Below, in pieces: positions 1 to 43,730 of a DNA stretch of 43,730 nucleotides. Source of the stretch: a virus. The DNA lies in UHGV virus genome UHGV-1360180, one strand, 5' to 3'. Positions within the stretch are counted from its first letter, which is position 1. Every line of letters begins with the position of its first letter. Under the pieces are notes generated by a model. It ran no database searches. It had not been told where the DNA came from and saw only the letters and a list, made by a program, of their open reading frames with translations. A program made the translations under genes and the position numbers.

Positions 1-77
1 AACTCTATCGCGCCGTAGACAGGCGGGATAACACAGAGGCGCTATGGCTGTTGCGTGCGCCGTCCGGTGCGCACCAG

Positions 78-263
78 ATGAAAGAGATGGCGTACTTAGG
101 CAAAGTACCGCGGCCTAAAGATATAGGCCGTCACGTGTCGCAGATTAAGCGCACGACATTTGCCAAACCTGACTTTTATGTCTTCGAGTCGATGTATGGG
201 TGGGCTATGCACTGCGAACATAAGACACGACATTTAATTGACCAGTGGGAGAGCAGGGTATGA
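78..263 (+). CDS. Hypothetical small protein; reading frame is open back to the window start and in frame with an ATG at 43721
   Basis: ORF track 51..263 (TTG start); first in-frame ATG at 78; overlaps start of downstream nuclease gene. Confidence 0.3.
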   Translation: MKEMAYLGKVPRPKDIGRHVSQIKRTTFAKPDFYVFESMYGWAMHCEHKTRHLIDQWESRV

Positions 264-1534
264 TTTTAAAGGAACGCGGTGGCAATAACGATGTGCACGC
301 CTTACTGTCGCCGTCTGGGGCGAAAAAGTGGCTGTCATGCGCGGCGTCACTGGCCTGTGAAAAAGATATTCCTAACACTTCGGGTAAATCCGCCGTTATA
401 GGGACCGCGTGTCACACCATAGCTGAGGTACATCTCAACGCCTATATACGCGGTACTGCGTTGCCATTAGAGCGTGAAGTCGGTGCTTACGTGCTGGATG
501 AAGGTAAAGGCCAGATTAAGGCGCTAATAAGCCCGATGAAAGGTGCGGTACTGATTACGACGGATATGATTGAGCAGGTGCGCAAGTACACCGATTACTG
601 CAAAGCGATTATCGATGTAGCGACTTACGCCAAGCTGGAAATGCGCGTCAATCTTACTGAGGTATTGCATCCGGGCTACGAAGGCATTGAGACGTTCGGC
701 ACCGCCGACCTTGTTGCCGTTCAGGAACTGGCAAACACTGACGAGCACATGCTCATTATTGGCGACCTTAAAACGGGACGGCATCGTGTCGAAGCGAAAG
801 AAAACAAGCAGCTAATGCTTTACGCTCTCGGTGTTTATCGCCGACTCAGGAGACGTTATAACATCACAGTTGTTCGTCTTGTTATCTTCCAGCCGTATGC
901 TGGCGGTGCGTCCGAGTGTGACATCTCGGTTGAAGGTCTGGAACTGTTCGCTAAGTTCGCACAGAAACGCGCTCTGTTAGCGCTTGACGCCTATTCACGT
1001 GGCAAGAAGAACCTGAAAGCGTCGGACTTCAAGCCATCGGCAGATGGTTGTCAGTGGTGTCGGTTCTCCGAACAGTGCGCAGCGCGTACAAAAACAGTTA
1101 ACTCGGTGCTGGCGGAAGAACTGGAAGACGACTTTGCACTGGAGCTTACACCAGAGCAACTCGCAGCTGAGTATGAGAAGTTGCCGTTGTTGCGCCAGCA
1201 CATCGACAAGGTGGAGAGAGCTATGGCTGCTGCGTTGCATTCAGGTAAGAAAGTGCCTGGGTACAAGCTGGTTGAAGGTCGTCCCGGTAATCGTGCGTGG
1301 AAAGATGAAGACGCAGTAAATAAATTCAGAGAAAACCATGTAAACGGCTACTTATTAGATAAACTAGTGCCAGTTACCCCAACAGAAGCAGAAAAAACCA
1401 TAGGTAAAATTGACCCAGAACTGTGGGAAGAATTGGCTAAACTCGTGACCCGTAAGCCTGGCGCGCCATGTGTTGCAACGGCAGACGATAAACGTCCTGA
1501 GTGGAATCAGGTAACAGAGGAGGATTTAGAATGA
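260..1534 (+). CDS. PD-(D/E)xK exonuclease, Cas4/RecB-like with 4-Cys cluster
   Basis: ORF track 245..1534; likely ATG at 260 after GAGCAGGG. Nuclease-like IGDLKTG motif, N-terminal Cys (WLSCAAS) plus C-terminal CQWCRFSEQC as in Fe-S Cas4-like nucleases; sits immediately upstream of SSB-like and DNA polymerase genes. Confidence 0.6.
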   Translation: MILKERGGNNDVHALLSPSGAKKWLSCAASLACEKDIPNTSGKSAVIGTACHTIAEVHLNAYIRGTALPLEREVGAYVLDEGKGQIKALISPMKGAVLITTDMIEQVRKYTDYCKAIIDVATYAKLEMRVNLTEVLHPGYEGIETFGTADLVAVQELANTDEHMLIIGDLKTGRHRVEAKENKQLMLYALGVYRRLRRRYNITVVRLVIFQPYAGGASECDISVEGLELFAKFAQKRALLALDAYSRGKKNLKASDFKPSADGCQWCRFSEQCAARTKTVNSVLAEELEDDFALELTPEQLAAEYEKLPLLRQHIDKVERAMAAALHSGKKVPGYKLVEGRPGNRAWKDEDAVNKFRENHVNGYLLDKLVPVTPTEAEKTIGKIDPELWEELAKLVTRKPGAPCVATADDKRPEWNQVTEEDLE

Positions 1535-1767
1535 TTCGTAAAATGTTCAGGGTGCTTGGCGGGCTTGTGGCCTTCGTAGTTTACTGGGCAATGTTAGTGC
1601 CGCTTCTAGTTATCCTTCTTCCGCTCACGGTCTACGTTGCGATTAAGTACGAAACGGTAGACCCCGAGCAACTTGACTCAACGAAGGAAATTAAATGGGT
1701 GCAGAATTTGGAGGGGCCTTTCGAATACGTACTGATAGTTGAGAAAATAACTGGCTGGAAGGGTTGA
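1531..1767 (+). CDS. Small membrane protein
   Basis: ORF track 1501..1767; ATG at 1531 preceded by GAGGAGGA; strongly hydrophobic segment LGGLVAFVVYWAMLVPLLVILLPLTVYVAI. Confidence 0.4.
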   Translation: MIRKMFRVLGGLVAFVVYWAMLVPLLVILLPLTVYVAIKYETVDPEQLDSTKEIKWVQNLEGPFEYVLIVEKITGWKG

Positions 1768-1792
1768 CACCTGAATAGTTAACTATTATAGT
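1764..1792 (+). promoter_or_regulatory. Sigma70-like promoter TTGACA-N17-TATAGT with AATAGTTAACTATT palindrome in the spacer
   Basis: TTGACA 1764-1769, TATAGT 1787-1792; perfect 14-bp palindrome 1774-1787; 55 nt upstream of SSB-like gene. Confidence 0.45.
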
Positions 1793-1846
1793 TCTAATCA
1801 CTGGCCGGGCAGCTTCCCGGAGTAAACTTAAAAGCGAGAAATCAAG

Positions 1847-2479
1847 ATGGGTATTAAACTGAATCTGCGTAAAGTAAACACTGCCTGGGTTAACGTATTT
1901 GAACGTGCCGCCGACTCTGAGGACAAGAAAACCGGTAAACTGATTAAGGGTAAGTATCAGGTTACTGTTCTTATGCAGCCTGACCATCCTCAAATTGATG
2001 CGCTTTACGACACCGCGTTGGAAGTTGTAACAGATGCAATCGGGGCCGCTGCTGCCGAGAAATGGATGAAGGCCAACTACGGTGTAGACCACCACGCAGA
2101 CAAATGCTGCGTCCGTGACCTGGCAATGCGAGATAATCCGATTGAGGATTTTGAAGAAGGTCTGTATTTCCGCGCTACAAACAACCGCCAACCGGTGATT
2201 ATGACATCGGCTAAAGGTGAAAAACAAACCGAGCCTGATTTCAACATCGACGGGAAAGAAATAGAAGGCGAGCAGGTATATAGCGGATGTATCGCAAACG
2301 TATCTGTAGAATTATGGTGGCACAAAGATTGGAAAAACCTGTGCGCTACCATCCTCGGCATCAAGTATATGGGCGAAGGTAAACGCTTCGGCGGCTCCAG
2401 TGTAGTAGCGAGCACCGACGACCTGGAAGACGACGAAGAAGATGAAGCACCGCGCCGCGAACGTCGTCGCCGTGGTTAA
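1847..2479 (+). CDS. Single-stranded DNA-binding protein-like (DUF2815-type) with acidic C-terminal tail
   Basis: 210 aa; acidic tail DDLEDDEEDEAPRRERRRRG; position between exonuclease and DNA polymerase typical of phage replication cassettes. Confidence 0.5.
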   Translation: MGIKLNLRKVNTAWVNVFERAADSEDKKTGKLIKGKYQVTVLMQPDHPQIDALYDTALEVVTDAIGAAAAEKWMKANYGVDHHADKCCVRDLAMRDNPIEDFEEGLYFRATNNRQPVIMTSAKGEKQTEPDFNIDGKEIEGEQVYSGCIANVSVELWWHKDWKNLCATILGIKYMGEGKRFGGSSVVASTDDLEDDEEDEAPRRERRRRG

Positions 2480-2500
2480 TATCTGAATCTGTTTAATTAA

Positions 2501-2520
2501 GGCCCTTTATTGGGCCTTTT
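2501..2520 (+). terminator. Rho-independent terminator
   Basis: GGCCC-TTTATT-GGGCC hairpin followed by TTTTT, directly after SSB-like stop. Confidence 0.5.
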
Positions 2521-2537
2521 TACTAAGGGTCAAAATA

Positions 2538-4811
2538 ATGAGTTATCTGTTCTTAGACTTTGAAACCTTCTCCGAAGCCGATTTGAAGAAAGTCGGCTCC
2601 TATGCTTACGCCGAACACCCGACTACCGAAGTGCTCATCTGCACCTATGCTTTTGATGACGAGCCTGTTCAGGTATGGGACTGCACTGACGGCAGCGACA
2701 TGCCGGGAGATTTACACCGCGCGTTACGCCGTCTGGTGAAGCCAAACAGTCGCATTAAGATGGTGTGGCATAACGGTGGACTTTTCGATAGGCTCATCAT
2801 GAAGAACTGCTGGGGCTTCGATATTCCGGTCAGCAACACCATTGACACTATGATTTGGGCGTTTCGCCACGCGCTGCCGGGTTCACTTGACGCATTATGC
2901 GAAGTGCTGGGCGTATCCGCCGACAACGCGAAAGATAAACGTGGCAAGGCTCTGATTCAGCGTTTCTCCAAACCAACCCCGAAGAACTATAAAATCCGCC
3001 GCTACACCGCCGAAACGCACCCGGACGAATGGGCGCTGTTCATCAAGTACGCCGTGAGCGACATCACAGCGATGCGTGAAGTCTTCCATAAGCTGCCACG
3101 TTGGGGTAACTCCGATTTCGAGGACCGTGTACTTGAACTTGACCAGTTAATCAACGACCGAGGCTTCTTTGTTGATGCGGCTCTTGCTGAGGCGGCGGTA
3201 GCAGCAGTTGAACGCCACAAGCAAGAGCTAAAAAACGAGGCCAGGGCTAAATTTGGCGGGAAGCTAACGGGTAAAGACTTCCTGCCAATCCTTCGGGAGC
3301 TGGCACCGGCCTACAATATCTATAATGCGCAGAAAGCAACGCTCGAAGGTTTGCTAGAGGACGACGACTTACCTGACGATGCGCGCACAATCATTGAGAT
3401 GCGCCTCGGCGCGGCCTCCACGGCGTCGACAAAATACAAACCGCTCCTGCTAGGACGGTCCAAAGACGGCCGCCGCCGCGGTTGCATCCAGTACGGTGGG
3501 GCAAAGCGCACTTTACGATTTGCGGGTAAAGGGTTCCAGCCGCAGAACCTGTCGCGCGGGTACTATCATGATGACCCGACTAACGAGGAGAAGAAACTTG
3601 TACGCCAGCCGTGGGAGTCCGACGAAGACTGGAACCGTCGTCTCAACCCCCTATCGTTCGGCATCAATCTGCTGCTAAAGGGTCGGGCGCACCGTCGTTT
3701 CGACGTATCCAAGCTGACAGCCTCGACTGTTCGCAGTTGCATCATCCCTGAAAAGGGTAGTAAGTTGCTCGTTGCCGACTACTCAAACGTAGAAGGGCGC
3801 GGGTTGGCCTGGACCGCGGGGGAGACATCCGCGCTTGAGACCTTCCGCGCAGGGATTGATATTTATTGCGCCACCGCGGGCAAGATGTTTGGCATGGACC
3901 CCGTAGAACTAAAAGCCACCCGTAAGGACCTACGTCAGGTCGGGAAATGTTGCGAACTCGGCCTCGGCTACGAGGGGGGCGTAGGGGCTTTTATGACTAT
4001 GGCTAAAACTTACGGGCTGGACCTCTTTAAAATGACAGAGACAATGCGGGGCACGTTCCCCGACCACATTTGGGCGGCTACCGCCCGTGGCTACGAATGG
4101 GCCAGAATTCAGGAGGCTAAACGACCCCCAAAACCCGGTAAAAAAGATGAACGGGCCTCTTATGTGCTGCCTAAAGAAGTCTGGCGCACTTGCGATGCTA
4201 TCAAGCGCATGTGGCGGGAAGCCCACCCGGAAACAGTGAAATTCTGGAACGACCTTAAGGATTCGGTAATTGCTGCAATCAGAAATCCGGGACGAGAGTT
4301 TTGGGCGGGGGCCAGAGTCCGCCTCAACGGCGACAGAGCTATCCGCATCTGGCGTACTAAAGAGAAAGACAGACAGGGTAACTTTGTGCCGGGTTGGTGG
4401 TTGTGTGTAGAACTGCCGTCAGGGCGCATCATGTCATACCCCGGCATAGGTCTGAGCGTTACTAAAGAGACCGACGAGGACGGGCGCGTAACAACTAACG
4501 TTCGCATTAAATACCAGGGCGAAAATCAGACCACCCGCCAGTGGACAACTTTGTACACACACGGCGGAAAATTGTGTGAAAACATTATCCAGGCGTTGTG
4601 TCGTGATTTACTGGTTAACGGACTCCTGACGGTCGAGGCAGCGGGCTACCCAATTGTACTTCACGTACATGACGAATGCGTCGCCGAAACACCAGACACA
4701 CCGGAGTACACGGTTAAAGAGATGGGCGACCTATTATGCTCATTACCTGAATGGGCTGAAGGATTCCCGCTAACGTGGGCCGGGGAAGAGGTGTACCGTT
4801 ATGCTAAGTAA
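2538..4811 (+). CDS. DNA polymerase, family A, with N-terminal 3'-5' exonuclease domain
   Basis: 757 aa; Exo I LFLDFETFS, Exo III-like YAVSD; PolA motif A DYSNVEGRGLAW, motif B RQVGKCCELGLGYEGG, motif C HVHDECV. Confidence 0.8.
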   Translation: MSYLFLDFETFSEADLKKVGSYAYAEHPTTEVLICTYAFDDEPVQVWDCTDGSDMPGDLHRALRRLVKPNSRIKMVWHNGGLFDRLIMKNCWGFDIPVSNTIDTMIWAFRHALPGSLDALCEVLGVSADNAKDKRGKALIQRFSKPTPKNYKIRRYTAETHPDEWALFIKYAVSDITAMREVFHKLPRWGNSDFEDRVLELDQLINDRGFFVDAALAEAAVAAVERHKQELKNEARAKFGGKLTGKDFLPILRELAPAYNIYNAQKATLEGLLEDDDLPDDARTIIEMRLGAASTASTKYKPLLLGRSKDGRRRGCIQYGGAKRTLRFAGKGFQPQNLSRGYYHDDPTNEEKKLVRQPWESDEDWNRRLNPLSFGINLLLKGRAHRRFDVSKLTASTVRSCIIPEKGSKLLVADYSNVEGRGLAWTAGETSALETFRAGIDIYCATAGKMFGMDPVELKATRKDLRQVGKCCELGLGYEGGVGAFMTMAKTYGLDLFKMTETMRGTFPDHIWAATARGYEWARIQEAKRPPKPGKKDERASYVLPKEVWRTCDAIKRMWREAHPETVKFWNDLKDSVIAAIRNPGREFWAGARVRLNGDRAIRIWRTKEKDRQGNFVPGWWLCVELPSGRIMSYPGIGLSVTKETDEDGRVTTNVRIKYQGENQTTRQWTTLYTHGGKLCENIIQALCRDLLVNGLLTVEAAGYPIVLHVHDECVAETPDTPEYTVKEMGDLLCSLPEWAEGFPLTWAGEEVYRYAK

Positions 4812-4932
4812 ACTTATTATCGCGGTACTGGCGGGGTTCGCCGCCGGTGTCTACTGTCACGAAGGACAATACGGCATGGTGGTTGCGGTACTATGCATGC
4901 TCATTGCGATGTATCTGTGGGTGCTGGAATGA
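4801..4932 (+). CDS. Putative 43-aa membrane micro-protein
   Basis: ATG at 4801 overlapping polymerase stop; hydrophobic MLSKLIIAVLAGFAAGV...; below 60-aa ORF-track cutoff, found by manual translation. Confidence 0.25.
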   Translation: MLSKLIIAVLAGFAAGVYCHEGQYGMVVAVLCMLIAMYLWVLE

Positions 4933-5018
4933 AAATTTACCGGTTATATGAAGAAGACTGCCGAATCTGCCCGCGCTGCGGGATTGAACACACTAAACGT
5001 GAGGGGTGCGTATTATGA
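4929..5018 (+). CDS. Putative 29-aa Cys-rich micro-protein
   Basis: ATGA overlap with upstream ORF; CRICPRCG...C pattern. Confidence 0.2.
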   Translation: MKIYRLYEEDCRICPRCGIEHTKREGCVL

Positions 5019-5167
5019 CAATGTTTGTATTTTGGACGATAGTAACCATGCTCGCACTGTTACTCGGTGCGGGAATAGCCGCGATGTTCTGCTACGGCCT
5101 GTTCTTTAAGTTTGTTGGCGTTGCCACCATCGGCGGGGCTTTCCTCACCTGGATTCTGCGGCCATGA
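5015..5167 (+). CDS. Putative 50-aa membrane micro-protein
   Basis: ATGA overlap at both ends; two hydrophobic segments. Confidence 0.25.
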   Translation: MTMFVFWTIVTMLALLLGAGIAAMFCYGLFFKFVGVATIGGAFLTWILRP

Positions 5168-5448
5168 CTAAAGAGGGCCGCATCCAGAAATACGCAAAAG
5201 AGCGATTCGAGGCCCTCGGTGGCCTCGTACGTAAGATGGTGTATGAGGGTAGAAACGGAGCGCCTGATCTGCTAGTAGTACTTCCGGGAGGGGTGATATG
5301 GTTCGTCGAGGTGAAGAAAGACGAAAACACGGAACCGGAGGCCCATCAGTTGCGGGAACACAAACGGCTTCGTAAACGTGACGCAAATGTTTTTGTAGTA
5401 GGAACAAAAGAAGAGGTTGACGACCTAATAGCGAACTATTATAGTTAG
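5164..5448 (+). CDS. VRR-NUC domain nuclease
   Basis: 94 aa; PDLLVV...WFVEVKK motif (PD-(D/E)xK core) typical of VRR-NUC proteins. Confidence 0.6.
   Translation: MTKEGRIQKYAKERFEALGGLVRKMVYEGRNGAPDLLVVLPGGVIWFVEVKKDENTEPEAHQLREHKRLRKRDANVFVVGTKEEVDDLIANYYS
5417..5445 (+). promoter_or_regulatory. Promoter-like TTGACG-N17-TATAGT with AATAGCGAACTATT palindrome
   Basis: Same architecture as 1764-1792 and 43090-43118; lies in 3' end of VRR-NUC gene upstream of ORF at 5479. Confidence 0.35.
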
Positions 5449-5478
5449 TCCTACACCAACAATATAAGGAATTGAGAA

Positions 5479-5670
5479 ATGAAACACGAATATGACCGCA
5501 AACCAGCACGTGACATCGTACCGGGTGACATGATTTTCAACGTTAAGACCCGTCGGCCTGTTGCCGTCGATACGGTGTTCGTCGAGTCGGACGGTAAACT
5601 GGTTATTGAAGACGTAACCGGAAACGTTACGGCGTTCGGGCGTAAAGAGCTGGTACTGGTGGCGAAATGA
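5479..5670 (+). CDS. Hypothetical protein
   Basis: 63-aa ORF, ATG start, GGAAT/GAGAA upstream. Confidence 0.4.
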   Translation: MKHEYDRKPARDIVPGDMIFNVKTRRPVAVDTVFVESDGKLVIEDVTGNVTAFGRKELVLVAK

Positions 5671-6596
5671 ACTATTACAATGAGTGGGATAAAGGCGCAG
5701 CCGCGTGGCTGCGTGAATTAATAAAGCAGGGTCACATACCTTTTGGAATTGTAGATGAAAGAAGCATTACCGAAGTTAAACCTGAAGACCTCGACGGGTT
5801 CACCCAGTGTCATTTTTTCGCTGGTATCGGCGGCTGGCCTCTCGCGCTCAGACTTGCGGGAGTTTCGGAAGATACGCCTCTCTGGACGGGAAGCCCGCCT
5901 TGCCAACCGTTTAGCGCGGCAGGAAAGCAACTCGGACAGTTCGACCCAAGACACCTCGCGCCCGTATTCCTTGACCTCATCAGCGAGTGCTGCCCTCCAG
6001 TCCTCTTTGGTGAACAGGTTGCGCCAGCAATTGCAAAATCGTGGATGTGCGACTTACAAACTCACCTGGAGGGAGAAGGCTACGCCGTCGGGTTTGCGGT
6101 ACTCCCAGCTTGTAGCGTCGGCGCGCCACACAAACGCGACAGACTTTTCTTCGGCGCGCACAGACTGGCCCACACCGGCGGTATCACTGATAACAAACGA
6201 CGCGAACATGCGCAGCACAGACGGCAGGACGAAACCGAACAAACTGGGATGGGCTGCCGCGTTGGCGGCTTGGCCTACACCGACAGCGAACGACTACATG
6301 GGGAGCGGAAAGACAGGTATTCGCAAGGACGGGAAGGACAGGACATTCGACAGGCTGGACTACTCGACGGAGCAGGGTCTGAAAATAACACAACCAATTC
6401 GCATCACGGCTTCTGGTCAGATGCTGACTGGCTCGGATGCCGTGATGGAAAGTTCCGGCCAGTTGAACCCGGCACATTCCCGCTGGCTAATGGGATACCC
6501 GCCAGAGTGGGACGATTGCGCGGTTATGGCAATGCCATCGTCCCGCAAGTAGCCGCTGAATTTATAAAGGCGTTCATGGGGGCGGTAAATGAGTAA
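5667..6596 (+). CDS. DNA (cytosine-5)-methyltransferase with internal frame discontinuity
   Basis: Motif I FFAGIGG, motif IV GSPPCQPFS, motif VI-like LFGEQV, motif VIII PHKRDRLFF and motif X GYGNAIVPQVAAEF in frame of 5667; WPTP repeats and motif IX RWLMGYPPEWD lie in the +1 frame (ORF 5755..6552). Confidence 0.65.
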   Translation: MNYYNEWDKGAAAWLRELIKQGHIPFGIVDERSITEVKPEDLDGFTQCHFFAGIGGWPLALRLAGVSEDTPLWTGSPPCQPFSAAGKQLGQFDPRHLAPVFLDLISECCPPVLFGEQVAPAIAKSWMCDLQTHLEGEGYAVGFAVLPACSVGAPHKRDRLFFGAHRLAHTGGITDNKRREHAQHRRQDETEQTGMGCRVGGLAYTDSERLHGERKDRYSQGREGQDIRQAGLLDGAGSENNTTNSHHGFWSDADWLGCRDGKFRPVEPGTFPLANGIPARVGRLRGYGNAIVPQVAAEFIKAFMGAVNE

Positions 6597-8013
6597 GTTT
6601 CAAAGACGCGAGTACCAGAAACTCATGACCTCGTTCATGTTGCGACACCATCGCTGCAACATATGGGCAAGCATGGGCGCCGGGAAGACTGGCAGCGTAC
6701 TGTGGGCCTTAAACCGACTGTTCCGTAATGGGCAACTTAATGACGACGACCGAGTGTTAATCCTGGCCCCGCTGCGCGTTGCATCCGGTACATGGCCCGC
6801 TGAACAAGAGAAATGGCGGTTCCCATGTCTGCGTGTCGTCGATGCAACAGGTTCAGAGAAACGCCGCATCGCGGCGCTGGAGTCTGACGCTAACGTGGTG
6901 TGTACGAACTACGAAGTTATCGAGTGGTTGATTGACTACTACGGCAAAGACGACTGGCCTTTTACGGTTATCGTTGCTGATGAGAGCACGAAGCTTAAAT
7001 CGTTCCGCAGCCGTTCAGGCGGTAGCAAGAGAGCAAAGGCGCTTAGTAAAGTGGCGTTCGGTAAAGTTAAGCGTTTCATCAACCTGACAGGTACACCGTC
7101 GCCAAACGGCCTCAAAGACTTGTGGGGCCAGAACTGGTTTATCGACGCGGGCGAGCGACTCGGTTCTTCCTACACGGCATTCACCGACCGCTGGTTTAAC
7201 TCGATACAGAAAGGTAAGTCAGCTATGGCGCGGGAGTATCACGCACGACCAGGTGCGGATAATGAGATTCATCAGAAAATGAAGGACATCAGTCTTACGA
7301 TTGACGCCGCCGAGTGGTTCGGGTGTGAAGCGCCGATTATTGTGCCGGTTGAAATCGACCTGCCGAAGAAAGCACGTCAGGCGTACATCGATATGGAGGA
7401 GAAGTTATTCGCGGAACTGGAGAGCGGGGAAGTTGAAGCGGCTAATGCGGCGGCGAAGACGTCGAAGTGCCTACAGATTGCGTCCGGTGCCGTGTATGTA
7501 TCGGGGCCGGACGGCGAAGCAACGAAAGACTGGGAGAAAGTGCACGATACGAAACTGGACGCGCTGGAGTCGATTGTTGAGGAGTTACAGGGCGCACCGT
7601 TGCTGGTGGCCTATCAGTTCAAGCATGAACTGGAGCGCATCCTTAAGCGATTCCCGCAGGCGCAGGCGTTTGCCAAAGGGGCTAAGGGTAATAAGCAGAT
7701 GGAAGCGTGGAACCGTGGTGAAATCGAAATCTTGTGCGTCCACCCTGCGTCAGCCGGGCATGGTTTGAATTTACAGGATGGGGGACATCATCTGGCGTTT
7801 ATTTCGCAAGGCTGGAACCTTGAGCACTATTTGCAGGTTGTCGAGCGTATAGGCCCGGTCCGCCAGAAACAGGCAGGCCACGAGCGACCAGTGTTCCTGT
7901 ACCACATCGTTGCTAAAGACACGCTGGACGAGGTTGTCGCCGCGCGTACAGACGAGAAGAAATCGGTACAGGAAGAGTTGCTTAATTACATGAAGAGACG
8001 AGGTAAAAAATGA
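6589..8013 (+). CDS. SNF2/DEAD-like superfamily 2 helicase
   Basis: Walker A ASMGAGKTGS, DExx-like VIVADESTKL; 474 aa. Confidence 0.65.
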   Translation: MSKFQRREYQKLMTSFMLRHHRCNIWASMGAGKTGSVLWALNRLFRNGQLNDDDRVLILAPLRVASGTWPAEQEKWRFPCLRVVDATGSEKRRIAALESDANVVCTNYEVIEWLIDYYGKDDWPFTVIVADESTKLKSFRSRSGGSKRAKALSKVAFGKVKRFINLTGTPSPNGLKDLWGQNWFIDAGERLGSSYTAFTDRWFNSIQKGKSAMAREYHARPGADNEIHQKMKDISLTIDAAEWFGCEAPIIVPVEIDLPKKARQAYIDMEEKLFAELESGEVEAANAAAKTSKCLQIASGAVYVSGPDGEATKDWEKVHDTKLDALESIVEELQGAPLLVAYQFKHELERILKRFPQAQAFAKGAKGNKQMEAWNRGEIEILCVHPASAGHGLNLQDGGHHLAFISQGWNLEHYLQVVERIGPVRQKQAGHERPVFLYHIVAKDTLDEVVAARTDEKKSVQEELLNYMKRRGKK

Positions 8014-8234
8014 AGAGTAGTCGTGTTAGCGAAATCGCCGCGTTGGGTTTTAAGACATTAGAAAGTGGTAAGAAAATATCCCCTCGCGCGTACGAAACGG
8101 TGGGCAGTGCGGAGATAGTTGAACTTGCTTTAAAAGTTAAGGAACTCGAAGAGGAGGTTCTACGACTACGGCAGCAAAGAGATGCCGCTAATGCTACGCT
8201 GTCGTTTGTACTGGAGAAGCTATCGGAAGAGTAG
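8010..8234 (+). CDS. Hypothetical protein, predicted coiled coil
   Basis: 74 aa, ATG overlapping helicase stop. Confidence 0.4.
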   Translation: MKSSRVSEIAALGFKTLESGKKISPRAYETVGSAEIVELALKVKELEEEVLRLRQQRDAANATLSFVLEKLSEE

Positions 8235-8240
8235 AGAAAA

Positions 8241-8260
8241 GGCCCCGTTTGGGGCCTTTT
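8241..8260. terminator. Bidirectional rho-independent terminator
   Basis: GGCCCC-GTTT-GGGGCC flanked by AAAA and TTTT, between convergent genes. Confidence 0.55.
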
Positions 8261-8262
8261 CA

Positions 8263-10182
8263 TTACAACGACGGCGCGTAAGTTCCGTTAAAGTTAATCG
8301 AAATGCCGGAAGATTGCAGGTTGGCAGGAGTAATTAGTAAATCTCTAAGTGTAACAACCACCCAGGGATTTGCAGTGTTTGCTTTATCACAATAAACTCT
8401 TGTCAATGTGGTAGACGCGGCATATGCGGATACACTTGCTACAGTTAATGTTCCATCGTTGGAAGCATGGTATGTAGCAGACGGCATTGACGCAGTACGC
8501 CCATGCGTTATCGCAACGGCCCCCTGACTAATGACAGAAACAGAGATATTATTGCTAATCCACGATGGAACATTAGAGGTTGAAGGCGGTCGCCCATAAC
8601 GAATCTCACCTGTGCTTGTATTGACAAGGAAAGAAACGTCAGCATACACCGTGATTTTTAAATAGAATGCATTTCCAACTGTAAGCGGTTCCGCGTAAGC
8701 TCTTACACCTGTTATAGCCGTGGTGCGATCGACATCAGCGGAAGCATAAAACCAGTTTTCTGCATTGTCTGCAATTTCTACAGAAAAATAGTCACCGTCA
8801 GAAGATACAACTAGTTTATGCACGTTAGAGATTTTCCAGTTACTGGAAGTATCCTTAGATAAAAGAACCCATTTCGCGTTATCATTGCTGTATTTAATAG
8901 TGCCCGCGGCTAATTTTGACCGTGTCCATGGTGGGGCAAAATTTGAATATTGTGATAAATCGGTTGAGGTTTTATTGCTTGCTCCACCTTTAACTAATGA
9001 CCATAATCCTCTGGCACCTTCTCGCCCCATTGTATTGTAACCGCGTTGCGTATAGTGAACACCACCATCACCTTTTAAAAATGAAGGGCAACCGTCAAAT
9101 ACTGTCACGGCATTAGTCTTGCTATTACAAACCCACCTTTGCGCATTTTGAATAGCAGCCCACGACTCTTCCGTTCGGTTCCCCGGGCAACCAACGGTAA
9201 AATTACAAAATAAATCAAAATTAATATCGGTTTTCAGGTCATCTATCAAGGCTATAAAGCTGTCTCTATAACCATTGTATGTTGTCCCTGCTGTCATATC
9301 CGACTCGCCCTGGTGGTACATCACGTAAGTTTTACCGACAGGCAAACCAGCGGCAATCATTGCCTGTTTAGCTGACGCCACTGCATTTACCAACAGCGTG
9401 TAGTATGTGGTCCCTTTTGACAGTTGTGCAATGGTAGTTGCGCCACGGCCGCAGTGTACCTCCACTGAACCGCGCCCGCTAAGGCGATACCATTCATTCT
9501 CAAATTCCCCCCAGGCATGCCCAGATGATGTAACACCAGAAGAACTAACCACATTCTGTATAATTGGTTTTATTGCTCCATCACTAAAATCATACATTAG
9601 TGATTTCGGCAGAGCGGCAGGAAATCCTGACGTATCGCCAGATAAAATAGCCTCACCTGCACTATTCGACTGACCATAAGTTATAAAAACGTCATATACA
9701 TCAGGGGCCTCCACGTATTTTGTAGCCTCTATTCTGGACACAATATCCTTGGCCTCTAGCCCGGAAATTACGACTTGGCTATTTTCCGACGCCAACTCCT
9801 CCCGCAAATCAGGGTCAGTTTGAGGCTTCCAGTCCGCATTACCTACCGGATTAAACCCAGCGGGAACTGTAACCGGTAAAGTGCCAGCGTACGAGTACCA
9901 CGTCTTGCTTACAGGGTCATACACCACTTTGTCGCGGTCATTAGCGGTTAACGTACCGCCAGTAGAGAAATCCCAAGATACAGGAGAAAAGCCAGCATCG
10001 CGTAACACCGCCGGGAGCGTCTTCTGTGTCTGACCAGTAACCGGATTAGCCGCATAATCAATATCAGCGCCACCGGCTACTCCTCCGGATTTGCCCGTGA
10101 TAACCTCGGCTTCGAAAATCTGGTGTTTCTTGGCGGTTTGTAAATCCGCCAGGCTTAAAACGTCACCGCATCCGCTTGACAT
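8263..10182 (-). CDS. Tailspike/tail fiber with SGNH/sialate-O-acetylesterase-like domain
   Basis: 639 aa, last gene of tail block; GQSNSAGE esterase-type motif (VFITYGQSNS); N-terminal region typical of phage tailspike attachment domains. Confidence 0.55.
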   Translation of the reverse strand: MSSGCGDVLSLADLQTAKKHQIFEAEVITGKSGGVAGGADIDYAANPVTGQTQKTLPAVLRDAGFSPVSWDFSTGGTLTANDRDKVVYDPVSKTWYSYAGTLPVTVPAGFNPVGNADWKPQTDPDLREELASENSQVVISGLEAKDIVSRIEATKYVEAPDVYDVFITYGQSNSAGEAILSGDTSGFPAALPKSLMYDFSDGAIKPIIQNVVSSSGVTSSGHAWGEFENEWYRLSGRGSVEVHCGRGATTIAQLSKGTTYYTLLVNAVASAKQAMIAAGLPVGKTYVMYHQGESDMTAGTTYNGYRDSFIALIDDLKTDINFDLFCNFTVGCPGNRTEESWAAIQNAQRWVCNSKTNAVTVFDGCPSFLKGDGGVHYTQRGYNTMGREGARGLWSLVKGGASNKTSTDLSQYSNFAPPWTRSKLAAGTIKYSNDNAKWVLLSKDTSSNWKISNVHKLVVSSDGDYFSVEIADNAENWFYASADVDRTTAITGVRAYAEPLTVGNAFYLKITVYADVSFLVNTSTGEIRYGRPPSTSNVPSWISNNISVSVISQGAVAITHGRTASMPSATYHASNDGTLTVASVSAYAASTTLTRVYCDKANTANPWVVVTLRDLLITPANLQSSGISINFNGTYAPSL

Positions 10183-10194
10183 ATAGAGTCCTCT

Positions 10195-12822
10195 TTAACT
10201 AAAACCGTTGCTGAATCCGTCGGAGAAACCGCGACCGAAAGGCGCGACGCCGTCGTATTTATAGAAATCTGCTTCGTAGTTAATACCGGTTATTTTAACC
10301 GTTCTGTCATCCCCGGGGTCAACTGTAGAAACAAGAATCATCTGAGCATTATGCCTTGCTTCGTTGCCGAATGAAAACTCAGTTTTTAGTGCACTATTCC
10401 CCGTGTAAATTGCCTCCTGTGGGGCGGAGAGCATAATCACCTCGCGGTCGTGGCTCCCTTGAACAACGGCAACACTCTGAACACCACCGTCGCGCTTTTT
10501 GAGAATCAGTGAGTGGTCGTCACCAGGGGTAAATGTAACTGGCTGAGAAAGAGTAAGCGTAAGCCCATTAACGGCGATTACATAACCGTCTTGGGGCGCT
10601 ACGCGTGAACCTTTAACTACGCTTATGGCGCGCCCTGGCATTGCAAAAATCCCTTCTTCTGTCGCCGTGAATGATACTGTTACCTTCTTCAACAGGTTTT
10701 TCTGGTAGCGGCGGTATGCAGCCCAGTACGCCTGTTGATAATTACGGATACCTTTAGAGTCGTACGTTTCGGTATTAACGCCACCTTCTGCTGGGATGCT
10801 GATTGTCTCTTTGACGTTAGTATCCGGGTCGATGTATGAAAACTTGAGACTATCGTATACCTGGGCGTCGTTAAACGTGCGCGTCCACTTCTCCGTAGCG
10901 GTAGTTTTGCTGCGGTGGGTGAATACCATCTCGGGGCCAATCCGCGGGCGTTCAAAGTCCAGAAGAATATCCGCCCCTCTCCGGTATGGGGTGCAGAAAA
11001 TAGCATCAGCTATTGTGCTGATAATATCCTGCATGGTCATTTTATAATCGTCAAAAGTGTAGCAGAATTGGCCTGCCTCTGCGCTACCGAAATAGTTTTC
11101 TATCTCGGTCTGAGTCGCTAACAACTTGTCCATATTGGATGTTGTTAGGTTGAGATTACCTACTACCGGGTCGCGGGCAAGACGGATTAAGGACTGAATC
11201 GCCTGAGTATTCGGCGTCATAACCGTGTCGAATGTGCCGTTGCCGAGGTATTTGTACACCATCTCTGTGGCAATCATACGTAGTTGCGGCTGCTTAATCT
11301 CCGCGGCCCGCGGCGTCTGCTTACGTGCAGAGTGCACGGTAGTACGATTGCCGTAATGCGGCGTAGTGTCGCGGACCTGACCGTAAAGGTTGATATAGGA
11401 AACCTCGTCTACTACGGTCCCCTCGAAACTGAGGTCAAGGCTAGTAACGCGGCGGGCGCGCACTCTAACTTTAGACCTCACTGGCAAGTCGGCGTAAATA
11501 GTAACACCCGTGTAATCCGCAGAACGACCTGATATAGCGGCCTGTTTTGCGTAAACTTCTCCGTACGGCACGCCTGTTTCATCGAGGAGTTGGTATTGTA
11601 GCTCCACAGTTACAGATGTACGCAATTTACTGCCGTTGTCTTTATACATACCGTTCGCTGCCGCTATGTTGGCTACTACACGTTCAACTTCCAGGCGGTT
11701 TAAGGTAGTCCAGTCCGTTAACGACTTATCGTAGGTGTTAGATGGCGAAATCCATGCTTCGGTCCCTTGCGTTAAAGGAGTGAATCCCGATGGCAATTTT
11801 TGCCATTCTGACAACATCCCTCCAACGGCAACCCTTACCTCAAAGTCGTCTACGTAGGTGACGGTATAGCTACCACTGACGTTAGCTACGTCTTTTACCA
11901 GAATAAGGTTAAAAACAGCTATGTCACCCACTGATAAAATCTCAGAGAAAGCAGAGTCGCCAGTGTTATCCCGGACTACGCCAGTTGTTCCTTGCAATGA
12001 AATCTCACCGGTATCGCTGGGGTTAACCCTGATGTCGTTCTGAGCTTTCAAAACAGCGCCATCTACCTCGTTTGAAGCAATAGTTATGTATAGATGCTGA
12101 CCGATAGGCTCCCCCACCATAAGCTGAGGCGTATTTGTGTTATTAGGCGATGTAAATGGCGCGTACACTGCGACAGAAGTTCCTGTAATCTCCTGTACTT
12201 TAGTATCGCCGTCAGTGATGTCTTCGGCCTTAATATCAAGATACCCGCGACCTGCGTCATAGTAGCCGTATTCGACTACCACACCTGCGTCGTTGAAGAC
12301 CTTATACGTAGTCATGAGGTCATTAGGGATAGTCTGGACCCTGCCGCAAATATCATACGACCGTTCATACGGACGCGGTTTATTGTTTCGGTCCGTCAGG
12401 CTGTTGTTGGGGGACTCAGCCTGCTGGTTCGCTAAACTCGTTTTAGGCGTTTTCTGCGACGGAGAAATCAACTTGGTAACAAATTTAAGCACACCCAAAG
12501 GGTCCAGGAGTTTACCCAGAAAACCACCACCGCCGCCAGCACCCTCGATGATATGGAAAACGTCATCTTCTTTCAGCGCTTCGAAGTTTTCCGTTACTTC
12601 CGTATCCTCGCCAATCTCGCCACGGTAAATACGCACAGGTACCCCGTCTGGGATGTTAGCAACGACGTATTCCATCGGGGGTACGTTATACCGTTTGCGG
12701 TCAAAAGTACCGTCTTCGTTACGGGTGTAATGTAATATCAGCGCCAAAATTCTATCTCCGCATAAGTTTCGCGCAAGTCTTCCAGTCGGTCTAACCGTAC
12801 CTGACGACTCGCTAGCTCGCAA
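10195..12822 (-). CDS. Tail tip / central tail fiber protein (J-like host specificity protein)
   Basis: 875 aa, position after tail assembly genes; poly-Gly stretch, C-terminal GFSDGFSNGFS. Confidence 0.5.
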   Translation of the reverse strand: MRASESSGTVRPTGRLARNLCGDRILALILHYTRNEDGTFDRKRYNVPPMEYVVANIPDGVPVRIYRGEIGEDTEVTENFEALKEDDVFHIIEGAGGGGGFLGKLLDPLGVLKFVTKLISPSQKTPKTSLANQQAESPNNSLTDRNNKPRPYERSYDICGRVQTIPNDLMTTYKVFNDAGVVVEYGYYDAGRGYLDIKAEDITDGDTKVQEITGTSVAVYAPFTSPNNTNTPQLMVGEPIGQHLYITIASNEVDGAVLKAQNDIRVNPSDTGEISLQGTTGVVRDNTGDSAFSEILSVGDIAVFNLILVKDVANVSGSYTVTYVDDFEVRVAVGGMLSEWQKLPSGFTPLTQGTEAWISPSNTYDKSLTDWTTLNRLEVERVVANIAAANGMYKDNGSKLRTSVTVELQYQLLDETGVPYGEVYAKQAAISGRSADYTGVTIYADLPVRSKVRVRARRVTSLDLSFEGTVVDEVSYINLYGQVRDTTPHYGNRTTVHSARKQTPRAAEIKQPQLRMIATEMVYKYLGNGTFDTVMTPNTQAIQSLIRLARDPVVGNLNLTTSNMDKLLATQTEIENYFGSAEAGQFCYTFDDYKMTMQDIISTIADAIFCTPYRRGADILLDFERPRIGPEMVFTHRSKTTATEKWTRTFNDAQVYDSLKFSYIDPDTNVKETISIPAEGGVNTETYDSKGIRNYQQAYWAAYRRYQKNLLKKVTVSFTATEEGIFAMPGRAISVVKGSRVAPQDGYVIAVNGLTLTLSQPVTFTPGDDHSLILKKRDGGVQSVAVVQGSHDREVIMLSAPQEAIYTGNSALKTEFSFGNEARHNAQMILVSTVDPGDDRTVKITGINYEADFYKYDGVAPFGRGFSDGFSNGFS

Positions 12823-13103
12823 TGGCTCACCATACCGTCATAGTATACTCCAGCGTGCCAGATTACACGGTTTCTGTGCCGGGTTGACATAAGAACGGCG
12901 TCGAAGTTTTGCGGGGTTTCTACACGTACAAGACCTTTAGTGTCTTTATGTCCTTCTTCAAATGCATCATTAATCTGTGTTGGCGATGCGACGTTAAACT
13001 CGGGCGTGGTCAGGCCTGCATCTGAGCGGACATTGCGCACATGGTGCCAGCAATTACGGCGGCGAAAATCGTACGGCAACCCTGTATAAGAATTAATGTT
13101 CAT
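12738..13103 (-). CDS. Tail assembly protein (K-like, putative NlpC/P60-type peptidase)
   Basis: 121 aa; Cys-His pair context NCWHHV; gene order after tape measure and minor tail genes. Confidence 0.35.
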   Translation of the reverse strand: MNINSYTGLPYDFRRRNCWHHVRNVRSDAGLTTPEFNVASPTQINDAFEEGHKDTKGLVRVETPQNFDAVLMSTRHRNRVIWHAGVYYDGMVSHCELASRQVRLDRLEDLRETYAEIEFWR

Positions 13104-13630
13104 GTAGACAAAACACCGCGTAACAATGGGATTACTGAAGGGGTCATTAGTTCGCCGGTGGCCCTTTGGTTCAACATAGGAACTCCGACGTCTGCGGTGA
13201 ATACTCCCTTCTCCTGGTTTATCGACTGCAATTCGTAAACAACAGGGCCATCGGCTGGATAGGTTAAGTCCGTGCTAACGAAACGGCGGAATATGAATTT
13301 CGGCAACACAGTATTATCGGGTGGTATGCGGTCCATCTCATCGTCTAACTGGTTACTGATGTCGGGTAGCGCAAACGACGCTCGCTGGTCCATATCGTTA
13401 TTGTTGGCGGCCCCTTTAGCCTCCATAGGGGTGGCTTCAAACGTAACGACTTCGCCAGTCTCTAACGTTGCCGTCAGGTCGGAAGTTCCGCGCACAAGCA
13501 GATACCGCTTCGAAAGAAGCGGGTGAACTATCTCTAACGTAGTGTAATCAATTTCGCCGTCGGGGTTAGAGGCTAGCTTACGGCGATAGGCGGCTTCTAC
13601 TGAATCCTGACTCATTGCATCGGGTCCCAA
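13100..13630 (-). CDS. Minor tail protein
   Basis: 176 aa; synteny downstream of tape measure protein. Confidence 0.4.
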   Translation of the reverse strand: MGPDAMSQDSVEAAYRRKLASNPDGEIDYTTLEIVHPLLSKRYLLVRGTSDLTATLETGEVVTFEATPMEAKGAANNNDMDQRASFALPDISNQLDDEMDRIPPDNTVLPKFIFRRFVSTDLTYPADGPVVYELQSINQEKGVFTADVGVPMLNQRATGELMTPSVIPLLRGVLST

Positions 13631-14106
13631 ATTCGTGGAAACGTTGACTGCGCGGTTCCGTATGCCTTAAGAAACCCGCCTAAACAATCGCCATAGCAAC
13701 CGAACAAATCGGGCAGATTCTTAGTAAGGCAAGTGTCTTCCTGAATTGCTGTACGCTCTGCGGTAGCGGTAAACGTGATAATCCAGTTCTTGCCGTCGTC
13801 TGTGCTATCGCTAATGTCAGACGTAATAAGAACCTGGTGGTCTTCGATACCTAAACCGGTATCGTGAGGCATGATGAAAGACGATGCGCCGCCGTCTATG
13901 TTATTAAGAAAACTATAGAAAGCCTGGCGACCGAGCGATGATACTACGAGCGTCACGCTAATCGGCACCGGTTCAAAGTATGTGTCACGCCCCTGACGCG
14001 GCACGCCGCCTTGGACTTCTGTACGCCAGATATTACTCCCTCGCGTTTGGGAGTACCCCTTCGACACTATTGGTCGAAGGGACATAGGGAATCTCAAATC
14101 ACTCAT
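13612..14106 (-). CDS. Minor tail / distal tail protein
   Basis: 164 aa; immediately downstream of tape measure gene. Confidence 0.4.
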   Translation of the reverse strand: MSDLRFPMSLRPIVSKGYSQTRGSNIWRTEVQGGVPRQGRDTYFEPVPISVTLVVSSLGRQAFYSFLNNIDGGASSFIMPHDTGLGIEDHQVLITSDISDSTDDGKNWIITFTATAERTAIQEDTCLTKNLPDLFGCYGDCLGGFLKAYGTAQSTFPRIWDPMQ

Positions 14107-14109
14107 TGG

Positions 14110-16419
14110 TTAATACCCCGGCTGGTTTCGTGTAGCCCGGCGGGACTTGGAGATTGCACTGTTGCTGTCTTGTAACGCCGCCGATACTGTTTCACTGATG
14201 ATAACACGTAACCGCCCTTCGTCATCACGCTCGGTAACGGCGGAGTCAACGCGTCCCGTGGTGTTGTTGACAATTGTCACGCTGTCACCGCCTGACTTGT
14301 TGCCGTTCTCTCCCATAATCTGGCGCATCTGTTCCGCGGTACGGACACGCGACGCACCGGCGGGCATAATAACTTCCGGTTTGTTACGTTCCGCGATAGT
14401 AGATAACTGCCCTGCGGCAAGGTTACCACCCTGCTCACGTGCGGAGCGAATCTTACCAATGTTTGCAAGCCCTGCTGCTACGGCTGCTGCTGCGGCAACC
14501 GGGCCAAGCACCCACCCAACAATAGGGATAGCCGATGCAGATTTATACGCTTCGATAGCAGAGGTGTATGTAGCGATTGTGGCCTGGGCGATGGCAAACG
14601 CTTTGTACGCGGTAGACGCTTCGCCAAGCGACGACTTGATATTATCTGCCATCATGCCGAAAGCGTTACCCGTAGCGTTAGCACGTTTCAAAGCGTACTG
14701 GTCGTTTATGGCATTAACAGCGGCCTGGTACTGTTCCTCGTTAATAAGATTCTGTTCGCGGTATCGGTCAGCGACATCAAGTTTTTGTTGTTCCTGAATC
14801 TCCAGAAGCTCAAGCTCAGCGGCATTCTGACCCATAATCTGAGCCATGAAGTCTTCACCTTTCTGGTTCTTCTCCCGCCGTTCTTTCTCTCGCTTGGCGA
14901 GTTCTTCCTGTCGTGCGGTGTCGGCTTCCAGCATAATCTGAGTTTTGGCGTTTTCGTACTGCTGCTGGCTTATCGTGCCAGCGCGGTTAAACTCCTCCAG
15001 TTTCGCCAGTTTCTGTTCTTCTGCCGCCGTGATACGTGAAATTTCGTCTCCAGTTGTGCGGTCGACAGTAGCGAGGAAATCTTCCGCCGCTTTTTTCTGA
15101 CGTTGTGCCGCCGTTTCTTCACGTTTGGCCTGCGCCGCCAGACGTTTCTCGTTCGATTTAGCCTCGCGGTCTGCCTTCTCTTTCTCGGTCTTGTCAATGC
15201 GAGCTATGTCTTGCTGCGCTTCCGCGTCACGGGCGGCGTTATACGCGGCTATCTGTTCTTTGGTGACAGCTTCACGTTTAGCGAACGCCTGTTTATCCAG
15301 TTCAGCCTGCGCCCGGATGCGCTCACGGTCGCTTAAGATGGCGATTTGCTGATTCTTGACGATAGCTTCGTTCTGTTCCTGGAACCTCTGCGTGGTTGAG
15401 TTGACGTTACGGCCGAGATTCTTTTGGGCCTCCGCCGCCGCGTTTGCGGACTTCTCCGCGTTCTCCAGTGCCGTGGCGTTCTTGTTGGCATTGTCGGTTA
15501 GGCGGATAAGTTCCGGGTTCAACTGTTTTGTATTACCGAGCCAGTCGGTAAACACATCGGCGATGCGACGGGCATTCTCGGCGGTTGGCTCTTTGTTAAA
15601 CGCACTCTGCGCCGCTATCATCTCCAGCGCCTGGTCACGGTTAACCCCAAACTTACTGCTAAGCTCTGCGATATTCTGTGCCAGCATGTTGACGCCGACG
15701 ATATTACCCTCGTAAGTGCCGCCTAGTTTTTCTAACGTGCCGCCTACATCCGCGCCCTTAGAGACCAGCGCGTCATACTGGCTAATAGCCGATGCCGTGG
15801 ATGCTTTCCATGTCTCCCATGATTCTGCATCCTCACGAACGGCTTTAGCTGTTTGCTGCGCGATAAGGTCAGCGTTAGCCTTAGCCAAAGCAAGCTGAGT
15901 CTCCGCCGCTTCTCTGCTGATTTGGGTTAGCTGAATAAGGCCGTCTGTTAGTTCGAGAGAGCCGGATGCTGTTTGCTGGAAAGTATCTTTTAACTGTTTC
16001 TGTGCCGCTTCGAGGTCTTTTGAACTGCCTTCTGCCTCGGTTAGTGATTTGTACAGGACACCGCCGATTGCTGACGCAAGAGCGATTACTGCCCCCAGTA
16101 CGGCGCCACCAGGGCCGAAAGCACCCGCAAGCTGCGAACCTTGTTGCTCGATTGCTACGAATGCGGACGTGCCGGACTGCAACTGGACGACCATGTCCTG
16201 CACCTGGAAGCCAACCTGCCCGGCGGCGTTACGGAACTTAGCGAAACCGTCAGAGGCCGCTTTAGAGGTGGCTGTGTTAACTTTATCAACATCCGGGGTC
16301 AGCTTGTTTACTGCGGTATCCGCACGGTCTGCGGACGACGCCATAGCGTCAAGCTGTTTGGTGGCTACGTCGGCGCCTTCTGTTTTTACTCTGGCAATTA
16401 GGGAAGCCGTATCAGCCAT
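14110..16419 (-). CDS. Tail tape measure protein
   Basis: ORF track 14110..16434; likely ATG at 16419 after GAGGG. About 770 aa, Ala/Gln/Glu-rich coiled-coil sequence with hydrophobic glycine-rich segments; follows chaperone pair. Confidence 0.75.
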   Translation of the reverse strand: MADTASLIARVKTEGADVATKQLDAMASSADRADTAVNKLTPDVDKVNTATSKAASDGFAKFRNAAGQVGFQVQDMVVQLQSGTSAFVAIEQQGSQLAGAFGPGGAVLGAVIALASAIGGVLYKSLTEAEGSSKDLEAAQKQLKDTFQQTASGSLELTDGLIQLTQISREAAETQLALAKANADLIAQQTAKAVREDAESWETWKASTASAISQYDALVSKGADVGGTLEKLGGTYEGNIVGVNMLAQNIAELSSKFGVNRDQALEMIAAQSAFNKEPTAENARRIADVFTDWLGNTKQLNPELIRLTDNANKNATALENAEKSANAAAEAQKNLGRNVNSTTQRFQEQNEAIVKNQQIAILSDRERIRAQAELDKQAFAKREAVTKEQIAAYNAARDAEAQQDIARIDKTEKEKADREAKSNEKRLAAQAKREETAAQRQKKAAEDFLATVDRTTGDEISRITAAEEQKLAKLEEFNRAGTISQQQYENAKTQIMLEADTARQEELAKREKERREKNQKGEDFMAQIMGQNAAELELLEIQEQQKLDVADRYREQNLINEEQYQAAVNAINDQYALKRANATGNAFGMMADNIKSSLGEASTAYKAFAIAQATIATYTSAIEAYKSASAIPIVGWVLGPVAAAAAVAAGLANIGKIRSAREQGGNLAAGQLSTIAERNKPEVIMPAGASRVRTAEQMRQIMGENGNKSGGDSVTIVNNTTGRVDSAVTERDDEGRLRVIISETVSAALQDSNSAISKSRRATRNQPGY

Positions 16420-16684
16420 CTTCTCTGCCCTCAAATATTCCGTCTAAGCCCATGATAACCTCGGCTTCGAACAAACTTATGCCGTAACCGGCGACATCAC
16501 GAAACGCTACCAAATCTTGCCATTTGAGCGCATCGCGCGGGATTATAACGATAGTATCATCTGTTTCGCGCTGTAGGAATTTAATGGCACGGTATTTCTC
16601 GAACACGTCGATAAGAGAAACGGGGCATTCTGGCCCCGTCGTTTCTTTCATCTGCGGTTCTTTAATCACGCCCATTGCAATCAA
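16412..16684 (-). CDS. Tail assembly chaperone, frameshift extension (GT-like T part)
   Basis: Frame is open upstream, without ATG, across the stop of ORF 16774..17190 (−1 relative frame). Confidence 0.4.
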   Translation of the reverse strand: MIAMGVIKEPQMKETTGPECPVSLIDVFEKYRAIKFLQRETDDTIVIIPRDALKWQDLVAFRDVAGYGISLFEAEVIMGLDGIFEGREDG

Positions 16685-16773
16685 AGCCGCCTGGTGGCCC
16701 GCCGCGATGTCGTCAAATTGCTTACGCTTGTGACGGTCAACAAAACACCATTGCGCAAATTCATACAGCGCTT

Positions 16774-17190
16774 TTACTTTTCCGATAGTTTCTCGCGGCT
16801 ATCTGTGTGGTGCTTAACTACGGCTTCAGCCAGTCCGCTGTACTGGTCGAACAGGTTAGCCAGCGCCTCTTTGCTGAACGGTTCGTCGAATGACCAACCG
16901 GTGACGATTTCCACGGCAAGCTGCTTGTTAAGGTCCATCACCCGCCAGCCCTTCTCATCATTATAGCGCGCCCAGTTATTCAGCGCCTCGCACTCTTTAT
17001 CTAATGGCGCGAGTTCTTCCGTAAGGCGTCGAATTGCCGTTGTGTAGGCGCGGCCTGCTCGAACGCCAGCATCGCAGTCTGGGCCAATGACCTGCAGCCA
17101 TTCACCGGAGTCTTTACCACTCGGCAGAAGGATAGGCATTTTAGTGCCAGCAGCATGACGGTCAGCAAAATAAAAATCAGAAAGTTTCAT
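16774..17190 (-). CDS. Tail assembly chaperone (G-like)
   Basis: 138 aa directly upstream of tape measure gene; acidic. Confidence 0.5.
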   Translation of the reverse strand: MKLSDFYFADRHAAGTKMPILLPSGKDSGEWLQVIGPDCDAGVRAGRAYTTAIRRLTEELAPLDKECEALNNWARYNDEKGWRVMDLNKQLAVEIVTGWSFDEPFSKEALANLFDQYSGLAEAVVKHHTDSREKLSEK

Positions 17191-17297
17191 TCTTTAATCC
17201 TTTGGTTAAGAGGTTACAGGTTAAGGTTGACGCGCCAGACGGGAACCACCCGCTTTTCGTGTGCGACACTAGGCGCAAACTTATTCTAGCACACTAC

Positions 17298-17330
17298 TTG
17301 CACACCCCAATATAATAGGGTACTATTCAC
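17298..17330 (+). promoter_or_regulatory. Conserved 33-bp promoter TTGCAC-N17-TACTAT with embedded AATAGGGTACTATT palindrome
   Basis: TTGCACACCCCAATATAATAGGGTACTATTCAC; near-identical copies at 26525, 29515 and, on the minus strand, 39602; 25 nt upstream of island gene at 17355. Confidence 0.5.
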
Positions 17331-17354
17331 CTGTAACTTACTGAGGAAATAATT

Positions 17355-17681
17355 ATGCGTAAATTAGTATTAGCTCTGGGGTTTATGTCTTTTGCTGCTT
17401 TTGGGTCTCCGTGCGAACAGGTATTTAGTGAATCTGTTCTTATTACTTCTGGCGTACTTGAGAAAGCCGACCCTACTATTGTAAAGGCGTTTAAGGACTC
17501 TACAGTTCGTGAATGTGAGGCCGCCGTAGAGGTCGGTAAATCGGGCCTACCCCCGCAAGCCGTAACGTACACGGTGATACGTTCGGTAGAGAAAAACGGA
17601 GACGCGTTTTACAGCCTACTGACGGCCACCCGCCTGCAAATGGTAATGACTGGGTGGGCGATAGGCGTGGAAAGTAAATAG
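17355..17681 (+). CDS. Small secreted/periplasmic protein
   Basis: 108 aa; N-terminal signal-peptide-like MRKLVLALGFMSFAAFG; RBS GAGGA; opposite strand to flanking tail genes. Confidence 0.5.
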   Translation: MRKLVLALGFMSFAAFGSPCEQVFSESVLITSGVLEKADPTIVKAFKDSTVRECEAAVEVGKSGLPPQAVTYTVIRSVEKNGDAFYSLLTATRLQMVMTGWAIGVESK

Positions 17682-17746
17682 TCGCCTTTATTTAAAGGAA
17701 TGCACTGTGGTTAAATAGGACAAATCCTAAACACGAGGACGTAAGA

Positions 17747-18877
17747 ATGGCCCAGAAGAAAATAACCGACGAACAGTTACAGGAAGAATTGAACGCCGGT
17801 ATGAAGAATATAGATATAGCTAGTAAATACGGCATCTCAGACCGCGTTATTCGTATTCGTAAGGCGAAGCTGGCTAAGAAAGGGGTCGGTCACGGGCGAG
17901 ACGTTAGTCACCTTGTGCCGGACGGCTACAAGATTAAAGGGACGTCGTCCCTGGTGGACGAGTTTGGCAACACTAAGTTGCAATGGGTTAAGACTGACAC
18001 TGACGCCGAACGTCAGGTCGAGTTGATGAAAGCCGTAATTGAGGGCATGAAGTCGGAGATTACGCCGGTCGCCCCTGTTAAAGCCGTTCGCGCCAAACGC
18101 GACGACAAACTACTCAATCTTTACACGGTATCTGATTTCCATCTCGGTATGCTGGCCTGGGCCGACGAGAGCGGCGACGACTGGGACATGAAGATTGCGG
18201 AAGACCTGTTCTCCCGTTGGTTCGATGCTGCATTTCAGAAAGCACCGGATGCGGGCACGGGCGTTATTAACCTGCTTGGCGACCTTGCGCACTTCGATAG
18301 CCTGGATGCGGTTACGCCAGCGAGTGGCCATGTTCTTGATGCGGACACGCGCTATCAGAAACTGGTCCGCTACATGATTCGCATGGTCCGCCGTGTTATT
18401 GATATGGCGCTGGTTAAGCATAAAAATGTTCGCTTGCTTATCGTGCAAGGTAACCACGACGAGAGTGGCATGATTTGGTTGGCTGAGATGTTCAGTACGC
18501 TGTACGACAATGAGCCGCGTGTGTTCGTCGATACGTCGCCGGATGTTTACAAGATGGTGCAACACGGCAAAACGACGCTGTTCTTTCATCACGGGCACAA
18601 GGCACGATTCGACGCTATCGAACCGGTTATGATCGCCAAGTTCCGTAAAGCCTTCGGCGAGAGTGTTTACAGCTACGCCCACGTAGGCCACCTGCACCAC
18701 CAAAAGATTGTAGAGAGCCGTAATATGGTTGTTGAGCAACACCGCACCTTAGCGGCTAAAGACGCCTACGCCTCTCGCGGCGGATGGATGTCAGGCCGTA
18801 GTGCAAATGTAATTACTTATAGCGCCGAATATGGTGAGGTCGCTCGTTTAACTATTTCACCGGAGATGCTGGGATGA
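17747..18877 (+). CDS. Metallophosphoesterase (SbcD/Mre11-like calcineurin-fold) with N-terminal HTH-like domain
   Basis: 376 aa; motifs VSDFHLG, GDLAHFD, GNHD, HHGH, GHLHH; N-terminal ~45 aa HTH-like (NIDIASKYGISDRVIRIRKAK). Confidence 0.6.
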   Translation: MAQKKITDEQLQEELNAGMKNIDIASKYGISDRVIRIRKAKLAKKGVGHGRDVSHLVPDGYKIKGTSSLVDEFGNTKLQWVKTDTDAERQVELMKAVIEGMKSEITPVAPVKAVRAKRDDKLLNLYTVSDFHLGMLAWADESGDDWDMKIAEDLFSRWFDAAFQKAPDAGTGVINLLGDLAHFDSLDAVTPASGHVLDADTRYQKLVRYMIRMVRRVIDMALVKHKNVRLLIVQGNHDESGMIWLAEMFSTLYDNEPRVFVDTSPDVYKMVQHGKTTLFFHHGHKARFDAIEPVMIAKFRKAFGESVYSYAHVGHLHHQKIVESRNMVVEQHRTLAAKDAYASRGGWMSGRSANVITYSAEYGEVARLTISPEMLG

Positions 18878-19104
18878 CTTCAAAATACAACCGAACAATG
18901 ACAAACACTCACGGCAGCACTATGACAGTAGACGTCTACGATGTGCTGCGCGCCTTCGATATCCGGGACCCGGCGTTACAGCACGCATTGAAGAAGCTAT
19001 TGTGCATGGGCTTGCGAGGCCACAAAGACACCGGAACAGACTTAGCGGAAGCAATCGAAAGTCTCGAGAAGTTACGGGAATACCGAAGTAACATTGACGA
19101 GTAA
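18874..19104 (+). CDS. Hypothetical protein
   Basis: 76 aa, ATGA-coupled to upstream gene. Confidence 0.4.
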   Translation: MTSKYNRTMTNTHGSTMTVDVYDVLRAFDIRDPALQHALKKLLCMGLRGHKDTGTDLAEAIESLEKLREYRSNIDE

Positions 19105-19109
19105 GAAAA

Positions 19110-19125
19110 GGCCCCGAAAGGGGCC
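19110..19125. terminator. Bidirectional terminator
   Basis: GGCCCC-GAAA-GGGGCC hairpin between convergent genes. Confidence 0.55.
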
Positions 19126-19131
19126 TTAGTT

Positions 19132-20304
19132 TTAGGCGTAGGTGATTCGTTGAATTACGATAGACGACTGGTACTGGTTGCCTGTGGACTGCCCTTCTAT
19201 ACTTTGGGTAATTGATTCCGGGCCAGATATTTCTGGCGTAACCGCCGTGAGTTCTGCGCGTTTCAGACTGAAAGACATAGCCCCGTTTACCCCCGCCAGA
19301 ATAGAGTTAATCTCTACCTGCTGTTCGTTGATAAACTTCTGAATCATCGCCATGTCGTACAGCTTGCCGGAGATGGAGAAGGTGTTGGCTGCACGGCCAC
19401 GTTCCACGAACGCAACGCTACTGTTGCCGAGTTCGAACTGTGCGGACGCGCCGTTGTCGTTGGTGATGGTCAGAGTATCGCAACGCAACGGCGTAGAGCC
19501 GTCAAACACAGACACATCTACAGACGAGAATGGCTCATCAGTAAACGTCACCTGCGAGAAGTCAGAACCTGCTGGCGGTGCAGAAAGAATCTCCTGACTC
19601 AGACCGATGAACGGGAAGCTACCAGTTACCATAGCGTTGACGGCCTGCTCGATGGTGAAACCGGAGATTTCCACGCCCTTAGTCAACATGTACGCGTCAG
19701 GGTTCCCGCACTGTCCTTTGAACCATGTCAGGATGGAGAACGTCTTACATGCGTTACCAGTTTCCAGCTTGTCGCCAGTTTTAGCGTCAGTGACTACAGT
19801 CTCTGCTGTCAGCGTGTGCTGAATGCCAGCACCCGTAACTACAAGAGCAGAAACCTCGGTCACGATAAACGGTTTTGCGTTGTCGCTGGTTAAGTCGGTG
19901 AACGCAATCAGGTCGCCAACTTCTACACCGTCAGTAATAAAGCTACCGGCAGCGCGGGTAAATGTTTTACCTGCTGGGGCAACCGTAATTTCAGCACCCG
20001 TAATCTCTACCCCAGCTTGCCACGTAGAAGTCATAGCACCTGCAAGGAAATCATCCTGGCTACGCGAGCTAAGTTCGATGGCATATTCCCCGCTAACCTG
20101 CTTGTTGCCGGTGCGGATTGATGTGGTTTCACGGCTCCCATCGAGTTCGTTGGAAGTCAGCGCATCGCGGGTTACGGCAGGAACGCCACCAGTGTTACGC
20201 AACGGAGACCATACCGGGTTACTTGGTGTTACGCCCGGGGTCACTTCCGCCACATAGAATTGCGCGGTATTCGCGCCCTTAAAAGGAGTTGTAGCCATAT
20301 TCAC
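19132..20304 (-). CDS. Major tail protein (putative)
   Basis: 390 aa; last gene before chaperone/tape measure genes, followed by strong terminator. Confidence 0.45.
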   Translation of the reverse strand: MNMATTPFKGANTAQFYVAEVTPGVTPSNPVWSPLRNTGGVPAVTRDALTSNELDGSRETTSIRTGNKQVSGEYAIELSSRSQDDFLAGAMTSTWQAGVEITGAEITVAPAGKTFTRAAGSFITDGVEVGDLIAFTDLTSDNAKPFIVTEVSALVVTGAGIQHTLTAETVVTDAKTGDKLETGNACKTFSILTWFKGQCGNPDAYMLTKGVEISGFTIEQAVNAMVTGSFPFIGLSQEILSAPPAGSDFSQVTFTDEPFSSVDVSVFDGSTPLRCDTLTITNDNGASAQFELGNSSVAFVERGRAANTFSISGKLYDMAMIQKFINEQQVEINSILAGVNGAMSFSLKRAELTAVTPEISGPESITQSIEGQSTGNQYQSSIVIQRITYA

Positions 20305-20717
20305 AGCCTCTTGGTGAATGCAATAAAGTTAATTGACAATGGTCTTTTGGCCCATCCGTTTTCTACAATCAGCGGCCCCAGGCTAACCGATTGAACCTCG
20401 GCGCAGATGTCGTTACGTGAAAATGACTTACCTGCTTTAAACGCCGTGTTAAGTAAGTCTGCCATTTTATTGATTGGCGCGCTACCTTTCACCGATGCGT
20501 AGTTAATATCTACCTGATAGACGCCCGCACGTTGTTCCGTGAAGAACAAATCCGCCTGTTCCGTATCCGCTAGTAACATGTAACTCGCCAGATATGGCGT
20601 ATCGGTTGACGTCGGCGCGTCGATGTTTTCAAGCGCTACCTTGATGCCGTTGGCGGTTCCGAAGGCTACCAGCGGCACGTCGAACGCTTTGGTTAAGTCC
20701 TCAAAGTAGCCCATCAT
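20301..20717 (-). CDS. Tail completion/terminator protein (putative)
   Basis: 138 aa; synteny between head-tail genes and major tail protein. Confidence 0.35.
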   Translation of the reverse strand: MMGYFEDLTKAFDVPLVAFGTANGIKVALENIDAPTSTDTPYLASYMLLADTEQADLFFTEQRAGVYQVDINYASVKGSAPINKMADLLNTAFKAGKSFSRNDICAEVQSVSLGPLIVENGWAKRPLSINFIAFTKRL

Positions 20718-21109
20718 TTCACCTTGTTGGCTTCTTCGTTAATGAGTTGCTGGAAGCGGGACACGTTAGTCCTGACCATCCCGGCGGGGGCCTGTTGCGA
20801 CCAGCCATACTCCAGTCGTTGTGCATACGGCAGATTATTTGTCAGCGTGAACTCGTGCCAGTCAGCGGCTTTCAGTACGAAACTTGTAGCGTTTCCGGTT
20901 GCCGTGTTTCCTGATTTATCCGTAGCGTCCGTAATCCCGGAAGCAGGAATACCGCCAGATGCCATCCAGTTCATACGAAAGCGGCCTGTATCTACCGGAC
21001 TCGCCTTTATGATAGCGGAAAACAGCTTTATAGACACCTGACGCATCACCTTCTCAGGGTTCTTCTTCGCCTTTTCCACGAACTTAGAGACATCGAGCGC
21101 GAAACTCAT
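20714..21109 (-). CDS. Head-tail joining protein (putative)
   Basis: 131 aa; synteny; overlapping start/stop with neighbours. Confidence 0.35.
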   Translation of the reverse strand: MSFALDVSKFVEKAKKNPEKVMRQVSIKLFSAIIKASPVDTGRFRMNWMASGGIPASGITDATDKSGNTATGNATSFVLKAADWHEFTLTNNLPYAQRLEYGWSQQAPAGMVRTNVSRFQQLINEEANKVK

Positions 21110-21465
21110 TTTCTCACCTGAATAAAGTATGCCACGACATCATCGTTAACCATCTTCTTCTCGATGGCCACGACAGACCATTGTTCGCCGCCGAATTGTA
21201 CCTTGTCTTCCATCTTTGGAACGACGCTGCAATCCGCTTTGACAATCATGTCGCCAGCCTGAATCGTCGTACCGTTTACCAGTCCCGCGTTCACCGGAAC
21301 TGGAACGGCCTTCAACGGCAACACTTCATCGTCTGTCCAGACGTACTCACCGAGAACTTCATCCCACACTTTCGAGCCAGCACGAACCAGAGATACCGTG
21401 CTACCGAATTTGGTTAGCAGGCGTGTGCCAACGCCTTGCATACGTTTACTGAAAGCGGTGCTCAT
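21106..21465 (-). CDS. Head-tail joining protein (putative)
   Basis: 119 aa; synteny. Confidence 0.35.
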   Translation of the reverse strand: MSTAFSKRMQGVGTRLLTKFGSTVSLVRAGSKVWDEVLGEYVWTDDEVLPLKAVPVPVNAGLVNGTTIQAGDMIVKADCSVVPKMEDKVQFGGEQWSVVAIEKKMVNDDVVAYFIQVRK

Positions 21466-21857
21466 AAGTCAAACCCCGTATTAGGTATATCCTCATCCGA
21501 CCTAATAATATACTGACGATAGTCCTCGCTTTTAGTTTTCTTATGCACCAGGTTGCCGACGTTATTTGTCTCAAACTCTCCTATGGGTAAGTAGTCCCGG
21601 GTGAACACATTGTGCCACTTCCCGTACTCTGTAGTGGAGCCGTCGCGGTATTTCACTGGGCCGCAAGCGCTACATAACCTCATACCCCTCCTTTCAGGGG
21701 CATATCCCCAGTCGTAGAGCTTCTCAAAAAATCCGATGAACCCTTGCGAAGCGAGCGCAGTATTTTCTACACACCCGCAATTATCGCACTGAAATAAGCT
21801 CATTACGCGGCCTCCAGTCTCGAAATAACCAGTAATGCGGATGGTGCTGTACCCCAT
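21462..21857 (-). CDS. Cys-rich hypothetical protein (possible zinc ribbon)
   Basis: CDNCGC ... CSAC pattern; real start probably internal Met (MSLFQ). Confidence 0.3.
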   Translation of the reverse strand: MGYSTIRITGYFETGGRVMSLFQCDNCGCVENTALASQGFIGFFEKLYDWGYAPERRGMRLCSACGPVKYRDGSTTEYGKWHNVFTRDYLPIGEFETNNVGNLVHKKTKSEDYRQYIIRSDEDIPNTGFDL

Positions 21858-22417
21858 GCGGTTACGGTGGCCGCTTGTGGGTACACGCCGCCGAAGTTAC
21901 TCCCAGCGCTATCTCGCATAATCTGAACGGCAAACGTCCGGCCCGCGGTCGGGTTAATAACAACGCGGGACTCAATCGGAATCGTTACGTCGGCGCTTAC
22001 CAGCTTAGTTGCTGCGGGGGATCCGTACTGAGCGCCGTTAATGAGGATACGCGACAACAGGATAGATGTACCGCTCGCCCCTGTGCGGCCAGCCTGTAAC
22101 TTGATTCGAACGGCATAGTTACCCGCGGTGTTGAACGTAACCAGCCCCGCAGCATTAATCATTACCGGGTCGGATGCGCTGCCCTGAGCAGAGCCGAAAG
22201 ATAACTGCAACGCCGTATCTACTGCGGTAGGCGCTTGTGCTACGGTCGATGCAGCGCGGAGAACTTCAACCTCTTTAACACCTGGAGTGGCGTAAATAGG
22301 TGAGTCAGCCATCTGCGTCATTACCTCGCGCAATGCGGCTGGGGTAATAAGTCCGGTGGTGTTATCGGGGAGGTTAGTGCCGATAAGAGTAAACATCTCT
22401 GACTTAGTCTTCGCCAT
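21803..22417 (-). CDS. Structural protein, function unknown
   Basis: 204 aa, Ala/Thr/Gly-rich. Confidence 0.35.
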   Translation of the reverse strand: MAKTKSEMFTLIGTNLPDNTTGLITPAALREVMTQMADSPIYATPGVKEVEVLRAASTVAQAPTAVDTALQLSFGSAQGSASDPVMINAAGLVTFNTAGNYAVRIKLQAGRTGASGTSILLSRILINGAQYGSPAATKLVSADVTIPIESRVVINPTAGRTFAVQIMRDSAGSNFGGVYPQAATVTAWGTAPSALLVISRLEAA

Positions 22418-22419
22418 TT

Positions 22420-22932
22420 TTAACCCCGGTACACGTTAAAGGAGAACCCATTATTAAGACCGCCGCACAGTAACGGGCGTAAGGCATCGTCAGCAGCGGT
22501 AATCGCGGTTGTAGCCCCACTGCTGCCGTTGTTGAAGTAGGTCACTGTAACCGCACCCTCGACACGCTCAGTCTGCACAGAGCGACCGTCAGAGTTAGCA
22601 CGTACCCCAATTCCCGCGCCATACGTAACCGCGGCGATTACCTGCGCAAGAATCACCTGCTTCGGGATGGCGTTGTCAGCTACGGGGAACCCGTTTAGCG
22701 TTACACCAGTGCGAGGATAAGCCAGAGACTGTTCAGCAGATACGCGACGACCGCACATCTGCGGCTCAGCAAGCCCGACATAAGTAGCACCGTTGCGCAG
22801 AGCTACTTCGGCGGCGGCATCGTCCGCTGGTAGCTCGAGACCGTAATTAGCCGCTAACGCGCGGGCGTCAGCCAGACTAACGTAACTGTCGGCATTCGGG
22901 ACTATCGACCCGTCTTCCACGATTAGCGGCAT
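22420..22932 (-). CDS. Head-tail connector/adaptor (putative)
   Basis: 170 aa; position downstream of capsid genes. Confidence 0.35.
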   Translation of the reverse strand: MPLIVEDGSIVPNADSYVSLADARALAANYGLELPADDAAAEVALRNGATYVGLAEPQMCGRRVSAEQSLAYPRTGVTLNGFPVADNAIPKQVILAQVIAAVTYGAGIGVRANSDGRSVQTERVEGAVTVTYFNNGSSGATTAITAADDALRPLLCGGLNNGFSFNVYRG

Positions 22933-22936
22933 AAAT

Positions 22937-23116
22937 TATTCCTCTGATTTACGGCGACGACGCTTAGTACCACCGCCGTTGTTGTGCGCTTCTTCGTTGT
23001 CCGGTTGTGTCGTCACCAGTTCATCCGCGGCTACAACACCGCGAACGGGCATCACCTGACCGTCAACAACGTCAACGTGGGTGTACTTTTCGCGGATTAC
23101 ATAATTATCTGCCATG
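22937..23116 (-). CDS. Small hypothetical protein
   Basis: 59 aa by manual translation (MADNYVIREKY...), basic C-terminus. Confidence 0.25.
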
Positions 23117-23151
23117 ACCTTTCCTTATTACGGCCCCGAAGGGCCGTTGCA

Positions 23152-23502
23152 TTAAGACACAGTTGCTACAGTGCTGCTGGAGATAATATTACCATACACA
23201 TCGTGAACAACCACTTTATACGTGCCTGAATCTGCGGTCGTAGTAGACGCCTTCGCGTAGGTAGCCGCGGTAGCGCCTGGTATAGCGTTGTTATCCTTGT
23301 ACCACTGGTAGGTGTACGGCACCAGACCACCGGTAACAACTACGGTCAGTGTCATAGTCTGCCCGGCTGTAACTGCTGTGGTAGCGTTCAGTGCGGTAGA
23401 AAAAGATGCTGGCGAGATGTTTGCCATGTCGATTTCTACCTGGCCATCAGCCGGGGAGTCGTCAGAGACACCAGTAATGCGACGTTTGATTACATCAACC
23501 AT
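23152..23502 (-). CDS. Ig-like domain protein (possible head decoration)
   Basis: 116 aa; beta-rich Thr/Val-rich sequence with YQWYKDN...GTYKVVV pattern typical of Ig-like domains. Confidence 0.4.
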   Translation of the reverse strand: MVDVIKRRITGVSDDSPADGQVEIDMANISPASFSTALNATTAVTAGQTMTLTVVVTGGLVPYTYQWYKDNNAIPGATAATYAKASTTTADSGTYKVVVHDVYGNIISSSTVATVS

Positions 23503-23514
23503 TTTTAAGCTCCT

Positions 23515-23814
23515 TTAGCTTACGGTTCCTGCGTTTTTAAGCGCAGTCAACAGATTTGCTACGGTAGTGCGCAGCGCAGTAACATCGGTTCGGAGTTTGT
23601 TGTACTCCGCTACAAGGGCATCGAACTCAGCTTTAGTCGGTTCCGCAGCGGACTGCGCCCCGGCGGCAGCGGTAATGGCCGCGGGTGCGGCTACAGTAGC
23701 TGACTTTTTAACCCCACCAACTACGCTGGTAGTAGCAGGCGTTACAGGGATATCAAGGTCACCGAAGTCAACATTCTGAAGGCTGCGCGGCAAGCCTTTT
23801 CCGGTCTTAGCCAT
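23515..23814 (-). CDS. Hypothetical protein downstream of capsid gene
   Basis: 99 aa, Ala/Thr-rich. Confidence 0.35.
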   Translation of the reverse strand: MAKTGKGLPRSLQNVDFGDLDIPVTPATTSVVGGVKKSATVAAPAAITAAAGAQSAAEPTKAEFDALVAEYNKLRTDVTALRTTVANLLTALKNAGTVS

Positions 23815-23829
23815 AATTTACCTCTTAGT

Positions 23830-23857
23830 AAATGAAAAGAGGGACCGAAGTCCCTCT
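23830..23857 (-). terminator. Rho-independent terminator after major capsid gene
   Basis: 8-bp stem AGAGGGAC-CGAA-GTCCCTCT; on minus strand followed by TTTTCATTT. Confidence 0.55.
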
Positions 23858-23873
23858 CGATTATAGCTTAACC

Positions 23874-24923
23874 TTAAGCACCGACACCAGTTACCAGGAA
23901 GGCAATCGGTACGTGCTTACGCTCAACCACACGGTTCCAGTTGGAGGCGTTCGCCAGGTCCTGCCATGAAGCAGAGCGAGCGATAGTCTCGGTGCCGTTG
24001 CCGGTGATTACCGCGCTGGTAAAGCTGTAACCAAACGGATGCAGCAACCAGGTCTTACGGGTCCACAGGGTTTCAACGCCGCCGCCGTTGCCGCGAGACT
24101 CTTCGCGCTCATAGCCCAGCGGCTTGGTTGGGTTGCCTTCTCCGTAGCCGATAGCGCCGTTGCCAAAGATGATGGAGATGAACTTACGGCTCGTACCGGT
24201 GCCGACTACGGTCATGCTGTCGTCAACAATCACACGGTAGCCCTGGTAGGTGGCGAACTCGGTGTTGTTGTCGGCGTCGCGGATGAAGTCGATAAGCTGC
24301 TGCTTACGGGCCTGCGCATAAACGAAGCTGTGCATCGCGATAGCGCCCAGCACCTCGCCGCCGTTACCAATCAGAGCATCACCCATAGTCTGGGTTGCAT
24401 CGATGAACGCGCCGGAGTCGAAGCCCAGAGTCGCGGACACGTCTACAACCATGTCGTTCTGCTCGTGGTACGCATCGGTCGCAGCTACGTTGTCGTTGTA
24501 CAGGCCGAGCGCGGTAGCAATCAGACGGCGCTGCGCCTGACGCTGCCAGAAGTTATCCAGACGAGATGCTACGGATTGCAGCGGGTTCTGGCTGGTCAGT
24601 TCAACGGTCAAATCCGCCTGTCCAAAACCTTCGTTCAGATAAGCAACGCGGGCCATCATCTCACCGGTCTGCACGTTACGCGGGGTAGCGATGTCCTGAT
24701 ATACGTCGTTCGAGTAGTTAGGCTCGATAGACGTATCGATCGCTTTCCAGAAAGGAATATTAGCGATGTTGGACGAGCCGCGGGCAATCTCGGCAGCGTA
24801 CGGGGTCGGGGTCAGAATACCGGACTGGAAGAACGCGGTTTTTTCTACCGGGTCCTCTGTCATATAAGACGCCAGGACCGGGATGTTGCCAGTTACGATA
24901 TCGCCGATAGTGGTAATTGCCAT
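23874..24923 (-). CDS. Major capsid protein
   Basis: 349 aa; follows scaffold-like gene and precedes strong terminator. Confidence 0.6.
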   Translation of the reverse strand: MAITTIGDIVTGNIPVLASYMTEDPVEKTAFFQSGILTPTPYAAEIARGSSNIANIPFWKAIDTSIEPNYSNDVYQDIATPRNVQTGEMMARVAYLNEGFGQADLTVELTSQNPLQSVASRLDNFWQRQAQRRLIATALGLYNDNVAATDAYHEQNDMVVDVSATLGFDSGAFIDATQTMGDALIGNGGEVLGAIAMHSFVYAQARKQQLIDFIRDADNNTEFATYQGYRVIVDDSMTVVGTGTSRKFISIIFGNGAIGYGEGNPTKPLGYEREESRGNGGGVETLWTRKTWLLHPFGYSFTSAVITGNGTETIARSASWQDLANASNWNRVVERKHVPIAFLVTGVGA

Positions 24924-24925
24924 TA

Positions 24926-25681
24926 TTATTTCCTCAGGGCTTTAAGTTGCCGTTCAAATTCGGCAGGGTTCGATTTATACAGAGCTAAACGCTCCGCTTC
25001 ACTCATGTCTTTAAACGCTGGTGCGGCCCCGCCGCCTTTGCTACCGGAAGCCCCGCCGCCGGAAGCTGCATTTGCTTTAATCAAATGCGAAAACGCTTTA
25101 TGTTCGCGCAAGTATTTGCGGAACTGTTCCGGGTCAGTCGTGATTACGTTGCCGTCTGCGCCGACAAACTTAGTAACCACATCATCACCTTCGAACTCAG
25201 TCTTAACGAACGGTGCAAGAATGTCTACTGCTTCCGGGGTAATAAAATCACCAGCGAAAGAGCCTAACACCGCTTTACGTTCGCTGCCGAGGATGCGCTC
25301 TGCCATTCTGGAGATGCGACCATCTTTCTCGGCTAACACCGGGTCATACTGGCTACGAATCGTTTTTTCGAACTCGTCCATCTTGCCGGCGGCTTTTAAC
25401 GCCTCCTGGTGCGCACGCTGCCGTTCTTCTTCGGCCTCTTTTGCTTTGCGAGCGGCTTCTTTCTTCTCCGCCAGCAATGCTTCCTGATTGGCCTTAAGCC
25501 CGGCAACCTCTTTCTCAATCAGCGCCTGAACTTCTTCGGCTGTGAACATTTTCGGCGCGTCACCGCCACCAGATTTATCTTCTGCCCCAGCTTCTTCCTG
25601 GAACGGATAACGTAAAAAACGATTCATAGTCAGTATGTCCCCTGGACGTTGGAACCCGGGCCACCCGGATTTACATGTCAA
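24926..25681 (-). CDS. Scaffolding protein
   Basis: Charged, Ala/Glu/Lys-rich coiled-coil sequence (EAARKAKEAEEERQRAHQEALKAAG); immediately upstream of capsid gene. Confidence 0.55.
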   Translation of the reverse strand: MTCKSGWPGFQRPGDILTMNRFLRYPFQEEAGAEDKSGGGDAPKMFTAEEVQALIEKEVAGLKANQEALLAEKKEAARKAKEAEEERQRAHQEALKAAGKMDEFEKTIRSQYDPVLAEKDGRISRMAERILGSERKAVLGSFAGDFITPEAVDILAPFVKTEFEGDDVVTKFVGADGNVITTDPEQFRKYLREHKAFSHLIKANAASGGGASGSKGGGAAPAFKDMSEAERLALYKSNPAEFERQLKALRK

Positions 25682-25709
25682 GAATAAATTATTCCAACAT
25701 GCAAGGCAA

Positions 25710-25973
25710 CTATTCCAGAATATTCCTCACGTAATCCTGCAGCATGAACACTTTCAGTCTCAGTTGCCGTACACATTCGGCGTTCTGGACGTCGATAGCT
25801 AAATCCTCGTCAGCGTCACTACTTGGTGGTGCCAGTTTGCACGGCGGCTGCATCATCGTCGTATCCGGGGATGGAATTGGCGTTTGCGACGGCGCGGGAC
25901 TTGAGCATGACGCGAGCATCATCGAAAGTGCACACGCTGCGACCAGGCGTTTTAATGTATTTAACGACTTCAC
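25710..25973 (-). CDS. o-spanin (Rz1-like outer-membrane lipoprotein)
   Basis: Signal peptide with lipobox LASC, Pro-rich mature region; overlaps i-spanin gene in another frame. Confidence 0.55.
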   Translation of the reverse strand: MKSLNTLKRLVAACALSMMLASCSSPAPSQTPIPSPDTTMMQPPCKLAPPSSDADEDLAIDVQNAECVRQLRLKVFMLQDYVRNILE

Positions 25974-26205
25974 GGGTAATCACCTCTGATTTCGTCTTGC
26001 CTTCGTTGTCAGCGGCGGCGGCCTTAGATTCATCCTGCTGCTGCCGTTGTGTTTTCTTCGCTAACTCAGCCTGTGCTTTCTGCTGTTGCTGAGAAACGAG
26101 ATTCGCCCGGCCTTCGTTCCAGCCGATGCGGTATTGATAGTAGCCGTGTGCGTATAACAGGATGATGAAACATGCTCCTGCTACGACAGTTGCGTTAAGA
26201 TTCAT
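25819..26205 (-). CDS. i-spanin (Rz-like)
   Basis: N-terminal transmembrane anchor VVAGACFIILLY, Gln/Ala-rich coiled coil, overlapping lipoprotein ORF. Confidence 0.55.
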   Translation of the reverse strand: MNLNATVVAGACFIILLYAHGYYQYRIGWNEGRANLVSQQQQKAQAELAKKTQRQQQDESKAAAADNEGKTKSEVITREVVKYIKTPGRSVCTFDDARVMLKSRAVANANSIPGYDDDAAAVQTGTTK

Positions 26206-26524
26206 GTTTCTCCTTTCTCGATAAGTAAAGCCCCGCCATAAAGCGGGGCGCTAGGCCTTATCATTTAAACATAGAAACGGCGTAATCTCAGTAAACCAGT
26301 TACTTTTTACACAAGCAATAGAGTATGGCCATTCCGAACGCGTCAGCGTAACTACACTCAAGACTTACGTCCCGCTCCGTTACCTGCCCGCGCCGCGGTC
26401 GCTTGTTCATACTTCACAAGCTCAGGTGGAGCTTAGCACATTTTCAGTGAAAAGTCAACTATTCGAATAGTTTATTCTAACATTTACAATTCGGTGGAAT
26501 AACTGGAATAGGTTAATAAATAGT

Positions 26525-26557
26525 TTGCACACCCCAACATAATAGGGTACTATTCAC
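26525..26557 (+). promoter_or_regulatory. Conserved 33-bp promoter (TTGCAC-N17-TACTAT) with AATAGGGTACTATT palindrome
   Basis: TTGCACACCCCAACATAATAGGGTACTATTCAC; upstream of plus-strand island. Confidence 0.5.
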
Positions 26558-26594
26558 TTACACCAACAATGTTAACTTAAATGGGAGATGGAAA

Positions 26595-26756
26595 ATGAAA
26601 TTAGCAAAAAGAATTACCGTAAATACTAATTTAAGTTCGAAAAATGGGGACAAACGTAAGTTCCGCCGTAAAATGCGTCAGATTGTTAAACTTGACTACA
26701 TTTTCGAAGAAACGATTGCACTAGTGGCAAACGCTGCCCGTAACTGGGGGCGCTAA
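26595..26756 (+). CDS. Small basic protein (53 aa)
   Basis: Manual translation MKLAKRITVNTNLSSKNGDKRKFRRKMRQ...; RBS GGGAGATGG; first gene of island. Confidence 0.3.
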   Translation: MKLAKRITVNTNLSSKNGDKRKFRRKMRQIVKLDYIFEETIALVANAARNWGR

Positions 26757-26757
26757 T

Positions 26758-27222
26758 ATGATGTATGCAATTTACGTAGCGGCGATATGCGCTGCTAACT
26801 TTTCGGTAACTGTGTTTGGTCCGTTAGCGACACCGGTAAATGCCTTTCTACTTATTGGGCTTGATTTCGTAATAAGAGATAAGTTGCACGAGAGGATTGG
26901 CGTACAAAAAATATTCATACTGATACTAGTAGCTGGCATTATAAGTTTCTCCATAAACCCGGCAACCGGAAAGATTGCTGTGGCAAGCGTTGTTGCCTTC
27001 GCTTGTGCTGCCATCCTGGATGCCGTTGTTTACCAGGCACTAATCAATAAAAAGTGGCTAGTTAAGTCAAATGTAAGTAATACCGCGGCCTCGGCGGCGG
27101 ACTCTTTTATTTTCCCACTAATAGCTTTCGGTTCTTTCATGCCGCTAGTCGTACTGGGCCAATTCGCGGCTAAGGTTTTTGGCGGAGCTTTGTGGTCTTT
27201 CTTGTTGAGGAAAATTAAATGA
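26758..27222 (+). CDS. Polytopic membrane protein, candidate queuosine-precursor transporter (YhhQ/DUF165-like)
   Basis: 154 aa, ~4 hydrophobic helices; translationally coupled to TGT-like gene; family assignment from recall, not a search. Confidence 0.4.
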   Translation: MMYAIYVAAICAANFSVTVFGPLATPVNAFLLIGLDFVIRDKLHERIGVQKIFILILVAGIISFSINPATGKIAVASVVAFACAAILDAVVYQALINKKWLVKSNVSNTAASAADSFIFPLIAFGSFMPLVVLGQFAAKVFGGALWSFLLRKIK

Positions 27223-27953
27223 CGGTGCATTACCACGGGGGTCCTATTTGGGGTGGGGATGAGCTTATAAAAGCATTGTACCGTGGGGGTGGCGCTCTGG
27301 TGTCATATGCCCGCCCTGACCAAATACAAAAAATCGCCGCCTTGAGATGTAAATTAGTGTTGGACAACGGAGCTTTTTCGACATGGAAGAAAGCACCTGA
27401 CAACATAGACTGGAGCGCCCATTGGGCAGGATATTATGATTTTGTCGGAGAGTGGTTCAGTCGTATTGAGTGGTTCATTATACCGGACGTTATAGAGGGC
27501 ACGGAGGAAGAGAACGACGCATTAATAGAAACTGTCCCAGATTGGTTAAGGTCTAAGGCAGTCCCGGTGTGGCACAGTGACGAAAGCATAAGAAGACTAG
27601 TAAAGCTGTGCCGTGGGTTCAATCGGGTAGCGATAGGTTGCTGCGGACCGCACAGGGCCATACGGTCTAAGTCATGGGAGAAAAGAATGGACCAGGCGTT
27701 TAATGCGGTTTATAGAAACAGAAAATTGGATGTAAAACTCCATGGCCTTAGAATGCTGGATGGGAGGGCTCTAAGCCGTTATCCTTTCGACAGCGCTGAC
27801 AGTACAAACGTAGCTATAAATGTGCCAAAAACTAAAGCAAGACTACCTAACATAACAGACAAACTACATCGAACCGCTATAATGAGGCACACCATAGAAA
27901 TGGTTAAACCCCCTACAGTAACGGAATGGTTACTTAAAACTAAGGCCCCTTAA
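27219..27953 (+). CDS. tRNA-guanine-transglycosylase-like protein, candidate DNA 7-deazaguanine transglycosylase (DpdA-like)
   Basis: 244 aa; LVLDNGAF resembles TGT substrate-binding motif (TDSGGFQ); acidic IIPDVIEG; adjacent to transporter-like gene. Confidence 0.5.
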   Translation: MTVHYHGGPIWGGDELIKALYRGGGALVSYARPDQIQKIAALRCKLVLDNGAFSTWKKAPDNIDWSAHWAGYYDFVGEWFSRIEWFIIPDVIEGTEEENDALIETVPDWLRSKAVPVWHSDESIRRLVKLCRGFNRVAIGCCGPHRAIRSKSWEKRMDQAFNAVYRNRKLDVKLHGLRMLDGRALSRYPFDSADSTNVAINVPKTKARLPNITDKLHRTAIMRHTIEMVKPPTVTEWLLKTKAP

Positions 27954-27964
27954 CGGGGCCTTTT
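27944..27964. terminator. Bidirectional terminator
   Basis: GGCCCC-TTAAC-GGGGCC-TTTT; overlaps stop of TGT-like gene. Confidence 0.55.
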
Positions 27965-27965
27965 A

Positions 27966-28427
27966 TCATTCTGGCTTAGTGACCTTCGCCGCTTTGCTAA
28001 CGGTCTCTACGCCACCGGCATCGGTAACCTTAACGAAGTATTCGCCCGCAGCGTTAACCGTCAGAGACAAAGCCTCTTCGGGGGCGTTTACCACTTCCTT
28101 TCCGTCTTTGTACCAGGTAAGCGCGTATGGCGCTTTGCCTGCCTTAACTTCGACAGCGATAGTTGCGCTGCCGTCTGTCAGTTCTGTATCTTTCGGCTGC
28201 ACAGAGAAATACACATCGCCAGCGTCCGCCAGATACGGGATTTCATAAAGCATACCCGCCGCCGGTAACGTAATGCCGGTTTTATCCGCAAACGGCATAT
28301 CGTCTACAGGTGTACCGGGTACACTTTCATCCTCAATAAACACCACGTTCTCACCAGAGCCAGACACGCGGGCGTACTGTACTACGCGACGTGACGGTAC
28401 GTCAGTTACTTTGAAAAAGCCCATCAT
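27966..28427 (-). CDS. Hypothetical structural protein (beta-rich, possible Ig-like)
   Basis: 153 aa downstream of head morphogenesis gene. Confidence 0.35.
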   Translation of the reverse strand: MMGFFKVTDVPSRRVVQYARVSGSGENVVFIEDESVPGTPVDDMPFADKTGITLPAAGMLYEIPYLADAGDVYFSVQPKDTELTDGSATIAVEVKAGKAPYALTWYKDGKEVVNAPEEALSLTVNAAGEYFVKVTDAGGVETVSKAAKVTKPE

Positions 28428-29524
28428 TATTCCCCTTTCAGATAATCAGCAACACGTTTATCGAGTTCCGCCATCTGCTTAAGCGTCAGCGGATTCCCGA
28501 AACCATCTACAGATATTACGCGAAACTCTTCCGGCGATATACCGCTGTTACGGAAAATCTTACCGCGAACAGGGCCGAGCGCCTGGTCCTGGAACCATGC
28601 CGGTTGCTGTTTCAGGAACTCGTAATAGGTTGTGTCTGCGCTTACTTGTGTGCCGCCGTCCGCGCCCTTAGCAGCGCGTTTTGCCCCTTTATCGAGGAAG
28701 TCGAACTCTGAACTGATTACCGGAGCCGTACACGACCGACAGTTCGGATGGGCTGGTGGCATCGGCCCTTTACCGATCTCCCACGTCATTCCGTCTCTGG
28801 CTCTGCAAATCGTACTGGTACGGCTATCAAGCGTTGACACCCACTCGTACTTCTCGATGATGTCGTCGTTCTGGCGGTACGTCTCGTTACGGGCTTCGTT
28901 GGACACATGGGACAGGGCAGTGCGGATTACGGTAGCCGCGTTACGTTCAGAGATATCAGCCAGGCCACCGGCACCAACAACATTCTTTACAATCTGCCGC
29001 GTTGTCTGACCCTGAACAAAGCCCATCTTAACGCCGGTTACCAGGCGCGATACCTCTGTTTCACCCCAGCCCGACATCAGCTTAGTGAAGTCAACAGGCT
29101 TGTCACCCAACGATAAGGGTTGAAACTCGGCCGCGGCCCACACCTGCTCGGCAGTAGGCGTAACAAATTCCGCGTCTACGTTGGCGGTAAGTGTCTTTGC
29201 GTTCCACTCAGCCTCGTACGCCGCCAGTTCCTTAAGGTCTTCTGTCAGTTTTGTTTGCCAGTCGCCTGTAAGTCCGGTTAACGCTTCTTCAAGGTCGCGT
29301 AACAGTTTATTCAGTCGCGCAGTGCTGCGCCCATCGTCGCCGAATAGCAGAACCTGCCGTTTGATTTCATCTCGCATTTCCTGAATGAACGGCGCGAGGT
29401 CTTTCACCTCACCGGATGCGGTGCGTTGCAGCCATATCTGGTGGCTGATTAGGGATGTAAGTAAGCTCATAAGCCCTCCTGTCGTATCGACAGTGTAACG
29501 CATAAAAATAATATTTGCAGACAC
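28427..29524 (-). CDS. Head morphogenesis protein (minor head protein family, putative)
   Basis: 365 aa directly downstream of portal gene, the usual position for this family. Confidence 0.45.
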   Translation of the reverse strand: MSANIIFMRYTVDTTGGLMSLLTSLISHQIWLQRTASGEVKDLAPFIQEMRDEIKRQVLLFGDDGRSTARLNKLLRDLEEALTGLTGDWQTKLTEDLKELAAYEAEWNAKTLTANVDAEFVTPTAEQVWAAAEFQPLSLGDKPVDFTKLMSGWGETEVSRLVTGVKMGFVQGQTTRQIVKNVVGAGGLADISERNAATVIRTALSHVSNEARNETYRQNDDIIEKYEWVSTLDSRTSTICRARDGMTWEIGKGPMPPAHPNCRSCTAPVISSEFDFLDKGAKRAAKGADGGTQVSADTTYYEFLKQQPAWFQDQALGPVRGKIFRNSGISPEEFRVISVDGFGNPLTLKQMAELDKRVADYLKGE

Positions 29525-29547
29525 CAGTATAATAGGGTACTATTCAC
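29515..29547 (+). promoter_or_regulatory. Conserved 33-bp promoter (TTGCAG-N17-TACTAT variant) with AATAGGGTACTATT palindrome
   Basis: TTGCAGACACCAGTATAATAGGGTACTATTCAC upstream of single-gene island. Confidence 0.5.
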
Positions 29548-29585
29548 GTATAGGTGCTATTGAACGGAAAGAGAGGTTTACTAAA

Positions 29586-29900
29586 ATGATTGATTATCGT
29601 GCTCGCGCCACAAAAGCGGAACAAGAGAACGCTGTTTTAAGAGATAAATTAGCAAAAAAGCCTAATTTTGCTTGGTTCGTAGAGCAGGTAAGGTCTATGC
29701 TTAAAATACGTGCTGACGCACCTTTTAACGAAATAATAGCTAAGATTAAGGTATTGCGCGACAATCAAGAGCTATATAGAGAGGGTGCCGCAGTTCGTAA
29801 GTCCAACGATGAAGATGCAGAAAGATACTTCAATGAGGGTGTAGAGGAAGGAAAAAGAATGGAACGCGATAGAATTAAAAAACTAATAGGAAAAGTCTAA
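29586..29900 (+). CDS. Hypothetical protein (single-gene island)
   Basis: 104 aa, charged/helical; RBS GAGAGG; own promoter and terminator; opposite strand to flanking portal/head genes. Confidence 0.45.
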   Translation: MIDYRARATKAEQENAVLRDKLAKKPNFAWFVEQVRSMLKIRADAPFNEIIAKIKVLRDNQELYREGAAVRKSNDEDAERYFNEGVEEGKRMERDRIKKLIGKV

Positions 29901-29920
29901 GGCCCCTTATGGGGCCTTTT
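29901..29920. terminator. Bidirectional terminator
   Basis: GGCCCC-TTAT-GGGGCC-TTTT. Confidence 0.55.
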
Positions 29921-29922
29921 CT

Positions 29923-31392
29923 TTACTGTTGTGGTTGCGCCGACTGCGGAATCTCCCCAGATACCTGAGTAACAGCACCCAACGGCAGCGGTGCATCCTC
30001 AATAGCGTTCTGAATGTCCTCGTCTGTCCAGTCAGTTACGCCCGCCTTGCGTAATGCCGCGTAGTAAGCAGTAGCCGGTAGCAGGCCTGCGTTAATATCA
30101 GCCATCCACTGAGCGCGGTCCTGCGCGGTCATAGGTTGCAGGAAGAACTCCATATTCAGTTTGAACTCAATCTCTGTGCCTTCGCGCAATCCGAGCATCG
30201 CAGCTACCCAGCGCAATGCATCGGTATATGCCATGCTTACATTACGTGCAATTGTCGCCATAACGGACGTGTCAGCGCCGCGTTGCAGGCGGGCAGATTC
30301 AGCGGTGATTTGCTGTGTCGGGGTGATAAGCTGCGCACCAATCTGGATGGCCTGATTCTCTTTATCCAGCATGTTCTGCTTGGCGAGGTTGTTCTCTCCC
30401 GCCTGGACCAGAAACGCATTGCCGCCGTAGCCGATGTTATGGCCAGAACGCGACCCCATGCGCACACCGTGTGGGTTGGCTTCTTTCCACTGCTCCAGGC
30501 TCATATTCTCGCCCGGGGCGATGAACAGAGTGGGCTGGCCCACAACGAAGCTGGACTCCTCATTGTCCGCGCTGTTGCGGAAATGCCCGATATTAAGCTC
30601 AGCCAACGGCAGCAAAGGCGCATCGTCGATGGTTGCGTCGTTGTTGCTCGCCCCGATGAACGTGAACGGGATTTTTCCGCGTAACTGTTCGCCGAGTTCC
30701 GGGAATATTTCGATTACTTCGCCCTGAGCACCACCTTCGGCGTCGAAGCGGTAAATGCGCTGACGGTATCGTCCGTCAATCAAATCAAGAACGCGATACT
30801 GCTCACCGAATTTTGTTTCGAACTCTGCGCCAGGTTCGGAGTATTCCCATACTTCGCGCAACACGACCATTGTCACGCGGTTAACCGAACCGATGCGTGT
30901 CAGCCGCCAGTTGATGATGTTCTCTGCGGTGTAGAATGCGATTACCGGATTTAATAATCCTGCGTTCTGTTCTGCCGCCGTTGCCGCGGCTGTCTCCGGG
31001 GCGTCCACCAGCAACCCGCCACGGCCAACCGAGTCAACCTCCATCAGCGTATCCTGCGCGTGCTGCCACAGCCCGACACCGGAGCCGTCGGCGTTACGTA
31101 ACAGATACTCAAGCTCAGGCGGAATAATCTGCTCGGGGTCTTTACGCATCACTGACCCAACCATCCCCGCCAGGGTGCGCTTGGTGAAGTTGTAGCAGAT
31201 AGCGCCGTTCTCGTATTCTTCCTGGCGCTGTGCCGCGTAGGTCGGGTCCGGTTCGTTCTTCCCGACGTTGCGCAGGTAGCGAATAAGGTCGCCCTCCAGC
31301 GCGTGGCGTACCTTCTGCCATTTATCAAAGTGATGCAGCCATTCCCGGTGTTTTGTCTTAACACCCTGATTCTGACCGTTCATAGTTAACAT
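29923..31392 (-). CDS. Portal protein
   Basis: 489 aa immediately downstream of terminase large subunit. Confidence 0.6.
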   Translation of the reverse strand: MLTMNGQNQGVKTKHREWLHHFDKWQKVRHALEGDLIRYLRNVGKNEPDPTYAAQRQEEYENGAICYNFTKRTLAGMVGSVMRKDPEQIIPPELEYLLRNADGSGVGLWQHAQDTLMEVDSVGRGGLLVDAPETAAATAAEQNAGLLNPVIAFYTAENIINWRLTRIGSVNRVTMVVLREVWEYSEPGAEFETKFGEQYRVLDLIDGRYRQRIYRFDAEGGAQGEVIEIFPELGEQLRGKIPFTFIGASNNDATIDDAPLLPLAELNIGHFRNSADNEESSFVVGQPTLFIAPGENMSLEQWKEANPHGVRMGSRSGHNIGYGGNAFLVQAGENNLAKQNMLDKENQAIQIGAQLITPTQQITAESARLQRGADTSVMATIARNVSMAYTDALRWVAAMLGLREGTEIEFKLNMEFFLQPMTAQDRAQWMADINAGLLPATAYYAALRKAGVTDWTDEDIQNAIEDAPLPLGAVTQVSGEIPQSAQPQQ

Positions 31393-31404
31393 TGAATAAT
31401 CCTC

Positions 31405-32655
31405 TTAAAGTGCGAAAGTCACCGGGATGTTGATTACTGGTTTAACCACCGGCATCTCGTAAACTACAGGATAGCCAAGCGCATCCGCCATATGGTCAAT
31501 GATGCCGTCTTTAGCTGGCTCTCCGTTGTCGTCGTACGCCTGTTGCTCCAGCGTCTTGGCTATCTCCGGGCATAAGTGGTCGTTAACCCACAGCTTACCT
31601 TTTTCCAGCGCGGTATTCACCGCTAAAACACGGTCTTTAACCGGCGGGTTGGCGGATTTAGCCCGCACATCGAATCCGGCCTGCTGAAGTAAGGCGATGT
31701 CAGAGATTGACGCTGAGTTGGTCTTGCGGTTCTTGCCGCTGGCGTCCGGGTACACGACGATGCGGTGCCCTTGTGACTTCCACTTCTCGGTAATAACGCG
31801 CACGGTGTCAGGCGTATCGAACAGGCCTTTCAGTTCTGCTACTGCGTGCCACCCGTCCTGGCGTTGCACATACACGGCGCTGGCGTTTTTCGTAACGTTG
31901 AAGTCCTGCCCTATGTATAACGTGTCGCCAGGTTGTATTGTCTCTTTGCTGCGGTGCTTGAGACGGTCATACGCGTAGTACACGCTGCCGGAAGTCAGGT
32001 TGACGAACTCACCGTTCAGATATGCGTTAATCAACTGCGCCGGGTAAGTCTCGGTCAGCGAGCTGATGTAATCCGGAGGCAGGAATCGCGCGTTCTCGTG
32101 GGTGGAGGCCTGAACCATTGAGTAACTCGGCGTCGGGTTATCTTTGAACTTGGCGAAGACGAACTTAAACCCTTCCGGTGTCGTGGTTACAGAGATGTGG
32201 TTTGTTACGCCAGGAATAACCAGACGCATACGGGCTACGATTTTGTTCCACGCCAGCTCAGCTTTCTCGCGGCTCAGTACGTCCAACTCATCCACGACCG
32301 CAGCGGCGATTTTGAAACCCACAATCGAACCGGGGTTATCCATCGAGCGGCAGATAACAGTTCCTAGCACCGTCTTACCGCGAGTAACCACGACTTCTTT
32401 GTCGCCGGATTTAACCAGCACATCAAGGCCGAGCAGGTTAGCCGCTTCCTCGAATGTCGGGTAGAAGATATCGCGGATAGCCGGGTATGTCGGGCCGAAG
32501 TAGCCGAGGCGTGTACCCGGATGCTTGAGCATGAACGTAAGCAGGTCGAGACAGCCAACGAACGTCTTGCCGCTGCCGAAGCCGCCAACATAGGCTTTGT
32601 ATTTGTTATCACAATTCAGGAATAACGCCTGTGGTGCGGATAGCTGAATACTCAT
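31405..32655 (-). CDS. terL: Terminase large subunit
   Basis: Walker A VGGFGSGKT near N-terminus; 416 aa; upstream of portal. Confidence 0.75.
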   Translation of the reverse strand: MSIQLSAPQALFLNCDNKYKAYVGGFGSGKTFVGCLDLLTFMLKHPGTRLGYFGPTYPAIRDIFYPTFEEAANLLGLDVLVKSGDKEVVVTRGKTVLGTVICRSMDNPGSIVGFKIAAAVVDELDVLSREKAELAWNKIVARMRLVIPGVTNHISVTTTPEGFKFVFAKFKDNPTPSYSMVQASTHENARFLPPDYISSLTETYPAQLINAYLNGEFVNLTSGSVYYAYDRLKHRSKETIQPGDTLYIGQDFNVTKNASAVYVQRQDGWHAVAELKGLFDTPDTVRVITEKWKSQGHRIVVYPDASGKNRKTNSASISDIALLQQAGFDVRAKSANPPVKDRVLAVNTALEKGKLWVNDHLCPEIAKTLEQQAYDDNGEPAKDGIIDHMADALGYPVVYEMPVVKPVINIPVTFAL

Positions 32656-33236
32656 TCCTCTACCTCGCCCATATTCGTTGTTACGATTTTCCCCACAGGC
32701 TCTGCAACACTGAAAATAATCTCAGTCGGTGTTGTTTCTTCGGTGGACTCAACCGGTTTCTCTTTGCTGAGTCCCAGTTTCGCGGCGGCAAACGTAGCGG
32801 AGATACCCGCGGCCCCTGTCTCAGTGAAATATGCCTCTTCCAGCGCCTGTGCGGTTTCATAGGCTTCTGCAAATGCGGGAATCTCGCGCAGCCACAGCTT
32901 AATAATCGGGATAGTGACGCCAATATGTAAGGCGAATCGGGCCAGTGACGGTGGTTTATCCTGAATCAGCGGGCGTTCATCGCCCTTAGACGTAGGCACA
33001 AGTTCCCACGACGTGCGGTCGAAGAACTCGATTAATTCGTCGCAATAGTCCGGGTCCCACAACGCTGCGGAATTGCGGGACGATTGATAAAGGCTCTGTT
33101 TGCCGCGCGGTCGTCTACGGCGACGGTTTGCACTAACAGCCTCTTCATGCGCAGCTTGCACCACCTCTGGCGATGGCTGCTTGAGTTTCAGCTTCATAGA
33201 ATCCCCTTGCATATGCGTCTGACCATCAGAGCGCAT
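32652..33236 (-). CDS. Terminase small subunit (putative)
   Basis: 194 aa overlapping start of terL; basic N-terminal region; true start may be internal Met. Confidence 0.4.
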   Translation of the reverse strand: MRSDGQTHMQGDSMKLKLKQPSPEVVQAAHEEAVSANRRRRRPRGKQSLYQSSRNSAALWDPDYCDELIEFFDRTSWELVPTSKGDERPLIQDKPPSLARFALHIGVTIPIIKLWLREIPAFAEAYETAQALEEAYFTETGAAGISATFAAAKLGLSKEKPVESTEETTPTEIIFSVAEPVGKIVTTNMGEVEE

Positions 33237-33293
33237 CAGACGCGCCCTACGCGTCTAAAGGGATTATATAGGGGGATTAGGCGGGATGTACAG

Positions 33294-33315
33294 AAAAGCC
33301 CTCCGTAGAGGGCTT
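33294..33315 (-). terminator. Rho-independent terminator (minus strand)
   Basis: GCCCTC-CGTA-GAGGGC with T-tract on minus strand; separates early gene block from terminase genes. Confidence 0.4.
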
Positions 33316-33318
33316 GTA

Positions 33319-33552
33319 TTAGTTATATAGGCCGTGTCGTAGTGCTATTTTACCGTCGCCGCCGTAGTGGTTGTTAGCTACAGCGATAGCCCAGGCGTTA
33401 GGGATGATTAGTAGTCTCATTTTAAGAATCTCAACATGGCGTCCGCGATACCAGACGTCGCTAACCCGAAAAACATAGGCCACCAGATATATCTGGGTAG
33501 ATTGGTAAATGTTTTTGGGTTGACCCAGAAAGCCATTAAAAACGCGAACCAA
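33319..33552 (-). CDS. Hypothetical protein
   Basis: ORF track; hydrophobic C-terminal segment. Confidence 0.3.
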   Translation of the reverse strand: MVRVFNGFLGQPKNIYQSTQIYLVAYVFRVSDVWYRGRHVEILKMRLLIIPNAWAIAVANNHYGGDGKIALRHGLYN

Positions 33553-33592
33553 AACACCTTGAGGCCGATGTTGTTAAGTAATTCTAAGATAA

Positions 33593-33829
33593 TCATCCCC
33601 CGCTCTCCTCTTTAGCAATACGTTGCTCTGTTTTAGTGATACCACGGCGCGTGAATAACACCGGGCTTGTCTTAACGTGCGTCATCAGACGGTTGTTATA
33701 AATTACGTGGCGCTCGCAATCAACGTCTTTGCTGTACTTCGCAATCGTCATTTCGTTGATGCCGGTTTGTCGGCATGCCTCCGCCATCGTGCCGAATTCT
33801 TTAATCAGGTTCGGAATGCTGGTAATCAT
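33593..33829 (-). CDS. Hypothetical protein, possible small DNA-binding protein
   Basis: 78 aa; segment AEACRQTGINEMTIAKY resembles HTH. Confidence 0.3.
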   Translation of the reverse strand: MITSIPNLIKEFGTMAEACRQTGINEMTIAKYSKDVDCERHVIYNNRLMTHVKTSPVLFTRRGITKTEQRIAKEESGG

Positions 33830-34047
33830 TCTGGTGCAATCTCCGATACACTAAGAATAATAACTTCGGCGCCGTTCGGGAGAGATTTTGCGATGTCCTG
33901 TTCAATTTCCCTTAGTTCGCTGTAGGTGAATTTATCACTGCCGGTGAGTACTTGCTCAGTATTCCCAAACCCACTACGCCCGGTATTGTCCGCCCAGTTG
34001 AAACCAATTAAGAAGTGTTTCGTCATAAGAAATTCCTCGTTGTCCAC
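33826..34047 (-). CDS. Hypothetical protein
   Basis: ORF track; coupled start/stop with neighbours. Confidence 0.3.
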   Translation of the reverse strand: MDNEEFLMTKHFLIGFNWADNTGRSGFGNTEQVLTGSDKFTYSELREIEQDIAKSLPNGAEVIILSVSEIAPE

Positions 34048-34179
34048 ATCGCATTCGGGTATTTGTTATCACGGTCTTGAACCACAGCAATCATGTTACC
34101 TCGTTGCACGAGGCAGAAGTGCCGTTGCTGCTCTCCGTTGTAGCGACGCCAGATTGCTTCTTCGATTGCTGCGTTGATG

Positions 34180-34440
34180 TCACTGAACATGCCCAACACC
34201 CCACATAAATATCATCCCAACCGCTACACCAATCAAAATTGATACTGGCGTATCAATCCAAGCCCTCTGGCTGCGCAAAGTCTCGGCGTTCTCCAGAATG
34301 TCGCGAACACGCGTTAAGTGTTCAATCTCCAGTTTCGCAGCGGTAAGTTCCTGGGTCGCTTTTGAATATTTACCGTTAATTCTGTCGAGAGCCTTCTTAA
34401 GGTCTTTATTGTTCTTCTTGAGTTGCTCAATCTGTTCCAT
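34180..34440 (-). CDS. Hypothetical membrane-anchored coiled-coil protein
   Basis: 86 aa; coiled-coil N-terminus, C-terminal hydrophobic segment VSILIGVAVGMIFMWGV. Confidence 0.35.
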   Translation of the reverse strand: MEQIEQLKKNNKDLKKALDRINGKYSKATQELTAAKLEIEHLTRVRDILENAETLRSQRAWIDTPVSILIGVAVGMIFMWGVGHVQ

Positions 34441-34442
34441 AA

Positions 34443-34637
34443 CTACCCCACTATCTCATCACCGAGCCACGCCGTTTCTCGTATATCGTCGACCACACAA
34501 GCGGCGTGCTCACGGCTAATTGCAAAAATGTAGAAGCTGAACTTCTTCCCGTCGGCGTCGATGTGGTTAACCGAGTAAGGTTTCCACAGGACACCATCAA
34601 TTACTACTGGTTTAGGCGACTCCATACGCTTTACCAC
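34443..34637 (-). CDS. Hypothetical protein
   Basis: 64 aa ORF, coupled to neighbours. Confidence 0.3.
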   Translation of the reverse strand: MVKRMESPKPVVIDGVLWKPYSVNHIDADGKKFSFYIFAISREHAACVVDDIRETAWLGDEIVG

Positions 34638-34869
34638 ATTTTAAGCATGTGGCTCGATGTACCCCATCAACTAAATGCAGGCGGTAATCATGCTCGCAGG
34701 CGTTCATCTTTTCCTCTTCTCCTCTCAACAACATGAGAAGAACCTTAAATGCGGCTAACTGGTACTCACCGTTAATCGACAGTTGCCCGCCTAACGTCTG
34801 TTTCTCTGACTCAAGCACCAGAATACGGCGCTCAAGTGATGCGATTGTGATTTTAGGCATCAGTGTCAC
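34612..34869 (-). CDS. Hypothetical protein with C-terminal Cys pairs
   Basis: 85 aa; CEHD...CLKCG pattern. Confidence 0.3.
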   Translation of the reverse strand: MTLMPKITIASLERRILVLESEKQTLGGQLSINGEYQLAAFKVLLMLLRGEEEKMNACEHDYRLHLVDGVHRATCLKCGKAYGVA

Positions 34870-35177
34870 CTTTGTTCAGGTTGAAGCGGTTAATCAGTTC
34901 GCGGCGGCGTTCCATAAGTTTATCTACCTGCCGTAAGTGGTGCTCAATGTGGGAGTCAATCCACGCGATTTCAGATTCACCGGTTGCGGATTCGACGCTA
35001 AGTTTCTCGTATTCGTTATTAGTCATTCTTTACGCTCTCCCCACATGCGATTGAGATACTTGTTCTTGTCCGGCCCCGGGAAACTGTTACGTTTCATCAG
35101 TTCCTCGCGTGTCGGGAACGGGGTGTGACTGACTTTACGGCCTACTCGTAATGGTTGGCTCACTGGACCTTGTTCGC

Positions 35178-35327
35178 TCATTTCTTCTCTCCTGCATAAG
35201 CTGCTTTCAGTGTCTGCATCGCGGCGAACCAGAACGCATCCGCGGGAATGCTGTTGCTCAGGTTACTAACTGCGATGCGTGCCATCAGTTGTGCGTCTTT
35301 GAATGCTTCGATATCTGTGATTTTCAT
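35178..35327 (-). CDS. Small hypothetical protein (49 aa)
   Basis: Manual translation MKITDIEAFKDAQLMARIAV...; first ORF after minus-strand promoter at 35360-35395. Confidence 0.25.
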   Translation of the reverse strand: MKITDIEAFKDAQLMARIAVSNLSNSIPADAFWFAAMQTLKAAYAGEKK

Positions 35328-35359
35328 TTTCTCTACTCCGTTCTCGTTGTTGATGGAGT

Positions 35360-35395
35360 AAATATAATAGGGTCTAGGGTAATAGTCAACTAGTC
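35360..35395 (-). promoter_or_regulatory. Promoter-like TTGACT-N17-TATATT (minus strand)
   Basis: Reverse complement reads TTGACTATTACCCTAGACCCTATTATATT; contains ACCCTATTAT related to the conserved promoter core. Confidence 0.3.
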
Positions 35396-35410
35396 ATTGC
35401 AGAAAATAAA

Positions 35411-35443
35411 TAAAAAAAAATCCCGGCTGTGCCAGGGCCGGGA
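35411..35443 (-). terminator. Rho-independent terminator after lysis cassette
   Basis: CCCGGC-9 nt loop-GCCGGG followed on minus strand by nine T. Confidence 0.5.
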
Positions 35444-35508
35444 TAAAACTGGAGAGCAGAGGGATGGAGCAGGAGGTGATTTAAGTATCGTCGGATTAGT
35501 ATTATGTG

Positions 35509-35997
35509 TCAACCTTTCACCGCGCGCCCGATAGCCTCAGCCTCCCGCCACGGTTTACCGTCGAACAGCGCCAGACGACCGGCTGTACGGCGGCGCAGGC
35601 CGAGTAACGGTTTGCCGTTCTGATTGATGAACAGCGCCAGCTTAGCCCGCAGTGTCGCAATATCGCCAGAACGCAGCGCCTTACCGGTTCCGGTAGTAGC
35701 CGCAATCACGCCAGCACCAGCGTTATATACCAGGTCGCACACTGCATCGAACTGAGCCTGTGTAAGCGAATGGTGTGCGGCTGCGTCAACCGCAGCTACG
35801 GCCTTAGCCATATCGCGATTCAGCAACAGGAGGCCTTGCCCAGGCGTAATGGTCTTGCCTGGTGTTACATCCGGCCCGTAGTGACCGTAGCCTATGGTAA
35901 GGTACTTCTCGTTCGGCGTAGCGCGATACGCAGTTCCGCGGAACCCCTCGAACGCGGCGGTAAAATGCAATCCATTATCTGAAATATTTCGAGACAC
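35509..35997 (-). CDS. Endolysin, lysozyme (GH24-like)
   Basis: ORF track 35509..36048 (TTG); likely GTG at 35997 after GGAGG. Motif FEGFRGTAYRATPNEKYLTIGYGH typical of phage lysozymes. Confidence 0.7.
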   Translation of the reverse strand: MSRNISDNGLHFTAAFEGFRGTAYRATPNEKYLTIGYGHYGPDVTPGKTITPGQGLLLLNRDMAKAVAAVDAAAHHSLTQAQFDAVCDLVYNAGAGVIAATTGTGKALRSGDIATLRAKLALFINQNGKPLLGLRRRTAGRLALFDGKPWREAEAIGRAVKG

Positions 35998-36247
35998 GCT
36001 TATATCCTCCGTATGACAACCACGCCTGACGAATCTGGCGCAGCGCAACTAATGTGATTAATGTCTCAGGCAACGTCGGTGACATGCTGCCCTGTAACAG
36101 GTGGATACACCCGGCGGCGCAGACAATAGCGGTCAGGATATAGAGCACACGCCCGAACAGCCCATCGTCAACGCTCGGATGATATACATTAAACAGAGAT
36201 GTGCCCCCGATTGCCAGCATACCGCCGAACCAGAATAACTCATTCAT
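35975..36247 (-). CDS. Holin-like membrane protein
   Basis: 90 aa, two hydrophobic helices, basic C-terminus; overlaps endolysin start. Confidence 0.5.
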   Translation of the reverse strand: MNELFWFGGMLAIGGTSLFNVYHPSVDDGLFGRVLYILTAIVCAAGCIHLLQGSMSPTLPETLITLVALRQIRQAWLSYGGYKRVSKYFR

Positions 36248-36548
36248 CTGTGCCTCCTCGACGTGCGATGTATTCTCCGGCGACGATACCGGAGAGACGG
36301 GAATAGATGGGCATCCAGAGAATTGCGATGATGAATCCGAGGCCAGCTATCTCACGCTCCCCGGTAATTCCAAACCATTGCGCTGCAAGAGGTGCACCAA
36401 ATACGGCGCAGGTGAAGCCGGTTGCAATAAAGCAGAATCCGTCGATAGGGCCGGAAATAACGGACTTATGTTGCCTTAGTCCGATTACCCCACCGGCGAG
36501 TGCGGCAGCCAGAAGCCACCCCGTCACTGTTTCAGTAAATTTATCCAA
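36240..36548 (-). CDS. Holin-like membrane protein
   Basis: 102 aa, three hydrophobic segments, charged C-terminus; immediately upstream of second holin-like gene and lysozyme. Confidence 0.5.
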   Translation of the reverse strand: MDKFTETVTGWLLAAALAGGVIGLRQHKSVISGPIDGFCFIATGFTCAVFGAPLAAQWFGITGEREIAGLGFIIAILWMPIYSRLSGIVAGEYIARRGGTDE

Positions 36549-36623
36549 GATGAATCCTCCAGGTGCGTATTAAGTATGCAGTAACTGGAGGATACCACGG
36601 GTAGGAATTATCTTAATAACGGT

Positions 36624-36956
36624 TTATTTATGTCTCCAGATGTATTGTCGTCTCTGCGGCTTCGTCGGAATATCATCGTATCCGAGCGATTTCCAGTAAT
36701 TAAATAACCGATTAGCGATAGCCGCGCGTTCCTGTGTTTTAAACTCACCAAGATTCACGGCCTTACCGTTCTGGAATCCACAGGCGCGGACCGCTTTGCG
36801 TCTGGCCTGAATCTCAGGGTACAGCGCGTTACGGCGGCGCTTGTATATCCGGGTGTTCGCTCTCGGTGAAAGCGGCGCAAGGCCGCTTCGTTTCAGGATG
36901 TCAGTTGCAAGGCTCATGTTCCACAATCTCCGCGAGTTGTATACCGTAATCCTCAA
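36624..36956 (-). CDS. Hypothetical basic protein
   Basis: 110 aa ORF. Confidence 0.3.
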   Translation of the reverse strand: MRITVYNSRRLWNMSLATDILKRSGLAPLSPRANTRIYKRRRNALYPEIQARRKAVRACGFQNGKAVNLGEFKTQERAAIANRLFNYWKSLGYDDIPTKPQRRQYIWRHK

Positions 36957-36998
36957 GCTGAATGATATCTGCTTTCATGATGTTGCCCAGTTGGACAA

Positions 36999-37274
36999 TC
37001 ATTTTTCCAATTTTAGGCCTGCGTTGTTAATTTGCTCGCGATAGTGGTCATCGACATACGGGCCGTGGTCGTTTGGGCAAGGACACGCTTTAATTTCAAT
37101 TTCTTCGCGTGATGCTCGCCACGCCAGAAACGTATAAACCTCTAATTCATCTCTCTCCTCATCGGAATAATATGGCCTGCCAAAATTATCACTAAACCAC
37201 TTTTCAAACTGCTCTCTACTCGTCATCTTCACTCCACCCCTTCCACATGTGTAACTGACCCACAGTTCGCGCAC
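36999..37274 (-). CDS. Hypothetical protein
   Basis: ORF track; real start probably internal Met (MTSREQFEKWF). Confidence 0.3.
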   Translation of the reverse strand: MRELWVSYTCGRGGVKMTSREQFEKWFSDNFGRPYYSDEERDELEVYTFLAWRASREEIEIKACPCPNDHGPYVDDHYREQINNAGLKLEK

Positions 37275-37483
37275 TCGACGTAATCCGGGAACTGGTCCTT
37301 GTATTTCTGTAACTCTTTTTGCTGTTCATCAATAATCCAGTCGCGATACGCCAACTCCGCGGCGATAGATGATTTACTGTTCAGACCCTCCTCTGTCATA
37401 GCCATAACATGTCTTGAATAATAATTGTTAGTCATGTCTAGCATTTCTAAATCGCGCTCTGCGTATAATTTAACCATAATCAT
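37229..37483 (-). CDS. Hypothetical protein
   Basis: 84 aa; C-terminal CANCG. Confidence 0.3.
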   Translation of the reverse strand: MIMVKLYAERDLEMLDMTNNYYSRHVMAMTEEGLNSKSSIAAELAYRDWIIDEQQKELQKYKDQFPDYVECANCGSVTHVEGVE

Positions 37484-37710
37484 TTCTCCTGTTTACCAAG
37501 TCGCTTGGGTGCGCAGATAGCGCGTACCTCCGAATCGTTGGGCTTGTCGCCCTGGAACAGGAAGTGCGCGTTCTCTGCGGCGCGTGCCGCTGACTGGCAC
37601 GCCTCCATCGAATAAAACGTTTCTGATGCTGCGAGTTGCATATGGCCTGCGGTCAGTACCCAGATAAATAAGATGCTGGTCATTTCTGAACGTCCCCGCA
37701 ATGCAGGCAC
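37480..37710 (-). CDS. Small secreted protein (putative)
   Basis: Signal-peptide-like MTSILFIWVLTAGHMQLAAS after internal Met. Confidence 0.3.
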   Translation of the reverse strand: MPALRGRSEMTSILFIWVLTAGHMQLAASETFYSMEACQSAARAAENAHFLFQGDKPNDSEVRAICAPKRLGKQEK

Positions 37711-38114
37711 CGTCTAGCACATATAGTTTCGTGATAGATATAATCGTGCTGGCATTGAGACCAATCCGTATCTTCCTTACGGCAACCAGATTGCTCCGGC
37801 GGTACAGGAGTCTTGGTACACCGACAATTTACCGTTGCCGCGGGCACATGTCCACCCACCACGTAACGCTGACCCCCATTGACGTACCCGCCTTTGCGTA
37901 TAAGTTTGTACGCCTCCACATCACCAGTAGCTTGGACCAGCGCCAGATGCAACTCCTTAATCTGCGCCGACGCGTCACGTAACTGATTCTTAAGTGACTG
38001 CACCTCGCGCTCCAGGTCTTCGCACTGGTTGCTATTTACCTGCTGCCGTAGTTGGTCAATCAAGTACTCGAATACTTCGTTTTTGTTACTCATCAGCTTC
38101 GCCCCTTTTCTCAT
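37680..38114 (-). CDS. Coiled-coil protein with Cys-rich C-terminus
   Basis: 144 aa; CRC...C...C..CLHCG cluster. Confidence 0.35.
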   Translation of the reverse strand: MRKGAKLMSNKNEVFEYLIDQLRQQVNSNQCEDLEREVQSLKNQLRDASAQIKELHLALVQATGDVEAYKLIRKGGYVNGGQRYVVGGHVPAATVNCRCTKTPVPPEQSGCRKEDTDWSQCQHDYIYHETICARRCLHCGDVQK

Positions 38115-38251
38115 CTACCCCGACTAGCAGCGATTTAGTGTCGCCGTTGCGCACCGAAGTGCTACCCAGTATTTCGTAAGCGTCTACCAGTTCGCCTAAA
38201 GTCCAGCTACCGTACCAGCCCATCTTCTGTCTCTCCCCTCATCTGTGTATA

Positions 38252-38283
38252 TGAATAGTAGCCTATTCTATCTTAGTGTGCAA
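38252..38283 (-). promoter_or_regulatory. Promoter of the TTGCAC-N17-TACTAT class (variant) with AATAGTAGCCTATT palindrome
   Basis: Reverse complement CTTGCACACTAAGATAGAATAGGCTACTATTCA. Confidence 0.4.
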
Positions 38284-38598
38284 GTAAATTTTATTGGTGT
38301 TTTAGGGATAAGCGTTCGCTACGAATCCAGTAGTACCTCGGGCGTCTCGCCCACTGACGCCATCGCATAACACGGTACTTGTTGCCGTCTGACGCAACGA
38401 TAAGCCCGAATCGCTTTTCTCCGTTTCTACCGGTCCAGGTTACGATGTCATTCAGTTTCATTGTTGCATCTCTCGCAATAGTTGCTTCGATTGTTGCGTT
38501 TGGTGAAATAGAACAGAAATGAGAAAAATGATACGCTGCTACACAGCAGCGTAAGTCACTCAGTAAAATAGTAACCTATTGACCTGTTACACCACCTG

Positions 38599-38796
38599 TT
38601 ATACCAGCGATGGCGGCTCAGGTAACGGCATCCAGTGGGTTACATCGTCAATATCGATGTTTGAGTTACGCGGCGCCCAACAATCCCAGAAACCGTCGCA
38701 GTCCCACCACATAACCTCGACGTTATCTCCATCTGAAACAAGAACATCTTCAAAATCACCAGGCATACGCTCACTACACTTAACCCACTCGCTCAT
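38599..38796 (-). CDS. DUF551-like phage protein
   Basis: WVKCSERMP ... HWMPLPEPP pattern recalled from DUF551-family proteins. Confidence 0.45.
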   Translation of the reverse strand: MSEWVKCSERMPGDFEDVLVSDGDNVEVMWWDCDGFWDCWAPRNSNIDIDDVTHWMPLPEPPSLV

Positions 38797-38939
38797 ATCT
38801 CACCTCGTATTCATCGCAGTTCGAACACCAGCTTTCCACGCCCGCCACGCGAGACGCGTCTTAACGTTCAGGTACTCTTTCTTTGAACCCTTGTTAACCG
38901 GCAACCCCTCGACGACGGCCCACCGTTCGAATGCTTCTC

Positions 38940-39134
38940 TCATAGCTCCACCACGTGGTGTTTAAGGAAACTGATTAACTTGTACTCTCGGTACTGCGCT
39001 ACCGCCTTAGCGTGAGCCAAATTACACGACTTCCAAGGGGTGTATTTCGCCTTTTCCCAGCATTCAACACCAAACTCGGCAGCATGCAGACTGCCAATCA
39101 GACGGCGTAATCGGAATTCGTTATATGGACTCAT
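38940..39134 (-). CDS. Hypothetical protein
   Basis: 64 aa ORF. Confidence 0.3.
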   Translation of the reverse strand: MSPYNEFRLRRLIGSLHAAEFGVECWEKAKYTPWKSCNLAHAKAVAQYREYKLISFLKHHVVEL

Positions 39135-39194
39135 ACCAACCCCCGCAACGCGTGCGCCACATAAACGGCGCTGACAATTAAAATGAACGGGTAA

Positions 39195-39383
39195 TTATTC
39201 ACGGCAACCTCCCTCAGAGTCGTCGGCACGAGCATCATGATTCGATGCCGTTCTTGATTTAAATTCTGCGTTGAAACCCAATTTTGCTAACGCAACACAA
39301 TGGTCAAACGCCTCGCCTCTGCTTCTTGTTGAATAACTGAATCTACCACCTACATATACGTCGTAAATTAATTCACCCATCAC
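39195..39383 (-). CDS. Hypothetical protein
   Basis: 62 aa ORF. Confidence 0.3.
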   Translation of the reverse strand: MMGELIYDVYVGGRFSYSTRSRGEAFDHCVALAKLGFNAEFKSRTASNHDARADDSEGGCRE

Positions 39384-39580
39384 TTCACCCCTTTGAATTT
39401 AAAATTGTTGCCGATGAGTTTCATTTCATACTCTCGGTAATACGCCGCTGAACTTAACCCATGCTCCCTGAGTAAGCTAACAACATAAGAACTTCGGTAC
39501 ACTGCCGATTTCTTTTCAATAATACCGAAGCTACCATATATAGTTTTCACTAACTGACCCTTCTTAAACATAACACCCAC
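39380..39580 (-). CDS. Hypothetical protein, first gene of leftward early operon
   Basis: 66 aa; GAGGA RBS; directly downstream of minus-strand conserved promoter. Confidence 0.35.
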   Translation of the reverse strand: MGVMFKKGQLVKTIYGSFGIIEKKSAVYRSSYVVSLLREHGLSSAAYYREYEMKLIGNNFKFKGVK

Positions 39581-39601
39581 TCCTCTGTCTCGTTTCGATA
39601 A

Positions 39602-39634
39602 GTGAATAGTATCCTATTATGTTGGGGTGTGCAA
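39602..39634 (-). promoter_or_regulatory. Conserved 33-bp promoter (TTGCAC-N17-TACTAT), leftward early promoter
   Basis: Reverse complement TTGCACACCCCAACATAATAGGATACTATTCAC. Confidence 0.5.
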
Positions 39635-39882
39635 GAGAATAGTTACGTTGCCGTTGTGATTCTTTGGGGAAGGTTGCGCCTTTATTCTTATTACTTGGTA
39701 ACTAAAGGGCAGGCCTTAAGCCTGCCCAATAATCGTTACATTTTTACGGTTGCGAATCTACGGCACATTAAGAAAATCATATACTTAAGAGATATGCTGC
39801 CGATGAGAATAGAGCTTGCCCATGGCAACCGGAGATACTTAGGAAGGAAAGTTACGATAATTCTCATGTTCAGTAAGCCTGT

Positions 39883-39914
39883 GTTTAACCCTTTGCTTGT
39901 CGCACGGGTTAAAC
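39883..39914. other. Stem-loop with 9-bp stem in divergent intergenic region
   Basis: GTTTAACCC-14 nt-GGGTTAAAC; second hairpin GGGCAGGC-CTTAA-GCCTGCCC at 39707-39727. Confidence 0.4.
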
Positions 39915-40004
39915 ATTCTTACAAGGTGAACAGGAATCAAAGTAACTAAGATATAGAAGCACCTTAAACGAAGATTTTCTTAATGTCAATAGGTGCGATT
40001 ATGT

Positions 40005-40033
40005 TTGATTTCCCATTATTCGCAATGTATACT
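40005..40033 (+). promoter_or_regulatory. Sigma70-like promoter TTGATT-N17-TATACT (rightward)
   Basis: Upstream of HTH gene; spacing 17. Confidence 0.4.
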
Positions 40034-40065
40034 TGGTTTCGTTAACTGATAATGAGGGTTTGAGA

Positions 40066-40236
40066 ATGACACAGAATGAGGTAGCGGAGCGTATAGGAGT
40101 TACTCGTCGCACGCTGAATAACTGGTTAAAGAGCGGGAAGTTCCCGGATTGCTGTATTCGCATTATGGGTCGCCGTCAGCCAGGTACGTTTGACCCGGAG
40201 AAGGTGGAAGCGTGGATTAAGGAGAACGTGAAATGA
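40066..40236 (+). CDS. Helix-turn-helix DNA-binding protein (excisionase/AlpA-like fold)
   Basis: ORF track 40033..40236 (TTG); likely ATG at 40066 after GAGGG. EVAERIGVTRRTLNNWLKSGKFP HTH signature. Confidence 0.5.
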   Translation: MTQNEVAERIGVTRRTLNNWLKSGKFPDCCIRIMGRRQPGTFDPEKVEAWIKENVK

Positions 40237-40466
40237 CCGAGTTCCAGTCACGCGTATTTACGGCGGTCGTTTCGTTAACACGTAAAAAAGGGTCGTGCAG
40301 CGTTATCGACTTGCGCCGCAGTTATTTTAAGTACTATAGTTCTGCCATTATTGAAGGGTCATTGAGGGTACTGGTTAAATCTGGTGCCGTGAAAAATGTT
40401 GGTGGGAAATATAGTGCCGTTGCCGAAGTTCGCGGAATGACAGCCACTTTAGAAGACCTGGAATAA
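40233..40466 (+). CDS. Hypothetical protein
   Basis: 77 aa, ATGA-coupled. Confidence 0.4.
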   Translation: MTEFQSRVFTAVVSLTRKKGSCSVIDLRRSYFKYYSSAIIEGSLRVLVKSGAVKNVGGKYSAVAEVRGMTATLEDLE

Positions 40467-40524
40467 AAGAAAGCCCCGACGCGGTGAACGCCGAGGCCAA
40501 ATTACTTGCTGAAGGAAATACAAC

Positions 40525-42792
40525 ATGTCCGATGTAATTTTATCCTACTCGTGGTCCCGTCGCAACGCGCGGGCAGAGAAAAAGGATATAAACGTCAGAA
40601 CCACTCACACGGCAACACTGGACGACCTGAAAGAGCTACTCCAGCCGCTTGATGCTGTCCGTGATGGGGTTAACCCGAAGACCGCGCCGGGATATATCAC
40701 CGCCGCGTGCGACTCGACACACAGCACCGTAAAAGACCCGGAAACAGGTGACTTTAAGCATGCGCGTAAAGGCTTCTTCTATCGCTGTGACGCGTCTGTA
40801 ACTAAATCGTCACTGGCGTATCTTGACTTCGACAGCGCAACGCCGGAAGAGTACCAGGAAGCAGTGCGCCTGGTTAAGCGAGGCCGTAAAGCCATGTGCG
40901 TTTACACCACGGCATCCCATACCGATGAGTCTCCACGCTTTCGCGTCGTCATGCCGCTGGCCCGCCCGGTCGAAGGCGGTGACATCATCCGCGTACGTCA
41001 CGGGTTGCTGGAGCACTTCTTCAAAGGCATGGGCGCGGACCGCAGCGGGTTTACTCTGTCCCAGCCGATGTACCTGCCACCGGTCGGCTCTCAGGTTATC
41101 TGGTCGCGCCGAAACGACCTGATTGACCCTGACGAGTTACTGGAAGGCGTACCGGATTACGAGGTGAGCAGCGCATCTGACTACCAGATACCGGAAGAAC
41201 TGCGCACCGCGTTTACGGACGCGTTCGAAGCACTGGCGTTCGAGTATGGTGGCGTCATGACGCCCCGCGGTCTGAAGATGCCAGCTACGCCAGAACACGC
41301 AGAGAACTACAGCGACCCGACGCCGCGTCCGGACGACTTCCTGCTATGCTTCCCACGTGAAGGGTACGAAGCGCCTAACGTAACCATGATTCACGACACC
41401 GACATTACGGCAACCGAAGGCATGTCACCGAAAGAGGTGTGGAAGTATGCGTGCGATGCGACTGGGCTGCCGTTCAGTGAAGTCGCTGAGGCAATTGGCT
41501 GGGGCGCGCGTGAATCAGTTTCATGCAGCCTCGACGACCTAGAAGACGACGAGGACCCAGAGGAGGACGAGCTACCGGAACCGGTAAAGGCTGATTTCGT
41601 CGTCGAAGGGTATGTGCCATCAGATTGTATCTGGGATATCGTCGGGGAATCTGGCACGTACAAATCGTTTTATACACTGGGGATGATGTACCTTAGCGCC
41701 GCAGGATACCGGTTTGCGGGAGCTGATACGCAGCGTTGCCACCATTTTTATATCGACGGTGAGGGCGGCGCAGCTACCCGCACACGTATAGATGCACTCG
41801 CGGCTAAATATGGCGAGGAAGGTAAAGATTATGTACATGTTATCGACATGGGCGAAGTCGGAAAACTGAAAAACCTGATTAAGTTAATGCGTGAAACTGC
41901 GGGTGACGAGCCAATTGGCATGGTCGCATTCGACACCCTTAACCAGACGCTGGCCCTGACGATTGATAAGTTCGACGAGAACAGTTCATCGACGGCAATC
42001 GGCATGGGTAAAGTCATTGCCATCCTGAAAGAAGTACGTGATGCGACTAAAGCTGCGGTAGGCGTTGTCCACCATACGCCGAAGGGTGGAAAGAAGGCCC
42101 GTGGCAGTGGGGCGCTGTATGCGGGCGTCGACGTGGAGCTGACAATCGAACGCGCTACCGACCGCCAGATAAACGTATACCACTCTAAATTTAAGCACGG
42201 GCCTCAACAGAAGACGGTTGGTATGGTGTTGGAGTCAGTACAGTTCCGTGAAGCCCCGCCGCCGAAAGAGTATCGCGCGGTTGAGTTCCTGGGTAGCACA
42301 GAGGAATACGGCACAATCGTAAACCTCGACCTGCCTGAACCGCACAAGGCGCTTGTACTGATGCCGTGGGGCTTCGAGCCGTTCAAAACTGACGAGGAGA
42401 AAGAGCGGGAAGAAGGGCTGACAAAGGAAGGTAAAGAAAACGTACGTAAAACCGTAGAGAACGCCGTCAACAGTTCGGAAGCCACGATACTGGCAGCGTT
42501 TGAACTGGCAGAAGGAACCTACAACGGCAATGAAGGTATCACGGTGGCCGCAGCGAATAAGCTCGCTCAGTCAGACCCCAACGCAAAGGCGTTTAACTCC
42601 AAAGAAGCCATAGAACGCGGGAAGATTAAGAAAATGGTTGAGGCCGGGTATCTTGTTCCGGGGACTGACGAAAACAATCAGATAATACCTGGCCGCTACC
42701 GGCTTAACACCAGGATAACGGATAACAAGATTCCGAAGACAATATACGAACCGAATGAAATGCTGGTGGTGACAGCGGAGGATTTGGAATAG
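40525..42792 (+). CDS. Primase-helicase (primase-polymerase-like N-domain fused to RecA-like/RepA-like ATPase)
   Basis: 755 aa; DxD-type acidic motif LAYLDFDS and HTDESPRFRVVMPL; C-terminal Walker A-like GESGTYKS, Walker B MVAFDTL, HHTPKGG. Confidence 0.65.
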   Translation: MSDVILSYSWSRRNARAEKKDINVRTTHTATLDDLKELLQPLDAVRDGVNPKTAPGYITAACDSTHSTVKDPETGDFKHARKGFFYRCDASVTKSSLAYLDFDSATPEEYQEAVRLVKRGRKAMCVYTTASHTDESPRFRVVMPLARPVEGGDIIRVRHGLLEHFFKGMGADRSGFTLSQPMYLPPVGSQVIWSRRNDLIDPDELLEGVPDYEVSSASDYQIPEELRTAFTDAFEALAFEYGGVMTPRGLKMPATPEHAENYSDPTPRPDDFLLCFPREGYEAPNVTMIHDTDITATEGMSPKEVWKYACDATGLPFSEVAEAIGWGARESVSCSLDDLEDDEDPEEDELPEPVKADFVVEGYVPSDCIWDIVGESGTYKSFYTLGMMYLSAAGYRFAGADTQRCHHFYIDGEGGAATRTRIDALAAKYGEEGKDYVHVIDMGEVGKLKNLIKLMRETAGDEPIGMVAFDTLNQTLALTIDKFDENSSSTAIGMGKVIAILKEVRDATKAAVGVVHHTPKGGKKARGSGALYAGVDVELTIERATDRQINVYHSKFKHGPQQKTVGMVLESVQFREAPPPKEYRAVEFLGSTEEYGTIVNLDLPEPHKALVLMPWGFEPFKTDEEKEREEGLTKEGKENVRKTVENAVNSSEATILAAFELAEGTYNGNEGITVAAANKLAQSDPNAKAFNSKEAIERGKIKKMVEAGYLVPGTDENNQIIPGRYRLNTRITDNKIPKTIYEPNEMLVVTAEDLE

Positions 42793-42803
42793 GTAAAAAG
42801 AAA

Positions 42804-42818
42804 GGGGCGTTAAGCCCC
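42804..42818. terminator. Terminator hairpin shared by convergent genes
   Basis: GGGGC-GTTAA-GCCCC preceded by A-run, overlapping stop of repressor gene. Confidence 0.4.
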
Positions 42819-43025
42819 TTCACCGAACGCCAACCACTTGGCGTCTACTTGCAGCACTTCCGCCAGTTTAAACAGCGTCGCCGGGCGGACGTCCTGAGTT
42901 ACCCCGAGCGCAAGCTGGTTAATCGCGCCCTGGGAAACGCCGGCCAGGACCGCAAGACGGCGCTGGGAGATGCCTAGTTCTTTACGGCGTTGTTCTACAC
43001 GGATGCCTAGTTCGGATGGTTGCAT
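42810..43025 (-). CDS. XRE-family HTH transcriptional regulator (Cro/CI-like)
   Basis: 71 aa; LGISQRRLAVLAGVSQGAINQLALG HTH; AAGGAG RBS. Confidence 0.7.
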   Translation of the reverse strand: MQPSELGIRVEQRRKELGISQRRLAVLAGVSQGAINQLALGVTQDVRPATLFKLAEVLQVDAKWLAFGEGA

Positions 43026-43055
43026 GTCGATTACTCCTTAGTCAGTTGATATGTG

Positions 43056-43118
43056 AATAGTACCATATTAATTATTTTAGAAAAGCCCATTGACAAGTGA
43101 ATAGTTCGCTATTATAGT
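43056..43118. promoter_or_regulatory. Divergent control region with two operator-like palindromes and rightward TTGACA-N17-TATAGT promoter
   Basis: AATAGTACCATATT 43056-43069 next to repressor gene start; AATAGTTCGCTATT 43100-43113 within spacer of promoter TTGACA 43090-43095 / TATAGT 43113-43118. Confidence 0.45.
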
Positions 43119-43149
43119 TAGCCCATACCAAACGAGAGGAGAGAAACAA

Positions 43150-43677
43150 ATGTTAGAGAAATTCTTAGTATTACTGGAACGTTTCGTAGTTGCGCATGAA
43201 CTGATTGCTGCGAATAGCGTGAAACAAGCATCATCGAAAGAACTGGACACAAAACTAAATATCGCCATTGCCAAGCACGAGGTGGCTAAAGAGAAACTTG
43301 AACTCGAACATACATTAGAATTACAAAAATCCAGCATTAAAAAAGAAATCCCGGTAGAAGGTGAAGACGTCGTTGACACTAAACCAGAAGAAGAGAAGCC
43401 TAAACGTAAGCCACGTAAAGCTAAAGTAGAGGAGCCGACGCCAGAGCCGGAAGAAGAGAAAGAAGAAGTCGATTACCAGTCTCTGCGTGACCAGATTCAG
43501 GCTATTGATGATGCGATTAACGAAGGTCCGAGCGATGCAGCGTGCGATGATTCTGATGAACTGCTGGAAGAGTTCACCGGTAAGAAAATGAAGATTGCCG
43601 CGATTAAAGACGAAGACCTGGCTGAATACCTGGAACGCCTGACGGCAATCAAGAACAAGTACTTCGAAGAAGAATAA
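43150..43677 (+). CDS. Highly acidic protein, function unknown
   Basis: 175 aa; GAGAGGAGAG RBS; Glu/Asp-rich C-terminal half, KPKRKPRKAK basic patch. Confidence 0.45.
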   Translation: MLEKFLVLLERFVVAHELIAANSVKQASSKELDTKLNIAIAKHEVAKEKLELEHTLELQKSSIKKEIPVEGEDVVDTKPEEEKPKRKPRKAKVEEPTPEPEEEKEEVDYQSLRDQIQAIDDAINEGPSDAACDDSDELLEEFTGKKMKIAAIKDEDLAEYLERLTAIKNKYFEEE

Positions 43678-43685
43678 CTATCTCG

Positions 43686-43707
43686 CGGCCTTCTGGCCGC
43701 TTTAACT
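43686..43707 (+). terminator. Rho-independent terminator
   Basis: GCGGCC-TTCT-GGCCGC followed by TTTAACT. Confidence 0.4.
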
Positions 43708-43730
43708 GAGGGTCGGAATTATGATTTACC

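Follow-up and report, generated by a model that had tools for sequence, protein, structure and literature searches.

A palindrome recurring at the promoters of a Kagunavirus genome, a candidate operator for a small 434 Cro-like protein

What could be the role of a 14-bp palindrome, AATAG-N4-CTATT, that lies beside a small regulatory gene and is found again at promoters scattered along a phage genome? The question is raised by the window analyzed here, that is, the whole stretch of 43,730 nt. As an earlier note on this DNA had described, two copies are located in the divergent region next to a gene for a 71-aa XRE protein (42810..43025, minus strand). That note had proposed that a dimeric helix-turn-helix (HTH) protein, most simply XRE itself, reads the palindrome as an operator and represses early and middle promoters genome-wide. 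We thus analyzed the distribution of the palindrome, its position over promoters, its conservation in related phages and the proteins that could read it.

By sequence, the window is a K1G/K1H-like Kagunavirus of the Guernseyvirinae, since a megablast search with the segment 40500-43730 matched 393 phage records, of which the Kagunavirus LM08P1 and LM08P2 were the best (94%) and phages K1G and K1H matched at 91-92%. The members of this genus are regarded as strictly virulent siphoviruses infecting Escherichia coli. Our gene map is the annotation of fFiEco02 carried over to the window by tblastn. The plus-strand replication genes begin with the acidic protein at 43150, run off the right end and resume at the left end in the order DUF2800 nuclease, DUF2815, DNA polymerase, VRR-NUC, C5 methylase and SNF2 helicase, down to about position 8230. 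The tail, head and packaging genes are on the minus strand from 8263 to about 33240, as are the small genes and the lysis cassette, which extend up to 39580. A plus-strand operon (40066-42792) encodes an HTH_17 protein, a hypothetical protein and the helicase-primase, and xre is convergent with it. The structural block is interrupted by three short plus-strand islands (17355-19104, 26595-27953 and 29586-29900). The largest ORFs are those of DNA polymerase A, the helicase-primase and the tail proteins.

An exhaustive scan of both strands recovered nine exact copies of AATAG-N4-CTATT (Table 1). These are the nine that the earlier note had listed, and its suspicion that coding regions might hide more of them was not borne out, as the scan found no additional exact copy. 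By comparison, the mean number of exact copies in 100 dinucleotide-preserving shuffles was 0.00. When one mismatch was allowed, 13 matches were obtained for 1.03 expected, the additions being those at 43056, already pointed out in the earlier note, 35381, 26450 and 11091. The copies at 35381 and 26450 are intergenic and kept in relatives, and the one at 11091, inside a tail gene, is probably due to chance. Eight of the nine exact copies are wholly within non-coding DNA, which represents 7.1% of the window according to the gene map (binomial P about 6e-9); the ninth, at 5427, falls in the final 22 bp of the VRR-NUC gene, just 5' of the next gene. The possibility that the motif is equally frequent in coding DNA, which the earlier note had named as speaking against its proposal if found, is clearly dismissed by this distribution. 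In addition, 9 of the 10 intergenic gaps of at least 100 bp contain an exact or one-mismatch copy. Lone AATAG/CTATT half-sites, counted after masking the nine full sites, are also enriched between genes (4.5, against a median of 1.4), more than any other pentamer made of four A/T and one G/C, and they cluster at 26459-26519, 35366/35381, 38477/38507 and 39638-39988.

Table 1. Coordinates of the palindrome copies in the window, of the promoters predicted around them and of the two candidate regulatory genes.
Feature	Position	Strand	Promoter and overlap	Genes or context
xre	42810..43025	-		71-aa single-domain HTH_3 protein; 434 Cro homologue; candidate operator-binding repressor
O1, exact palindrome AATAGTTCGCTATT	43100..43113		spacer of class-A TTGACA-17-TATAGT (43090..43118, +)	acidic-protein/replication operon
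O2, one-mismatch copy AATAGTACCATATT; toward xre reads AATATGGTACTATT	43056..43069		overlaps xre promoter region	starts 44 nt 5' of xre ATG
xre -10 candidates	43057..43062, or 43101..43074	-	TACTAT (weak class-B promoter), or TTCACT-16-TAAAAT (hexamer scan)	xre
Exact copy	1774..1787		spacer of class-A TTGACA-17-TATAGT (1764..1792, +)	5' of DUF2815 and DNA polymerase genes
Exact copy	5427..5440		spacer of class-A TTGACG-17-TATAGT (5417..5445, +)	5' of small gene, C5 methylase, SNF2 helicase
Exact copy	17314..17327		spacer and -10 of class-B TTGCAC-17-TACTAT (17298..17326, +); reverse promoter GTTACA-17-TATATT also predicted	island 1: hypothetical protein, metallophosphoesterase; divergent from tail-chaperone/tape-measure genes
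Exact copy	26541..26554		class-B TTGCAC-17-TACTAT (26525..26553, +)	island 2: 53-aa ORF, Vut_1-like protein, 244-aa ORF
One-mismatch copy AAAAGTCAACTATT	26450..26463		5' of island-2 promoter	followed by lone AATAG half-sites at 26466, 26507, 26519
Exact copy	29531..29544		class-B TTGCAG-17-TACTAT (29515..29543, +)	island 3 (104-aa ORF); divergent from head-morphogenesis gene
Exact copy	39605..39618		class-B, minus; -35 39634..39629, -10 39611..39606	leftward small early genes (39580 downwards)
Exact copy	38254..38267		class-B, minus; -35 38283..38278, -10 38260..38255	leftward genes toward lysis cassette
Orphan exact copy	38567..38580			on minus: after two tandem 12-bp repeats (about 38581..38604), before terminator 38553..38532
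One-mismatch copy ACTAGTTGACTATT	35381..35394	-	overlaps -35 of TTGACT-17-TATATT (35389..35361, minus)	
Sigma-70-like promoter	40005..40033	+	TTGATT-17-TATACT	HTH_17/helicase-primase operon; conserved in Jerseyvirus
HTH_17 gene	40066..40236	+		56 aa, excisionase/AlpA-like; rival candidate binder

Eight of the exact copies, as well as the one-mismatch copies at 43056 and 35381, overlap predicted sigma-70-like hexamer pairs, which are spaced by 17 bp, or by 16 bp in the alternative promoter of xre. The earlier note was thus nearly right in stating that every copy overlaps a promoter-like sequence, the exception being the copy at 38567, for which hexamer scans yielded no acceptable -35. The promoters fall into two classes. 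In class A (43100, 1774 and 5427), TTGACA/G is followed by a 4-nt linker, AATAG-N4-CTAT and then TATAGT, with a 17-bp spacer and a match to the consensus at 11 or 10 of 12 positions. The palindrome spans -25..-12, and only its last base, position 14 at -12, belongs to the -10. In class B (17314, 26541 and 29531 on the plus strand, 39605 and 38254 on the minus strand), TTGCAC/G is followed by a 10-nt linker and AATAGGnTACTATT. Here the -10, TACTAT, is built from positions 8-13 of the palindrome, position 8 being -12, and the palindrome therefore covers -19..-6. A ribosome-binding site and a start codon lie 25-55 nt downstream of the promoters of both classes.

Other readings of these sites were considered. 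A perfect TATAAT is present just 5' of the palindrome in class B, but it was rejected as the -10 because TTGCAC is only 7 bp away from it and there is no other conserved -35. The bidirectional promoters described by Warman, which originate in symmetric -10s, do not fit either, the -10-like halves being about 10 bp apart instead of overlapping. A passable -35 for the opposite direction is present at 17314 alone; late genes could have a reverse promoter at class-B sites. A function of the palindrome in RNA was also discarded, since its stem would consist of five AU-rich pairs and most copies lie 5' of the predicted start sites; no Rfam family matched in the window.

The coverage of promoters is as broad as the earlier note had suggested for most of them, with three reservations. 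The copy at 38567 is without a promoter. The HTH_17/helicase-primase promoter (40005..40033) has no full palindrome and only an AATAG half-site at 39988. Finally, the promoter at 35389..35361 has a one-mismatch copy only, kept in both Kagunavirus and Jerseyvirus but mismatched in one half in the former and in the other half in the latter. This promoter is 3' of the lysis-cassette terminator and leads to small genes and then to the terminase, and it is probably the promoter of a small-gene/terminase operon.

Is the palindrome part of the promoter or an element of its own? Class A promoters have a linker of 4 nt between the -35 and the palindrome, class B promoters have one of 10 nt, and the promoters of distant relatives mostly have one of 7 nt; the promoter -12 coincides with palindrome position 14, 8 or 11, respectively. 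Sigma-70 does not read the promoter spacer, and in class A the whole of AATAG-N4-CTA falls in it. From these three registers, the palindrome is, judged by its placement, a separate cis element laid over the core promoter and not a sequence read by the polymerase. We also compared the sites of 13 Jerseyvirus and 27 Kagunavirus sequences, the latter comprising the window, L001 and 25 IMG/VR loci. The half-sites show no variation, unlike the central 4 bp and the stretch that links the palindrome to the -35, which differs even in length (4 or 5 nt); this footprint is of limited resolution because these regions are highly conserved overall. A two-fold symmetric element that always lies between -35 and +1 in a register that is not fixed looks like a repressor operator, and we estimate at roughly 0.8 the probability that AATAG-N4-CTATT is an operator bound by a protein.

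The best candidate to bind it is encoded next to O1 and O2. XRE matches the Pfam family HTH_3 (PF01381) with 48.1 bits for a cut-off of 23, over residues 11-65, and of all solved structures that of 434 Cro, also of 71 aa, matches it best (E=4.9e-7). An AF2 single-sequence model (pLDDT 84) displays helices at residues 5-17, 21-28, 32-39, 48-57 and 62-66, in a five-helix fold like that of the lambda repressor. The top Foldseek matches of this model are 2cro, 1pra and 3cro, with TM-scores of 0.72-0.79 and 36-41% identity, the range being 38-41% for 2cro and 3cro. By sequence and predicted fold, XRE is thus a member of the XRE/434 Cro family; its gene is labelled "transcriptional repressor" in GenBank records. 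When aligned with 434 Cro, it keeps the Gln that opens the recognition helix, which we take to be Q28, and it has Gly at position 29 and Gln at position 33, the latter presumably as in the 434 repressor. The operators of phage 434 are 14 bp long, of the ACAAG-N4-CTTGT type, in which the outer bases are conserved and those at the centre vary. The palindrome has the same 5-4-5 layout, with the outer 5 bp conserved and the central 4 bp variable, and its half-site AATAG differs from ACAAG at positions 2-3. Given this symmetric 14-bp layout, we infer that XRE would bind the candidate operator as a homodimer.

The association of xre with O1 and O2 is conserved. The comparison covered 55 IMG/VR loci fetched around the helicase-primase gene. 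An XRE ortholog is encoded in nearly all of the related loci that extend over this region, down to about 27% identity of the helicase-primase, and it always adjoins the class-A promoter from which the acidic-protein operon is divergently transcribed. Together with the O1/O2 pair, it is present in Kagunavirus, Jerseyvirus, Cornellvirus and the more distant L051, L052 and L053/56/58. O1 has an orthologous site in all Kagunavirus loci, with invariant half-sites and a variable linker and centre. O2 has a counterpart in all related clades with the motif, as a degenerate copy on the xre promoter; wherever xre has the standard start, this copy begins 42-46 nt 5' of the ATG. From centre to centre, O1 and O2 are separated by 44-45 bp in Kagunavirus (43 bp in the case of L015), Jerseyvirus has 55 bp, and Cornellvirus, L051, L052 and L053 have 63-65 bp, or about 4.2, 5.2 and 6.1 helical turns, respectively; this suggests that the two sites are maintained on the same face of the DNA.

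Related palindromes are also dispersed along the genomes of these phages. In Jerseyvirus SETP3, the exact palindrome occurs five times, in class A and class B registers and in the longer form ATAATAG-N4-CTATTA(A/T), and one further site has a 7-nt linker in both directions. The degenerate form AWTAS-N4-STAWT is found 6 times in L051 (0.1 expected), 4 times in L052 (0.0 expected), 3 times in L056 (0.0 expected) and 5 times in the Cornellvirus L003 (0.6 expected). Its usual position in these relatives is 7 nt past the -35, which makes the right half the -10 itself (S|TAWTAT). Each clade has its own variant at several sites per genome, namely AATAG in Kagunavirus and Jerseyvirus, AATAC mostly in L052 and ATTAS/STAAT in Cornellvirus. 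The extended consensus of Kagunavirus, GTGAATAG-N4-CTATTATA, is asymmetric, with GTG in one flank, in place of ATA at most sites, and ATA in the other. On the other hand, an XRE ortholog is present in L047-L050 with no clear palindrome, and in L042/L044 with only an ATTAS-type variant beside xre and no exact motif. The Klebsiella phage klb_E (L004) was set aside as a relative, its cro/cI region being unrelated and of temperate type.

Besides these two clades with XRE but without the exact motif, some observations do not fit easily with XRE as the reader of the palindrome. The XRE proteins of Kagunavirus and Jerseyvirus are about 50% identical and differ at four positions of the recognition helix (SQGAINQ versus SQSLITH), and the AATAG/CTATT core is nonetheless common to both. 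No simple code relating the recognition helix to the half-site emerged from the comparison of clades. Moreover, the asymmetry of the Kagunavirus consensus is not explained by a symmetric homodimer alone.

One could assume that the palindrome is an operator for another protein, either the 56-aa HTH_17 protein, a NinH-like protein (33593..33829) or a transcription factor of the host. HTH_17 is an attractive candidate with regard to the shared core: its Kagunavirus and Jerseyvirus versions have 86% identity and an HTH segment that is almost the same, and it is missing from Cornellvirus, where the exact motif is absent. This pattern over three genera fitted at first, but other phages have the motif without the gene. 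In place of HTH_17, the Kagunavirus loci L017 and L039 have an unrelated 47-aa Cys-rich ORF and a 149-aa ORF, and yet these loci keep 3 and 6 exact copies, respectively, and an XRE at 98.6% identity. HTH_17 is likewise absent from L051, L052 and L056, which hold 3-6 related palindromes, and its own promoter is without a site. As for the NinH-like protein, it is below the Pfam threshold and encoded far from any conserved pair of sites. A host factor would account for the persistence of an AATA-N6-TATT core across clades whose XRE recognition helices differ. However, Jerseyvirus (AATAG/CTATT) and Cornellvirus (ATTAS/STAAT) are both Salmonella phages and have different variants, which argues for a reader encoded by the phage and against a host factor. 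Furthermore, we know of no enterobacterial regulator with an ATAG-N4-CTAT site, OxyR using N7 and MntR N6. Altogether, we consider it unlikely that a protein other than XRE is the binder. The proposal of the earlier note, a dimeric HTH protein and most simply XRE, is strengthened by the fixed half-sites in varying registers, the homology to 434 Cro, the conserved arrangement of xre, O1 and O2 and the absence of HTH_17 from loci that keep the motif, and it is weakened by the cores shared despite differing recognition helices and by the asymmetric consensus. We estimate at about 0.6 the probability that XRE binds the palindrome and acts as a repressor.

Another hypothesis is that the palindrome is a promoter consensus read by an RNA polymerase, with no separate DNA-binding protein. 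This is how the motif has been published. In the Kagunavirus fBC-Eco01, seven sites detected with PHIRE, PP1-PP7, with the consensus tgAATAGTa-ccTATTat-T, were called "phage RNAP promoters", the 20-mers (TGAATAGTACCCTATTATAT and similar ones) being assigned by the authors to a phage-encoded polymerase (PMC9825357). These sites display the same motif as the palindrome described here at orthologous positions, and they were interpreted without a tie to the XRE gene or to an operator function (PMC9825357). What is new here is therefore not the motif but its link with XRE and the comparative evidence. Two observations would agree with a sequence read by the polymerase: the -10 hexamer of distant relatives consists of the right half of the palindrome, and CCCTATTATATT precedes a -10 without a left half-site in the 35361 promoter. 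Nevertheless, the phage-RNAP label fails because no RNA polymerase gene was found among the mapped genes of the window or the annotated genes of fFiEco02, SETP3 and Cornellvirus, and the sites are equipped with good sigma-70 hexamers, 17 bp separating the -35 from the -10. The three registers relative to these hexamers, with class A mainly in a spacer that is not read, also speak against a polymerase as the reader, and the symmetric conservation of the upstream half-site is not a known requirement of polymerases. We thus hold this explanation to be distinctly improbable.

Lastly, it is most improbable that the repeats are conserved mainly as recombination linkers, that is, promoter cassettes duplicated at module boundaries (moron or island exchange) in which the palindrome was inherited from an ancestral cassette and not selected for binding: the three island promoters do share about 35 bp at 85-95% identity, the island cargo differs between the window and fFiEco02 and the 5427 and 26541 promoters both carry the leader string TACACCAACAAT, but classes A and B have the palindrome in common and not the flanks, the central 4 bp and the linkers diverge where the half-sites do not, and the element is kept in clades with very little nucleotide similarity. 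A use as linker and a use as operator are in any case compatible and not mutually exclusive.

Coming back to XRE as the repressor, the following scheme can be proposed. Upon entry, the host RNA polymerase with sigma-70 would fire the strong phage promoters, class A serving the replication genes and class B serving the leftward small early genes and the three islands inside the structural block. As XRE accumulates, its dimer would bind the single operator at -25..-12 (class A) or -19..-6 (class B), exclude the polymerase and turn these operons down. The promoter of xre itself, with the weaker degenerate O2 at roughly whole helical turns from the strong O1, would be subject to negative autoregulation. 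A simple model of early genes off and late genes on is incomplete, since a near-copy is also present on the likely packaging/structural promoter. The single RNA-seq study of a Kagunavirus, from 5 to 120 min of an asynchronous infection, is too coarse to reveal such a shut-off (PMC12645636).

A parallel can be drawn with phage 434, to which XRE is linked by its length, its five-helix HTH_3 fold and its best sequence and structure matches. As in 434, the gene borders on divergent promoters, where one site is strong and the other weak, and the system would operate in the manner of a Cro-type repressor with its operators. However, 434 is a temperate phage in which two clusters of three adjacent operators control the lysis-lysogeny switch together with the partner cI, whereas the phage studied here has a different half-site sequence and at least 10 single dispersed sites, one per promoter, in a virulent genome of 43.7 kb. 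The context that defines a temperate cI/Cro immunity switch is absent: neither cI nor integrase was found in the annotations, and no prophage matched among 5,426 complete E. coli genomes. Dispersed operator regulons are known in P1 (C1 operators), mycobacteriophage L5 (gp71 stoperators) and phiC31 (conserved inverted repeats). As is proposed for the palindrome here, their many single sites are scattered, mostly overlap promoters and are read by one phage repressor. Unlike the family studied here, which is regarded as strictly lytic, these phages are temperate and their repressor maintains lysogeny. In addition, the sites of P1 and L5 are asymmetric and the L5 stoperators act inside transcription units, whereas the present sites are symmetric and of 434 type.

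One would also wonder whether XRE could be a global silencer instead of a temporal switch and allow nominally virulent Guernseyvirinae, which would need neither cI nor integrase for this, to remain in the cell as a quiescent episome (carrier state or pseudolysogeny), because near-copies cover essentially every promoter, including that of the terminase and structural genes. We regard this as a very unlikely, speculative extension. The only match in a bacterial assembly is a 44-kb 'plasmid' record that is an entire phage genome, CP088689.1, the sole complete Kagunavirus genome deposited as a circular 'plasmid', from an E. coli blood isolate. It would be a trace of such a quiescent state if the silencer hypothesis were true.

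The Guernseyvirinae (Kagunavirus, Jerseyvirus and Cornellvirus) figure among the most frequent proposals for phage therapy or food biocontrol against E. coli and Salmonella, and to our knowledge their transcription programme has not been described. If the proposed role of XRE is true, a 71-aa protein and a 14-bp site would explain the co-regulation of nearly all early and middle operons, including the islands of the structural block. It would also correct the spreading mis-annotation of these sites as "phage RNAP promoters", as well as the concerns about lysogeny raised in genome papers when the XRE gene is flagged as a "repressor". The system would furthermore provide a compact orthogonal set of repressor, operators and promoters with natural variants of strength, and the diverged Cro-type proteins and their operators would represent a natural series for the evolution of binding specificity. 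Although conceptually unsurprising, this would be a testable regulatory model for a phage subfamily that is popular in therapy.

We compared the spacing of O1 and O2, the two copies of the AATAG-N4-CTATT palindrome flanking xre (the gene of the 434-Cro-like candidate binder), between positions 43056 and 43113 and in the orthologous regions of L002, L003 and L051-L059. Depending on the clade, their centres lie 44-45, 55 or 63-65 bp apart, in steps of approximately one helical turn, and O2 keeps a constant distance of 42-46 nt to the xre ATG. Another copy of the palindrome, an orphan lacking an acceptable -35, is preceded on the minus strand by two tandem 12-bp repeats (GGTATAACAGGT GGTGTAACAGGT) and followed about 14 nt later by the start of a strong terminator hairpin. 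This layout is kept in Kagunavirus and is present in a degenerate form in Jerseyvirus; the region has no match in Rfam. It could be the source of a short RNA of about 45 nt, or act as a roadblock.

The palindrome occurs in two promoter architectures. The string TACACCAACAAT is found in the leaders of both the class-A promoter at 5427 and the class-B promoter at 26541, a hint of a common origin or of a 5'-UTR element shared across both classes. The small gene that follows the 5427 promoter is separated from a SNF2 helicase gene by a gene for a C5 cytosine DNA methylase (60.6 bits to Pfam DNA_methylase), which has no counterpart in the annotated phage fFiEco02.

Coordinates of the features described (in this genome unless a locus is named)
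Feature	Position	Remark
Orphan palindrome region	38532-38604	palindrome 38567-38580, read on minus strand
Terminator hairpin	38553-38532	minus strand
Class-B promoter/operator cassettes of the three islands	17298-17330, 26525-26557, 29515-29547	+ strand islands
Leaders with TACACCAACAAT	5446-5470, 26558-26575	class A, class B
C5 methylase gene	5667-6596
Vut_1/YhhQ-like gene	26758-27222	membrane protein
Largest non-coding stretch	39581-40065	485 bp
GC-rich hairpin	39707-39727	within this stretch
Region with xre leading its operon	L003 10587-11036	Cornellvirus
Replacement ORFs	L017 9355-9940, L039 9358-9943	47-aa Cys-rich (zinc-ribbon-like) and 149-aa

In Cornellvirus and in the distant loci L042-L059, xre is the first gene of a same-strand operon running into helicase-primase. 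In Kagunavirus and Jerseyvirus the helicase-primase module is inverted, convergent with xre, and has gained the HTH_17 gene (encoding a rival candidate for the binder) together with its own operator-less promoter. The largest non-coding stretch, which contains several lone AATAG half-sites, lies between this promoter (40005) and a divergent class-B promoter (39605). In some Kagunaviruses, HTH_17 and its neighbour, both upstream of helicase-primase, are replaced by two other ORFs; the first genes of the operon are therefore a swappable module.

An E. coli isolate from blood has among its records a circular "plasmid" (pC16EC0033-2, CP088689.1) that is a complete 44-kb Kagunavirus genome. A carrier state, pseudolysogeny or contamination could each account for it; the 5,426 complete E. 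coli genomes searched contained no Kagunavirus DNA.

Finally, each of the three islands in the structural block opens with a near-identical class-B cassette (about 35 bp) and is closed by a bidirectional terminator. Their cargo differs from that of fFiEco02, which carries a sliding-clamp-like gene in place of the Vut_1/YhhQ-like one. Altogether, this suggests that the cassettes double as linkers for module exchange.
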